NCBI GenBank assembly: GCA_010093705.1 | Contig: MU006089.1 | Span: forward strand, 1,180,455-1,244,454 | From: Patellaria atrata CBS 101060 | Lineage: Eukaryota | Length of the DNA: 64,000 nucleotides | Direction: 5' to 3' | In this document: positions 1-64,000 of the stretch, in pieces | How positions within the stretch are numbered: the first letter of the stretch is position 1 | Layout of the letters: the number at the start of each line of letters is the position of its first letter | Notes under the pieces: generated by a model | The model's database searches: none | Told to the model about the DNA's origin: nothing | The model's input: the letters and a program-made list of their open reading frames with translations, nothing else | Made by a program: the position numbers and the translations under genes

Positions 1-2
1 AT

Positions 3-950
3 TCATTCAATCCCTTCCTTCCTCCAATTCCCCAAGGGCAGCCTATGCAGCAACTAGATGCTTCGTTTCAGAGTCTACAGATCGCGCAAAGGCAGCCACA
101 ACAATTATTTCCCAACAACACAGGAGGCCACGGTTTTCACAATCCGCAAGCTCACAATCCTTTTCTCCAAACTTACACCCCACCGCCCGTTCCTCAAATT
201 CCAAACAATTTTCAAAGCTCTATACTCTCAAATTCTGCATCCTTCAACTCAACCAATAGTAATCCTTTCTTGAGGCATTCTCAATCACAAAATTTCGTTT
301 CATCGAACCCTTTTGACCAGCCACAGCAACAGCAGCAAGTTTTCAACAGTCATAGTGCTGTGGCCCAACAGCCGCCTGCAATGTACGGGAGTACACAGCA
401 ACAGCAGCAGCAGTGGAGTCAGAGTTGGCAGCCCCAAGAGCAACAGACCCCTTTTCAGAATACGAACTATTCTGACGCCAGTCCATTCTCCGGTATTGAG
501 TCACAGCAGACTTTCAACCAATCCAATCAATCAACCTACTCAACTATACAGTCCCAAGCACCGATCATGAGTGGATCCACGCAGTCGATGACTCCTTTTC
601 GCAAAGAGTCTATCATGGCTCTGTATAATTACCCCCATCTTGCTCCGCCCAGAGCCACGGATAGTGCCCCAAGTACGCCTGTAGAACCATTCGGAGGCAT
701 GGGATCAAAGCACCGCAGTGTGACTATGCCCGTTCTTGGTCCTACTAGTAACGGAACCAACCTGATTTCGCAAGCCACCCCTTCTTCTGGGACCTTAAAC
801 CCTTTCGGCGCTGCAGCAACTATTACCGGGCCTAATGGTACATCAAGACATATGAGTAACGAAAGTGTTGATTTTGCAGGATTGATGAATCAAGCCCGAT
901 CGCATAGTCCGGACGCATTTGCTGGTTTGAGTGCGAAATATACCCACTAA
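3..950 (+). CDS. C-terminal part of an NPF/Gln-rich endocytic adaptor, probably an ArfGAP (Gts1/SMAP-like); 5' end lies outside the window
   Basis: Frame open from base 3 to TAA at 950. It has five NPF motifs, polyQ tracts and a C-terminal 'SIMALYNYP...HSPDAFAGLSAKY' segment that I recall from fungal ArfGAP proteins. The GAP domain itself is not in the window. Confidence 0.65.
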   Translation, partial: SFNPFLPPIPQGQPMQQLDASFQSLQIAQRQPQQLFPNNTGGHGFHNPQAHNPFLQTYTPPPVPQIPNNFQSSILSNSASFNSTNSNPFLRHSQSQNFVSSNPFDQPQQQQQVFNSHSAVAQQPPAMYGSTQQQQQQWSQSWQPQEQQTPFQNTNYSDASPFSGIESQQTFNQSNQSTYSTIQSQAPIMSGSTQSMTPFRKESIMALYNYPHLAPPRATDSAPSTPVEPFGGMGSKHRSVTMPVLGPTSNGTNLISQATPSSGTLNPFGAAATITGPNGTSRHMSNESVDFAGLMNQARSHSPDAFAGLSAKYTH

Positions 951-3293
951 GTTGTACTGAGTACGAAAATATTCCAACGTAAGCGGACGTTGGCCTTGGC
1001 TACGGTCGTCATTTATGAGTAGGAAACCATTTGGAGTTGAAACACTCGGGTTTAGGCGAGCGCTAGTCAGTTATCCGCCGTTTAAATAATAATGCATTGG
1101 ATGATTGCTGGTTTCTGGATGGACGAAAAGGTCCGAACGTACTCTATACACGAACATTAATAGAAGCGCCCACATCTGCTATAAACGACCCACTGGAATC
1201 AAGCGGCGTGACCGGCAGCAAAGGTGCCCTTGATGCATTCGGTGCACCGGATTCTCGTAGGGGAGGGCAAGTTCCGTGTATATTCAGCTGAGCTGGGTGG
1301 GAGCTGTCATGGGATTGGCAAGGCAGAATGGATGCCTTGGGAGTTAGGTTTACATGTACTTCTATATGAACGTGGCTGTGCGGCTGATGTAACTGGTCGT
1401 ACTAACCTAGTGGAGTTGTTGTTTCTATCCACAAGGAGAATAGATGTTTTGTAATCGCATTTTTATTGAACTAGCGGTCGAATAAAAGCTCTCACCGCTG
1501 TAATTACTTGACTACAGTGATATTTTTTGAATTCAACGTTGACGACGTCGTGATAGGACTTGTAATTTATAGCCTAAAATTGCCCGTAATGCCACGAGGT
1601 TTTGATCCAGGTTGATGGCACCTTATCCTATTTTGGCTAAACGTTTCGATGGAGTAACAAACATCATATCCATCTTCTCAGCCTCACCTCACCATTTCTT
1701 GACAATTCTGTCCTCAAGGCATAAGGCCGAAACCCAACCTTCTACGCGCTCGCCGATGAAAAAATCTTTTCGTGCAACTCCTGCCCAGAGCACCAATTGT
1801 AAATCCTCCTTATTTGACCTATCGTCAATTTCGGAGAGGAGGGACACCCTCTCATGAATTACAGGAAGGAGTCTGCTTTTGTTCTTCAATGGGAATGGGT
1901 ATCAAACCGGCAATCGTACGTTTTTGACTTTAGATCTCTATCTTGATACTTTGAAATATGATCTACATATCTGTCACTGATGCTTATTTTGATGCTGATG
2001 CCGATAGAGCTCGTGGGGAATGTGTTCCTAACTCGAGGCTGAAACACAGCCACATTCTAAAAGAACTCATGTCAGAGGATTATCACGTTTTTACTGTATG
2101 AAAAATTCGTTCGAAACGGCGTTCTACGGGAACTCATGTTCACTGACCAATCGGTATGGCTCAAGTAGGCAGACACCCCATGTCAAAGGTATTCATCTTA
2201 CGGGTCTTCCGTTACGGATTTCAGAGGGACAATAACGGGAATATGCAGGAACTCTATCCTTAACCTTGAAATCGTCTGCCTGGAGAAGTGTGCTTTAATC
2301 AGGAACCCTAAGCCCAATCATGACAACATCTCTCTTTCTTAGATCTCGTGCAACCCGGACGCCCTGCAAGGCTACCATATCAGTTTACTTTCATATATCC
2401 CCTTCTAGAAAAATCAAGGACGAAAGCGTTCCACCGTCATATATAGAACTTCTCTGTGAAGCATGAGATTGGTCCCACGGCACTACCGAGCTGCATCCTC
2501 CGGGTAGTTCATCGCCAAAGCTTTCTTGCGGATTGTCTACGTTCAATGCAAGATTGCCGATGAGGATCAAAAGCCTCAACCTCTCGTCCGCGTCGGCTTT
2601 CCTCGCCAATGCCCCGAATCTTCAATTATAGGCCATGAAGAAGAAAATGGACCCAATCACATTAGAGTACTCACTATCCAAAAGTTCCACCAAATTTTTG
2701 ACTCAATGTAGTCTTGCCCTTATAGTCGCCAACGCCGATATTAGGAATACCATAGCCCGTTCACTCTCTTTGATAGGAGCATGGCCTCGATCATCTTATT
2801 CCTATATGACACATGCCCCGTTCCCTGTAGTCAATCATAGGTATCACCAAAGCTTCTTTTAATTCTGTCCTCTCTGTTCTCGGTCACGTTAGAAGTTGTG
2901 CATCATCCATCATTATTTCAACCCTAATTCAGGCACCAAAGAACGCAATCCCAAGACCCTTCGCCAGCTGAATGATATCAGTGTCTTTTGAGTCCGTTCA
3001 CATCTTTCTATCTTCATAGGCTTTGCGGTGCACCTTTTTCTCTATTTGGCTTGAAGTTGAAGAGTCACTGTTGCGCCATGAATAGGACTCATACATAGGC
3101 TCCCCCTTTCATCGTACAAGACACCTATCCACTCTCGCTATATAACACGTATCCAGTCTCGTCGTATATGACCGTCATTTCGCATCTACATTCGTTAGTA
3201 ACTACTATCGCTTCAAAATAAGTGCAGGAAACAATATCATATCACATAACCCGTTTATATACCTTCATATATCTCACCCTTAATCCATATAAT

Positions 3294-3756
3294 ATGGCCG
3301 AACGACAGCGGAGCGGAGAACCTTCAAATTCACATGAAGGTGAAGATCCCCAATCTCATCAGGGGGATAACTGGGCATCGGTGACAGATCCGAACGAGAG
3401 GCGGAAGATTCAGAACAAACTTGCACAAAGGAAGTTCCGTAAGTTCTTTGATATCCATGTCGGCGACTTGTAGTCCGCTTAGGTACTGACAGCTTTCATT
3501 AGGTGCCAAAGCAAAGGAACAGAAAGAAGAAGCCGTGCGAGAAGTGGAGAATCAACAGCGGGCTGGATCCGCTTATGCTTCTCCTAATCCAAGCGAACTC
3601 GAAAGTCGGGGAGAGCTGTCAGGGTTACCATGGGGCGGGGTCTCCATGCGGCATATTGTTGAAACTGGGAAGTCAAAGACAGAGAACTCTCAACAGAGTT
3701 CGCGCGAAACATCGGTCTACGCCGCTGCTTCGCGTTCTGGTGGAAGCTCCCAGTAA
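3294..3756 (+). CDS. Small bZIP basic-region transcription factor-like protein (~132 aa, 2 exons)
   Basis: ATG 3294; intron 3439-3502 (GTAAGT..TACTGAC..TAG) joins 'WASVTDPNERRKIQNKLAQRKFR' in frame to 'AKAKEQKEE...LSGLPWGGVSMRHIV'. TATA-like motif near 3139. A further 3' exon is possible. Confidence 0.8.
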
Positions 3757-5265
3757 GCCTACGCCCACGCCAGCCAGTGAGTCCTTTCCCGCGCACCTTC
3801 ACACGCGGGTCACTAATTTTTGGAAAGAGTCGGGCCCGGCTTACACCTTACACACCATTTCGCCAGAGGGCCACCTGCTTGGATATATCTGAGAAGATCT
3901 TCTCAGATATGTCCCACCTGTCAGTCATACGATCCAGCATCGTATTTCTGAACGTCTTAAATCTTATGGCTGTTATTTGGGTTTCTTATGGCTAGTGTTT
4001 GGATCCACTAGTTGTTGAGCATGGTGTTCCGGCAGTAAAAGTTCGTTTCGTAATATGGTAATCCTGGTATTGTTTTCGCAATTGCTTTTGGAACTATCAT
4101 TCCCCATCTCCTACGCCCCTTGAACTTCTTCATCGCTTTCTTTTCGTTCTTTTCTCCCTTTTATCTTTCTTTCATAACGACTTCAGCGGGTCGATTCTTT
4201 CTTTAGTCTGTTGTATGCTCTGTTGGACTTTCGCTTCGGCTGTGCCGAATGCAGATGGTATGATCTTCTTCAGCAGCATCTTAGCGTATATACAATATAA
4301 TTATTAGTTTACTCACCAAGATATTGTTAATGGTAGCATATTATTTCTGAAGATCTTCTGACTGTATCAGGGGGTCAAGGACATGTTGTTACTGAGAAAT
4401 GAGATAGTAAGTTACGTTTGGGATGTTAGTATTAGAGCCGGACCGCTTGAAAAGCACTCACCGCCAATCTTGAGAATGAAGAGAGATACGGCGTGATTTG
4501 TACAGCCTTGCGATTAAACACCAGGAGTATGATGGACTTCACATGAAATTCTGCAAGAGTAAATTATCACCCAATAAGGAGCTCCACCGCGGCTATCGCT
4601 CGTGGCTGTGCAAAAGTCAGATGTGGCACATCTACCCGCAACTTCAATACCACCCCAACATCTGTCCAACTATTCGACACAACACTAACATGCCCCCACA
4701 TCTGTATTTTGCCTTGATTCTTCTTCACTGCAGATGATACGCCAATAGTTGAGTCTAAAAGCTAACGTCATGCGCCGCGGCTGCCTCTGCCGATAACGAC
4801 GGGGAGATCCTCCACCGAATCGATTGGCAGACGCGAATTCCGACAGACTCGAAGAGAACGGCCTATCATGGCTTGACTCGAGCATGTTAGATGCGGCTAA
4901 AAGTTTCTTTAATGGCACAGTCATCCAATCTCGAGCACTCGAAGGGTAGAGAGCCCCCTGGACGACGTTGTCCTCCATCATATCTGTGAACCATGCCGCC
5001 CAGGCAGACGAACTGCTACTCCCATGATTCTACCATCGCGGGGAGGAGCGATTCATCGCCCTGGAGGACAGTGGTTCCCTTTGTGGCGTCGTTGTGGTTA
5101 GACGCCGCTAAAGGGCCCTGCTCGCCGTGCATTCATAACGATATTCCCCTCCTACGGCGGAGTTGGGGGAGAGCGAAGTACTTATATCGAGAGTCGGGTT
5201 GTCTCGAAAGATACGGCAATCAGGAACGACGACGATTTTTTTTTTCCGAACTATCTTAAACTTTG

Positions 5266-6752
5266 ATGACTTCGCCGATCGATGAATTCAGGAGACTCTC
5301 CCTGAAGACGAAGATGGTGCCTACGACGCGCAGTCAGAGCATGGCTTCTCAATCGGCGCCGCCGGCGCGGGCGGTCGACGAGAACCCCGGACGGGTCACG
5401 ACGAATGCGGGCGTCACTTACGATTTGGAGGCTTTGGATCAGGTGGGGAGACGGTATGCGAGGCTTGCGTTCGATGAGTTCAACGGTATCAATTTGGATT
5501 ACTTCACTGAGTTTGCGGATGATGGGTTTTATGCGTTTCAGATCACGGATAGGGTGTCGGTGCGGATAGGGAATGATGGCACCGACTATGCGGTCCCGAA
5601 CTGTACTTGCGGGGCGAACGAGGGGGATCAGGCGTGTAAGGTAATTGTTCACCTCCAGCGTTCAGTGGTAGAATAATCTTATCATTCATATAGCATATAT
5701 TCTGGTTGTGGGACCAGTTGGTTCAATCAGCTCCCCGGGCACCACCATTGTGCAAGCTGGAGAAGGACGGATCCCGCATACACAACAAGTCTCCCTATCA
5801 GTTAATCATGGACGTCGGCACCTCGGAGCTCGAAGAGAACAGGAGATGGCGCCACAGCACTCGCGAAGCTGAAGTCACCAACGTAAGAGAGCCAGCACAA
5901 GACACGGATCTCAGCGACGACAGCAGCGACGACTCTATCGACTTAGACCAGCGCATCGAGGAAATCCAAGACATGCTCTCCGTTTTCGAGCCGATCAAGA
6001 TGTTTGCGGAAGCTTCTGGTGGGACCAGTCTCGTGACCGCTTTGTCCCGCCACGCCTCTTACCCACGCATCTACAAAGCCTTTAGCGAAATCGTCGCACA
6101 GAGAGCCAGCAGGGAAGCATCCTTCTTTCAGCGTCTCCGCGCGGTCATCAACCCAGACATCCGGGCCGAGGCATGCTTCGAGAAGATCAGACGCAGGGTG
6201 GAAAGGTCATTCGAGGCCCTGAACGAACACATGTTGCACGGACCCACGGGGCCCAGTCCCCGTCATGACGTCGTGCACTGCGCCCACGATCTTAGGGAGA
6301 TGGTAGCCGCGATAGAGTCCGAGTTCGAAGAGCGACGCGATAGTCTTAGTCCAGCTGGCGGAGCGAACGTGGCCAACGGCGCCGTTGCGGCCCTCCTCGA
6401 TATCCTCGAAGGTGTGGTGGAGCGGAACAAAGACGCCTACGCCGATATCGACTGGGCCCGCGTCGCGGGCGAGAACGAACCCGCTCGGCAGGTTAATCTG
6501 TATGCGCAGCTCATCGGGCAGCCGGGAGAGGAGGACGAGGGCGACTTTGTGCTGGAGCAGCTGAGGAAGTTCCCGGATAGTGTTCGCCTCAATCACGTGG
6601 AGAGGTTGGATGGGATTTTGCAGACTTTGAAGGCACACGGGGCGCCGGGGAGGTATCTGAGTGCTTTTGGAAATCTGGTGGGGAGTGATGACCGGAAGCG
6701 GAAGGGCGGGGAGCAGGCGGGAAGGAGCAGCTCAAGGAGGAGGGTGAGGTAG
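5266..6752 (+). CDS. SWIM zinc-finger domain protein (2 exons)
   Basis: Intron 5641-5693 joins 'PNCTCGANEGDQACK' to 'HIFWLWDQL', giving CxC-x8-CxH (SWIM). Basic NLS-like C-terminus. Confidence 0.8.
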
Positions 6753-8345
6753 GTAGGTACCTTTGGGAAGGCAGGTGAGATTGTCGGGCGTACTTTCCTT
6801 CGTTTACTTTCTTTCGTTGTACTTCGTTTTTCCTTTATGTATTTTTATTACATTCTTTTGGTGGTTCAGATAGTAGTGGATTTTTCATCGTTTCCACTTT
6901 CTTCTTTCCTGGAACCCTGGCGGTCCCTTAGGTTTCCTTTGTCAATACTTCCATGTGATTCTTTCTTTCACTCTCTATGGCACTTGATCTAAACGAGCCT
7001 TGCAGGTCGGCTTTCTGTGTAGGGTCTTGTGTCGTTTTCTTGTTGTTAACTGTAGTCTAAAGCTTGGGTAGTTGTAATCGATCAATAGTGTATCCAAGGA
7101 CTCCGAGACCCTAGAAGTGTAGTGACCTTCGTTCTGATGGGCTCAAGGGTTGTATTGTACAGCCGTTCTACCCTGAACACATGCATCTTAATCTATACCG
7201 TATGCTGTGGCCTGCATCTCATACTTACTTCGTATCGGGATGGTTCTACCTTACTTGGCCTGAATGATAATGTAGTCCATGATTCGCCAGAGCTGCATCT
7301 GGGCGTACAATATTGCAGTAGTTATAACCGCGTACTAAGAATGTGGTACTATATTAATCGTGGGATAGGGGGGGTTGTTTGATCGCTAGAATGCGTGTAC
7401 TATTGTAGAAGTGGTGCGGAGGTCATTCAACCATGACTGAATTTATTCTAGCGACAGACTTGGAAGTGGTTGGCGGTTTTGCGGGGAAGGAAAGCTTGTT
7501 GATCAGCTATGGTAAGGTATGGTACTAATACCTTATCGATATTTGGTTGGTGATGTTATAGTAGGATGTACGGTACGGTACTGTACTGTATGGAGTTATC
7601 TGTACCTTTGAGAGCGAGATGCATGGCGTACAATACGAGTGCATCTGCATATCCGGGCGTGGAGATGGGGATAAAGATGATTCGGGTGGAACTGGCTTGT
7701 ACTGTACCTTACTGAGGTGTAAATGACCCAACATTACATCATGTTTCAAAGCTGCGTGAGTCTGATACAATCTGTACCGTACTTGCGGTACTGACGACAT
7801 GTTTGTGATGATGATGGTGGTGTTATCTTGTCGTGAGTACCTTATGGTGATATATAATGGGAAAGGGACCATCCAAGAGGGGCAAGCACGACCCCTTTGA
7901 TCTCCTATATAAAACCATATAAAACAGAGGCTTGGATGGGCCAGAAGGTCTGGAGTCCCCACTTACTGGCGCGTCTCCATACCCCCCGCAGACAAGATTA
8001 CGCAGCTTGAACCTATCAAAGGAGACTAAAGGAGTCTTGTTCATTCATCCCCGCCCCCCGCTTTCTACCAAAGCAACTAGATCCGCGAGCCAACGACGTC
8101 TTGGGCCATCTAAGAGCCAAATCCTCCACCAAGCCCTAAACGTATCTTACATTTCCAGCTTCCCTTACCTACTCAAACACTCCACAAAAGCAAACACACT
8201 CCCCGTCCTCACACTTCTCCTATTCTATTCTTCTTCCTTCCACAACTCAGATTCCTCATCCGACCCATCAATCAACCAGCTCACAACTCCATCATTTTGC
8301 CATCCCTTCATTGTCAATAAACAAACAACCTACGAAAGCACATTC

Positions 8346-9171
8346 ATGTCTTCCGATCGCAACTCCCCTCCTCTTCCATCACCCCCTCTCGCCGACCGTA
8401 GAAGGGCCTCGATAACTGGCTCCACGTTCGCAGAGCTGTTCAGTCGCTCCCCTCCGTCTACCAGCTCGAGCCATTATCCAGGTCCCATCACTTCCGCTGC
8501 AGCTCAAGCCCAGCGTCGACGTCTATCCCTCACCACCGTCGGCTTGTCTCCTACCCAAGGACAGACTTCCCCCTTCGGTACCGCTCGATCCCGAGGCGAG
8601 AGCATCTCTTCCGCCAACTCCGCCTCAGTCGACGAGTCCCCCTTCGAAGACGGCGATGCCCCCGCTCCCGCTAACCCCTCTACCGCTTTCGGACGCCGCC
8701 TCAGCTTCGGTGCACGTGCTCTGCGGGACGTGAGGACGGGCGGCAGCAGTGGAAACGGGAATGGCAATGGTAGACCCTCCGTTGATAAGTCCTTCTCTCC
8801 CCCGACTGCCAAAGGTCGAGGTTTGTCACATTCATCCACACACCTTGGCCTCAAAAAGGGCCCTTCTCCACTCTACAGAATAACCATATTCATAATCATT
8901 ACAACCATATGCTTGACTGTATCATTTGCTGACATGTATATTACAACCTATAGGTGAAGGTTTCAGTTTCGCCGAGAATCTCCGCTCCAGAGCCGAGCGT
9001 ACCTCCATTTCCGGTGTCTCCGGTCATCATCCGGCTCCCCCTAATCCGAACCACCAGCGAGCGAAGAGTGTAGCGATAATGGAACCTCCCGTAAAGGAAG
9101 TTCCCAGGACACCGAAGGTACCCGATGCATTCCAAGAGCGTATTTTGAAAGGCGACTTCTATATGGACTAA
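8346..9171 (+). CDS. Conserved fungal Ser-rich protein of unknown function ending PDAFQERILKGDFYMD
   Basis: ATG 8346; intron 8821-8953 (or alternative donor at 8770) joins two ORFs in frame. Repeated RRAS/RRLS motifs. Confidence 0.8.
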
Positions 9172-10176
9172 TGTGGTGTCAATACCATTCGACGCAAATG
9201 CCGTTCCGCTCTGTCCAATGGTTTGCCGGTATCTCTGTTCCTCTTTCCCATCCCCTGCCGAATTCGACACTTTTATTGTCTTTCCCGGCGTCGATATATG
9301 TCTAAACATTGCAATTCCATGCAGTCTTAACGAGAGCACGATTGATCCGACACCAAAATTCAATGGAGCCATTCATTCTCGGCGTTACGAGCGAGGTCAT
9401 TTCGATTACCTCAACCCTCCCACTATGGAGGAACGTTTTCATCCCATCTCCCCTAGGCGTACAAGAAAAAAGACAAAAGATCGAAGGGTTATCTTAACGG
9501 ATTTCCGGAAAAAAGTGCCTCTAAATGGTTATCTTTTCCCCTTTTCGGCCAATGGCCCGCTTTCACGGAGTTTTGGACCTACTTACCATTCTACGGATGC
9601 TGATGCGTCCCTATCAGTCCCGCACTGCTACTATATTCACGGCATCTGGGCTACTTGTCTTTACCCGCACTGCCGGGAGCAGACACACGTTGAGTCTTTT
9701 TCGCCATTAAGTTATATATTGTTTCAACAGGATCAGGAACTGCGAATCCTTAAATTGTCGCACGGTGGACGGTAGGGCACGGGCGTAACGGTTTCTAGAT
9801 TCTCTTTTTCTCTTCTATATTAGCTGTACAATCGTTTGTTCTACTTCTACTTCTTCAAAATGAGCCTGGAACTTTCTTTGCTTGGCTCGATGAGGGGCAG
9901 AATGGAGGGACTGGCTGCACTTGGGGATTCACGCTACGAATATTTCGTCTAGTATAAAGGATAGGAATGTATAAATTACTTTTTAACATTTAGGTCGGAT
10001 GATATTTGGTGATTAAACCTGATTTTCACCCTTGGAGCAACTTATAGTGCCAATCATCTTTTATCGTAAATGTGAAGATTCTAGAAACAAGATGGTACCT
10101 TCCTTACCCTTCGTACAGTACATGAACCCTTCATTTTCAATGTCCAACTTCGATGACCATCCAAACTTTGGAGCTT

Positions 10177-11101
10177 TCACAACTTCGACGGCAGCCACCT
10201 CGGCTCCCTCTTCTCCGCGAACGCTCTCAGCCCCTCCTTCGCGTTCTCCCCACCGATCAAAGCCTCGCCGAACCTCTCCTGCGTGATCTGATAAGCGCGC
10301 TCCACGCTTGCAGTCTCCCACGCCTGCCTCAAACCCGCCCTCGTCACTATTGCCGCATCCGGAGATATCTTCGCAACCTGTTTTGCAAGCTCTACAGCTT
10401 CTTCTACCAAAGACTCGGGCGTGCGCGAAATGTGATTGATCAACCGCAGTTCTTTGGCTTCTTGCGCGTTGAGCGTTCTGCCCGTCAGCGCGATCTCGCT
10501 CGCGACTTGTAACCCGACGGTGCGTATGAGGCGCGGTAGCCCGCCCGCGCCGGCGTAGATGCCGCGGAGGGCTTCGGGGAGGCCGAATGTTGCGGTTGGA
10601 GAGGCGATTGTCATGTCACTTGTACAGGTGTCAGTCTTGCGCAATGTCCTGTAATTGGTAGGATATCCCTTCCAAGCCACACGGGACTCACCAGTTCAAA
10701 CAAATCTCAAACCCCCCGCCCAGCGCAACGCCGTTGACGGCCGCGATCACCGGTTTCCTCCCTTCCCTTCTACTCAGGCCCGCAAAGCCGCTGCGAGGAT
10801 GCCGTCGCTGGGCCGCCTCGGCGGGGGTGGGGGGAGGTGCGTCCCGTAGTTGGCGGAGCTCGAGCAGGTCCTGGCCCGCGCAGAAGGCTTTTGTGCCGGC
10901 GCCGGTTATGATGGCGACGCGGAGAGTGGGCGAGGCGTCGTACCAGGTGAGCAGGGCGGAGAGGTCCCAGTGCGCGCTGTGGGGGAGGGCGTTCATGGAA
11001 GAGGGTCGGTTGAGGGTTATTAGGAGGGTGTGAGGGGTCGGGTGGGTGAGGAGGTAGGTTTGTGAGGAGGGTGGTGGGCTGGTCGGTGCGGAGGAGGACA
11101 T
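10177..11101 (-). CDS. Enoyl-CoA hydratase/isomerase (crotonase fold) with C-terminal PTS1 (SKL)
   Basis: Motifs ITLNRP..MNAL, AFCAGQDL, KPVIAAVNGVALGGGFE, FGLPE, EGLRAFAEKREP. Intron 10691-10619. Ends -SKL. Confidence 0.93.
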
Positions 11102-11851
11102 TTTGACGGATTGGGGAGGAGCGAAATGGTGGATGGGGAAGGTAAGGTTAAGGTCGAGGTCGAGGTCGAGCTTGCTGTTTGTGGTGACATCGTGATCGGG
11201 GTTGTTAGGTCGAGTAGGGAAGGTACCGTAGGTGGATGTGTTTTGGGATGCGGCCGAGATGGTGAAGCCCCTCAATCAACAGGCGGGAGGTTCCGAGGAC
11301 CGTGGAGCTGGGTACGAGTTGTAATTTGTGCACAGGACAGTAACCCTTGCAAACGCGATATGAACGAATACAGTACGCGACTGTCACCGAGTACGGAAAA
11401 CATACTGTCAAAATTGTATGTCTCAATGTCAAAAACCGTTCTGATTTTTCAACTCGTTATATCAAGTACACTAAGGACCAGAAAAATCCGATGATGTCGA
11501 CCAATTGGAATTCACAAAGATGCCAGAATTAGGGGGTGGGGCGGGCTATTCCCCCGGCTACTTACCACCCTATTTTTGTCCCTATTCAGATCTTCCTCCC
11601 CTTATCATCTTCCATGTAGAAAATTATTCTCCCTTTTTGACCCGAGATATTTTATTTTTTCTCTCGTGCGATCGCCTTTCGTTCAGCAGAATATTAGACT
11701 TGCTTGATCTATCTCACTGGGCACTCGTCGGCCGTCCGATCTTTTCCTTCCATCTGGTTCAGTTTGAACATACCATCTCATTCTGTACTGTGTACAAGCT
11801 CCTTTTCATGCACGAAATTTCCACGCCGTATATTTAAAGCTTCACGAGAGT

Positions 11852-13447
11852 ATGAGAGGCATACGAGGAATTTCCGCGGCCATTATGGCCATGGCGGTCA
11901 TGATCCTCTTCTACAAAATAACCCAATACCCAGCTCCCACCAGTCCATTACCACCACCCAAACCCGCGTCTGGGAAGATATCTCCTCCCAAATCGAGTCC
12001 ATCTACGTCAACCAAAGCGAAGCGTCCTCCGAAGGTCCCTGAACCTACCAAACCTGTCACTTCGCCCGTCATATATCGCAAACCAGATAGCCCGTTGGCA
12101 CATAATGAAGATCTAGTCCCCATGCCTGGGACGGTAGGAGATTTGGATGTGCCACTGGAGTATTTTCTGACAACGAAGGATGATGAGTGGTGCGAGAATG
12201 CATACGGTCTATCATATTTGAGAAATGGTGCTAGCTCGCGCAAGGAATACTGTGAAGAAGGCTCCAGCTCGGGTCTGACATGTTTCCACAACCAGATATG
12301 CCCTGAATGCGACGACAATTTTTGCGTCGCTAGAAACGTCGCTTTCGATGTGAATGCTGAGAAACACTTCAGTCTTGACTGTAAGCTGAAAGATTGGGGC
12401 GATAAAATAGATGCTCCCACCAATATTATCAATTTCAGGAAATACATGTTCGAGACCGGGCCGAAAGAGACGTTTAGGTCCTTCATCAAGAATATTACGC
12501 ACCCGGCTCAGGGACAACTGGAAGCAGCTAAAAAGTCCTGCGCGAGTCATCAAAGGAAGAAGGAATACACCATCCTTTTCAAGCGTGACGGCACAAACGA
12601 GAAAGGCTCTCATCCCTGGCACGGTCTCATGGAGCTCTTCTCCCTCTATCTAACCATAGACATCCTCCGCAGCGGCTCCAACCCGGAATTCGGCGAAGTC
12701 GATTTCGACAACACGCAAGTCGTCCTTCTCGACCCCTTCCCCGACGGCCTCTTCTACAGTCTCTGGGGCATGTTCGCCAAAAAGCCCATCATCCACCTCT
12801 CCGAGTTCACGAAGCAAATCGCCTCGGGCGAAAAATGCCTCGACAACGTCATCCTCCCCCTTCCCGGCGCGGCAAACCCGATGTGGAAAGGGGACTGGAG
12901 ACCGAAGCCCTGCACGCACTCTGCCCTCCTCGACACCTGGGTGAACAGGCTCACGGACCACTACAACGTCTCGACCACGACGCGCGCGCCCGACGCCCCC
13001 GTCACCGTGACCTTCATCGACCGGCCCAAGCGCCGGCGCCTGCACGACCAAGACGCCCTCCTCGAGAGTCTGCGGCGCCGCTTCCCGACCGTCGAGATCC
13101 GCGCGCTCAACATGCGCGACATGGACATGCGGCAGCGGATCCAGGTCGCGGCCGAGACGGACGTCCTCGTCGGCGTCCACGGCTCCGGCCTCACGTTCAG
13201 CATGTTTCAGCCCAAGGGCAGCAGCGTCGTCGAGATCCAGCCTGAGGGCTTCAAACACTTTGGCTTCAGGAACCTCGCGAATTTGAGGCAACAGAGGTAT
13301 TTTAGGGCCCATGCGAGTTTAGATCGGGGCATGAATTGGCAGAAGACTGTTGAGGTTACGTTGGAGGAGAGGAGGTTTGAGCTGTTGATGGAGAGTGCGG
13401 TTCAGAGTGTGTTGCATAGGGGGGTTGTGCACAGTGATGTTATATGA
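11852..13447 (+). CDS. Glycosyltransferase family 61 (EOGT-like) type II membrane protein
   Basis: 531-aa ORF with N-terminal TM anchor, Pro-rich stem, 'HPWHGLMEL', 'FIDR..RR', 'QIQ-like...TDVLVGVHGSGLT', 'VVEI', 'GFRNLA'. Confidence 0.88.
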   Translation: MRGIRGISAAIMAMAVMILFYKITQYPAPTSPLPPPKPASGKISPPKSSPSTSTKAKRPPKVPEPTKPVTSPVIYRKPDSPLAHNEDLVPMPGTVGDLDVPLEYFLTTKDDEWCENAYGLSYLRNGASSRKEYCEEGSSSGLTCFHNQICPECDDNFCVARNVAFDVNAEKHFSLDCKLKDWGDKIDAPTNIINFRKYMFETGPKETFRSFIKNITHPAQGQLEAAKKSCASHQRKKEYTILFKRDGTNEKGSHPWHGLMELFSLYLTIDILRSGSNPEFGEVDFDNTQVVLLDPFPDGLFYSLWGMFAKKPIIHLSEFTKQIASGEKCLDNVILPLPGAANPMWKGDWRPKPCTHSALLDTWVNRLTDHYNVSTTTRAPDAPVTVTFIDRPKRRRLHDQDALLESLRRRFPTVEIRALNMRDMDMRQRIQVAAETDVLVGVHGSGLTFSMFQPKGSSVVEIQPEGFKHFGFRNLANLRQQRYFRAHASLDRGMNWQKTVEVTLEERRFELLMESAVQSVLHRGVVHSDVI

Positions 13448-13517
13448 TCTCTAGATAGGTGGGATTTGGGGTCGTGTGAAGGAAGGGTCGGCTCGTGAGA
13501 TTTTTTGTTATCTTCTG

Positions 13518-13617
13518 NNNNNNNNNNNNNNNNNNNNNNNNNNNNNNNNNNNNNNNNNNNNNNNNNNNNNNNNNNNNNNNNNNNNNNNNNNNNNNNNNNN
13601 NNNNNNNNNNNNNNNNN
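13518..13617. other. Assembly gap (100 N)
   Basis: Run of exactly 100 N, typical of a placeholder gap of unknown true size. Confidence 0.99.
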
Positions 13618-14339
13618 TTGATAGGGGTTCGGGCTAACGCTTTTGTATGAAGATGGCGTTTTGTCGGGGTTAATAGATGTTTTTTTTCTGTATAGTTTCG
13701 TTCTGGAAGGGAGGCTTTTGGTTGGGTATGTAGATGTATGAAGGTTGGGGAAATACGGGACGGTAAAATACTTTTTCAATTCTACTTTTGTTCGTTGGGT
13801 CAAGAATGTTTGCTGAGACTGAGACGGGGGATGTTGTCGATCCCCTGCTTTTAGAACCAGACCCGCGAGTTCTTCTCTGTCCTCTCTGATTTTGATACCT
13901 GTATTATGGGTCCGGACGGTTGTTATTCCCAAAACAAAACGTAGGATTCAATCACCTCATGCCCGTCCGGGAGGGGCTTACGGGGCCAGGTCGTGCCATT
14001 AAGACGTCCCGATAATCCATGAGAGACGGGCGCGCAAATCTCGAGACGCCATGGCCAGCTACTCGAACCGTACTGTACGGCCCAGCATAGTACAGCCCAG
14101 TGCAAAACGCAAGACAAGAGACCAGACACAGAACGCCCTGATACCTACATATGGCAGACGAATCACCGAGACGCGTCGTTTATGTGAAGAGAAACCCCCC
14201 TCCCCCGTTTTCTGATCTTCAGGAAGACCCCCACCTCCCCCATGTATCCACGAAGGAAATCTAAAATCTAGAAGGGCCTATAGAAGGAGTGCTGAGAGGA
14301 GCGGATACCCTCTTCAGCTGTCTTGTTTTTGCGTGATGC

Positions 14340-14363
14340 GGGTTAGGGGTAGGGGTTAGGGGG
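14340..14363 (+). repeat. Degenerate telomere-like TTAGGG array, G-quadruplex motif
   Basis: GGG TTA GGGG TA GGGG TTA GGGGG. Confidence 0.7.
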
Positions 14364-14871
14364 TCGGTGATGCGCAAAGTCGTGTGAGTGCTGGATTGGG
14401 GGGTTGGGCTTAAGAAGTTTGTTTGGCTTGAGGATTAGGGATAGTTGGGTGCTAGGAAGTTGTCCTTTGAGGTTTTGACTATCTGAAAGCACAAGCAGGA
14501 AATTTCATGGATATCACATGGATTCTTTATTAAGGATATGTTACCATCATTATCACCGCCAGATACAACTTTATACCACCGTCCTCATAAGGAAAACGCC
14601 AAATTTCAACCCTACGGAAAAGGGGTGTACCGTATTACGACCGAAACTCGCGCAAAGTCGACAAGTAGTCTTTAGAGTATAGAGTTTAAACGGCAATCGG
14701 CGGCGCAAACGCAGACGACAGACGTCTAAACAGGCCCGGCGGGTGCGGATACAGCACCCTGCAGTCTGCAGGTTCGATCTCCATCTCGGTCCTGTAGTCT
14801 ATTAGTCTCACTCAAACCTCAACCTCAACCTCACCCCCTGAATCTCAAACCGGAGGGGGAGAGGGGGAGAC

Positions 14872-15897
14872 TTACGAAGCCATCTGATGCAACGAACCCC
14901 TCTCATTCTTAAAATACGACTCCAGCTCCGTGGTAGACGTCATATCGAACGGGTCGATCAGATCTTCCACGGCGGCGGGGGTAGGTGGGATGGGCGCGAG
15001 CTGCGTGTGCGTTATCCCGACGGACGTGTGCGGGATGCGCGTCGGACAGGCTGCTGAGACCGAGGCGCGCAGGGCGGAGAGGGACGGCACGCTGCTGATG
15101 CTGTTGGCGCGGGAGGGGCGGGGACCCGGGGATGGTGCCGTCTGGGGTTGCGGCGTTGGGACCGCAGACGGGGTGTGCGAGAGCACGGTCGAGAAGCGGC
15201 GGAAGATTTGGCTGGGGGTCGAGGCGATGGAGCTCGCGCGGCTGCGCTCGTGGTCGAATATGCTCCCCGCGCTTCTGCTTCCGCTGTTCATGAGGCTGAA
15301 GACGCCCCGGAGCGCGCTGATGGCTGCGTCGGCGGCGGACTGGACCGTGTTCCAGGCGTACTCGAGGTGGATGAAGTCGTCCATGTAGCTCTCTATGCTG
15401 GCAAGGTGGACGAGGCAGACCTCGACGGCGTCGACGACGATGGTGGCGCCGGTGATCCAGGCGTTGGCGATGTCTTCTCTGCAGTGCGCCGGTTGCTGCT
15501 CGATGAGGGCGACGACCGAGTTGGCCATCTTGTCGATCGCGTGGTCGGCCGTTTCGCGCTGCTGCGAGATGTCGACACGGAGACGGCCTTTGCGGGACTC
15601 GATGTCGGCGTCGCTCATCATGCCGGCTTTGGCGCTGTCGTACACACTCTTGAAGGCGTCTTGGTGCGTGTATGCAATACCCGCGTTCAGGTTGTCGAGG
15701 GTCGAGAGGACCATGTCCGCGTCATCTCCTAGGGAGGCATTGAGGGTTGCGACATGGTCTGCGCCCTCGAGGAATGTGTAGGCTTGGAGTGTCTTGAAGA
15801 ATGTAAAGTTGCCGGTTCTGCGGGCGGCGTGTAAGTTATGGCGTATGAGCGCAACTCGCTGGGTCCAATGGAGCTTTCTCTCGAATGGGACGACCAT
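14872..15897 (-). CDS. Hypothetical protein (341 aa; helical N-half, Ser/Pro-rich C-tail) with a 5'UTR intron
   Basis: Long GC3-rich ORF with good ACCATGG start context. Intron 15971-15910 (GTATGT..ACTAAC..CAG) lies just upstream of the ATG. TATAAA near 16095-16100. Confidence 0.8.
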   Translation of the reverse strand: MVVPFERKLHWTQRVALIRHNLHAARRTGNFTFFKTLQAYTFLEGADHVATLNASLGDDADMVLSTLDNLNAGIAYTHQDAFKSVYDSAKAGMMSDADIESRKGRLRVDISQQRETADHAIDKMANSVVALIEQQPAHCREDIANAWITGATIVVDAVEVCLVHLASIESYMDDFIHLEYAWNTVQSAADAAISALRGVFSLMNSGSRSAGSIFDHERSRASSIASTPSQIFRRFSTVLSHTPSAVPTPQPQTAPSPGPRPSRANSISSVPSLSALRASVSAACPTRIPHTSVGITHTQLAPIPPTPAAVEDLIDPFDMTSTTELESYFKNERGSLHQMAS

Positions 15898-17879
15898 GGT
15901 TTTCAGTCACTGTTTGTTGTTAGTCAAGATGCTCAACTATGAACAAAGAATGGTTGGTATGCTCAACATACGGGCGAGAGAAATTGGAGGTGAAACGAAC
16001 CTATAGTAGGTGAATACTTTTCGAATTTTTCGATCTTGAATATTTCACATCAGATATACGAGATTCTGAATGGATTGCGTAATGCTCGACGAGCTTTATA
16101 CTTTTCATCTCGTCTCCTGCCCGTTCAATTCCCCCTTTCCCTTGTTTTGCTCTTTGCTCCAACATGACATAGATGTCTCATAGGAGAAACCGATGTGACA
16201 AGAACTCGGGTCGAGTAATACTCATAAGTTATGATATGTACTTGAACCAGATATTGGGGGATGAAGGTGTTGAGCTGATCGCAGACTTGCAAACTCTACT
16301 CGAGGGATCTGTCTCAAACTACGGCGCCATGTGCCTTTGTTCTTTGACGGCATTTTCCGTTGAATCTTTCCCCAAAACTGACTTTGAGTAGTTTCGATTT
16401 AGTCTAGGCTTATGACATGGTGATCTAGACCCTTTCGCATTGGTTATAAATATACTTGGTTACACTTTTTCAGATTCATCAGGATGAGACAGTTCTCGAA
16501 ACCTTTCAAAGAGCAACATGAGCCGAATCATGACATAAAGGGCAAAGATTCAACATGGACTAACAAGGTAAGTGGCAGAAAGATGGTAGTAAACAAGGAA
16601 AGTGTAAGATGAAGAACTTAGATATGGGATAGTCGATGGGTGCGATCTGTAACGATTGTTACTAGCCCGACGCGTCCCGTCTTATCATATTTTCATTGTG
16701 GTAATCGGGCCTTATACTTACCCGGAGAATATCTGGACGAGGACGGACATCAAAACTTATCTGCGTTCGTGCTGTTGCCGACGGATATCTCCATAAAGCA
16801 GTTCTGAGACGATATCTTGTATGACTACGTAATGACTAATTTGGTTATCTCGAAGTGACAATAGCATCCGCGATCCTAATGGAGTAGAATTCTGAAAACG
16901 GAGAAGAAGCAGTCATTGTGGATCTCAATCCACCAGATCGTAGTACCTTAAAACGTTCAAAATAGCATGTCGGTCATGATACATCATCACCCATACAGCT
17001 GTGCATAAGAAGCACCTCTAAGTGTGCTATATTGGACGCTATGAAAATGTTAAACCACCTTTTAGATAGAGAGAGTTTATTATAGGATGACGCTTTTGAA
17101 ACGCAATTGAACGCTGTATTTTATTATGTGTTTTGTGTTTATTGTGAATGCTTAAGGACCATAGGAGTTAATGGCAAAGAAGAAGAGCAATTCTAGAACA
17201 CATCAAGAAAAAGCATAAAGGATATTGTACTGCGGTAAGAAGGGAAGTTATTTGATAATGAGTTGACAAAAGATGAAGTGAGATTTGAGAGAGAAATACA
17301 AATCATACCAAACCTTTTTGGGAGTAATTATAAAACATGTGAACGCTTACCTTGATAGGAAGGTCTGCTAGGGGCGAAGAAAAGGCGGAGAACGGCCAAG
17401 TGGAGTCCAAGCTTCCAAGAACAACGTCAGAAATGAACGGAGATGGGGATGCCTCAATTACTAAGTTATAGATGTATCTTTCCTGAGGTGCTGGCATCGG
17501 GATAACTTCATGTAGTTCTATAGATGAGACTACATGAACCTTTAGAACCAGTTCTACAGTATGATAGTAGAACACAAGCAACGAACGCCTGTTACGCGAT
17601 TGAATATCTTCCTTACTTAGTGTAACGGCTAGGATGCCATGCTATTATTGCTTGATTCGATTTGCGGGCAGGTTGAGAAGAGGAGTGCCGTAGGATCAGC
17701 TATCTTTGCCTTCTTGACGTACCAATATCATTGCCATGCAATAATCCACCTCTTGGGACTTGTGTAAGGACGGGCGAGAACGATAAGCATCAGGACCAAG
17801 ATGCTTTAAATCGCTCTTACATCCCATATAGCTTCTGATAGTCTTCATCATTGCTTTCTTCGCCTCGACTTGCGTGAAC

Positions 17880-19754
17880 ATGTCGAAAGAATTCGGCTCG
17901 GAGAAGATCGCAACCGATGACACCCCTCTTCCGAACTATGATGCGGACCGAAAGGCATCGACAGCATCCCATGGAGCAACCCGCCGCAAGAGATCTGCGG
18001 TCACTCCAGAGCTACTCAGCGGTGAACTCTTTGACAGCCGATATGAAACGACGCATCGTGGGCTCAAATCTCGACATGCGCAAATGATAGCTCTCGGTGG
18101 TACGATTGGTACTGGGCTCTTTGTCGGAACAGGTCTAACTTTATCAAGAGGAGGACCAGCCTTTATCTTGGGCTCCTATATCTTTATATCGTTTCTCATT
18201 CTCTGTGTTGTGACGAGCATGGTAGAAGGTAAGAAGATTTTCTGTTCCGTGTAGCTGCGAGGCTAGGAGCAATGGCTATCAGTCGGGGCCACTATTTAGT
18301 CCCTTAGAAAGGGAGTTCAAGAGTCAATGCGGTAGAAGATCATTCCCATATAACCGCCCTTTGAATGGACACCAGCTAACTGTGGATGTTCAGTCGCGGC
18401 ATATCTACCTACTCCCGGCAGCTCTATGAACCTTTTCGGCTTCCGCTATGTATCCCGGTCACTTGGTTTCTCACTCGGTTGGCTCTACTGGTACTCCCTA
18501 GGTATCCTTGTCCCCTATGAAATCACTGCCGCTGCACTGGTTATCGAGTACTGGAGCCCCCCTGTTCACATCGCTGTCTGGATCTCCATCATGATCGTGG
18601 TCATCGTCGGATTGAACGCCCTTCCCGTCGGTTTCTACGGAGAAACCGAATTCTGGTTCGCCTCCACCAAGGTTATCATGATGATCGGAATCCTCATGGT
18701 ATCTTTCATCCTGTTCTGGGGCGGTGGTCCCAATCGGGACAGACTGGGCTTCCGGTTCTGGGAGGATCCAGGGGCAGCAAACACCTATCTTGCCGGCGGC
18801 GACCTAGGAAGATTCCTCGCGCTACTCTCCACATTGGTGCTCTCATCCTTCCCCTTCGCCTTTGCACCAGAGCTCCTCGTCGTGACAGGCGGCGAGATGA
18901 AGTCACCCCGCCGCAACCTCCCCATCGCAGCGCGCAGATACATCTTCCGCCTCCTCTTCTTCTACATCTTCAGCGTCCTCGCCGCCGGCGTCATCTGCCC
19001 CTCCAACGACCCCAACATCACCGGTGCGGGCGGTGCAGGCGCCGGTTCCTCCCCCTTCGTCATAGGGATCAAGAACGCCGGCATCCCGGTCCTCGACAGC
19101 ATCATTAACGGCGGCATCATAATCAGCGCCTGGTCCTCGGGCAACTCCTTCCTCTACCTCTCCTCGCGCTCCCTCTACTCCCTCGCCCTCTCCGGCAACG
19201 CGCCCTCCATCTTCAAAGCCTGCACCAAGCACGGCGTCCCCTACTACGCCGTAGGCGTGTCTTCCCTCTTCACCCTGCTCGCCTACCTGAACGTCGGCTC
19301 CAACAGCTCCGTCGTCTTCAACTGGTTCGTCAACCTCACCACCACCAGCGCCTACATCTCCTGGGTCTGCTGCGGAATCATCTACCTGCGCTTCCGCCGC
19401 GCCCTTCGCGTCCAGTCCGTCCCCTTCGACTCCCTTCCCTACCGCAGCATCCTCCAGCCCTGGGGCTCTTATCTCGTCATCATCGGCTTCGGCTTCCTCT
19501 GCATCATCAACGGCTTCAATGTCTTCTGGCCGCAGAACTGGTCTGCGAGCAGCTTCCTCACCGCGTATATAGGCATTCCGATCTTCTTGGCCATCTATGG
19601 CGGTCATAGGGTCTACAGCTGGAGCGATCCGTGGGCGCATCCGAGCGATGAGGTTGATTTGAGGACAGGTATGGCGGAGGTGTTGGCGAGTGAAACGCCG
19701 CCAAAGGGAAGGCCGAACGTGTGGTGGAAGTATCCGAGTTTGTTGTGGCAGTGA
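17880..19754 (+). CDS. Amino-acid permease (YAT/APC family, proline-permease-like)
   Basis: '[24 protein letters not shown]', '[12 protein letters not shown]', 'GEMKSPRRN', 'SSPFVI', 'SRSLYSLA'. Intron 18229-18393. Confidence 0.95.
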
Positions 19755-20404
19755 AAAGATAAAGAGTTGGAGATTGGAAATGGAGTTGTAAGTCGGGATA
19801 TCACGGGGTTTGTATCTGGATACGGCACCTTTGTAATTATATACTTCCTACTATATTAGAGTATTGGTATCACACGTATGCACCACAGCCAGCCCAGCAG
19901 GAATTGACACTATGAGAGATCGCTCCGTTCGTCAGATACGGCTTCAAGATAAAGTAGAACCATATCGAGTAGCATACAGTATCATTCACGGATACTATAT
20001 TGTATTATTTGGGTGTTAATCCTCGATCCATACTCAACCCCTATTCCCAATCAATGACTGTACTCCTGGAACACCAGTCGAAACTGAAATCCTCTTTCCC
20101 ACATTGAAAATACCTCGAGCACCAAACCAGATGCATATCCCCCGTACTTGAAGGAGCGTATTGTACAAAGTACACACTTGCAAACCGGTAGACTCAAACG
20201 CAGCGATATCCATATCCACCATAAAAGGTGGTGCGTCCTCTCAAAACGCCTACAGCACCTATTACCGGGGTTGTTGTTCTACCTTTAGCTGACTGGCCGT
20301 TGCGCCTGCTTTTGCCATTTGGTGTTGAGATAAAAAGAGAGTAGTGGCCTCTTCCCTATCGTATCTTCTTGTGCATATACTCATCTCGTGGTCTTTTCTC
20401 TTCG

Positions 20405-22563
<2,159 letters not shown>

Positions 22564-23321
22564 TGAAAAGTTGTCGCACAAAACTGAAATAGGCCAAGCT
22601 TAGGTGGGCATGGTCACTTCGAAGTAAGATACGTGGACTGAGATACAGGCGGACAGAAAGACGAAAAGGAATGTAGAGTGGAGGAATTGACGCGATGAGA
22701 GATATTTGGTTTGCTAGAGTTTGTTAACGGCGGGCAGGGCGCATATATTGAGGTTCGCGTCTCTTCTAGCTCGAGGATCGAAGTTTTGGTACTTGGAGCT
22801 CCTGGGTTAAACTCGGTAAAATAAAGTACAGTAGTTTTTACAATCGATGGCAGCCTGGACTGGGCTTGGGCAAAGTGGCGACAAGGCAACTGTCGCACTT
22901 CAGTACAGAAGAACAACTTTTGTACCGTATTGAGGTGCAAAGTTGCTTCTAGTCTTCCCCTTCTAGACGCATTACATACCCATGTATACTGTAGTATTGG
23001 TTGCATCACGCTAATTTTTATCACTTCTTCCCCTCGGAATGATGCGGGATAGAACTACACGTGCGTGACGTGGAAGTAATTCCGAACTCTATCCTACCGT
23101 ACTTTCTTTAACGGACAATCTTGTATCTCATCTTAGTTAATATATTACTACTTATAAGGTAAATGATCGTCTTAGTGTCCAATATATTGTAGTCTTTGCT
23201 TGACTGCGATCCAATAGATCTTGGGGGTTTTCAAATCAATTTTATTAGCACACGATATCCCAAGCATCCTGTACCTTACTGCAGGACTTGCAAATAAATC
23301 ATATAGCCTTAGAATAATTTC

Positions 23322-24115
23322 ATGGCCACCAATCAGCAAGCTCCAGATATCTCAAACTTCCCTTTTCTCACAGAAGATGAATTCTGTAAGTGTTGCGAGG
23401 CGCTATATAGTCGATTCCAACATGTCCAAAGCAACATAAACCAGTGGACATCTATGCGGGTAGATAGATCATCACCTGCCGGTCCATCCTTGCGCATTAC
23501 ACGCTTACTTAGAGATTCTGAGCAAATGCCAGTCTCACTGTTTGAACAGAGATGTGAGGAAGAGGAGATCGAGGAAGAACTGGACCATGTAAGATTCAGT
23601 AGATGAAAATAGTAATTCACCACTTGTTGACTATGGTAGGATGCTATGAGCCGGGATGACGGACTATACCGTGTCCCAGCCGTTGAGTATGAGATTTATC
23701 TCTCGCCTATCTACCGCGTACCAGTTCTATACCTGCGGTTAATGCATGTACCGGATACCGATTGTATGGACTTGCCATCACTGTACCGTTGGTTAGTGCC
23801 TTTGTTGTTCAAAGAGCAACTTCAAGATGTGGGCGTGCTCGGAGCCATATCGATAGCTGTACGCATGAAGTATAAGACCCTTGGAATTTGAAAACTAACC
23901 ATGCGTGGTAGAACCATCCCGCGAGCCAGGTTCCCACTAACTTCGTCCATCCATGCAATACTTCTGAAGCCATGGAGCAAGCCCTTCCACTGGCGAAGCA
24001 TAGTTCTGTGAAACCTGAAGCTTACCTGATACTATGGATGGGTATTGTTGGCGGAAGCGTTGGACTCGAGGTTCCACTTGCCATGGTATCCGAGACCGTG
24101 TGTAGTCCAGAGTGA
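23322..24115 (+). CDS. ATG10: Atg10-like E2 conjugating enzyme (3 exons)
   Basis: Introns 23589-23639 and 23859-23911 give 'EYEIYLSPIYRVPVLYL' and catalytic 'FVHPCNTSEAM', then 'YLILWMGIVGGSVGL'. Confidence 0.85.
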
Positions 24116-24161
24116 ATAATACTACACAGCAAAGTTGACGCAAAAGTCCATCGGGTGGGGT

Positions 24162-24868
24162 TTAGTCTTCATCAGACTCTTCCATTGCCTCGTCCTCGTC
24201 TACTTCCATTGGCGCATCCTCCTCATCACTTTCATCTTCTCTCCCCCGCTTAGTGCCATGCACACTCGGATCTCCCCCATTGGGTAAAGATTGGTTTTCT
24301 GGAATCTTCGCACTAGAGTCAGTCTTGGGTGGAGCCGAAGAACCTGGCGCGGCATTGAAGATAGATTTCTGGAGATCTGTGGCAACCGTAGTAGTAGGAG
24401 CATTTGTACCGGTAGAAGTCGGTGTGGGAATGTTGAATGTACCGTCCAATTTGGCAATCGTATTCGATTTGCCTTTTGCGTAGGATATCGACTACCTGAC
24501 TTTAGTATTGGTACAACAGGCAAGGGGTATGATTTCGGAAATACCATTTGTTTGCCAAAGAAATCAAACCCCTGCAGAGCACGCATCGCTTGGGTACTTG
24601 ACTGAATGTCCCGAAATACGATGTGCGCCTGGCCGCGCATCTTCATTGTCTTAAGTGCAACCACATCCAGCACAGACCCATACGTAGAGAAGAGGATGTA
24701 GAGTGACCTTCGCAGATCCGCCTTTTGCAGCTTGTCAGGAAGGTTCGTGCAATAAAGCCTATCTATTGTCAACTCTACTTTCATCTCAATGTTTGTCAGG
24801 AAGGTAAAGACCTACGTTTGGTTAGGAGGTATGGCCGAAGGCTTCCCACCGCTGGCTTTGCTCGCCAT
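24162..24868 (-). CDS. U1A/U2B'' family snRNP protein (single RRM plus acidic tail; 3 exons)
   Basis: 'PPNQTLYCTNLPDKL..DLRRSLYILFSTYGSVLDVVALKTMKMRGQAHIVF'. Introns 24815-24759 and 24544-24492. Confidence 0.92.
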
Positions 24869-25257
24869 GTTGTCGTTAGGAAACTAGGTTCCTTTGTAAG
24901 TTAACCCGACGGCGTATGTTGTAATTAGACCTTATGTTGGGAGCAATCACTTGAATTTCCCGACTGAGTCTGACTCGCAGACAAAATACGTTTTGCAAGA
25001 ATTGGTTGCAAGCAAAGTCAGAGTGAGGTTTACCAGAAAATGTAGAACTAAAATCGACAATCGGGAAATCTTGGCTTCTTGCTCCCGCAATCGCTTCCGC
25101 CCTCTCCACCCTTGTGGGATGATCCCGCCGTCCCGACTCATCAGCCATTCGTAACTCTACCTCATATTCAAGCATTATTCACCGCAGCTCAGGACAGCTC
25201 GGATTCCGACATAATTACTACCACAAGAGGCAGTAGAGAGCTACTCCTGCCGGAATT

Positions 25258-26526
25258 ATGGCTCCGTCCGAAGTTCACCACTTATTTCACAGTCCCATCG
25301 CCGACCATTCGTTTTCTGCAGACCGACAAACTCTCGCAGTAGCAAGGGACAATATTGTGGACCTGTACAAGCGTTCCGGACAGAAGTTTTCGTTGGATGA
25401 TGAATTGAGAGGCCATGATAAGACAGTAACGGGCGTTGACATTGCTCCAAACAGTGGCAAGATCGTAACCTGCTCTCAGGGTGAGCATACAACAACTATG
25501 CGCACATCTCCAACAAACTAATTTACCTTACACTTATAGATCGTAATGCTTACGTATGGGAACCATCTCCATCTGGTTGGAAGCCGACTCTTGTTCTACT
25601 TCGCATCAATCGTGCTGCTACATATGTGCGCTGGTCCCCCTCTGAGGCCAAATTTGCGGTAGGGTCCGGTGCCCGTGTCATCGCTGTGTGCTATTTTGAG
25701 GAAGAAAATGATTGGTGGGTCTCGAAACACTTGAAAAAGCCTATCAGAAGTACTATTACTACAGTTGGTTGGCATCCAAACTCAGTTCTCCTTGGTGCGG
25801 GTTCTACTGATGGTCATGCTCGAGTCTTTTCGAGTTTCATCAAAGGTGTAGATGCTCGCCCAGAACCTTCTGCATGGGGGGAAAGATTACCGTTTAATAC
25901 GGTATGTGGAGAGTTTCTCAATAACACTGCTGCGTGGATCCACGGCACTGCGTTCTCCCCGAGCGGTGATGCACTCGCATTCGCTGCTCATGATAGTAGC
26001 GTGACTGTCGTGTACCCCAGCGCTCCAGAACAACCACCAAAAGCTGTGCTAAGCATAAGTACACAACTTCTACCGTTTACTAGTCTTATCTGGTCTGGTG
26101 AAAACGAGATTATCGCTGCTGGTTATGTGAGGTCCCCTTAGCCTAAACCCTCTAACTTGAGGACTGGATACTTATTGCAATTCGATAGGACTGTGAAGCA
26201 TATCGATTAAAAGGAAACGAGGATGGTTGGCAGGTAGCTGGATCCATTGAGTCAGCAGGACGACCCGGGCTTGAATCACATAGAGAGGAATCTGCACTCA
26301 ATATGTTCCGTCAAATGGATCTGAAGGGAAAGGCAAAAGATGATACACAGCTCAAAACCGTGCATCAGAACACAATTAGTACTATCCGCGCCTTTGAAAC
26401 CTCAGGTTCAGGGGTTTCAAAATTCAGCTGTGAGTTTTGAGTCCTATCATACCCATAGCTGATCGATGACTAACAATGTTTATAGCAAGCGGTGTGGACG
26501 GAAGAGTGGTTGTATGGACTCTCTAG
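25258..26526 (+). CDS. ARC40: Arp2/3 complex subunit 1 (ARPC1/Arc40/Sop2; WD40; 4 exons)
   Basis: 'IVTCSQDRNAYVW..WKPTLVLLRINRAAT', 'CYFEEENDWWVSKHLKKPIRST', 'TVHQNTI', 'SSGVDGRVVVW'. Introns 25481-25539, 26127-26188, 26430-26485. Confidence 0.95.
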
Positions 26527-27376
26527 ATAGAGGTAGTCGAATGTCCTTATTATTCAGTGAGATTCTAGAAATCCAAAGACTCGTGATATAGAGTTAATCT
26601 AGCATCCTTTTGGAAGATACAACATCATCAACATCCTTCGCTCATTACACTAGAGATTGGAAACTGATATCTTAGCTTCCGCAGTTTGATCCCAGGTTCC
26701 ATCGCCTGTGACTACCGAGTGGTAAGCAAGGAAGATCTTATTGTCCAAACTTCACGTAAGCAGACCTCTCCAAAAACCCCCTTTTCTGTGAGAGACGGTC
26801 GCTAACAAAACAGCCCCTAACCATTTATCGATGGGTTTAAAGGTATTAGCCTTAATTCAAAGAAGTCGGGATTATGTCAGATGCCACTACTCCACCCTTT
26901 GTAGGATTTGGGGACTGGGCCGTTAAATCTCTAGAATTCAGGGGCTATATCCTTACTATTCGTCCTGAATGTGGTTCTAGAGGCGTAATGAAATCTGATA
27001 TTACCGGATTTTATGGGTTTCTATTGAAAATTGAGCTTAATGCATTCGGATTATATTTCTAGGAATGTCACTAGAAGCGTAAGGTATGCTCATTTCTAAA
27101 TGAATAACAGAGCTTTTATCACGACTAAATCCCAACCCTAATCTGAGCAAATGAGAGAAAGCCGGCGTTTGTAGCCATCGCGGGCGTGGTGGGCGGTAGA
27201 CCTATGGCGCTATAGTGCTTACATAGTTAGCACACCGAATGTTTGATACCAATAGGTTCTCTAGGAGGCTGTCCTGGTCTTTTGTACTTTAGATAGGCGG
27301 TATTTAGGGATCTTACTGCAGAATGAGATTATTGAAGATAGAACTACGGAGTACACTAAAAGCAGAAAGTATCCAT

Positions 27377-27420
27377 TTGCACGTGCAAGGGTCGGACTTC
27401 CGTACCGATGACGGAGTCAT
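27377..27420. promoter_or_regulatory. Candidate LYS9 upstream elements: palindromic E-box, CGG..CCG pair, Gcn4/CpcA-like TGACTC
   Basis: TTGCACGTGCAA (27377-27388), CGGACTTCCG (27393-27402) and ATGACTCC on the minus strand (27413-27420), about 100-140 bp before the ATG. Confidence 0.4.
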
Positions 27421-27513
27421 TTTCAACTTTTTAAGCTTTAATACCAACGTCTTTGACGGATAATTTTTCGATTCTCAATCATTCAAGCGCTCAAGCCTTA
27501 TACTCAATTCAAA

Positions 27514-28988
27514 ATGGACGCTTTACCTATCCCACTTGGGACTTCTAAAAATGTCCTCGTCCTAGGCGCTGGCTTCGTCACTCGTCCTACCGTCGAGATT
27601 CTCAGCAAAGCTGGTATCAAAGTCACGGTTGCTTGCCGAACATTGGAGAGTGCAAAGAAGCTCTCTGAAGGATTAAGCAACGCTTATCCTATCTCTCTGG
27701 ATGTTAACAATGAAACTGCACTAGATGCGGAAGTTGCGAAGAATGCAGTGGTCGTCTCCTTAATCCCTTGGACATATCACGTAACCGTAATGAAGAGTGC
27801 AATTCGTCAAAAGAAGCATGTAGTTACCACGAGTTACGTCTCCCCAGCTATCCAGGCACTAGACCAAGAGGCCAAAGATGCAGGAATCACGATTATGAAC
27901 GAAATAGGTCTGGATCCAGGTATTGACCATCTATACGCCGTTAAGACCATCGATGAGGTTCACAAAGCTGGCGGCAAGATCACCAGTTTCCTATCATATT
28001 GTGGAGGTCTGCCAGCACCGGAGGACTCAGATAACCCTCTTGGCTACAAATTTTCATGGTCATCTAGGGGTGTTCTTCTAGCTTTGAGAAACCCAGCTAG
28101 TTACTATGAAGACGGGAAAATTGTGAATATCGAATCTAAAGATCTTATGGCCCACGCAAAGCCATATTTCATTTACCCTGGATATGCTTTCGTCGCTTAT
28201 CCAAACCGAGATTCCACTCCATATAGGGAGCGATATAGCATTCCTGAGGCCCAGACGATTGTCCGTGGTACTCTGCGCTTTCAAGGGTTTCCCCAGTTTA
28301 TCAGGGCCCTTGTAGACATTGGTTTTCTCAGCGACGAAGAGAAAGACTTCCTAAAGCCGACAGATCACCCCATCTCTTGGAAAGAAGCTACGGCAAAGAT
28401 AATTGGCGCGACCTCCCGGGCTGAAGAGGATCTAGTCTGGGCGATTTCATCTCAAGCCAAGTTCGAGGATACAGCAGAGAAACAGCGAATCCTCGCAGGT
28501 CTTCGTTGGATTGGTCTCTTCTCCGATGAGGACATTATCCCGCGCGGCAACCCCCTGGACACCTTGTGTGCTACTTTAGAATCCAAGATGAAGTTTGAAG
28601 AAGGAGAACGTGATATGGTTATGCTTCAACACAAATTCGAGATCGAGAACGCAGACGGAAGCAAAGAGACACGTACATCGACTCTTGTCGATTATGGCGA
28701 CCCTAAAGGTTACAGTGCGATGGCTAAGTTGGTCGGTGTTCCTTGCGGTGTAGCTGTTCTCAAGGTGAGTTTTCCCCTTTCGAACTTTCGTTCGGTCGCT
28801 TACAAATATTAGGTGTTAGATGGTACTATCTCAGATCGTGGGGTTGTAGCCCCAATGACGCCAAAGATCAACGATCCTCTGATGAAGGTACACAACCCTT
28901 TTGATACTTGGTGATTATCATGCTAAATGTAGTCTAGGAGCTTAAAGAGAACTACAACATAGTGCTGACTGAGAAGGTTGTCGCATAG
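27514..28988 (+). CDS. LYS9: Saccharopine reductase (saccharopine dehydrogenase, NADP+, L-glutamate forming)
   Basis: 'VLVLGAGFV', 'VACRTL', 'VVTTSYVSP', 'MNEIGLDPGIDHLYA', 'SYCGGLPAPE..NPLGYKFSWSSRG'. Introns 28765-28812 and 28888-28937. Confidence 0.96.
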
Positions 28989-29453
28989 ATACAAGCTCTA
29001 CTATACGTCCGATACGAACCCTTCATTCAGTAGAGTCAAAATGGTATAGATCTTATCCCTACCTTCTGTTTGTTCCTTCGTTTCCCTTTTCAGATCTTGA
29101 AATCGAAGGAAATAGACGTTAGAGCGTACAAGAGGGTGGTAGAGCATACGAAACAAATATCGATGTCTAATGAGCTCACGAAAACTAGCTTCACTTCATG
29201 TATATCAATTGATCCTATTTCGATTATGAATCTTCATGAGTAACCCTTCGCTAATGAATTTACTCCCCTTATTATGTGATATGGCTCTATATGAAAGAAC
29301 TCCATAAGAATGATAGGGTAATACCCATTTTCTCAAAGGAATGAAGAACCTTTCTAGGCATACATATCGAGTTGTTCTTACAAGTTAGGAAGTTCGCTCT
29401 TGCTAATATACCTACGGAGCCCCTAGAACTAGTTATATCTTCTTCATAGACGA

Positions 29454-29529
29454 GGGGGGGGGGGGAAGAGTCCTTGGCAGTTCACAGCGGAAGCGGGAGT
29501 CTTGGTAGAAGAAACGGTAAAAAAAAAAA
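29454..29529 (+). repeat. Homopolymer runs G12 (29454-29465) and A11 (29519-29529)
   Basis: Seen directly. Confidence 0.85.
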
Positions 29530-30294
29530 CCAAATAAGTAAAAGCTACTAAATATATACAGGAAGTCATACCAATTTGATAAAGGAGTTCCGGAATAGAG
29601 GTTCGATTGTTTAAGTGTCTCAACTCTTCATCGGGTACGTCTTGTCCTACGCATCGCTTACAACAGCAACAGCTTAGACCCGTCTTGGGCCTTGGGAATA
29701 TCTAGGCAAGATGCGTACAGTAAGCGTAATTTCATGGGGGAGCGGCCGTTTTGTGGGTGAATCTGGTGAAATCTCCGTAGGATGTCGCCTTAAAAGCCAT
29801 CTGTGCCAAGGGGGAACCAAGGTGCCGCGTGGCGTCTATGATGCTCTCGATATTCACCACCTCTCGTCCCCTTGATCCTCACCCAACAACCAAGACGCCG
29901 CGGTTGTTGATCGAATGGACATGATGTTAGTCCTGTTCCCCGTTATCTCATTTTCTTCTCTTTTCTGTACGTATATAGTAATGTTTGCGAGCTATTCATA
30001 ATTCTACCTAACTCTACTGATTGTTGCGTGACTTCCTGAGAAACTCTTTATCCCGCGTCGTCGTCCCACCTAACCCGTTAACAAGGGTCTCTCACAGCCA
30101 TCCTGGGCAACAATCAAAGTGTTCGCGTCACTATCTTACAAGGCGAGACTCTTCATTGCATTCGCCTTTCGAGATACTCAGATACCTGAGATGCAGTGAG
30201 CTCTCTCACTGTTGATTGTCTCTCTTGGAGACACAATTTACCATATAGGAATCATTCTTCTATACACGCTGACGGCGTAATTTTTGTCGCCAAT

Positions 30295-33200
30295 ATGGGC
30301 TTCCTCGCGCAGACATGGACGCTCACGCGCAAAAATCTGATGATAGTTCTTGTTCGCCATTGGTTCTACACGTCTATAAGAGCGCTATGGGCTCCTATAA
30401 TCTTCGTTAGTCCCCTGACATTGTTTCTGAGCCTTTAGGTTGGTACCGGTATGCTAATGACGAGACCAGATGTTCTTTATCTCTTATGCGAAGAACCTAT
30501 TTGTTCCTCCTGCCAATTTTGGTATTGGCGAGCCAACATCCATAAGGTCATTTGGAAATGCGCTGGGTGCTTCACGACGGAGCACCGTTGTATTTGTGAA
30601 CAATCGGAATACTGGCGGCGAGATCCAGGACTTGATCAACCAACTAGCGGAACCAGTGCGGACCGCTGGTAAAAGAGTAGAAATTGTCGAAAGTGAGGAT
30701 GCTCTGCTCACTATATGTAAAAGTTCGCTGAGAGGGGTTTCTCCATGCTACGGCGCGGCAAGCTTTCTCTCCTCCCCCAGTGAAGGGGAAGGGGGGATCT
30801 GGAACTATACTCTTCGAGCAGACGGTAGTCTGGGTACGAGTGTCTACGTCGACCAGGAGGATAACGATCTACAAGTCTATCTGATTCCATTTCAACATGC
30901 TATAGACTCAGCAATTGCATCTCGCAACAACACTTCTAGCTCTAGTTATGTCGAAGAGTACCCCTTCACTAATAGATCACCTAAAGAACGCCAGGATAAC
31001 ATACGTCGTCTATACATGGGCACACTCATCGATATCTTGGCAGTGGCCTTCTTCATTGGCGTAGTTGGGGTCACCTACCAACTCACAGGGCATATGGCTA
31101 CTGAACGAGAGCTTGGTATGTCTCAATTGATCGAGGCTATGACACCCAATAAACATGTCTGGCAGACGCAAGCTGCAAGACTAATCGCGAACCACCTCGC
31201 TTTCGATATCATCTATTTACCAGGCTGGATCATCATGTCACTCATTGTTAGGGGTTTGGTTTTCCCTCATACTTCCGTCGCCATCATTCTCATATATTTT
31301 GTACTTAGTGGCCTTGCACTTTCAAGTTTCTCCATTCTCGGCGGTGCTTTGTTTCATAAGGCCCAGCTTTCTGGTATCACTTTAGTCATTGCTACTATCC
31401 TACTCGCTATCATTGCTCAGGTCACAGGAGCATCCAGTTCGGGTGCGGTTGCAGTCATGTCCTTGCTTTTTCCACCAATGAATTACGTCTTTTTTATCAT
31501 ATTCTGTGCCCGGTGGGAAAGAAAGAATATGGGCGCTAATCTGGTTGAGGGTGCCCCAGAAAGTCCATGGCAGCTCCCTGGTATTACATTGTGGGTATTC
31601 ACGATCATCCAAATATTCCTCTTTCCGGTTCTAGGTGCTCTTGTTGAACGAACGTTGTACGGGACTGGGACAAGCTCTCGAAGTCTATCCTCTGTCGCAC
31701 CCTCAAGCACTGAATCCGTCAGATTGACTAATTTCTCGAAACACTACGTCCCGGGTTGGTGGTCGCAAAAGATAGGTCCGCTCTTTGGTCGTGAAAGGAA
31801 AGAAACAGTACTCGCGGTGAATGAGCTGTCATTCTCTGCGTTAAGAGGTCAGATTTTAGTACTCCTCGGAGCTAATGGTAGTGGCAAATCTACTACCTTA
31901 GACGGCATTTCAGGCTTAAACAAGATTACTAGTGGTTCTATTGATATTGATGGAACTGGTGGATTAGGTCTTTGCCCGCAAAAGAACGTTTTGTGGGACG
32001 ATCTCACGGTCTTCGAGCATGTGCAGATCTTCAATCGCCTCAAATCCACAGGAAAACGAGACTCTAAGGACGAGATTAAAACCTTGATTCGTCATTGTGA
32101 CCTAGAACTGAAGACTTCAGCTAAGTCAGGCACCTTGTCTGGCGGTCAAAAGCGAAAACTCCAACTTGCAATGATGTTCACTGGAGGTAGTCGAGTGTGC
32201 TGTGTCGATGAGGTATCTTCAGGTTTAGATCCGTTATCTCGCAGGAAGATTTGGGATATTCTGCTTGCTGAACGGGGTGTTCGTACTTTGTTGCTAACAA
32301 CGCATTTCTTGGATGAGGCGGATATCCTTTCCGATCAAATTGTCATACTGTCAAAAGGTAGACTCAAGGCTGAAGGATCCGCAGTCGAACTGAAACATAC
32401 TCATGGCGGCGGTTATCGAGTACATTTATACCATGATCAGTCAAGAAAGCACATATCTGGTCTGTCCAACTACCCTCATAAGGCTTTCTTCGATCAAATC
32501 GTCTATCAATTGGTAGATTCTGCGGAAGCGTCGCGTTTCATCCTCAAACTTGAGGAAGCAGGCGTTCGTGATTACCAGGTTAATGGTCCAACTATTGAAG
32601 ATGTTTTCCTAAAGCTTGCGGAGGAAATCAAGGAAGAGCGTGAGGTATCTAAAAAGACCGGCACTATCGTTCTTTCTTCAGGCAACGAAAAGATCGTAGA
32701 TGCAGAACGTACGATCTCGAAGATGTCATCCCAAGAGGATATCCCACACCATGAAACCGGATTATCTACAGGTAAAGGAACAGGGATGCTTCAACAAACC
32801 TGGATACTTTTCAGAAAGCGTATAACGATTCTGCGGCGCAATAACTTACCATATTTTGCAGCCTTCATTATACCTGTCATTGCAGCTGGACTTGTCACCT
32901 TCTTCATCAAGGGCTTCAATGGTATCACCTGTGATCCACGTGGGTCGACAAATAACCCAGACTTCAGATCTTTTCAATTATTTGGTTCAGAAAGGGAACT
33001 TGTAATCCCTATTGGGCCTCCAGATCGAGTGTCACCGGGAGACCTTGCAGAGCAATTCCAAATAGATGAAGGCGTATTCCGTGTTGTTGATACCATTGAC
33101 GACTTTACCGAATATGTTCGTACTAATTATAGGAATGTCACCCCCGGTGGATTTTTCCTAAGGAACGGTGCTCCTACTTTCGCCTATAAAGCAAACGAAG

Positions 33201-35339
33201 AGGTCTTCTATACTGTTTTCGCACAGAACATGCTCAATAATGCGCTTTACAACACCACTATTTCGACGCAGTTCCAAGAATTCGCTGTACCATTTGCCCC
33301 AGATGCAGGCAAAACTTTACAGATGATTCTTTACTTTGGTCTTGCTATGTGTGCGTTTCCTGGATTCTTTGCATTATACCCAACCGTGGAGCGCTTGCGC
33401 CAGGTCCGTCCTTTGCATTATAGCAACGGAATCAGAGCAGCGCCGCTTTGGCTTGCATATCTTTTATTCGACTTTGTTTTCGTCCTCGCTATAAGTGCCT
33501 TAACCGTCATTATCTTTGTAGCGGTAAGTGGAACAATAGAATACTACTCGTTCGAGGCTAATATGTGCTAGGTTTCAAGCGTCTGGTACTACCCAGGCTA
33601 TCTCTTCGTCGTATTTTTCCTATATGGGCTTGCATCCATCCTTCTAGTCTATGTGGTTTCTTTGTTCTCTAGATCACAACTAGCGGCATTCGCTGTTGCT
33701 GCTGGTGGCCAGGCCAGCTTATTCCTTTTATACTTCATTGCGTGAGTCTCCAGATGTCGTGAATCTGCAATTCTCTCTAACTCAGCATAGATATATGTGC
33801 ATAATCACATATGCACCGACAGATGAGATTGACAACTATGTCACCATCGCGCATTTCACGATTGCGCTTATCACGCCGGCAGGGAATCTCCTACGAGCGC
33901 TACTCTTAACCTTGAATGAGTTCTCTTTGCTCTGCCGTGACACGCAAATTGCATCATACCCAGGTGCAATTAAAGTATACGGTGGACCAATAGTTTACCT
34001 CATTGTGCAGTCCTTCCTCCTCTTCGGAGTCCTTGTGTGGTGGGATAGCGGTTACAAACCGCCGTTCCTTACCCGAACGAAGCATCGCGAAGAACACGTT
34101 GAGGAGTTCGATATCAGCGACCCTGATATTCTCGCAGAGACCCGTCGCGTCAGAGATTCCGACGACGGTCTTCGTGCACTTCATCTCACCAAATCCTTTG
34201 GCAGCAATCCCGCAGTCCAAAATATCAGCTTTGGGGTTCGTGCTGGAGAAGTATTCGCTCTTCTCGGTCCCAACGGAGCCGGAAAATCCACTACAATCTC
34301 AGTCATCCGTGGCGACATTCGCCCATCGTCTAACGGCGGCGATGTACTCATCGAAGGAAAATCTATTCTCAAACGACGAGCGGCAGCCCGCCAATCCCTC
34401 GGCGTATGCCCACAGTTTGACGCAATGGACACCATGACTGTTCTCGAGCACCTTCGCTTCTACGCACGCGCCCGCGGCGTACCAGACGTCGAACATAACG
34501 TCTCCGCCGTGGTGCAAGCAGTAGGACTGGAGCCATTCAAAGATCGCATGGCAGCCGCTCTCTCCGGTGGAAACAAGCGAAAACTGAGTCTCGGTATTGC
34601 ACTCATGGGCAATCCATCCGTTCTTCTACTCGACGAACCATCCTCGGGTATGGATGCCGCGGCGAAACGAGTCATGTGGCGGACGTTATCGTCTCTTACG
34701 AGTGGTAGGAGTCTGTTGATCACGACCCATTCCATGGAAGAAGCGGATGCGTTAGCAGACCGTGCGGGTATCATGGCGAAGAGGATGCTGGCTTTAGGCA
34801 CGTCAAATGCGCTGAGAAAGAAATATGGAGATGCGTGGCATGTGCACTTGGTGCATCGGACGGCACCACACACGTCTCTGGAGGACATGCAAACGATGAA
34901 GGCGTGGGTTGAGCGCAATATCCCTGGCGCTGTGGTCGAGGACCGTATGTTCCACGGGCAACTGCGATTTAAAGTCCCCACATCAGGGTTTGTTGTGGAC
35001 GAGAAGACAGCTACCTCTAGCACCACGGAATCATCAAAGTCGGTTTCAACCCCTGAACAGCTGGAAGTCATCGAACAGCATAAGGCACAGACAGGTATCG
35101 CCTCACTCTTTACGCTGTTAGAGACGCATAAGGATGAGCTTGGGTGCGAGTATTATTCCGTGTCGCAGACGACACTGGATCAGGTCTTCCTGACTATTGT
35201 GGGAAAGCATAATATCGAAGAGGAGAACGCGAGGGAGGAGAAACGGGAGGGGAAAGGGTGGATGAGTAGATTTACGAAAAAGGGAATTGAAGGGCTATCA
35301 TGGTTTCATTCAAAACGGGGAATGGGGAGAAGAAGATAG
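30295..35339 (+). CDS. Full-size ABCA-subfamily ABC transporter (4 exons)
   Basis: 'QTWTLTRKN' start; NBD1 GANGSGKST/LSGGQKRKL/DEVSSGLD; NBD2 GPNGAGKST/GVCPQFD/LSGGNKRKL/LDEPSSGMD; 'QTTLDQVF'. Introns 30406-30469, 33524-33571, 33742-33790. Confidence 0.95.
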
Positions 35340-35599
35340 GAGCTGTTATGTAAATAGCTTGAATGTGCGGTGTGGATCATAGAAAGGGGGGGATTTCTTC
35401 CGTACGTCGGTTAAGATGCAACGGAGCGGAACTGAGGATATGTAGATATCTATGCGATAGACGATAATTTCTTTTCTTCTAACTGCTATACTTATTTCCT
35501 TTCCTCTCTCTTCTATGTTTCCATCATCGGTTTGGCCCAATATATGCGTACAAGCACCGAAAATCAACCCTCCCCGACCCGCTCCAACCAACTAATCGG

Positions 35600-35700
35600 C
35601 ACCAAATGGTCGAGTTGGTTAAGGCGCGAGATTCGGGCACTCCAGACGTTCTACGATCAAATACCATTCTCTATATGCAAGTGTCCGAATGGGATCTAGT
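35600..35700 (+). pseudogene. Degenerate tRNA-like sequence (Leu/Ser-type D-arm), left arm of the foldback
   Basis: TGGTCGAGTTGGTTAAGGCG is a D-arm/A-box variant and ATGCAAGTGTCCGAAT resembles a decayed T-arm/B-box. No acceptor-stem pairing. Confidence 0.45.
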
Positions 35701-35936
35701 CTCCCTTCATTTGCCCAACTTCCACACAACCGACCGTTCTATCTCCCTCGTAGAAACGTGCAATACCAACGCTACTACAGTAAAACCTCCGCGAGGTCCT
35801 CACCCAACTGTTAGAACTAGAACTACAGACCTTACTTTTAGGCCACAAACTCTCTCCGCAAACCTCGCAATCTCCACCGGAGATCGTATTGCCGAGTCGG
35901 GACAGAATCCATCAGCGATGACGCGAAGGGATCTCC

Positions 35937-36037
35937 CGCCAAACCCAATCTGCACACCTGCATACATAGAACAGACGTTTATCGTAGAACGTCTGGAGAC
36001 CCCAAATCTAACGCCTTAACCACTCGGCCATTTGGTG
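35937..36037 (-). pseudogene. Degenerate intron-containing tRNA-like sequence, right arm of the foldback
   Basis: CACCAAA/TTTGGCG acceptor (6 of 7 pairs); perfect A-box TGGCCGAGTGG plus TTAAGGCG; TAGA/TCTA anticodon stem interrupted by a ~30-nt insert with its own 8-bp hairpin. T-arm/B-box is destroyed. Confidence 0.55.
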
Positions 36038-36506
36038 CTGATTGGTTGGTTTACCGGCTTTACTGGAGGATGGATTTGTGTCTGGGGCTTTGATTTTCTT
36101 TCTTTTTTTTCCCCGGTTTTTGGTGCCTTTTGATTTTATTTTATTTTTTGAAGGGGAGGAGATGGGGTTTTTAGCAGTATCGTGATGGGTACGGCGTGTA
36201 TTGGAAATTTGTCGTGATAGTGGCGTGTTTGGACTTGGTGTTGTCGTCAGTTAATACTGGCAGACTTCGGGGCTTTCTTACGTCCTAAGGGAGGACTGTA
36301 GGCTTTAGGTAGGAAGATCTGTAATTTTGTGCGATATTTCAAGGCAAAACGAAATACTTGGTCGAATCTATTGTATTTGCATCTTCAAAGATCCTCATTT
36401 CAAGTACGAAAAGAGCATACTTTACGCTATGGTAACCTACAAGACTCTACATCAGGCCTAGTAAGAAGCCGCAGAAGAATATCTGGATATATATCTCCCT
36501 CCACCC

Positions 36507-37947
36507 CTAAGAGAGCGGGACCATCAAACGATCAACATCCGGCCCCCAACCTCCACTCGCCGAGATCCTAATCTCATTATTCCCCTCCCTCAAATCCGCA
36601 TGCAAGACGCTAGCAATAGGCGTATTCCCATCCGGGCTCGGCACGAACGCGACCCTCTTCGTCTGCCCGTTGACCGAGACATCTGCATACCGCTCCGCAC
36701 TGTTCCCATTGGCGTAATTGATACGGATGGTAGATCGAGTGGCGGCGGAGCTCGAAACCTGCGCAAAGACGGCGGTGCCGGTCTGATCGCCGCCGATGTA
36801 TCCCGCGGCCTTCTTGCCGGAGCACTTCTCGCAGTTGATCGAGCGCGCGCCGTTTGAGAGCGTGGCTGACTCGCCCTCGTATGTCGTCTCGGACGGTCCG
36901 GCCGCCCAGGTCCCCTTGGCTACGTCGAGTTGCCAGTTCACGTAGTTCTTCATCGAGGCTGTGGTGCCTGAGATGCTGAGGGGGAGCCAGACGTAGGTGC
37001 TGCGCATGAGGTTGCCGCTGTGCCAGCGGTCGCCCATGTAGATGATTGTGTCGCCTACCGGGAGGACGAAGGTTGTTTGTGACGAGTAGGTCTTGCTGCC
37101 GCTGTCTGCGAAGGTCTTCCAGCCGGACCAAGGGCCAGACATGGAGGTTGAGGTGCTGTAGATGTTGTCATTGGGGTCCCAACCGGACAGTTTGGAGGTG
37201 AACATGAAATAGACGCCGTTCTTCTTGACTACGGCGGGCGCTTCGTACTTTTCGTTCCAGCGGTAGGTCTCGGATGCGATGGTTAGATAGTCTGCGGAAA
37301 GCTTCATGATGCGAAGGCCATTCTCACGCTGGTATACCTGTTAACTAGAGGACATAAAGGAAGATAGTTGCACACATACATCTTCACTGAGCAAGTAGCC
37401 CGTACCATCATCATCTTTGAATAACCCCATGTCTCTCGACTGGTGACCATTTGGTCGAAAGCCCCCTCTATAAGAATAGCTTCCGCACACGGAGCTTGAC
37501 GTGGCAACACCCGTTTTTGCATCCTTGTAGTCCGAACTGTCGATGTGCATCCACATAACATACTGCTTGGTGTTGGAGTTGTATATGACCTTCGGACGTT
37601 CTACGACCCGGCTAGGTCCTAGATCTCCAGATCCTTGACGCGAAAGTAGTGCGCCGACATACGTCCATTCGATCAGATTGGTGGAGGAGTAGCAGTTAAT
37701 GTTATGGAAAGCAGATCCCTCTGTCTTGTCCTCTCCAATCATATACCAGGTGTTGTCGACTTTGATGATGCCAGCGCCATGAGCTTGGACGTGCTTGCCG
37801 TTAGACTGGACAATTCGTCAGTAGCGATCTGCGATATGATCATTTCTGACTTACCGCAGTCCATGTAGCCCCAGAAACGATTTGGAGGGAAGCTGTAGCC
37901 GTCGCTGCCAGGAGCGCAAGGCAGGCACCACCTAGAGAAGTCCGCAT
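36507..37947 (-). CDS. Secreted GH43 hydrolase with C-terminal CBM35 (exo-beta-1,3-galactanase-like)
   Basis: Signal peptide MRTSLGGACLALLAATATA; 'HVQAHGAGI', 'VVERPKVIYN', 'SRDMGLFKDDDG', 'EAPA', 'YMGDRW', 'YVWLP'; CBM 'TYEGESA..CSGKKAAGYIGG..GPDVDRL'. Two short introns. Confidence 0.92.
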
Positions 37948-40639
37948 CGTTGCAATTGGTTCAAACCTTTCCAGAAGCACTCAAATTGGCCGAAAGAAGA
38001 ATCCCTCTATATCCAACACAGGAGGTGAAAGGTTCCAGACGTGTTTTGATCTTATAGTAGTAGTAAGAAAAGTTTCACTGCCAGTGAATTGACAACGAAC
38101 GGAGACCCCATACTGCAACTTCCCCTCATCAACAACTCCACGTATGGTCATATGCTTGAGGCAAGGTTTGCCTAGTTCGGAAGTACATAACTTGTTAGCA
38201 GATTCTGACTGGGATAGTAGAGTGTCTGTCCAGTCATATATCAAGTAGAAAGTCACTGTATCCTATTATTGACAACGAGGAATTATAATTGACAAACGGA
38301 AATAAGCTTTATGTACCCCAGACGGGAGCTTCCCCACCAATAAGAATGTTGCAGCCGGGAAAAGCATGGAATGACGAATTTGGACAACGAATATCACTTG
38401 TGGAATAAAGAATTGCTTGGGAGGAATTTGGTTTTGGGTTGATTAATATGATTGCCAAATACGGGTTGGTGGCCGTTGACTTTCGTGATCGCCTCCGTCA
38501 TCCCCGTTCGGCTCGAGTTGACTAGGACTATAAAAGAAGACACATGTACAACGAGATGAGAAATATGAATGAGTGAAATGGAGAACTTGGCTTTCAATGG
38601 AAAATGATATTCACGGACTGTGAGAGTTATACAGTACTGTACCACACTAGAAACCCTACCTGAAATCTGTTTCTCTCTTTAGATCCAAAGAGACAGATAA
38701 TTCTAGAGGATGGATTAGTCTCTATAGAAATTCAGTATCTGCGAATAAGAACACGATGGTCGGTTTCGTTACACGAGCTAAGCAGTTTTGGGCTCAGCTC
38801 TCCTTAAGCTGCTTGTTGGGCATACTAACGCTCTTTTCCTCAGTGGAAGCCGGATTCTCCTAGGAAAGCACGTTGACAGCTGAAGTTTTGCGGATTGTCT
38901 CGATTCCCAAGTCGTGTAATGCGATATCTGAAAACGTGACTAACGGAGACATAGCTACATGGTAGTTGGTCTGAGACTGAATCGTACTGTCAAAGGTGGG
39001 TATATCGGGAACTGGAGACTATTCTCGAGACTTCATCAATCCATAATAACAATATCCCGTCCTACAGATCGTAAGATAGTGTAAAGTCCTGTGGATATCC
39101 TCGTGAAATATAAGCGTACGGGCCAATTTCACATTACCATAGCGATGCATTCTTCCTAGGCCTTGAAGTGCTTCCACGGGTATTGGTAGTATTTGATGTC
39201 CCATGGTTGTAGATGCTCTAATACTGCGTTGATAGGGTCCATAGTAGGCCTTACTATAAAAATCGAAATGGACGTTCCTCTTACTTTGCGGAGCCATATA
39301 ATCGTCCTTGAAGACACGATTATTTTCCTACAAAAGAATCCATCAGCATAGTTCGTTTAAGAAGTATGTAGTGATCCCATCAGAAGCCCCTAAACAACCA
39401 TCCAAGCAGTATATATATTTCCAGTTATCCTCTCCCAAAGTCAGTTCAGTACGACCGATTCTAAAGTCATTCACGCGACGCGTCTGGACACGGATAAATG
39501 CTTGGGCATGTCGTAGGAGTATGGTATACGTTGACCGATAAGACAAGCTTCCGTAGGTTCGAACACTACTGTAAAACACTAGTACAAGAGACAAGTCGCT
39601 CTCATCAACTCTAGTAATGCGATCTTGCTTATTTCACGTACAGTACCCCCTCACACTGTTCCCCTTCCCAGTCCTCAACCGTACTCATTGCACCAGTGAA
39701 AGATCCCTGTCTTAATCTTGGAGGACATCGAGCTGAACATAAAAGCGAAATAAGATCCTGTATTCAAGGACCGAACCATGCCAATGCTTGCCTTGAGGGG
39801 TCGGATGCTCGATAGACCGCGAATTGAGGCTGAGATGAAAGGTTGTTGAACAGCTATGATGGCTTGATAGCAAGATCCAGAGCAGATCGGATCTAGGATG
39901 AACCATGACCTGCCAGTATAGTCCGGATCCTATAAATTGGATTCCGGCATTTGGAAACCGTCTATCGGTCCTTGAGGAAGGGAAGGCCTGTTGTGACGCG
40001 GTTTCGGGTTGACTTCTGCCCAGCTCCCCATCTAGAGATGTCGAGGGTGCTACGGTAGAGCAGACACAACAATACGCAATTTTCCCCTAGTCGTCCAGTA
40101 TCGGATAAATTGAAAATATTTGAATTAAGGACGTTTCGGGGGGATGAAACTAGCAACCACCCGTACATTTGAAATGAGAACAGCTAAGTCAAGCTTTTGA
40201 ATGACATCCATGAGGAGTGCAGGGAGGTCTGGAGTACAGTAGATCCCCCTAAAGGTATCAAGAGGACGGCGATTGGATCTCGTCTGGGCAAATTATAGAC
40301 TGGCTCGGGGATGCTTGATCGAATGTGTTTGGAAGTGGTGTGTCCATAGACCAGAGAAGGGGTTGCATGAAGAATCGTAACTACCTCACCATTCTCAAAG
40401 AGTGAATATCAACGTTCGTTATTAAACCTTAAATCTACCTCTAGACCAGTCTTATCTATATCGCGGGAAGGTATTCTTATGTACAGGAGAACGAATAGGG
40501 CTGAATGAGCGAAAGGTCAACTCTAATATGTGCAAAGAAAATACTTTTGAAAATCTAAACGAACGAATGCTAAACGCAGTACGCCATGAGCAAACAACAG
40601 TCTATGTATCTGGAAGAAATGGGGATCTGGCACCATCTC

Positions 40640-42004
40640 TTACTCATAACGGTAGCAGAATGGACCGGCCATCGTGTTCGTAACCTGGTCTAATGTCCTA
40701 ACTACTGGATCGACGTAGCCCATGTCTATGGTATCGGAAAGGGTTGCATTCCTGCTCGGGGGCGAGTTGGAAATAGTGATCGTTCCAGCGATTTGTTTGA
40801 TCCGTGCTAAGGGAGATAGATTTTGCCACGTCCACCATACACGATCAATCTGGGCGTGATGAAGGAAGAACCATGGGTCACCGGGGGAAGTAAAGAAATC
40901 ACCACCTGGGTCACCTCCGATCGTGAAGTGACCTGCGGTGTGGACACCCATGAAGTTGCCCACGAAAGCTGGCACCCCTCCTTGCAAGTTGGCCCAGAAG
41001 GTATAGATATCTGGAGTCAGGAGGAGCTTAGCAACTTGATTGTCATTTGTCCACTGTCGAGTCGTCCATGAGGATATGTCACGCTTCAAGCAACGAGGGT
41101 TGTATCCCAAACCGATGAGGGGCGCTTGTGCTGGGTCGGTGTAGTCACTGTAAGGGTTCGGTGGTACGCAGGTGAGATCTGGGAAGACAGGTCCAAGATT
41201 CACTTTCCAGTCCTTGAAAGGGCCATCCTTAATACAACCCCCACCCGAGCCATGGGGAATATTAATCAGTGGATCCATGTTGGTGGGAATTCCGTATGAT
41301 GATTGATTACCGCAACCATATACACCGTTTCCAGACATGCTTGTTGCGCTACCGTCAAGTGCAGGCGATGACATAGGGTCATAGGCCCACTTAGGCCAGT
41401 TATAGTATGGCTGGTAGCCATCATAACCGCATTCCTCACGAAGGGCCTTCTCGTAAGCCCACACGAATAGACGGTGCCATCCTACGAAGTTTCCTGTGTT
41501 GTGAATCTACGTACGGAGAGTTAGGTATCGATAAGAAGTGGGGGGCAAGTGGGAGGACTCACACTGAAGGTTTGGTTGATATGAGTGGCAACAAAGTCAT
41601 CATACCGACTTCTCACTCCTGGTGCTTTGGCAAGTGGTGTTTTGGGTTGCTTAGTCGCTAAACACTTGACGGCGTTGATGTACTTTAGTCTTTGGGCTTT
41701 GGTAAGTGAACTCCTATGTGTTGTCAATAGCTGTACTACAACACTACGCGTAGGTGTATATCACTAACCATTCTTTTCGCACTGCAATGTTCTTGGAGTT
41801 ACACTTCTTCCATTCAGAAGGTTTTAACTTTTGGAAGGTCTCCTGATTTACTAAAGCTAACTTTGCCAGCAAGTCGGATTTTAGGGTGAAGATTGACGCG
41901 TTGGTATCACCAGCGGAGGCGGCCGCATTTTGTGGTGGCTCTACGGCTGCAGCCCAAGTCAATGGAAGCAGCACTGTGGCTGTTACTAGACTTGGAAGAC
42001 GCAT
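40640..42004 (-). CDS. Secreted tyrosinase/catechol oxidase (type-3 di-copper)
   Basis: Signal peptide; 'VRKEW', 'YINAVKCL', CuA 'RYDDFVATHINQT..IH..GNFVGWHR', CuB 'GVHTAGH', 'SPGDPWFFLHHAQIDRVW', C-terminal 'FCYRY'. Two introns. Confidence 0.93.
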
Positions 42005-44774
42005 GATGTGCGGGAAGTGATCAAAATAGGACTCCAAGTATGTTTGAAGCAAAGAATCAGGCAAAAAAAGACATAAGAATAGGAAATAGGGTTTAAGGAT
42101 GAGACACAAAGCGGATGTTTAATTTATTAACCTAGAAAAAACGTGTGGATAAATGAGGGGGAACGGGAAGATAGATATAAAGGAATGTGAGTTGGGCACC
42201 TACTCTTTGAGTTCATGAATTATAGACCTCAAGTTGCCATATTAGAGAGCAAAGCCCGGCCCTAGTTTCGAGGTCCTAGGCAAAGAGACCATTCAAAGTT
42301 AACTTGACAGGCCATTCATCTGTGCGTCGCAATGCTTTAAGAGTACACGAGATGTCAAATCTTGGAACCCTTGAAGTGCATATGGCACAGGTAAAGAAAG
42401 TAGTAACAGTGCCGCATAGTACAAGGACTGGTCCGATCCGACCCTACCAGCCTACCTAAATGGTATTACATTTGATTGGATACCGACTGAGCCCAAGACA
42501 TTTCTGCAGAAGCGAGTGTTGGTTTCTTTAAAGATAATCTCGTCGTATTGGATAACGAAAGTAGTTCTGCAAGCAGAACGATAGTAGTAAGATTAGCGTT
42601 TTCTGTGGAGGGAATCATTCCTGGTTTTGTCGTTTCGACCGGGCCTGCCCTGTAGAGAAGGCAAAACTAGAACCGATTCTAGTTCTACGGAGAGCATGCA
42701 TTTCAGTCTAGCTTAGTGAAGAAAATTTAGACGCCGCGGAAGCTCTGACATCTACACCTTGAGTCTCGCGTTGCAAGGTTCTATATCTCTTCGTTGATAC
42801 GGGGTAAGAATTGCAGAGATGTCCGGCGGATAGTTCCAAGTTTAAAGTACAAGTACATTCTCCTAAAGTGGCCCAGAGTATGGGGCGGTTTCGAAGCGAA
42901 GTTTGAACATATTTAGAGTGTTACCTTCATTTTCAAATGGAAACCGTTGGGTCGTTGTACAGTACAATACAGGAGTAGGTACAGTAGAACTACCTACAGC
43001 ATCGGGTGGAAAACTGTAGTCTTGCGACTTCACCGAACAGCGGTTGTCAATATACTCGATCTACAGTACCTCTAGGGAGTGAATACGCAGGAGGCAAAAA
43101 CTAAGATCTACCGTTAAGCTCGGATTGAAAAAATCAATTGAAGATGCGGCTCAAGAAATCCTTGAAGGAAACGGGATGGGACAGTCAGACGGGATGTTGT
43201 TCTCGAAGGCGAGATCGAAGGAAGCAAAACCTTGAAGTTCTTCCTGTGGAAGCTGCAGATGGGAAATAGCAGGACTTTCTCTTATTATTTCAATGAAGGG
43301 GAGGGTTCAAAGACAGGACGTCCCCAGGTCGCTGGGATCAAGGCTTTAGGGGTTGCATCTGTGGCAATTCTTTACTCTGTAGACCAAGGGGATGTCGGCC
43401 GGGTAAATGGGAATGAATGTTCTAATCCCCTTTCCGATGCCGAGACTCTCCACGACCGCCACATTTTCCCCTCACCTCATGAGTTTCTCGTTCAATTCTG
43501 ACATTCTTTCACTCCCACGAGTCATAAGCTTTGGGTATGTCTTACACAAAACTTCGTTGTAAGCAGCTTTACAGTGTCTTTACCGAGCCATAGTCCTTTT
43601 CTCCCTCGCTAAGAGATTACCTACGGGTACCTTGTTCTGACGGCTCAGCCCGAATTAGCCGAATTAATATGGCACATATAACACTGCCCCTTCTGGCTCC
43701 AACTCTTCATGTACCTAGGGTCCCCAAGTACCTGAGCGGCCTACTATCATGTAAAGAAAGAGTGGGTGATCTCGAACGCTTTTCCGAATGTAGCATAAAT
43801 CCTCGGGAAAGTTTAACGCTGATAGAGTGAATGTGGAGCCGTCGTACTGTTGCCCAGCATGTAGACGAGAAATTTCGAGAACTCAAAGAGTCAAAAAACA
43901 TAAAACAAGCTGTCGACTGTCGAGGCGTGAGGCGTCTGTGAACCAGAATCCATCACATGCTTTCTTACTTTTTGTTGTAGATCATCAAGGGACGCGATGT
44001 CGCAACGAACCGTAGCAGGAGACGAACAACCCGATTTCAGGGACGGTGATAATAGGCACGAACCGCACGACGGCTTCTATCCATGTTCTATCCGGAGCTT
44101 CGTCCATCCTTTCAGACGTTTTGAAAAGGCCCATTTTGGTCTTTCATTCGCCATGTCCCTGTATTTCATGTTCAACTGGGCGAAACTGAACGTACGAAAC
44201 GGAAGAAGTGTCACCTTACTCATCCATCCAGATCGACTAATTAAAGCCACATCCGGCTCTTCCCCGCATTCATCCTGGCCCTTGTTCACATCTTTCAAAA
44301 GCCGTAGGGATACCCCAGGTTTTCCCTCAGCCCTGTCGACTGTATCCGGTTGGTTTGAAGGCAATTAAGGTTTCAGTGATCCCTTCCCCTGGCCCTGTAG
44401 CAGCCGTGACGGGTTAGCGGCAGTTTGGTATACGGCCTTTGGTTGGTCTACGGGCCCATCAGCAGTAACTTCCGCTGCATAAGCGTCATTTCGTGATTAA
44501 CCAGCCGAAAAATACAGTGTACTTTCATACTTCCGCTCATGGATTATTGAACCGTACGTAGGATCCTCGATTAGATTTTTGTTGCGTGCTCCGATATTCG
44601 ATCAAAACCTGTCCTAACCTCTTTGTCTGCGTGCTATAGAACTAGAGCTCGCGATAAACTCGTAAAATGCCCACTCTCCGCTCGGTGTACATTCATTGAT
44701 CTTGCATCTCCACGCAGAGCAAGTTTTGACTTCTGCGTCTGCATATCTGTGTCGGTGCTCTTTCTCCAGACTTG

Positions 44775-46343
44775 ATGTCCCCCCAACATCACCTCATGGT
44801 AATTCTTCCCAGACAAGAGGCCGGCCCCCCTTTGGGACCGCCTCCATCTCCTGAATATCTCAAGGAGAGCATTCAGACGAAATTGCTGGCAATAAACTGC
44901 ACCCTGTTCGCCATCGCCTTCGTCACGGTCCTGCTACGTATATATGTTCGAGTTTTTATGCTCCGTTCCTTCGGCCTCGATGGTAAGTTTCGGACAACCC
45001 AAGATACAGTGCTCGATGCTGACCTTCGCTTGAATAGATTGGCTTATGATGGTAGCCATGGTACGAAACCTGCAGCAATAAAATTTGACTTCGGTCCTTC
45101 ATGACTGACGGCCTGTGTAGCTACTGAGTATTGCATGTTGCGTATGCCTCATCGTTATGGTCAAACTTGGGATCGGGTTGCATGCCGAAGCAATCAAGTT
45201 CGAAAATATTTTACCCATATTTGCATGGACTTGGTTCTACTCGATATTCATCATCTTCGCCTATAGTTTCATCAAACTATCCATCGGGTTCTTCCTTCTC
45301 CGGATTGCGCAAAGGACCAACTTCAGACGATTTCTCTACGGAGTACAGAGTATGCCATTCGCCCTTCAATCTTTGCACGTCTTCTCACATTCATAGTTTT
45401 TCTGGTCTTATTCACCATTGGTTCAACGTTAGCCATCATTCTACGATGTCGCCCTGTTCGCGCCGGTTGGGACATTACGTTACTACCGCCGCTTGGGTAT
45501 GTTACCTGCAATCAGTTTCGCTATTAACGGGAGGTTGTCTGCTAATGCTTATGTAGAACCGCCAAGTGTTATGACAATGAAATCTTCAAGAATGTCGGGA
45601 TATTCAATAGCTGTAGGTCGCGTTTTTACTCGAGATGGATCGATTTACTGAATATATTCCAGCTATAAACATCGCCACGGACTTGCTCTTTGCGATCCTT
45701 CCAATTCCTCTTATCTGGAAGTTGCATGTCACCAAGAGGACTAAAATATCCCTTGCTATTATCCTCAGTCTAGGTTTCTTGTAGGTCAACTCTAGTCTTC
45801 AGGATGTACGTACCCTAACTCTTTAGCGCGTCTGCAACCGCAATCGTGAAAGTTCCGATGCAAGCCAACTTCTTCAAAGTCAAGGACTGGTCGGGCGAAG
45901 GTGCCTGGTACTACATCTGGCAGCAAGTCGAAATGAACGTCGGTATCATCGCTGCCTGCCTCCCGACCCTGAAACCGCTCTTCATCAACCTCCTCGGTTC
46001 CGTCCGTGCCTTAACCTCAGGCAGCACCCCACGCTCCAAGGGCTACAAGTCCAACACCTCGCTCGGCTATATCAAGCAGAACTCTCACAACGACCCCAAT
46101 AGTAACATTGCGCTCGGCGATATGGGCAACACCGGCGTCAAGAACCCGTACTCCGTAAACGTCACAACGGCAGGTGCCAGAACGGAGTTCACGATGTACG
46201 GCTCTCCGCCTAAGAGGGAAGATGGAATTAGTTGGGACATGAAGAATAATGGTGCGAATAGTAGTGATGAGAGTATCTTGCCTTTGCAGGGTGCAGGAGC
46301 GAGAGACGGAATCGTGAGGACAACAGAGGTTACTGTTTCGTAA
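44775..46343 (+). CDS. PTH11-like (fungal rhodopsin-domain) 7-TM integral membrane protein, no CFEM domain (7 exons)
   Basis: Spliced motifs 'LRIYVR..FGLDDW', 'GIGLH', 'IKLSIGFFLLRI', 'CRPVRAGWD', 'INIATDLLFAILPIPLIWKL', 'VEMNVGIIAACLPTLKPL'. Confidence 0.9.
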
Positions 46344-46622
46344 ATATATCCTGGGCGGTGTGGGAAAAAATCAAACTATTCCGATCGGGCTAATGAGGTG
46401 TACATGTATGTTTGGCGTTTGGCGGGAGGCTCGAGTGTCTTATACTGTACGATCCTATGCGAACGAAATGAATGATACCATTTTTGATTATACGTAGTCA
46501 ATGCTATCCATAGTTGCAGCCGATCAGGGTTTGCTTCGGAATGTGACCTATAGGTCTGCTATTGAACGTTCAGCCTTCGCATCTTGCTTCCGCGTACCGT
46601 GGTGACGGGCCACGAATATGGG

Positions 46623-48988
46623 TTACATTGCTGGGAAGCCGCCGTTGAACATTGTGTCCATCCAGGGGAGGCCATAAGCAGAATCAAGAACGGTGAAACC
46701 AGGATCATTGCTATCGTCCAACCAACCCATTTCCGAGCTGAGACGATCAGCGTTAAACATCGAAGAGTGCAACACGGGCGTGTCGGGCATAAACGGTTCG
46801 ACGGATGGAGTGATAGCCTCCTTAATAGTTGATTTCGACGATGATATAGTAGCTTTACGTAGGTTAGTAAGTATAAAAAAGCTGGGAGTTCACTTGCGTG
46901 GTTTCGTACAGGGAGTTTTGAAGTCCCCGACCTGGCCCTGAAATTCTTCGCGCCACCACCACAGGGCATCTAACACTGGGCTCATCGCCAGCCGACTGCG
47001 GACTCGGAGTACGGTCTGCTCACTACCATCCGGGTTACGGAAAGCGCGTTTACTGTCCCAAAGGTCTATTAAGATGGGAGTCATTCGAGCAGGAAGTTCC
47101 TCTTTGTTAGGTGATAACTGTTGTGAAAGACTGGCTCCGAGGAAGTAGGCCCCCTTCGCGCTCTCATAATCTAAAATTTTCGCCGTCGAACTTTTAAGAA
47201 GGCGCAGTAAAGTGGTTGTTGCAAGCATTAAGGCGTATGGAAAATACCTGGGAGCAACTTGCATGATAGTTTTATTCTTATCCATGTCTTCAACGACACG
47301 AACAGCACTGGTGTATAAGCGGGTCAATGTTAGGGGGTCTAAATTCCGTAAGTCTTTGTAGAAATGGAACACGTCAAGCGTTAAATTAGCAATATAGAGT
47401 GAACTTCGATCTAAATCTAAGGCGTTATCAGCATCAAGTGGATGAATATCTCCCAGAAACAAAACGAACCAGTATAGGCTTCGCCCTCCATATCTTGAAT
47501 ATGAGATCGAAAGACCCGTAAAAGGATGTTCATCGCGCGTTCTCGATCCGGATTGAGAGAATGAAGTCCATTTTCTACCAAAGCGCTACAGCACTTTGTT
47601 GTTATGGCCTGCAGTTTTACTTGAAAGCGTATTGTGCGTGATATCGTGTTTCGGACAAGGATCTGTTGATCAGGCTCAAATGTACCATCCACCAAGGTTA
47701 GAGGTGGTTGGCCCATGAACTGACATGTTCTGAGAAATGTTAGTCCACCTAAGCATGTTTTACACCGTAGGCTTTTTTTTTTTTACCGTTGATATGTGAG
47801 AATACAGAACGCCCAGAGTTCTGCTCGCCGGTTAACATCATCATCCGTCAAGCGTAAACGCACCTTAGAAAAATCCTGACTAGAAGCCGGGATGTGTAAC
47901 CCTATTCTCATGGCCATGTGGATCATTGCGCCTGCAAGTGGGAAAGTAACATCTAAACTCAGAGACCGTTTAGTGAAGGGCCACATCAGCAATACAATGA
48001 ATCCCTTTATGCTCGGTAATGCAGCATACTGTGCTTTAAGCATCTGCAACGCTAGGTCAATGACCCTACTTGCTAATGGCGCGAGAATACTGTCTGCAAT
48101 TGGATGACGACGACAGGAAACAGACATAACCGCCCAGAATAAAAATGGGGATACGGCGTAAAGTTTGTTCGGGCTGATGCTTGGGCACATGATAGGGAGA
48201 AACTCATTATATTCCGTTAGATATCTAAAAGTGTTAGTACTTTGATGCTAGTGGGAATTGTGTCTATATACATCTGGTATAGTTCATCAATAGTGACAGC
48301 GTCGATTTCAATACCGTCTAGCGATTGCGCTTGAGTAGGTTGCATGTGTTTTTCCTCTATTTGCTTGATGCTAAGCGGAGGTGGGCCAACCGAATCGTCC
48401 GGTACGGGAGCTGTAGGCACATCGTTGACTTGGACGGCAGCGTTTGCCCTCGGAACAAAAGAGGATTGTATGGACACCGTACGTTGGCTGTGATTATCTG
48501 ATTCAGCTGCTGCTGCAAGCATATCAAGGGATGATGCATGGACATCGGTCCGTGTAGTTGTTCCAAGTCTTCGTCGGAGAACATCCGTCTCGTGCTGGAG
48601 CTCAGTCAATCGCCTAGACTATTATCAGCAGCGGTATGCTAACTTGAGAAATACTTGTCAATAGCATACTGCCGCTTGTGCTCTCTTTTGAATGGCTCCA
48701 AGATGACACAATGAACATTTAGTCTACAGCATCTAGAGCATGGTTTCCCAGGATCTAGGTATGCATCGCAACGAGCCTGCCGTGAACGGTTAGTTTTCAC
48801 CTCTCCCTGACACGTCCAGTCAGGAGCTGAGATGTACAAACCTTTTGTTGACGGCATTCAGTACAAGCTCTCTTGCTTCGTTTCGTTGACACTCTGAGAT
48901 AAGTTTTGGTGAGCGAACCCTCACACGAAAATTTTGACACTCAGAGCTATAAGACTCACATGTTGTCTGGTATGAAGGATTCGCTCAT
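46623..48988 (-). CDS. Zn(II)2Cys6 transcription factor (Leu3/Sef1/PriB-like) with middle homology region and acidic C-terminus
   Basis: Spliced 'KRSKRACTECRQQKARCDAYLDPGKPCSRCCRLNVHC', 'SPFLFWAVMSVSCRR', 'AMRIGLH..QDFS', 'LRVRSRLAMSPVLDALWWWREEF'. The final exon ends 'WMDTMFNGGFPAM*'. Confidence 0.88.
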
Positions 48989-49396
48989 CGTGCTTTGTTC
49001 TTACCCTTCTTACGACCATGGCAGCATTGGTGTATAGTTCGGTATTAGAATGTTAGAATGTCTATTATGGGCATGATGTACGTAAACGACCTAATTAAAA
49101 AGCTCCGTAAGGTTGAAGTCCAGTTCGAATGCAATCAGGGAGTAACCAGAATATAGATATCAACCAAGGATTACGAATGCAATATATAATTTCAGTTCGA
49201 AATGACAGGATGATGTTTTGGATGTTTTTGTCTTTTCCTCAATGCAATATAGACGTATAGAACAGACGTGAAGTTCGATGTGCCTCGGCTCGAGCTTCCA
49301 CGCAGATCACCCAATGAGGCAAATATAGCCGGATCTCAACTTCGGTTGGGACGGGAGTGTGGTATCGCTTCTTCAGCTTCACAATTTTTCAATTGT

Positions 49397-51930
49397 ATGA
49401 TGAAATCGGTACTGATTGTTGGCGCAGGCCCAGCTGGCCTTGTCGCCGCTAAAACTCTTATCCACTCGTCACATCCCAGTCGATTCGCTGTAACCATCGT
49501 CGAGCAGAAAGAACGAGTTGGCGGGATGTGGGCGATTCGGAAGGGTGATCGAAATGGAAAATGCAACTCTGACATGCTTACCAACCTTAGCAGGTTTACA
49601 GTCTCATTCTCTGACCTATCGTGGGATTCCGTGTCTCTTAACGATAGTACGAACCCGCTCGTCAATGACAGTGAAGTCCGCAATGTAAAACAAACGGCAC
49701 CGATGTTTCCAAGAGCGTGGCAAGTTGGAAGGTACCTACAAGCTTATGCTCAGATGTATATCCCCGAAAACTGCATAAAATTGAACAGTAAAGTCACCAA
49801 AGCAGAGCGTTTCCAGGAAGATACTATCCACAAGTGGAAGGTCTCGTGGAACTCTACGCAAGATAGTTCATCAACTCGAGAAGGAGTCTTCGATTATCTC
49901 ATCGTGGGCTCCGGCTTCTTCGCTGTTCCAAATCCACTAGGGATTGATGTTTCCTCTGAATCTGCAGGCAAATTGGATCCCACAAAGTTTACGCACAGCT
50001 CCCATTTCCGCCATGTCACTGAATTCATTCCTGACCTCTATGAAGGATCAGGCAATATTGTGGTCATAGGCGGTGGTATGTCTGGCTCAGAAGCGGGAGC
50101 ATACGTAGCTTCTCAGCTTTCTAGCGCTAGGTATTCACCTTCCGCTCATGAATCCCCGGTTGGTTATAAGTGTTACCATGTTACATCTCGTCCATTCTAC
50201 ACTATGAAGCGGTACCTCCCAATTGATCCTCAAGAGTCGTCAGGAAAGTATAATCAAACTCCCACTTTCTTACCAATGGATCTCTGTCTATACGATCTCT
50301 CAAGACGGCCTCCCGGTCCGATTGCACCAGGAAATGGACTGATGCCACCTGAGAGAGCCGTCAAGACACATCAGTATCTCGAGTCTATCCTTGGTGGCGA
50401 TCAGAAAGATCTTGGATCTTCAGCGCTGATACATGGAGGTGAACAAACCAAACGTCCCGCTTACGTAGGTATCAGCGACACGTATTCTAATTTTGTGAGG
50501 TCTGGTGATATTACTCCTGTAAGGGGACGAGCAAGCGGAGTTGGGACATCTTCGGATGGGAAGATTGTCATACATGTAGAGGCAGGCGATGAGGGACAGG
50601 AAACGAAGACTGCATCTCGTGTATGTAAAATATTCCTGATATATGCTATTTTCATTAAGAAAAGCTCTATGCTATCCATTGTTACCCTAATCATTCAATG
50701 TTTCTGCAGCAGTATCTTTCCGTTTAAGTGTCCAACAATTTCTTTCGAAATAACTTAAGTACAAATACTTTCTCGCCAATGGCTAAAAGTTATACGCAGG
50801 CCACCATCGAAAATGTTGTTGGAATCATATATGCGACTGGGTTCACTCCGCAACCGGCAATATCATTCCTTCCAACTGATGTTCTGGAAACCCTTTGCCA
50901 CGATTCAGACAGCCACCGACTCCCCCTTCTGCTACAACGTTTCAGCTTCTATAACCACAAAGTTCTCAACTTAGCTTTCGTCGGTTTCTACGAAGGACCC
51001 TTCTGGGGAGTGATGGAAATGCAAGCACGTCTGATTGCAAAACAATGGGAGACGGGCGATGTTCTAAAACCAGTTACATCATCATTTGAGAATGCTGAAA
51101 AGGAACTGGACGATCTCCTCTCTCTCCGTGAAGCTCTCAGGGAGCATCATGACCAAAAACCACAATTTTGGATGGGCGACTATGTGGGCTTGGTAGAGAC
51201 TATGTCTCATCTTCTCGATATTCCACGCAGTGATATCGCATCTCCCTCTTCAGTTAGGGTTAGAAAACAGCCCCAAAACGACGACAACAGGACTGGACCT
51301 TGTGTCGCTGCACGGTACACCAGTTCGAATCCGCTCTCTCTCGAGTCGGCGAAGATTCTACGAGACTTAAATACTACCCTTTTGCAATCAAAGTCTGAAT
51401 GCCGTTTTCTGCCTGCAGCCACATTCAGCGCGCTCCAAGGGCCATGGCAGCTTTCGCGCAGGCTAACAAGTTTTCTCACCGGCTTTCCATCTGGGGATTT
51501 CAAGGGCACAGCACACTTTCATCCGCGTCAGCCAACAGACGAGAAATTCGACGCAGAATACTTGTACATCGAGCAAGGAAGCCTCACCATGGAGACCGGG
51601 ATGGTATTATCTGCTACGAGGCGCTATGCCTACAGGTATAATGCAGTCAAAGACCAGATAAGCGCTTGGTTCGTGAAAGATGATGGGTTGACAGTGGATT
51701 ATCTTTTCAATGAGATGGAGTTCCAGCCAAAGCTTGGCGAGGAAAAAGAAGGCTCGATTGAGGATGAGACCGGTTGGATTGCAACATCGACCCATCTCTG
51801 TGAAAGGGATAATTATGATTCTCACTGCGAATTTAGATTTCGAGGTGTAGAACTCGAGAAGTTTGCGATTGATTATGAGGTCAAGGGCCCAAAGAAGGAT
51901 TATGTGAGCCGGACTTGGTATACACGATAA
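49397..51930 (+). CDS. FAD/NAD(P)-dependent flavin monooxygenase-like protein fused to a C-terminal DUF6314-like domain
   Basis: 'IVGAGPAGL', 'VGGMW', 'IVGSGFF', 'HSSHF', 'IGGGMSG', 'YATGF'; C-domain 'LQGPWQLSRRL..FKGTAHF..YLYIEQG..RRYAY..HLCERDNY..GPKKDY'. Intron 50621-50799 joins the two ORFs in frame. Confidence 0.85.
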
Positions 51931-53211
51931 AGTCTCAACCTAATAGATACCTGGTAGTGACAAAAACTCCAGTAGTATTTTGGTTGCTGTGCACACAGTG
52001 TACCTTAAATGGTGTACAGATGAGCCATGATTTATGCTAAAACCTCAAGGAAAGAAGAGCTGTTCTGATGCATAAGACTGAAAGAAAAATGTTTGAAGAA
52101 AAGCCTGCATTCCAAAATACGATATACTCCTCGCCGTATTTGATCCTCAGCCAAATTCCTCCGTGGAACTGCAGCACAAAATACAAAACCACGTTCACTT
52201 ATCTGATTTCAATAAGGGCTGTCTACTTATATCTTCCCTGAAGCTCTTAAAGAACCCGCGGTTACTGTACGCTTGCTATACTCTGCTGAATGGATACTCG
52301 CACTGAGATCTCGATATCTGTTCGATGTATATACTGTACAGTACAAGCTGTACAGCTGAGAGCCCATTATAGAGTCTAGTCCAGCACATACCGTGAAGTT
52401 AGAGTCCATTTCCAGACCAAGCGTCCAGTAACTTAGGAGTGCTCTGGTAAGCAAAGGGAGAGCTAGAGTTCGAGTCGCTTCTGATCCGATGAAAGATGCG
52501 TGATGTAACAACGCGCAGTGCGGAATTTTATCGAGAGATACTCCGTCACTTGATCTCTACCTACTGTCAGCAATACGATCATTTGGGTCTGTTTCTTAGC
52601 TCGAGACCTGAGTGTTAATTAGCTTTTCGAACAGAGACACCGAATGAGGTTGTCGCTGGTGTTCGCGGTCGGTGGTCGCGTTTACCAGATGGGAAAACTC
52701 TTTTCCGAACCGCCGCTCTACTCCCAGTTCTCATCACTCTTCTTCTCCTTTACACTCCCCCTATGAAGCTGGAAATCGGTCTCATTTTTGCTGACATGCA
52801 TGAGACATCGACCTTCGTCCGCTTTTCCGGCATTTCAAAACCCCCGACGACCTCTAATAGAATTGTTGAGCCAGTATCTCCACGGAACTCCTTTACTTTG
52901 GTGAGAAGGACATGCTCGTGTTGTGTTCAATGACTGCTTCTTGACTAAATATACGAGCAGAGACCATGCAATGTATAAAAAAAAGTGTAGGTTGATGCTT
53001 ACTGATCTTAAGAACTCGGAGGTCGATAGGGCTAAAGCAAATTGGCAATGCAATTGACGGTGTGAAATGAGTAGTATCGTGAAGTTCGATGGCTGTATAT
53101 AAATTCAGGATTCCTTGCTTTCAACAGGGTCGAGTATACTAATTGATTCATTTTCATGAACAATATTCACAACTATCCCCGGTCTATCTATCAACCCAGA
53201 GACCCGCTGAA

Positions 53212-54207
53212 ATGTCAACGTTATCGATCCCCTCTACCGCGAAGACGTTGCTCTATGATGTTGCAACGCAAAAGGTCCAGCTTGTCCAGCACCCTACTCC
53301 TACAGTCACTGTAGATTCCACCGAACACCTCATCCGTGCCCATGCAGCTGCGTTATGTGCTGGCGAACTGTCCTGGCTCTCCAACTTTCCTTCTGGGAAC
53401 CCAGACAAAGAGCCGGTCCCAGCATACGACGTTGCAGGGACTGTTATCATCTCTCCTCTGGGCTCACCCTTCAAACCTGGCGATGCGGTGTATACACGAA
53501 CGAATTATTTCCGAACTGGCTGCGCGAGAGAGTACGCAATAGTACTAACGGAAGAGCTTGGAAGAGTACCTGGTCACCTTACATGGGAAGAAGCTGCATC
53601 GGTGCCATTAAGCGCGATGACAGCATGGCAGGCTCTGTTTGTTCAATCAGGTATCGGGGAGCTGCACGATAAGTCATGGCAAGGGAAGCGAGTGCTTGTG
53701 ACTGCCGCAAGTGGCGCAGTCGGTAACTGGATAGTGCAACTGGCCACGTTGGCGGGTGCTGAAGTTATTGCAACTTGTGGTCCGAAAAACGTGGATTTTG
53801 TAAAGAACTTGGGCGCGAAAGTTGTGCTGAATTATCGAGACATCGGGATCAAAGAGTGGTTCCAGTCGGATTCTGTCCGGCAGGTCGATGTCGTTATCGA
53901 TTGCGTCGGTAACACACCCCTCGAAGAATCTTGGTACGCTGTGAAAAGTGGTGGTATTTTCATGAGCATCGTCCAGCCACCTAATCAGAAAAGACCCTCC
54001 GATGTGGATATACCGGACGTTCGGAATTTCTTTTTCATTATGCAGCCGGACGGTCGTCAAATGTCCTACATCTCGCAACTACTTGAAGAGGGAAAAGTTC
54101 ATCCGGTAGTAGATAGTGTGTGGACTCTAGAAGAGCATGAAGATGCATTTGAGCGGCTGAATAGTGGGCATGCGAGAGGTAAAGTTGTGTTCAAGATTGC
54201 AGACTGA
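53212..54207 (+). CDS. MDR-superfamily (zinc-free, quinone-oxidoreductase-like) NAD(P)H oxidoreductase
   Basis: 'YDVAGTV', 'EEAASVPLSAMTAWQALF', 'RVLVTAASGAVG', 'DVVIDCVG', 'GHARGKVV'. Confidence 0.92.
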   Translation: MSTLSIPSTAKTLLYDVATQKVQLVQHPTPTVTVDSTEHLIRAHAAALCAGELSWLSNFPSGNPDKEPVPAYDVAGTVIISPLGSPFKPGDAVYTRTNYFRTGCAREYAIVLTEELGRVPGHLTWEEAASVPLSAMTAWQALFVQSGIGELHDKSWQGKRVLVTAASGAVGNWIVQLATLAGAEVIATCGPKNVDFVKNLGAKVVLNYRDIGIKEWFQSDSVRQVDVVIDCVGNTPLEESWYAVKSGGIFMSIVQPPNQKRPSDVDIPDVRNFFFIMQPDGRQMSYISQLLEEGKVHPVVDSVWTLEEHEDAFERLNSGHARGKVVFKIAD

Positions 54208-55629
54208 AATCCTTGACGCATGTTCGTCTACAGTACTTTGAGTCAACTTTTCGTACAATTAGACACTTGGCGAGCCTGTATAGTGAAATCTACATAGTCC
54301 ACATATAATCTTAGCATTGGGATAATGGGATAGCAGAGGTTCCTCAATACTTTCCCGTGTACTTAAACTATAAGAATTACTAGATGGAAAGAAATGTATT
54401 ATGACGCCTGTTTAGAAAAATGAATATGAGGAATTGCGCGAGTAATATAGCACCACTCAAAAAACTAGGGGAAGAAAGAATTGTTCCCACAAAGGGCAAA
54501 GCTAGTTAGATGTGGTAGTTTTCTCACCCTCCAGCTAGTCCAGGAGAGTAGTGAAACAACTCACATGGAAGGAAGTATCCAAAAGTATTCATTCAGCTCT
54601 TAAGCTGTAGCCACTTCTTCTCCTCGGTTACTAGTTCTACATTTCATAATGTGCGTTTCTGAATTACATGGTATAGGTAGACCTCCGCTATCTGTAAGGA
54701 GTCTAGAGATACCCCTTACCCCTAGTTGAGCGTAGACTTGGTGTTACCATATAGCAAGCTAGGAAAATCGTGACATAATACTAGAAGAGATCTTTCTTGG
54801 ATTGTGCATACCGGTACTGTAAATACATTTCAACAGCTTGAAGGCAGTGATGTGATGTCGTAGAGAGAACCAAGCACCCTTTCGGAGCTCACAGACGCCG
54901 GGGCGGTCGGCAACCCGGAATTGCGTCACCACGAAAATCGATATCTTCCTCCAGATCATCCCTTGCGAACGGCAAACGAAAAGGACAATTATCGCCTTAT
55001 TTCATGTCCATATCCACCTAGACGATGAGAGAACTGCCGCCGATTCCTGAACTTAAAGCATCTCAAGCCGCGCTCATATCAGTCCGTAGCCTATTGGAAT
55101 GGTGTAATTTTACTCCGTATCTTCTTCAACTACCAGTATTGTCCAACCAAAATCTCTATGTATCAAGCATCTCCTGTCGGTTTTTTCAAACCACGGACTG
55201 TAGAATAAAACATGACAAGGCAAATCATTCATTGCGCTATATCCAAATTGAAGACTTGAGCCCTTACAAGATAACGAAACATGTTGAGGTCCGAGTTTAG
55301 GGCAGACATGCATTTAAAATCTCATCAAGCTTATCATCATGCGTTTCGAGTCTTTCTCGGGTATCCCCCTCTCCCTGTTTGCAGTACTCAAATCTTTGCG
55401 CCCAAAGTAGAACCAGGACGGCCTTATACAACTCATGTTGTATCTTTTATACAGTATAATGGGCTGGCTCTGAACGTCCGTTCAGGCTACACCAAGTGTC
55501 TACCCACTACTGAGGAGCACAAGAGTCAACAGAGAAGCTAAGAACATATTAACTCCACGTAAGCTTCGTGGATCGAGGTTTGCGGGTTTTTTGATGAATG
55601 ATTTTGAGTTCGCTTGTGGCTGAAATGAT

Positions 55630-55869
55630 TCATCTATTGTTCCTTGCATTTTTTCTTGACCTTCTTTGAACCTTCCTTGCATGATATTCTTTTGCATTAT
55701 AAGGGTTAAGGGTAGAATACTCGTGACATATCACCGGGATAATTATTGAGTCGAGTGTGGGGAAGCTGGATGAGCTCGAGGGGTGTGAACAGGGCGGTGA
55801 GGAAGATTTTGGTGATGATTCTGGTGGTGAGAAGATGGTATCAAGGGAATTCTGCCGTTCTAGAGCCAT
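55630..55869 (-). CDS. Possible small Ser/Pro-rich, basic-tailed protein (79 aa)
   Basis: ATG in GCCCGATGG context and protein-like composition, but no recognisable domain. May be spurious. Confidence 0.25.
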   Translation of the reverse strand: MALERQNSLDTIFSPPESSPKSSSPPCSHPSSSSSFPTLDSIIIPVICHEYSTLNPYNAKEYHARKVQRRSRKNARNNR

Positions 55870-56862
55870 CGGGCAATCTTTGGCAATCTAGCATTTAAGC
55901 CAAGATTAACCCGCCATTTTATCCTCCATATTGAAGCGAGACGAACCTCTTGGTCCGCAATAAACTGCTCAATCATTGAAGAAAATGTTGATATTGGGAG
56001 GCGTCTTGGTCCTACACAAGCTGTCAGTTTGCGAAGGTGGTTTGCTCCAGTTTGAGAAGTTGGAGAATTCTCTTTTTGTCCCTGATGGAAATATACGTGG
56101 TACGAGATTCTGCGAAAGACACCACCCCCCTTACAACCCCCCCTCCCACACGCACTTCTCCGAGAGAGTGGGACGGGTGATCTCTAGGGCGATCGATGGC
56201 TGATGATTCACGTACTAATGTCGATCGAACAGGGCCGGATGCGTGTTGAGGAGGTGGGCACAATCGCTGGTGGAGGGGCAGAAAGAGGCAGAATTGGTGG
56301 ATGAGAGCATCACCACTTCCTCAAGCCATTTTCCAAACCGACCAGATAGATTCAATGTCCTGGAACGTTCCGTCTTGCCGGGCCGCCAGACCATCATCTA
56401 ATGTACTTTTGTATATTATGCCTATACGCAAACAATATCTCGCCATAACTTACTCTACCTCCCTCCAATACCACACCATGTGCGACGCAAATCTGCGCTC
56501 TACCGAGCTCGTCTATGAGGATCCTTGGGATTACCATGTCTCGAAATTATGATGGCTCTCTTGGTCTAACGCTGGTTCAATCGAGCCACAATGTGGGGAA
56601 ATAGACAACTATCTTTGCATCTTCTCAGCGGTAATCAGAGTCAAATTCAATTCCAACTGCCCGATATCGTACATCACTCTATCTGTTCTCTCCGTTCAAA
56701 CACTGTCTACGATGCTTCATACGATGCTGCAATTCGGCTTTCGATTGCATGTTGACCTCATCGACTTGAGATGAACTACTCTCTAGTTTGCGGTTTCTCG
56801 ATTAAGTTTACTGTGTGCCTTCGTATCTGTACTTGCTATTGAGATAGCTCTTGGTCGGAGCT

Positions 56863-59094
56863 ATGCCAATGGCGATATTTGGCACACACTTTGGCACCCA
56901 CGCTATTCTTGCCTCGTATCTCTTCTCGTGTTCGAATGCCGTTGCAGTAAAAAGATCTGGTACGTGATATAACTCAACCCTCTTGAACATATGCTCAGAA
57001 TGCCTACAGTAACGCCGATACTGCCCATGTCATGGTCGAATTCATCGACGACTGTCTCTACTGAGCCTTTGACCGCTTCATCATCTATACTAACTTCTCC
57101 TCCTACCATAACGGAAATTCATTCGACCGTCTTAGTGTCAATATCTTTACCGGGCACTGGATCTTCCATAGGTATGATATACGTTATTCGTGATCAAACA
57201 TCGCTCATCGGTTCTGTTAGGAACTACTTTCAATGCTACCGAGACCACAAGCATTAATTCCACCGCCGTGGTTACTCCCTCACGGACGAGGACGAGGACA
57301 AGGACGAGAACTTGGTCAAAAACCAGGACAAGGACTCGATCAAGAACTTGGACGGGAGCGTGGAATGGGACCCGAACACGGACTCGAACAGGTCTACCAG
57401 GAACTCGATATGAAGAGCCAACGTCGACGGAAACGGATGAGGATGACGGAATGGGAGGTTGGATGACGATTGGAGCAGTCCATGGTGAGCAAACCGCGAG
57501 CATATTGGATCTTCCGACCGGATGGTGGGATGAGGAAGATGGAGATGATGAGGAAGATGGAGGTGGTTGGTGGATGACCATCGCCCAAGCGCATAGCGAA
57601 TCCGAGGAGACAATAATCGATCTACCGACTCCAAAGCCAGGTTTCGATCCTGACAGAGACTGTCCTTGGTGCGTCGAGCATGCAGAAGTTTCTGAAACTC
57701 TGACTGGCGCACCTACCGCCACGGATATAAAACCGGATATACTCCGGACCGACACCGATCTAATTCAATCACATAGTACCAGTATCCGAATGAACAACAT
57801 ACCCCAATCGCAAATAGATCCTTCCCGAAACAGTCCTACCCGAATATTCACTCGACCATCAGTTCCGCTGGTAAATAGGCCATCAGCTCGCCCGTTAACC
57901 AGACCTACGCAACCCTTGACTGGAGGAGGCCGCCCGGTCATCACCGTTGGTTCTTCCACTATCCCTATCCGTACCGTCGATGTACCTCGGGTGGAATCGG
58001 GCGCAACCGTAACTTCTAGAGCCTTTATAATCGGCTCTTCCACCGTCTCTGCTGGTCAAACAATCACTATCAACAACACACCCGTCGCAGTAAACGTTAG
58101 ACCGGAAGCGACACAAATTGCCGTCGGCGGCATGACCCTTCCATTCTTCTCTCCTCCTCGTAATGGAGTGTCTAATGTAAACAACGCCGGTGAAAATGCC
58201 GGTGAAAATTCCGTTGATAATTCTGGTCAAAATGCTGGTCAAAATGACGATGAAGACTCTGGCGAGAATGACAGTGAAGATGCCAGTGGAAATTCAGGGG
58301 AAAATGCCAACGCACATCAGAGCTTCCACCCCATCACTGTATCCGGTCAGGTGCTTGCTGAGACCGACTCCGGCGGTATCCTTATCCAGGGGCAAACCCT
58401 CACCCCAGGCTCCGTCATAGCCATTGACAACAATGGCGCACCCCTTATTATTAGCCTCGACATGTCTCCCGACGGTGTCCGGGAGCTGGTCTTCGGCGGT
58501 ACATCCACCATCACTCTTCCACCTACTCAAACAATCCCGCCGAACCCTCTTCTCTCCATTAACGGCGAAATCATCGCGCCCAACTCACAAGGTCGCTACA
58601 TTGTAGACAACCAAACTCTCACTCCTGGCGGTCCCCCCATCACCGTTTCAGGATCCGTCATCTCTCTCGCCCCCTCCGCAACCTTTGTCGTCGTCGACGG
58701 AACGACGTCGAAGATGATACTCCCAACGGCCGCATTCGTCGAAGCTGGAGAATACGTCTTCACAACCACGATGCCGGCATTGCTCACCATGGGCGACGAG
58801 GTCTATACCGCCAACTCCCAAGGCAACTTCATCATCGAAGGCCAAACCCTCCGACCAGGCGAAGTCGTCACAGTCGACGGTACGAGGGTTAGTCTCGATT
58901 CCGAAGCGACGGAAGTCGTCGTCGGCACCAAGGCCGAGGAGTTAGGCGTCATTACCACCGTTGTCACGGTCAGGGGGCCCCGGGAAACCGGAACAAAGAC
59001 CAAGACCGGCGCTGCGGGGAAGAGATATTCTGTTGGCTGGATTCGGATTTGGCTGGGAGTTGTCGGTGCGTCGGCGATTTTAGGTTTATGGTGA
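56863..59094 (+). CDS. Secreted Thr-rich mucin/adhesin-like protein with probable GPI signal (3 exons)
   Basis: Signal-like N-terminus ending AVKR; introns 56960-57010 and 57172-57220 join three frames; repeated 'QTLTPG..IT(V/I)..G..ISL' units; hydrophobic C-terminus 'IWLGVVGASAILGLW'. Confidence 0.78.
58192..58311 (+). repeat. Degenerate 12-bp coding tandem repeat (10 units; ENAG/ENSV/DNSG/QNAG...)
   Basis: GAAAATGCCGGT GAAAATTCCGTT GATAATTCTGGT CAAAATGCTGGT ... Confidence 0.8.
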
Positions 59095-59360
59095 TAGAGG
59101 ATCGGAATACCCCCCTTTTTTGTTGTCGTTGTTGTATAGTGCTATCCTCCCGACCCTCTGTGTATGAGGGAGATGTAGAGGGAGTCTTTATGCTGTATCC
59201 GAGGGCGGACATCTGTTGGCGTTTGGCCTACATGGAGCTCTGCGAGTGGTATCCATGGGTGATATCACATCGTTGGCCCTGAGTCGCTCCATGGCATAGG
59301 AGCGGTGTGTATTGTATATAGGGTATATGGATTTATAAGATTTATCTTGTCGCATCTCAC

Positions 59361-60790
59361 TCACACCTTGGCCAACTCGACCCTCTGCTCCGTCGTCCTT
59401 CCCAACCCTTCCTTCGCGTAAAAGTCCATCGGATATACCTCCTCGACCCCCTTATTCCCATCCATCCATCCCGCCTCTCTGACACCTAATGTCACGAGCG
59501 CCTCATACGGACTCAGTAGCGGCCGCTCGAATGCATATCCCCAGTCTATGCTCAACCGCGGACACGCGATCTGCACCCACGCCTCGACGTCGGCCATCAT
59601 GGCGAGTTTCCCGGGGAAGATTTCCGACAGGAGGACGTTGACGACCGGGATGCCGCGCTCGGCGAGCAGGTTCTCGATCAGCGTCATTGTGTGCGGGTTC
59701 CCCTGGCGTCCGAGGCTCCCGAGTATAATGCCCCATTTCCTCGCGTGGCGGGCCAGCATGACGGCGGCGCTGCGGAGGCGGTAGAGTTCACCGTGGTCGT
59801 AGGTTTCGTGCGTAAGGCGGCGCGAGTAAGGGTCGTAGCGATAGGCGGGGAGGGAGGGGTTGTGGATCATGGCGCTTTCGAGATGGAAGCGGCCGTCGCC
59901 GAGGTAGAGGATCAGGTCTGCGGCTGTGTTGTCTTTTTCATCCTTGGAAAGACGCGGAGAGGTGCAGCCGAGAATTTCGCCTTTGCTGAGCGGTGTCGAT
60001 TGGGGGATCATGATGTTGAAGCCTGCGTTTCGGAGAGCCGGGGCGGTGTTGTGGATTGTGCTGTTGAATTGGATCGTTCCTACCATCGCGATGGTCTTGC
60101 CGAGCTGGAAGTTGCGAGTGAGGGTCTGCAGGAGATGAGTTGTGTCGATTGAGATGGCGACGAAGATGTAGAGGGTTGCGATTTTGGTTGTCGAGACGGG
60201 GATTAGACAGCTGTGTGCGTAATGGATCAACAGGTCGCATCCCAGAGCCCGGGCGGTGAAATCGTCGATACAACAGGCACCGTAGGTGACATCTCCCATT
60301 ATCAGCGTCTCGGTGTCTGGACAGAACCGAGTGATGATGTCTGATATAGTCGTGGCGAACAGTAGCAGGCCCTCGGGGAACTGTAACGCGACCTTCTTCG
60401 CCCCTGAACTCCGCACGCGGTGTATGGTCTTATGTAACTCAAATGAGTAATTTGAGGGAAGTAGAGCAATGGCTGTATTGATATCAGGGTCTGAGAGGAT
60501 AGAATTGGGAATATTGTGCAAGGCACGAGCAGTCCTCCGAGGTTGTGTAACTAATCATGGCCCTGTCAGAGTTATTCAAGTGATATTGAGAAGTTTCAGA
60601 GCGAGTGCGGACCTTGTATAGCTCCACTCTCCTCGATATTCACATTGGGATCGTTTTGGGAGGACTTTTCTGCTGCTGCCCGCCGTCCTACGAATCTCTT
60701 CTTTGGAATCTTAGGAACTGTGGTGGCATCTCCATCTATATCGGTGGGGATATCGAAGCCTAGATTGGTTGGAAGTCTGTCTTCTTCCAT
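59361..60790 (-). CDS. DPH1: Diphthamide biosynthesis protein 1 (2 exons)
   Basis: 'PKKRFVGRR', '[12 protein letters not shown]', 'VALQFPEGL', '[12 protein letters not shown]', 'GEILGCTSP', 'GDGRFHLES', '[12 protein letters not shown]', 'YPMDFY'. Confidence 0.96.
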
Positions 60791-61427
60791 TCCGTTTCAA
60801 GATCCGCGGTTAGATTTCTGATCTTTGATTAGAAAATATTTGTATGAGAACTGTGTAAGGAGTAGAAAGACTCGAAAAAAGTTCCCCGCGGTGGTGACGG
60901 TGCCGAGGCCACCATTCAAAGGATCACTCAGCACGCAAAGCCACCCCTGAGGGCCCTGACTGGCTGTCCGTTCAAGTCCGCACCCCCAATTCTCTTAGAA
61001 CAACTCCATCAACCACAATCCTTTCACTGTAAACTGCCTCCTCATGAAATATCGCACGCCTGATTTGACTATATAGTTCCCTCAGAATATTTCCGAGTCT
61101 CTATCGGCCCTTCCTCCCCTTGTTCCGAGGGGAAAGACTCGGTTGTATGATCGTCGCTTCTGTTCTCTTTGAGCACAAATTACTATCCCCCTGTATGGAG
61201 ATCAATGAAACTATAGGACTCACTAAACGTACACCTTGGACCTGGTTGTATTTAGTGCTTATATAGGTTATCGATAAGTTCAGCATGTAGTATTATCGAG
61301 CTCAGGAATCAGTTTGACCATTCCTCACCGACTGGGTTCACTAATCAAACAACATAGAACCTAGAAGCCCTTTGAGTATTTATTCTTGACTGACGGCTAC
61401 AGAATCTAGAGTCGGTATCCAGTCCAG

Positions 61428-62120
61428 ATGGCGCTTGACCAGAACGTCACCTTCTCTACTATCCGAATCCCCAAGGGCACACCTCATATCGAGTCTCTCG
61501 CCGAGCAGTTCAAAGACTTTAAACTGACCGCCTTACAAGCGTCTCCGGAAGCTTTTGCTGCCAAATTTGAGGATGAGAACCTTCTCCCTACCGCAGTATG
61601 GGTCAAACGGCTTACCACGCCAGGCCATCAAATATTCATTGCACTTGCAACCCACGATGCGGAGGAAGATGACGTTACAAAACTGCTGAAGGGTAGCTGG
61701 ATTGGCATGTTCACATTGATAGGCCCAGTACCATACGATGAATTCATATGGCCGGAGAGTGGTGCTCCCCTACCTGGATCTGACGGGACGGAAACGAGAT
61801 GGCAGATGACAGCACTGTACACCAACCCAGATTACCGTGGCAAAGGAATTGCGAAGAAGCTCATCAACACCGCCATTGACTTTGGTCAAGAATACTCTCA
61901 AACCCTAGGGCCGGGCGTGAAGACTAGATTCAGACTTTTCGTACACCCGAACAATACTGTTGTCTTGAAGATGTACGAGGGGATGGGTTTCGTGGACGCG
62001 GGTAAGGTGACCCTCGCTGAGGCTTTCATAGCGGTTGGTGAAGCAGATTTGATCCCCAAGGATCCGGATCCAGCGGTGTGGCATCTTCGCGCAGGATATG
62101 GGATGGAGCATTCGGTATAA
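61428..62120 (+). CDS. GNAT-family N-acetyltransferase
   Basis: 'LTALQASPEAF', 'ALYTNPDYRGKGIAKKLI', 'NNTVVLKMYEGMGF'. Confidence 0.88.
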   Translation: MALDQNVTFSTIRIPKGTPHIESLAEQFKDFKLTALQASPEAFAAKFEDENLLPTAVWVKRLTTPGHQIFIALATHDAEEDDVTKLLKGSWIGMFTLIGPVPYDEFIWPESGAPLPGSDGTETRWQMTALYTNPDYRGKGIAKKLINTAIDFGQEYSQTLGPGVKTRFRLFVHPNNTVVLKMYEGMGFVDAGKVTLAEAFIAVGEADLIPKDPDPAVWHLRAGYGMEHSV

Positions 62121-64000
62121 CTGGGTTTCAATTGTGAATGAATCGTCATGAGAACGATAAAGAAGTTGTCGGTCGTGGCTTATTATGACTTCTCTTCGTT
62201 TTTACTGTACAGTACTGACATATCAACTGAGGCAAGGGGACTAAGTGGCTTTCTTACGTATTATTTCACCAACCACAACTTAATATGACTGGCCTTTAAA
62301 TGAGGAACAAGTATCATGGTCCTCGAGCGTATATGGTGATAATGATTCTAAACTACTAGAGGCGAGATTGGATTTTTATCTCCCTTTCCACGACAGATAT
62401 GAAAGAAGTGACCTTATTGGACTAGTTAATTTCCTGAACAGCAAAGAATCGCCTTTTCTTTGTTGTCCACTCTTGACGATTAAAATGACCTCGAGACGGA
62501 TCGGAGTGTTTCTTGAAACTACAGTAGGTAACGCCAGTTAACTGTACGCCACACTTGGTGTTGGCTCCCGAAACGAGCTTCCTTGAGATTTGTTTCATCT
62601 CAACCACACCAACCAGCAGCACCATCTCTACTTTCCCATTTTATTGCAAATTTTTGATGGAAACGTCTATCTTCATCGACCTAGACATTGGTACAAGCCG
62701 TATCGAGTGAGCGCTGCACGTTACACCCATTGATATCCTCCTTTCTAGTTGCTACTAGAAAGCCAGGGGCTAACGAGTTTCCTACTCTCTCTCTAGATCC
62801 GCTCGGCCTACCCGTTCTAAGCTGGCTATAATGTTGGGTAGGGTATGCTGCATGTCTCATTGCGGATGTAAATGCACTTTGCCAATGACAAGTGGCGATA
62901 CAGTTGTAGCCAACCTGACAGGTGTTATATGCCACTTCTCAATGAACGCCGAAGCCGAACGATTAAAGGAAATCAGCGGCCTGGAATTCCTACATCATCA
63001 CGCCTGGTTCAGACAAGCTTGAGGTTCCTTTAGAGTTTTTCTTTGTCTTCCATCCATCTCATCTCATCTTTTGTTCCTCCAATCACAGATTCAGTTCATC
63101 AGGCACACTGTTGGCGGTTACAGCGACAGTCAAGCCAGCCCACTGTGGCTCATATAGACGACAAAACGGATCAGTCACATCAGCTGGCAACTGGCACGCT
63201 CAGCATGTTTTCCAACCAAATTCTTCATCTCGTTTTTCTGTCAGTAAACTTCTCTACCCTTGTTAACCCTCTCTCTTGAATTTAGCACTACCATATTTCC
63301 GGTAGTCAGCCTCGAAGTCTTCCGGCCAGGTACCCCAATTAAAAACTACAACTCCGTTAAGACACTTATGCCGTAAATTCGTCTAGACGGAAGCTGATGT
63401 CCTCCTGTTGTAACTCACAGACCTATCGAATCGGCGAGCGTCCAGTTGTAGTTACGCTTAACTTGATATGGTAGTTCTCCGCATCGGAGCTATCCAGCTT
63501 CGACCTGAAACAAAACAAGCTCCCTCCGAAACTCTGCGAGACTCCATATAGTTCATTTGGTTCCTAATGACCTAATCCAACACCACCAATCGCCAAAGAA
63601 ATAGATTGTTTGTGCCGAGCCTTCGACTTCTCTTTGTGTTGTATCTTCTTCCATCTCCTTGTGTGATATGTGGAGATGTGGCTGCAAAGCTCGGCTCCCT
63701 CGCGATATGTTCTAGAGACCAAGGGGACCCTTAGCCCACATAACCTTGTGATAAAGTAGTTGATTTGTGTTTGTTTTAAGATGACAAAGCTTAAACGCCC
63801 CTGATACAGAAGGAAGTACCATTTTAGGGGTTAGGCCTTTCTGGTCGGTTCTTCGATATAAAGGATAGTCGACGTCTCTCGTCCGTTATGGCTTCATCCA
63901 TAGCAAAGTAGGTCTTCTTTCCTGACTTCTAGTCACTCCTTTTTGTAAACCTATCTTGGGTATTAGTTGCCATTATGCAAACCCTTCTTTCAGTAAGTTT

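Follow-up and report, generated by a model that had tools for sequence, protein, structure and literature searches.

The intergenic DNA between two convergent genes of Patellaria atrata CBS 101060 contains a 466-bp inverted repeat (35586-36051) whose arms resemble tRNA genes. The question raised by this locus is whether the repeat is a hairpin locus transcribed by RNA polymerase III (Pol III) and feeding small RNAs, a mobile element with tRNA-derived ends, or debris left by the death and copying of a tRNA gene. The original prediction entertained the first two. We examined the element within the window, by which we mean the whole 64,000-nt stretch analysed, and all coordinates refer to it.

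The inverted repeat and its setting

The element was placed by the original prediction between convergent ABCA and GH43 genes, and the stop codons (35337-35339 on the plus strand and 36507-36509 on the minus strand) confirm this position, with the inverted repeat lying inside an intergenic spacer of 1167 bp. In its last exon, the ABCA gene matches the ATP-binding cassette sub-family A protein of Patellaria atrata CBS 101060 at 100% identity, in tblastn as well, and the next-best match in the protein set is 67% identical. The features of the locus are as follows.

30295-35339, plus strand: ABCA-type ABC transporter, stop at 35337-35339, ending 246 nt before the element
35586-35693, plus strand: left arm, a partial and more degraded copy with a 14-nt leader and the 5' ~94 nt of a tRNA-like body
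35640-35657, plus strand: 18-nt block, with a second copy at 35981-35998 on the minus strand
35694-35943, no strand: spacer of 250 bp, unlike either arm, without internal palindrome and with no Rfam family above noise
35944-36051, minus strand: right arm, the better-kept copy, sharing 88 of 109 columns with the left arm
36507-37817, minus strand: 3' part of a GH43 + CBM35 glycoside hydrolase, stop at 36507-36509, 455 nt beyond the element

Repeat detection paired 35586-35615 with 36022-36051 (30 nt, 90% identity) and 35616-35693 with 35945-36022 (78 nt, 77%), and self-BLAST aligned 35586-35693 to 36051-35944 over 109 columns at 80.7% identity (E 1e-21). In a global alignment of the arms, 88 of the 109 columns are identical and the remainder comprise 19 substitutions and 2 gap columns. 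Taken in full, this repeat lies well outside what chance would give. The arms had been drawn somewhat longer, with 35586-~35708 as the reverse complement of ~35925-36051. That description holds as far as 35693 and 35944; past these positions the arms share a single 7-mer, and 434 of 500 shuffles score as well. Since the extension rests on this chance-level 7-mer, the supported unit is ~108 bp and not ~123 bp. No mutual similarity was found between the two halves of the spacer. The finer features reported for the arms were recovered. Within the outer ~41 columns, 37 are identical and the rest are three substitutions and one indel, all three substitutions being transitions that give G-U pairs in a plus-strand hairpin, and the 18-nt block is exact in both arms.

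It is important to consider whether such a structure could be an assembly artefact, namely a chimeric foldback. A foldback built from the same reads would be near-identical, whereas these arms differ at 21 of 109 columns, indels included, and the artefact is thereby excluded in practice; the chance we leave to it is negligible. Nothing in favour of an artefact was found, and the sole assembly gap in the window, a run of 100 N at 13518-13617, is 22 kb distant.

A tRNA origin, probably serine-type, for the arms

Judged by their sequence, both arms derive from a type-II, serine-like tRNA, with the clearest evidence coming from the minus-strand arm.

36012-36030, minus strand: exact 19-nt D-arm/A-box string, the one match in the window where 0.01 is expected (up to 3 mismatches allowed)
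35607-35626, plus strand: degenerate D-arm/A-box string with one C>T change and one inserted T, leaving 2 mismatches in the A-box
35936-36037, minus strand: tRNA-Ser-like pseudogene body, 15.5 bits with RF00005, its blocks assigned by eye against tRNA-Ser from PMC10359600
35973-35994, minus strand: local hairpin of 7 bp with an 8-nt loop (MFE), lying in the extra segment and intact only in the right arm

The A-box of the minus arm (36030-36020) is the sole exact consensus match in 64 kb, where the A-box corresponds to tRNA positions 8-19. When the minus arm was searched alone with the tRNA covariance model RF00005, it aligned end to end (36037-35936) at 15.5 bits against a gathering score of 29. 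The E value was 0.68 over 4227 families, which by division amounts to ~1.6e-4 for a single family named beforehand. Acceptor pairing is recovered at 6 of 7 positions, and the D-arm and the 5' strand of the anticodon stem are aligned; the 3' anticodon strand, variable region and T-arm are left out of the alignment. The covariance check proposed for the two units was thus only partly positive: the minus arm gave this sub-threshold score and the plus arm alone gave no match at E<=10.

The pseudogene body opens with the 5' strand of the acceptor, followed by an intact D-arm and the 5' half of the anticodon stem. Next come the beginning of the variable arm, ~33 extra nt and a degenerate T region, and the body closes with the 3' strand of the acceptor and a G discriminator. 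A by-eye comparison with human tRNA-Ser-CGA, as given in PMC10359600, is colinear over 19/19 positions at positions 8-9 plus the D-arm, 4/5 in the 5' anticodon stem, 10/10 at the start of the variable arm and 5/5 in the 5' T-stem, after which come the acceptor complement and the G discriminator. The 19-nt D-arm string is common to the four human tRNA-Ser and to tRNA-Leu-TAA given there (PMC10359600). The serine assignment is a by-eye one against human tRNAs and not against the tRNA genes of this fungus.

Thus, compared with the sequences in PMC10359600, the minus arm resembles eukaryotic cytosolic tRNA-Ser genes and pseudogenes in its D-arm string, acceptor pairing and G discriminator; it also matches the 5' T-stem of tRNA-Ser-CGA and the initial 10 nt of its variable arm, all in the right order. 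Unlike tRNA-Ser genes, the arms are without an anticodon loop, 3' anticodon stem, T-loop and 3' T-stem and carry ~33 extra nt; the Rfam score lies below gathering, and the second copy stops before the 3' acceptor strand. The two departures from tRNA-Ser can be located in the minus arm, where 2 nt replace the anticodon loop and 3' stem and the ~33 extra nt precede the T region, and both are also present, more worn, in the plus arm. A proline anticodon that can be read from the loop in both arms was rejected, being better explained, by eye, as the start of the serine variable arm moved next to the stem by the shared deletion.

Together these results bear out the view of the arms as decayed, inward-facing, tRNA-derived units, through the exact D-arm string, the A-box and the 15.5 bits of RF00005 on the minus arm. 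The D-arm/A-box string was said to open each arm; it is exact in the minus arm and degenerate in the plus arm, and it starts 21 nt inside the arms and not at their ends.

Loss of tRNA gene and Pol III promoter features

One reading of such arms is that one or both are working tRNA or tRNA-like genes of an unusual, intron-bearing kind. The intact A-box, the 6/7 acceptor pairs and the G discriminator of the minus arm fit this reading, as does a possible anticodon-stem pair (35628/35671) that, by eye, is altered on both sides between the arms. We nevertheless regard it as highly improbable, since RF00005 is below gathering in one arm and absent in the other, ARAGORN run with introns finds nothing, a T-arm cannot be drawn, the units fold like shuffles and RNAalifold finds no compensatory pairs. 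Specifically, ARAGORN at default settings, with and without introns, returned 0 tRNAs in the window, Rfam at gathering thresholds returned 0 hits in the whole window, and RF00005 found no tRNA match at E<=10 in the 1101-nt region. Neither arm contains an anticodon 3' stem or a T-arm. Folded singly, the units gave z-scores of -0.41, -0.02, -1.23 and -1.41, and RNAalifold on the two units (-11.7 kcal/mol) showed 0/26 compensatory pairs.

Several weaker candidates were examined and set aside. ARAGORN relaxed to 80% with introns made 3 calls in 901 nt, with introns of 88-242 nt; at this setting, 70 pieces taken elsewhere in the window gave a mean of 2.04 calls (range 0-4) per 901 nt, so that these calls are noise. 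A hand-drawn cloverleaf with a ~30-nt intron, built around the two-sided change at 35628/35671, and a helix of 35631-35635 with 35686-35690 that seemed to change on both sides were both abandoned as over-readings, given the RNAalifold result and the shuffle-like folding. An A-box-like site in the spacer (35889-35899, 2 mismatches) was discounted because 2.3 such sites per 641 nt are background and the spacer is unlike the arms. Likewise, a likeness of 35911-36019 (minus strand) to the C/D snoRNA Afu_190 scored 15.4 bits against a gathering score of 35 (E 2.4), with the D box aligned and the C box not, and other weak C/D snoRNA matches (Afu_190, 11.7 bits; snoR44_J54, 13.4 bits) were far below gathering with the C box unaligned.

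In a type-2 Pol III promoter, the B-box lies 30-90 nt downstream of the A-box and is the main anchor for TFIIIC. In 35560-36200, no match to the B-box consensus with <=2 mismatches was present on either strand, and matches with 3 mismatches numbered 13 in 641 nt, equal to the window-wide rate of 18.2 per kb. The earlier remark that no intact B-box is visible therefore stands, the best matches having 3 mismatches and being background. The T-runs relevant to termination are listed below.

35836-35839, plus strand: within the hairpin loop, the first T4 run after the plus unit
35782-35785, minus strand: within the hairpin loop, the first T4 run after the minus unit
36094-36172, plus strand: cluster of T-runs from T4 to T8, 43 nt beyond the right arm, with T8 at 36103-36110

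The T-runs noted after the element at ~36094-36150 are thus present, within a cluster spanning 36094-36172. The proposal that the duplicated tRNA sequence supplies a Pol III promoter was not upheld: the A-box is intact only in the minus arm, the B-box is at background, and T4 runs fall inside the hairpin on both strands. All that tRNA function or a type-2 Pol III promoter would require is lost.

Hairpin folding and the pattern of substitutions

We next consider the element as a candidate hairpin small-RNA locus, in which the ~108-bp imperfect stem would be cut by Dicer into siRNA- or milRNA-like RNAs after transcription by one of two routes, Pol III using the surviving A-box or Pol II reading through from ABCA or GH43. 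The idea is legitimate because, according to PMC3547838, most abundant Neurospora milRNAs are Pol III products and milR-4 is tRNA-linked, sitting between two tRNA-Ala genes and requiring RNase Z; Pol III milRNAs and the tRNA-containing milR-4 precursor thus provide a precedent. Locally, both strands fold far better than shuffles, T-runs lie past the hairpin on the plus strand, and the element is within reach of two convergent transcription units, with ABCA 246 nt upstream. Nonetheless, we consider this reading improbable.

Folding of 35586-36051 gave -187.2 kcal/mol (z -15.0) and -224.0 kcal/mol (z -13.9) for the two strands, and on each strand 0/100 shuffles were as good. Every inverted repeat must fold, so that these z-scores follow trivially from the repeat and add nothing beyond it. 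The reading is further weakened by the lack of a B-box match above background in 35560-36200, by the T4 runs in the loop on both strands, by the lack of any excess of stem-preserving changes (3 versus 6 transitions, and 10 transversions), and by an 18-nt block that is no longer than chance. The suggestion of a Dicer-substrate hairpin therefore survives as to its strong folding potential (z -15.0 and -13.9), and its promoter and selection for the stem are unsupported.

The substitutions between the arms were analysed for signs of constraint. Of the transitions, 3 give G-U pairs on the plus strand and 6 on the minus strand (binomial p 0.51), and 9 transitions compare with 10 transversions. The head is identical at 37/41 columns and the rest at 51/68 (Fisher p 0.078); at that p value, the slightly better preservation of the head may faintly reflect constraint on the A-box. 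An exact run of >=18 arises in 5976/20000 permutations of the match and mismatch columns. The 18-nt block, the G-U pattern and the difference in identity between head and body are thus all at chance level. Selection for the stem or for a mature small RNA, which the exact block and the G-U substitutions had been taken to suggest, finds no support in the run-length permutations (5976/20000) or in the changes themselves (3 versus 6 transitions, 10 transversions). A statistical sign of constraint on the arms is absent, and nothing departs from the neutral decay of an 81%-identical repeat. Repeat-induced point mutation (RIP) is expected to leave transitions only. The 9 transitions and 10 transversions between the arms are unlike that transition-only pattern, and on such short pieces the RIP indices point neither way.

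Like the present element, Neurospora crassa pri-milR-4 joins tRNA-related sequence to a hairpin, and there the Pol III route is established, with two intact tRNA-Ala genes co-transcribed with a separate hairpin and an RNase Z cut, as described in PMC3547838. In contrast, the stem at the present locus would consist of the dead tRNA copies themselves. Furthermore, a fungal re-analysis (PMC9757828) treats tRNA- or TE-linked hairpins as low-confidence.

A more specific version of the small-RNA reading is a hairpin RNA gene, young in function, whose stem would be diced into small RNAs, with transcription by read-through from ABCA or GH43 or from the surviving A-box. Some of these RNAs would come from the 18-nt block, which can pair with the GH43 mRNA at 37590-37607 at 15/18 positions plus one G-U. 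We consider this version very improbable; were it true, a dead tRNA gene would have been recycled into a cis-acting silencing locus in a Dothideomycete. As a separate observation, the plus strand of the GH43 coding region at 37590-37607 matches the 18-nt block at 15/18 positions, 12 nt of them exact, a likeness at chance level (BLAST E 5.5, nhmmer E 1).

If small RNAs did come from the element, it would show a dead tRNA gene giving rise, after duplication, to a hairpin RNA locus, a case relevant to the tRNA/Pol III ancestry that has been proposed for fungal milRNAs.

Evidence for and against a mobile origin

The element might instead be the relic of a non-autonomous mobile element, either a 466-bp foldback or MITE-like element with tRNA-derived inverted repeats or two opposite, low-copy tRNA-Ser SINE insertions. 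Its size and non-coding nature fit, as do the inverted orientation of its terminal arms and a repeat unit that approximates a tRNA transcription unit plus a 14-nt leader. A 178-aa stop-free frame across the element (P0241) was rejected as a coding gene: it matched no Pfam family, and of 43 candidate homologues, restricted to lengths of 97-312, none reached E<=1e-3, a blank that carries no information on other copies of the element.

Several lines of evidence argue against mobility. No k-mer >=4 is shared by the two flanks of the whole element, and for the units only one loosely placed, chance-level 6-mer was seen at the left one and nothing at the right one. The flank k-mers thus agree with the earlier statement that no target-site duplication is visible, for the element and for each unit. 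In the 64-kb window, no further copy was found at E<0.01, using BLAST with word size 7 and an nhmmer profile of the two arms. There is also no B-box above background, and the spacer halves lack mutual similarity. Retroposed copies, which are driven by LINEs, keep their 3' ends. The two units share their 5' parts and their similarity ends before the 3' end, which is the opposite of what retroposed copies show. On these grounds (no target-site duplication, no significant copy in 64 kb, and units alike in 5' and different in 3' parts), the proposed MITE/SINE dimer was not substantiated.

Low-copy tRNA-related SINEs of 140-493 bp exist in filamentous fungi, and the Aspergillus fumigatus element AfuSINE2 shows the usual Pol III promoter features, is flanked by 4-14-bp target-site duplications and carries a tail unrelated to tRNA (PMC5063351). 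The present element is like these SINEs in its tRNA-derived head with an A-box, small size, low copy number in 64 kb and gene-rich location, and unlike AfuSINE2 in having no target-site duplication, no B-box and no shared tail (PMC5063351). Because fungal tRNA SINEs are low-copy, which also speaks for the mobile reading, finding just one pair in 64 kb is compatible with a family. With MITEs and foldback elements the element shares its short, non-coding structure bounded by inverted repeats; unlike them, it has no target-site duplication, its arms are 81% alike and no further copies occur in 64 kb. Our literature search found no tRNA-derived foldback family and no described tRNA-derived foldback or hairpin locus in fungi, and among the matches listed there was none on P. 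atrata repeats.

One borderline match deserves mention. The segment 7895-7964 on the minus strand resembles the inner portion of the repeat unit (nhmmer 11.0 bits, E 0.012), a score reached by 0/60 block shuffles (maximum 7.8). In its core, 17/19 positions agree with the beginning of the inner segment that the arms share, and the remainder aligns poorly; by a rough count, the chance of a 19-mer match like this core is ~0.1. The segment may lie in an intron of a minus-strand gene. If the match is real, the unit would be dispersed, favouring a mobile origin. All told, we judge a mobile relic unlikely, though it is the likeliest of the alternatives.

Two sequence contexts are recorded here as side observations. 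The segment 7895-7964 (minus strand) begins right after GTAAGT. At 59360-59387 (minus strand), a 22/28 match to the variant D-arm of the plus arm, with 11 exact nt (nhmmer E 0.45), is followed by GTGAGT; a coding exon probably ends here, and the likeness is probably due to chance.

A probable tRNA-Ser pseudogene and its partial inverted copy

Debris such as tRNA pseudogenes and small inverted duplications is common between the genes of eukaryotes. Based on the results above, we favour, as the probable explanation, an inert relic consisting of a tRNA-Ser pseudogene and its partial inverted copy, drifting neutrally. Under this explanation, the minus-strand sequence at 36037-35936 would be what remains of a cytosolic serine-type (type II) tRNA gene that died there. 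The departures from tRNA-Ser are common to the two arms, which suggests that the unit was already dead, with its anticodon arm lost, before it was copied. Then ~108 bp, made up of 14 nt of upstream flank and the 5' ~94 nt of the body and ending just short of the 3' acceptor strand, would have been copied in inverted orientation 250 bp away. The second copy presumably arose through a DNA-level event such as template switching or break repair and not through transposition, and both copies would since have drifted apart to 81% identity. The hairpin potential would then be a by-product without a role.

As it stands, the element is of little import, and nothing here points to function. It does provide a worked example of how a striking hairpin z-score, G-U-only substitutions and an exact block can all arise from a neutral, 81%-identical inverted repeat.

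Additional observations on the flanking region

The GH43/CBM35 protein has best relatives that are just 60-63% identical and patchily distributed, namely in Rhizoctonia (a basidiomycete), Aaosphaeria, Hypoxylon and Whalleya, followed by many actinobacterial proteins. The gene carries an in-frame stop at 37341-37343 (minus strand), which is crossed by tblastn alignments to two homologues (37805-36510), with ~12 extra residues on the side of the window. This stop is probably part of a short in-frame intron, and possibly the sign of a pseudogene. Additionally, pyrimidine-rich tracts lie on the plus strand on either side of the element (35467-35530 and 36089-36172), and a 21-nt T-rich unit is directly repeated at 36089-36109 and 36129-36149 on that strand.
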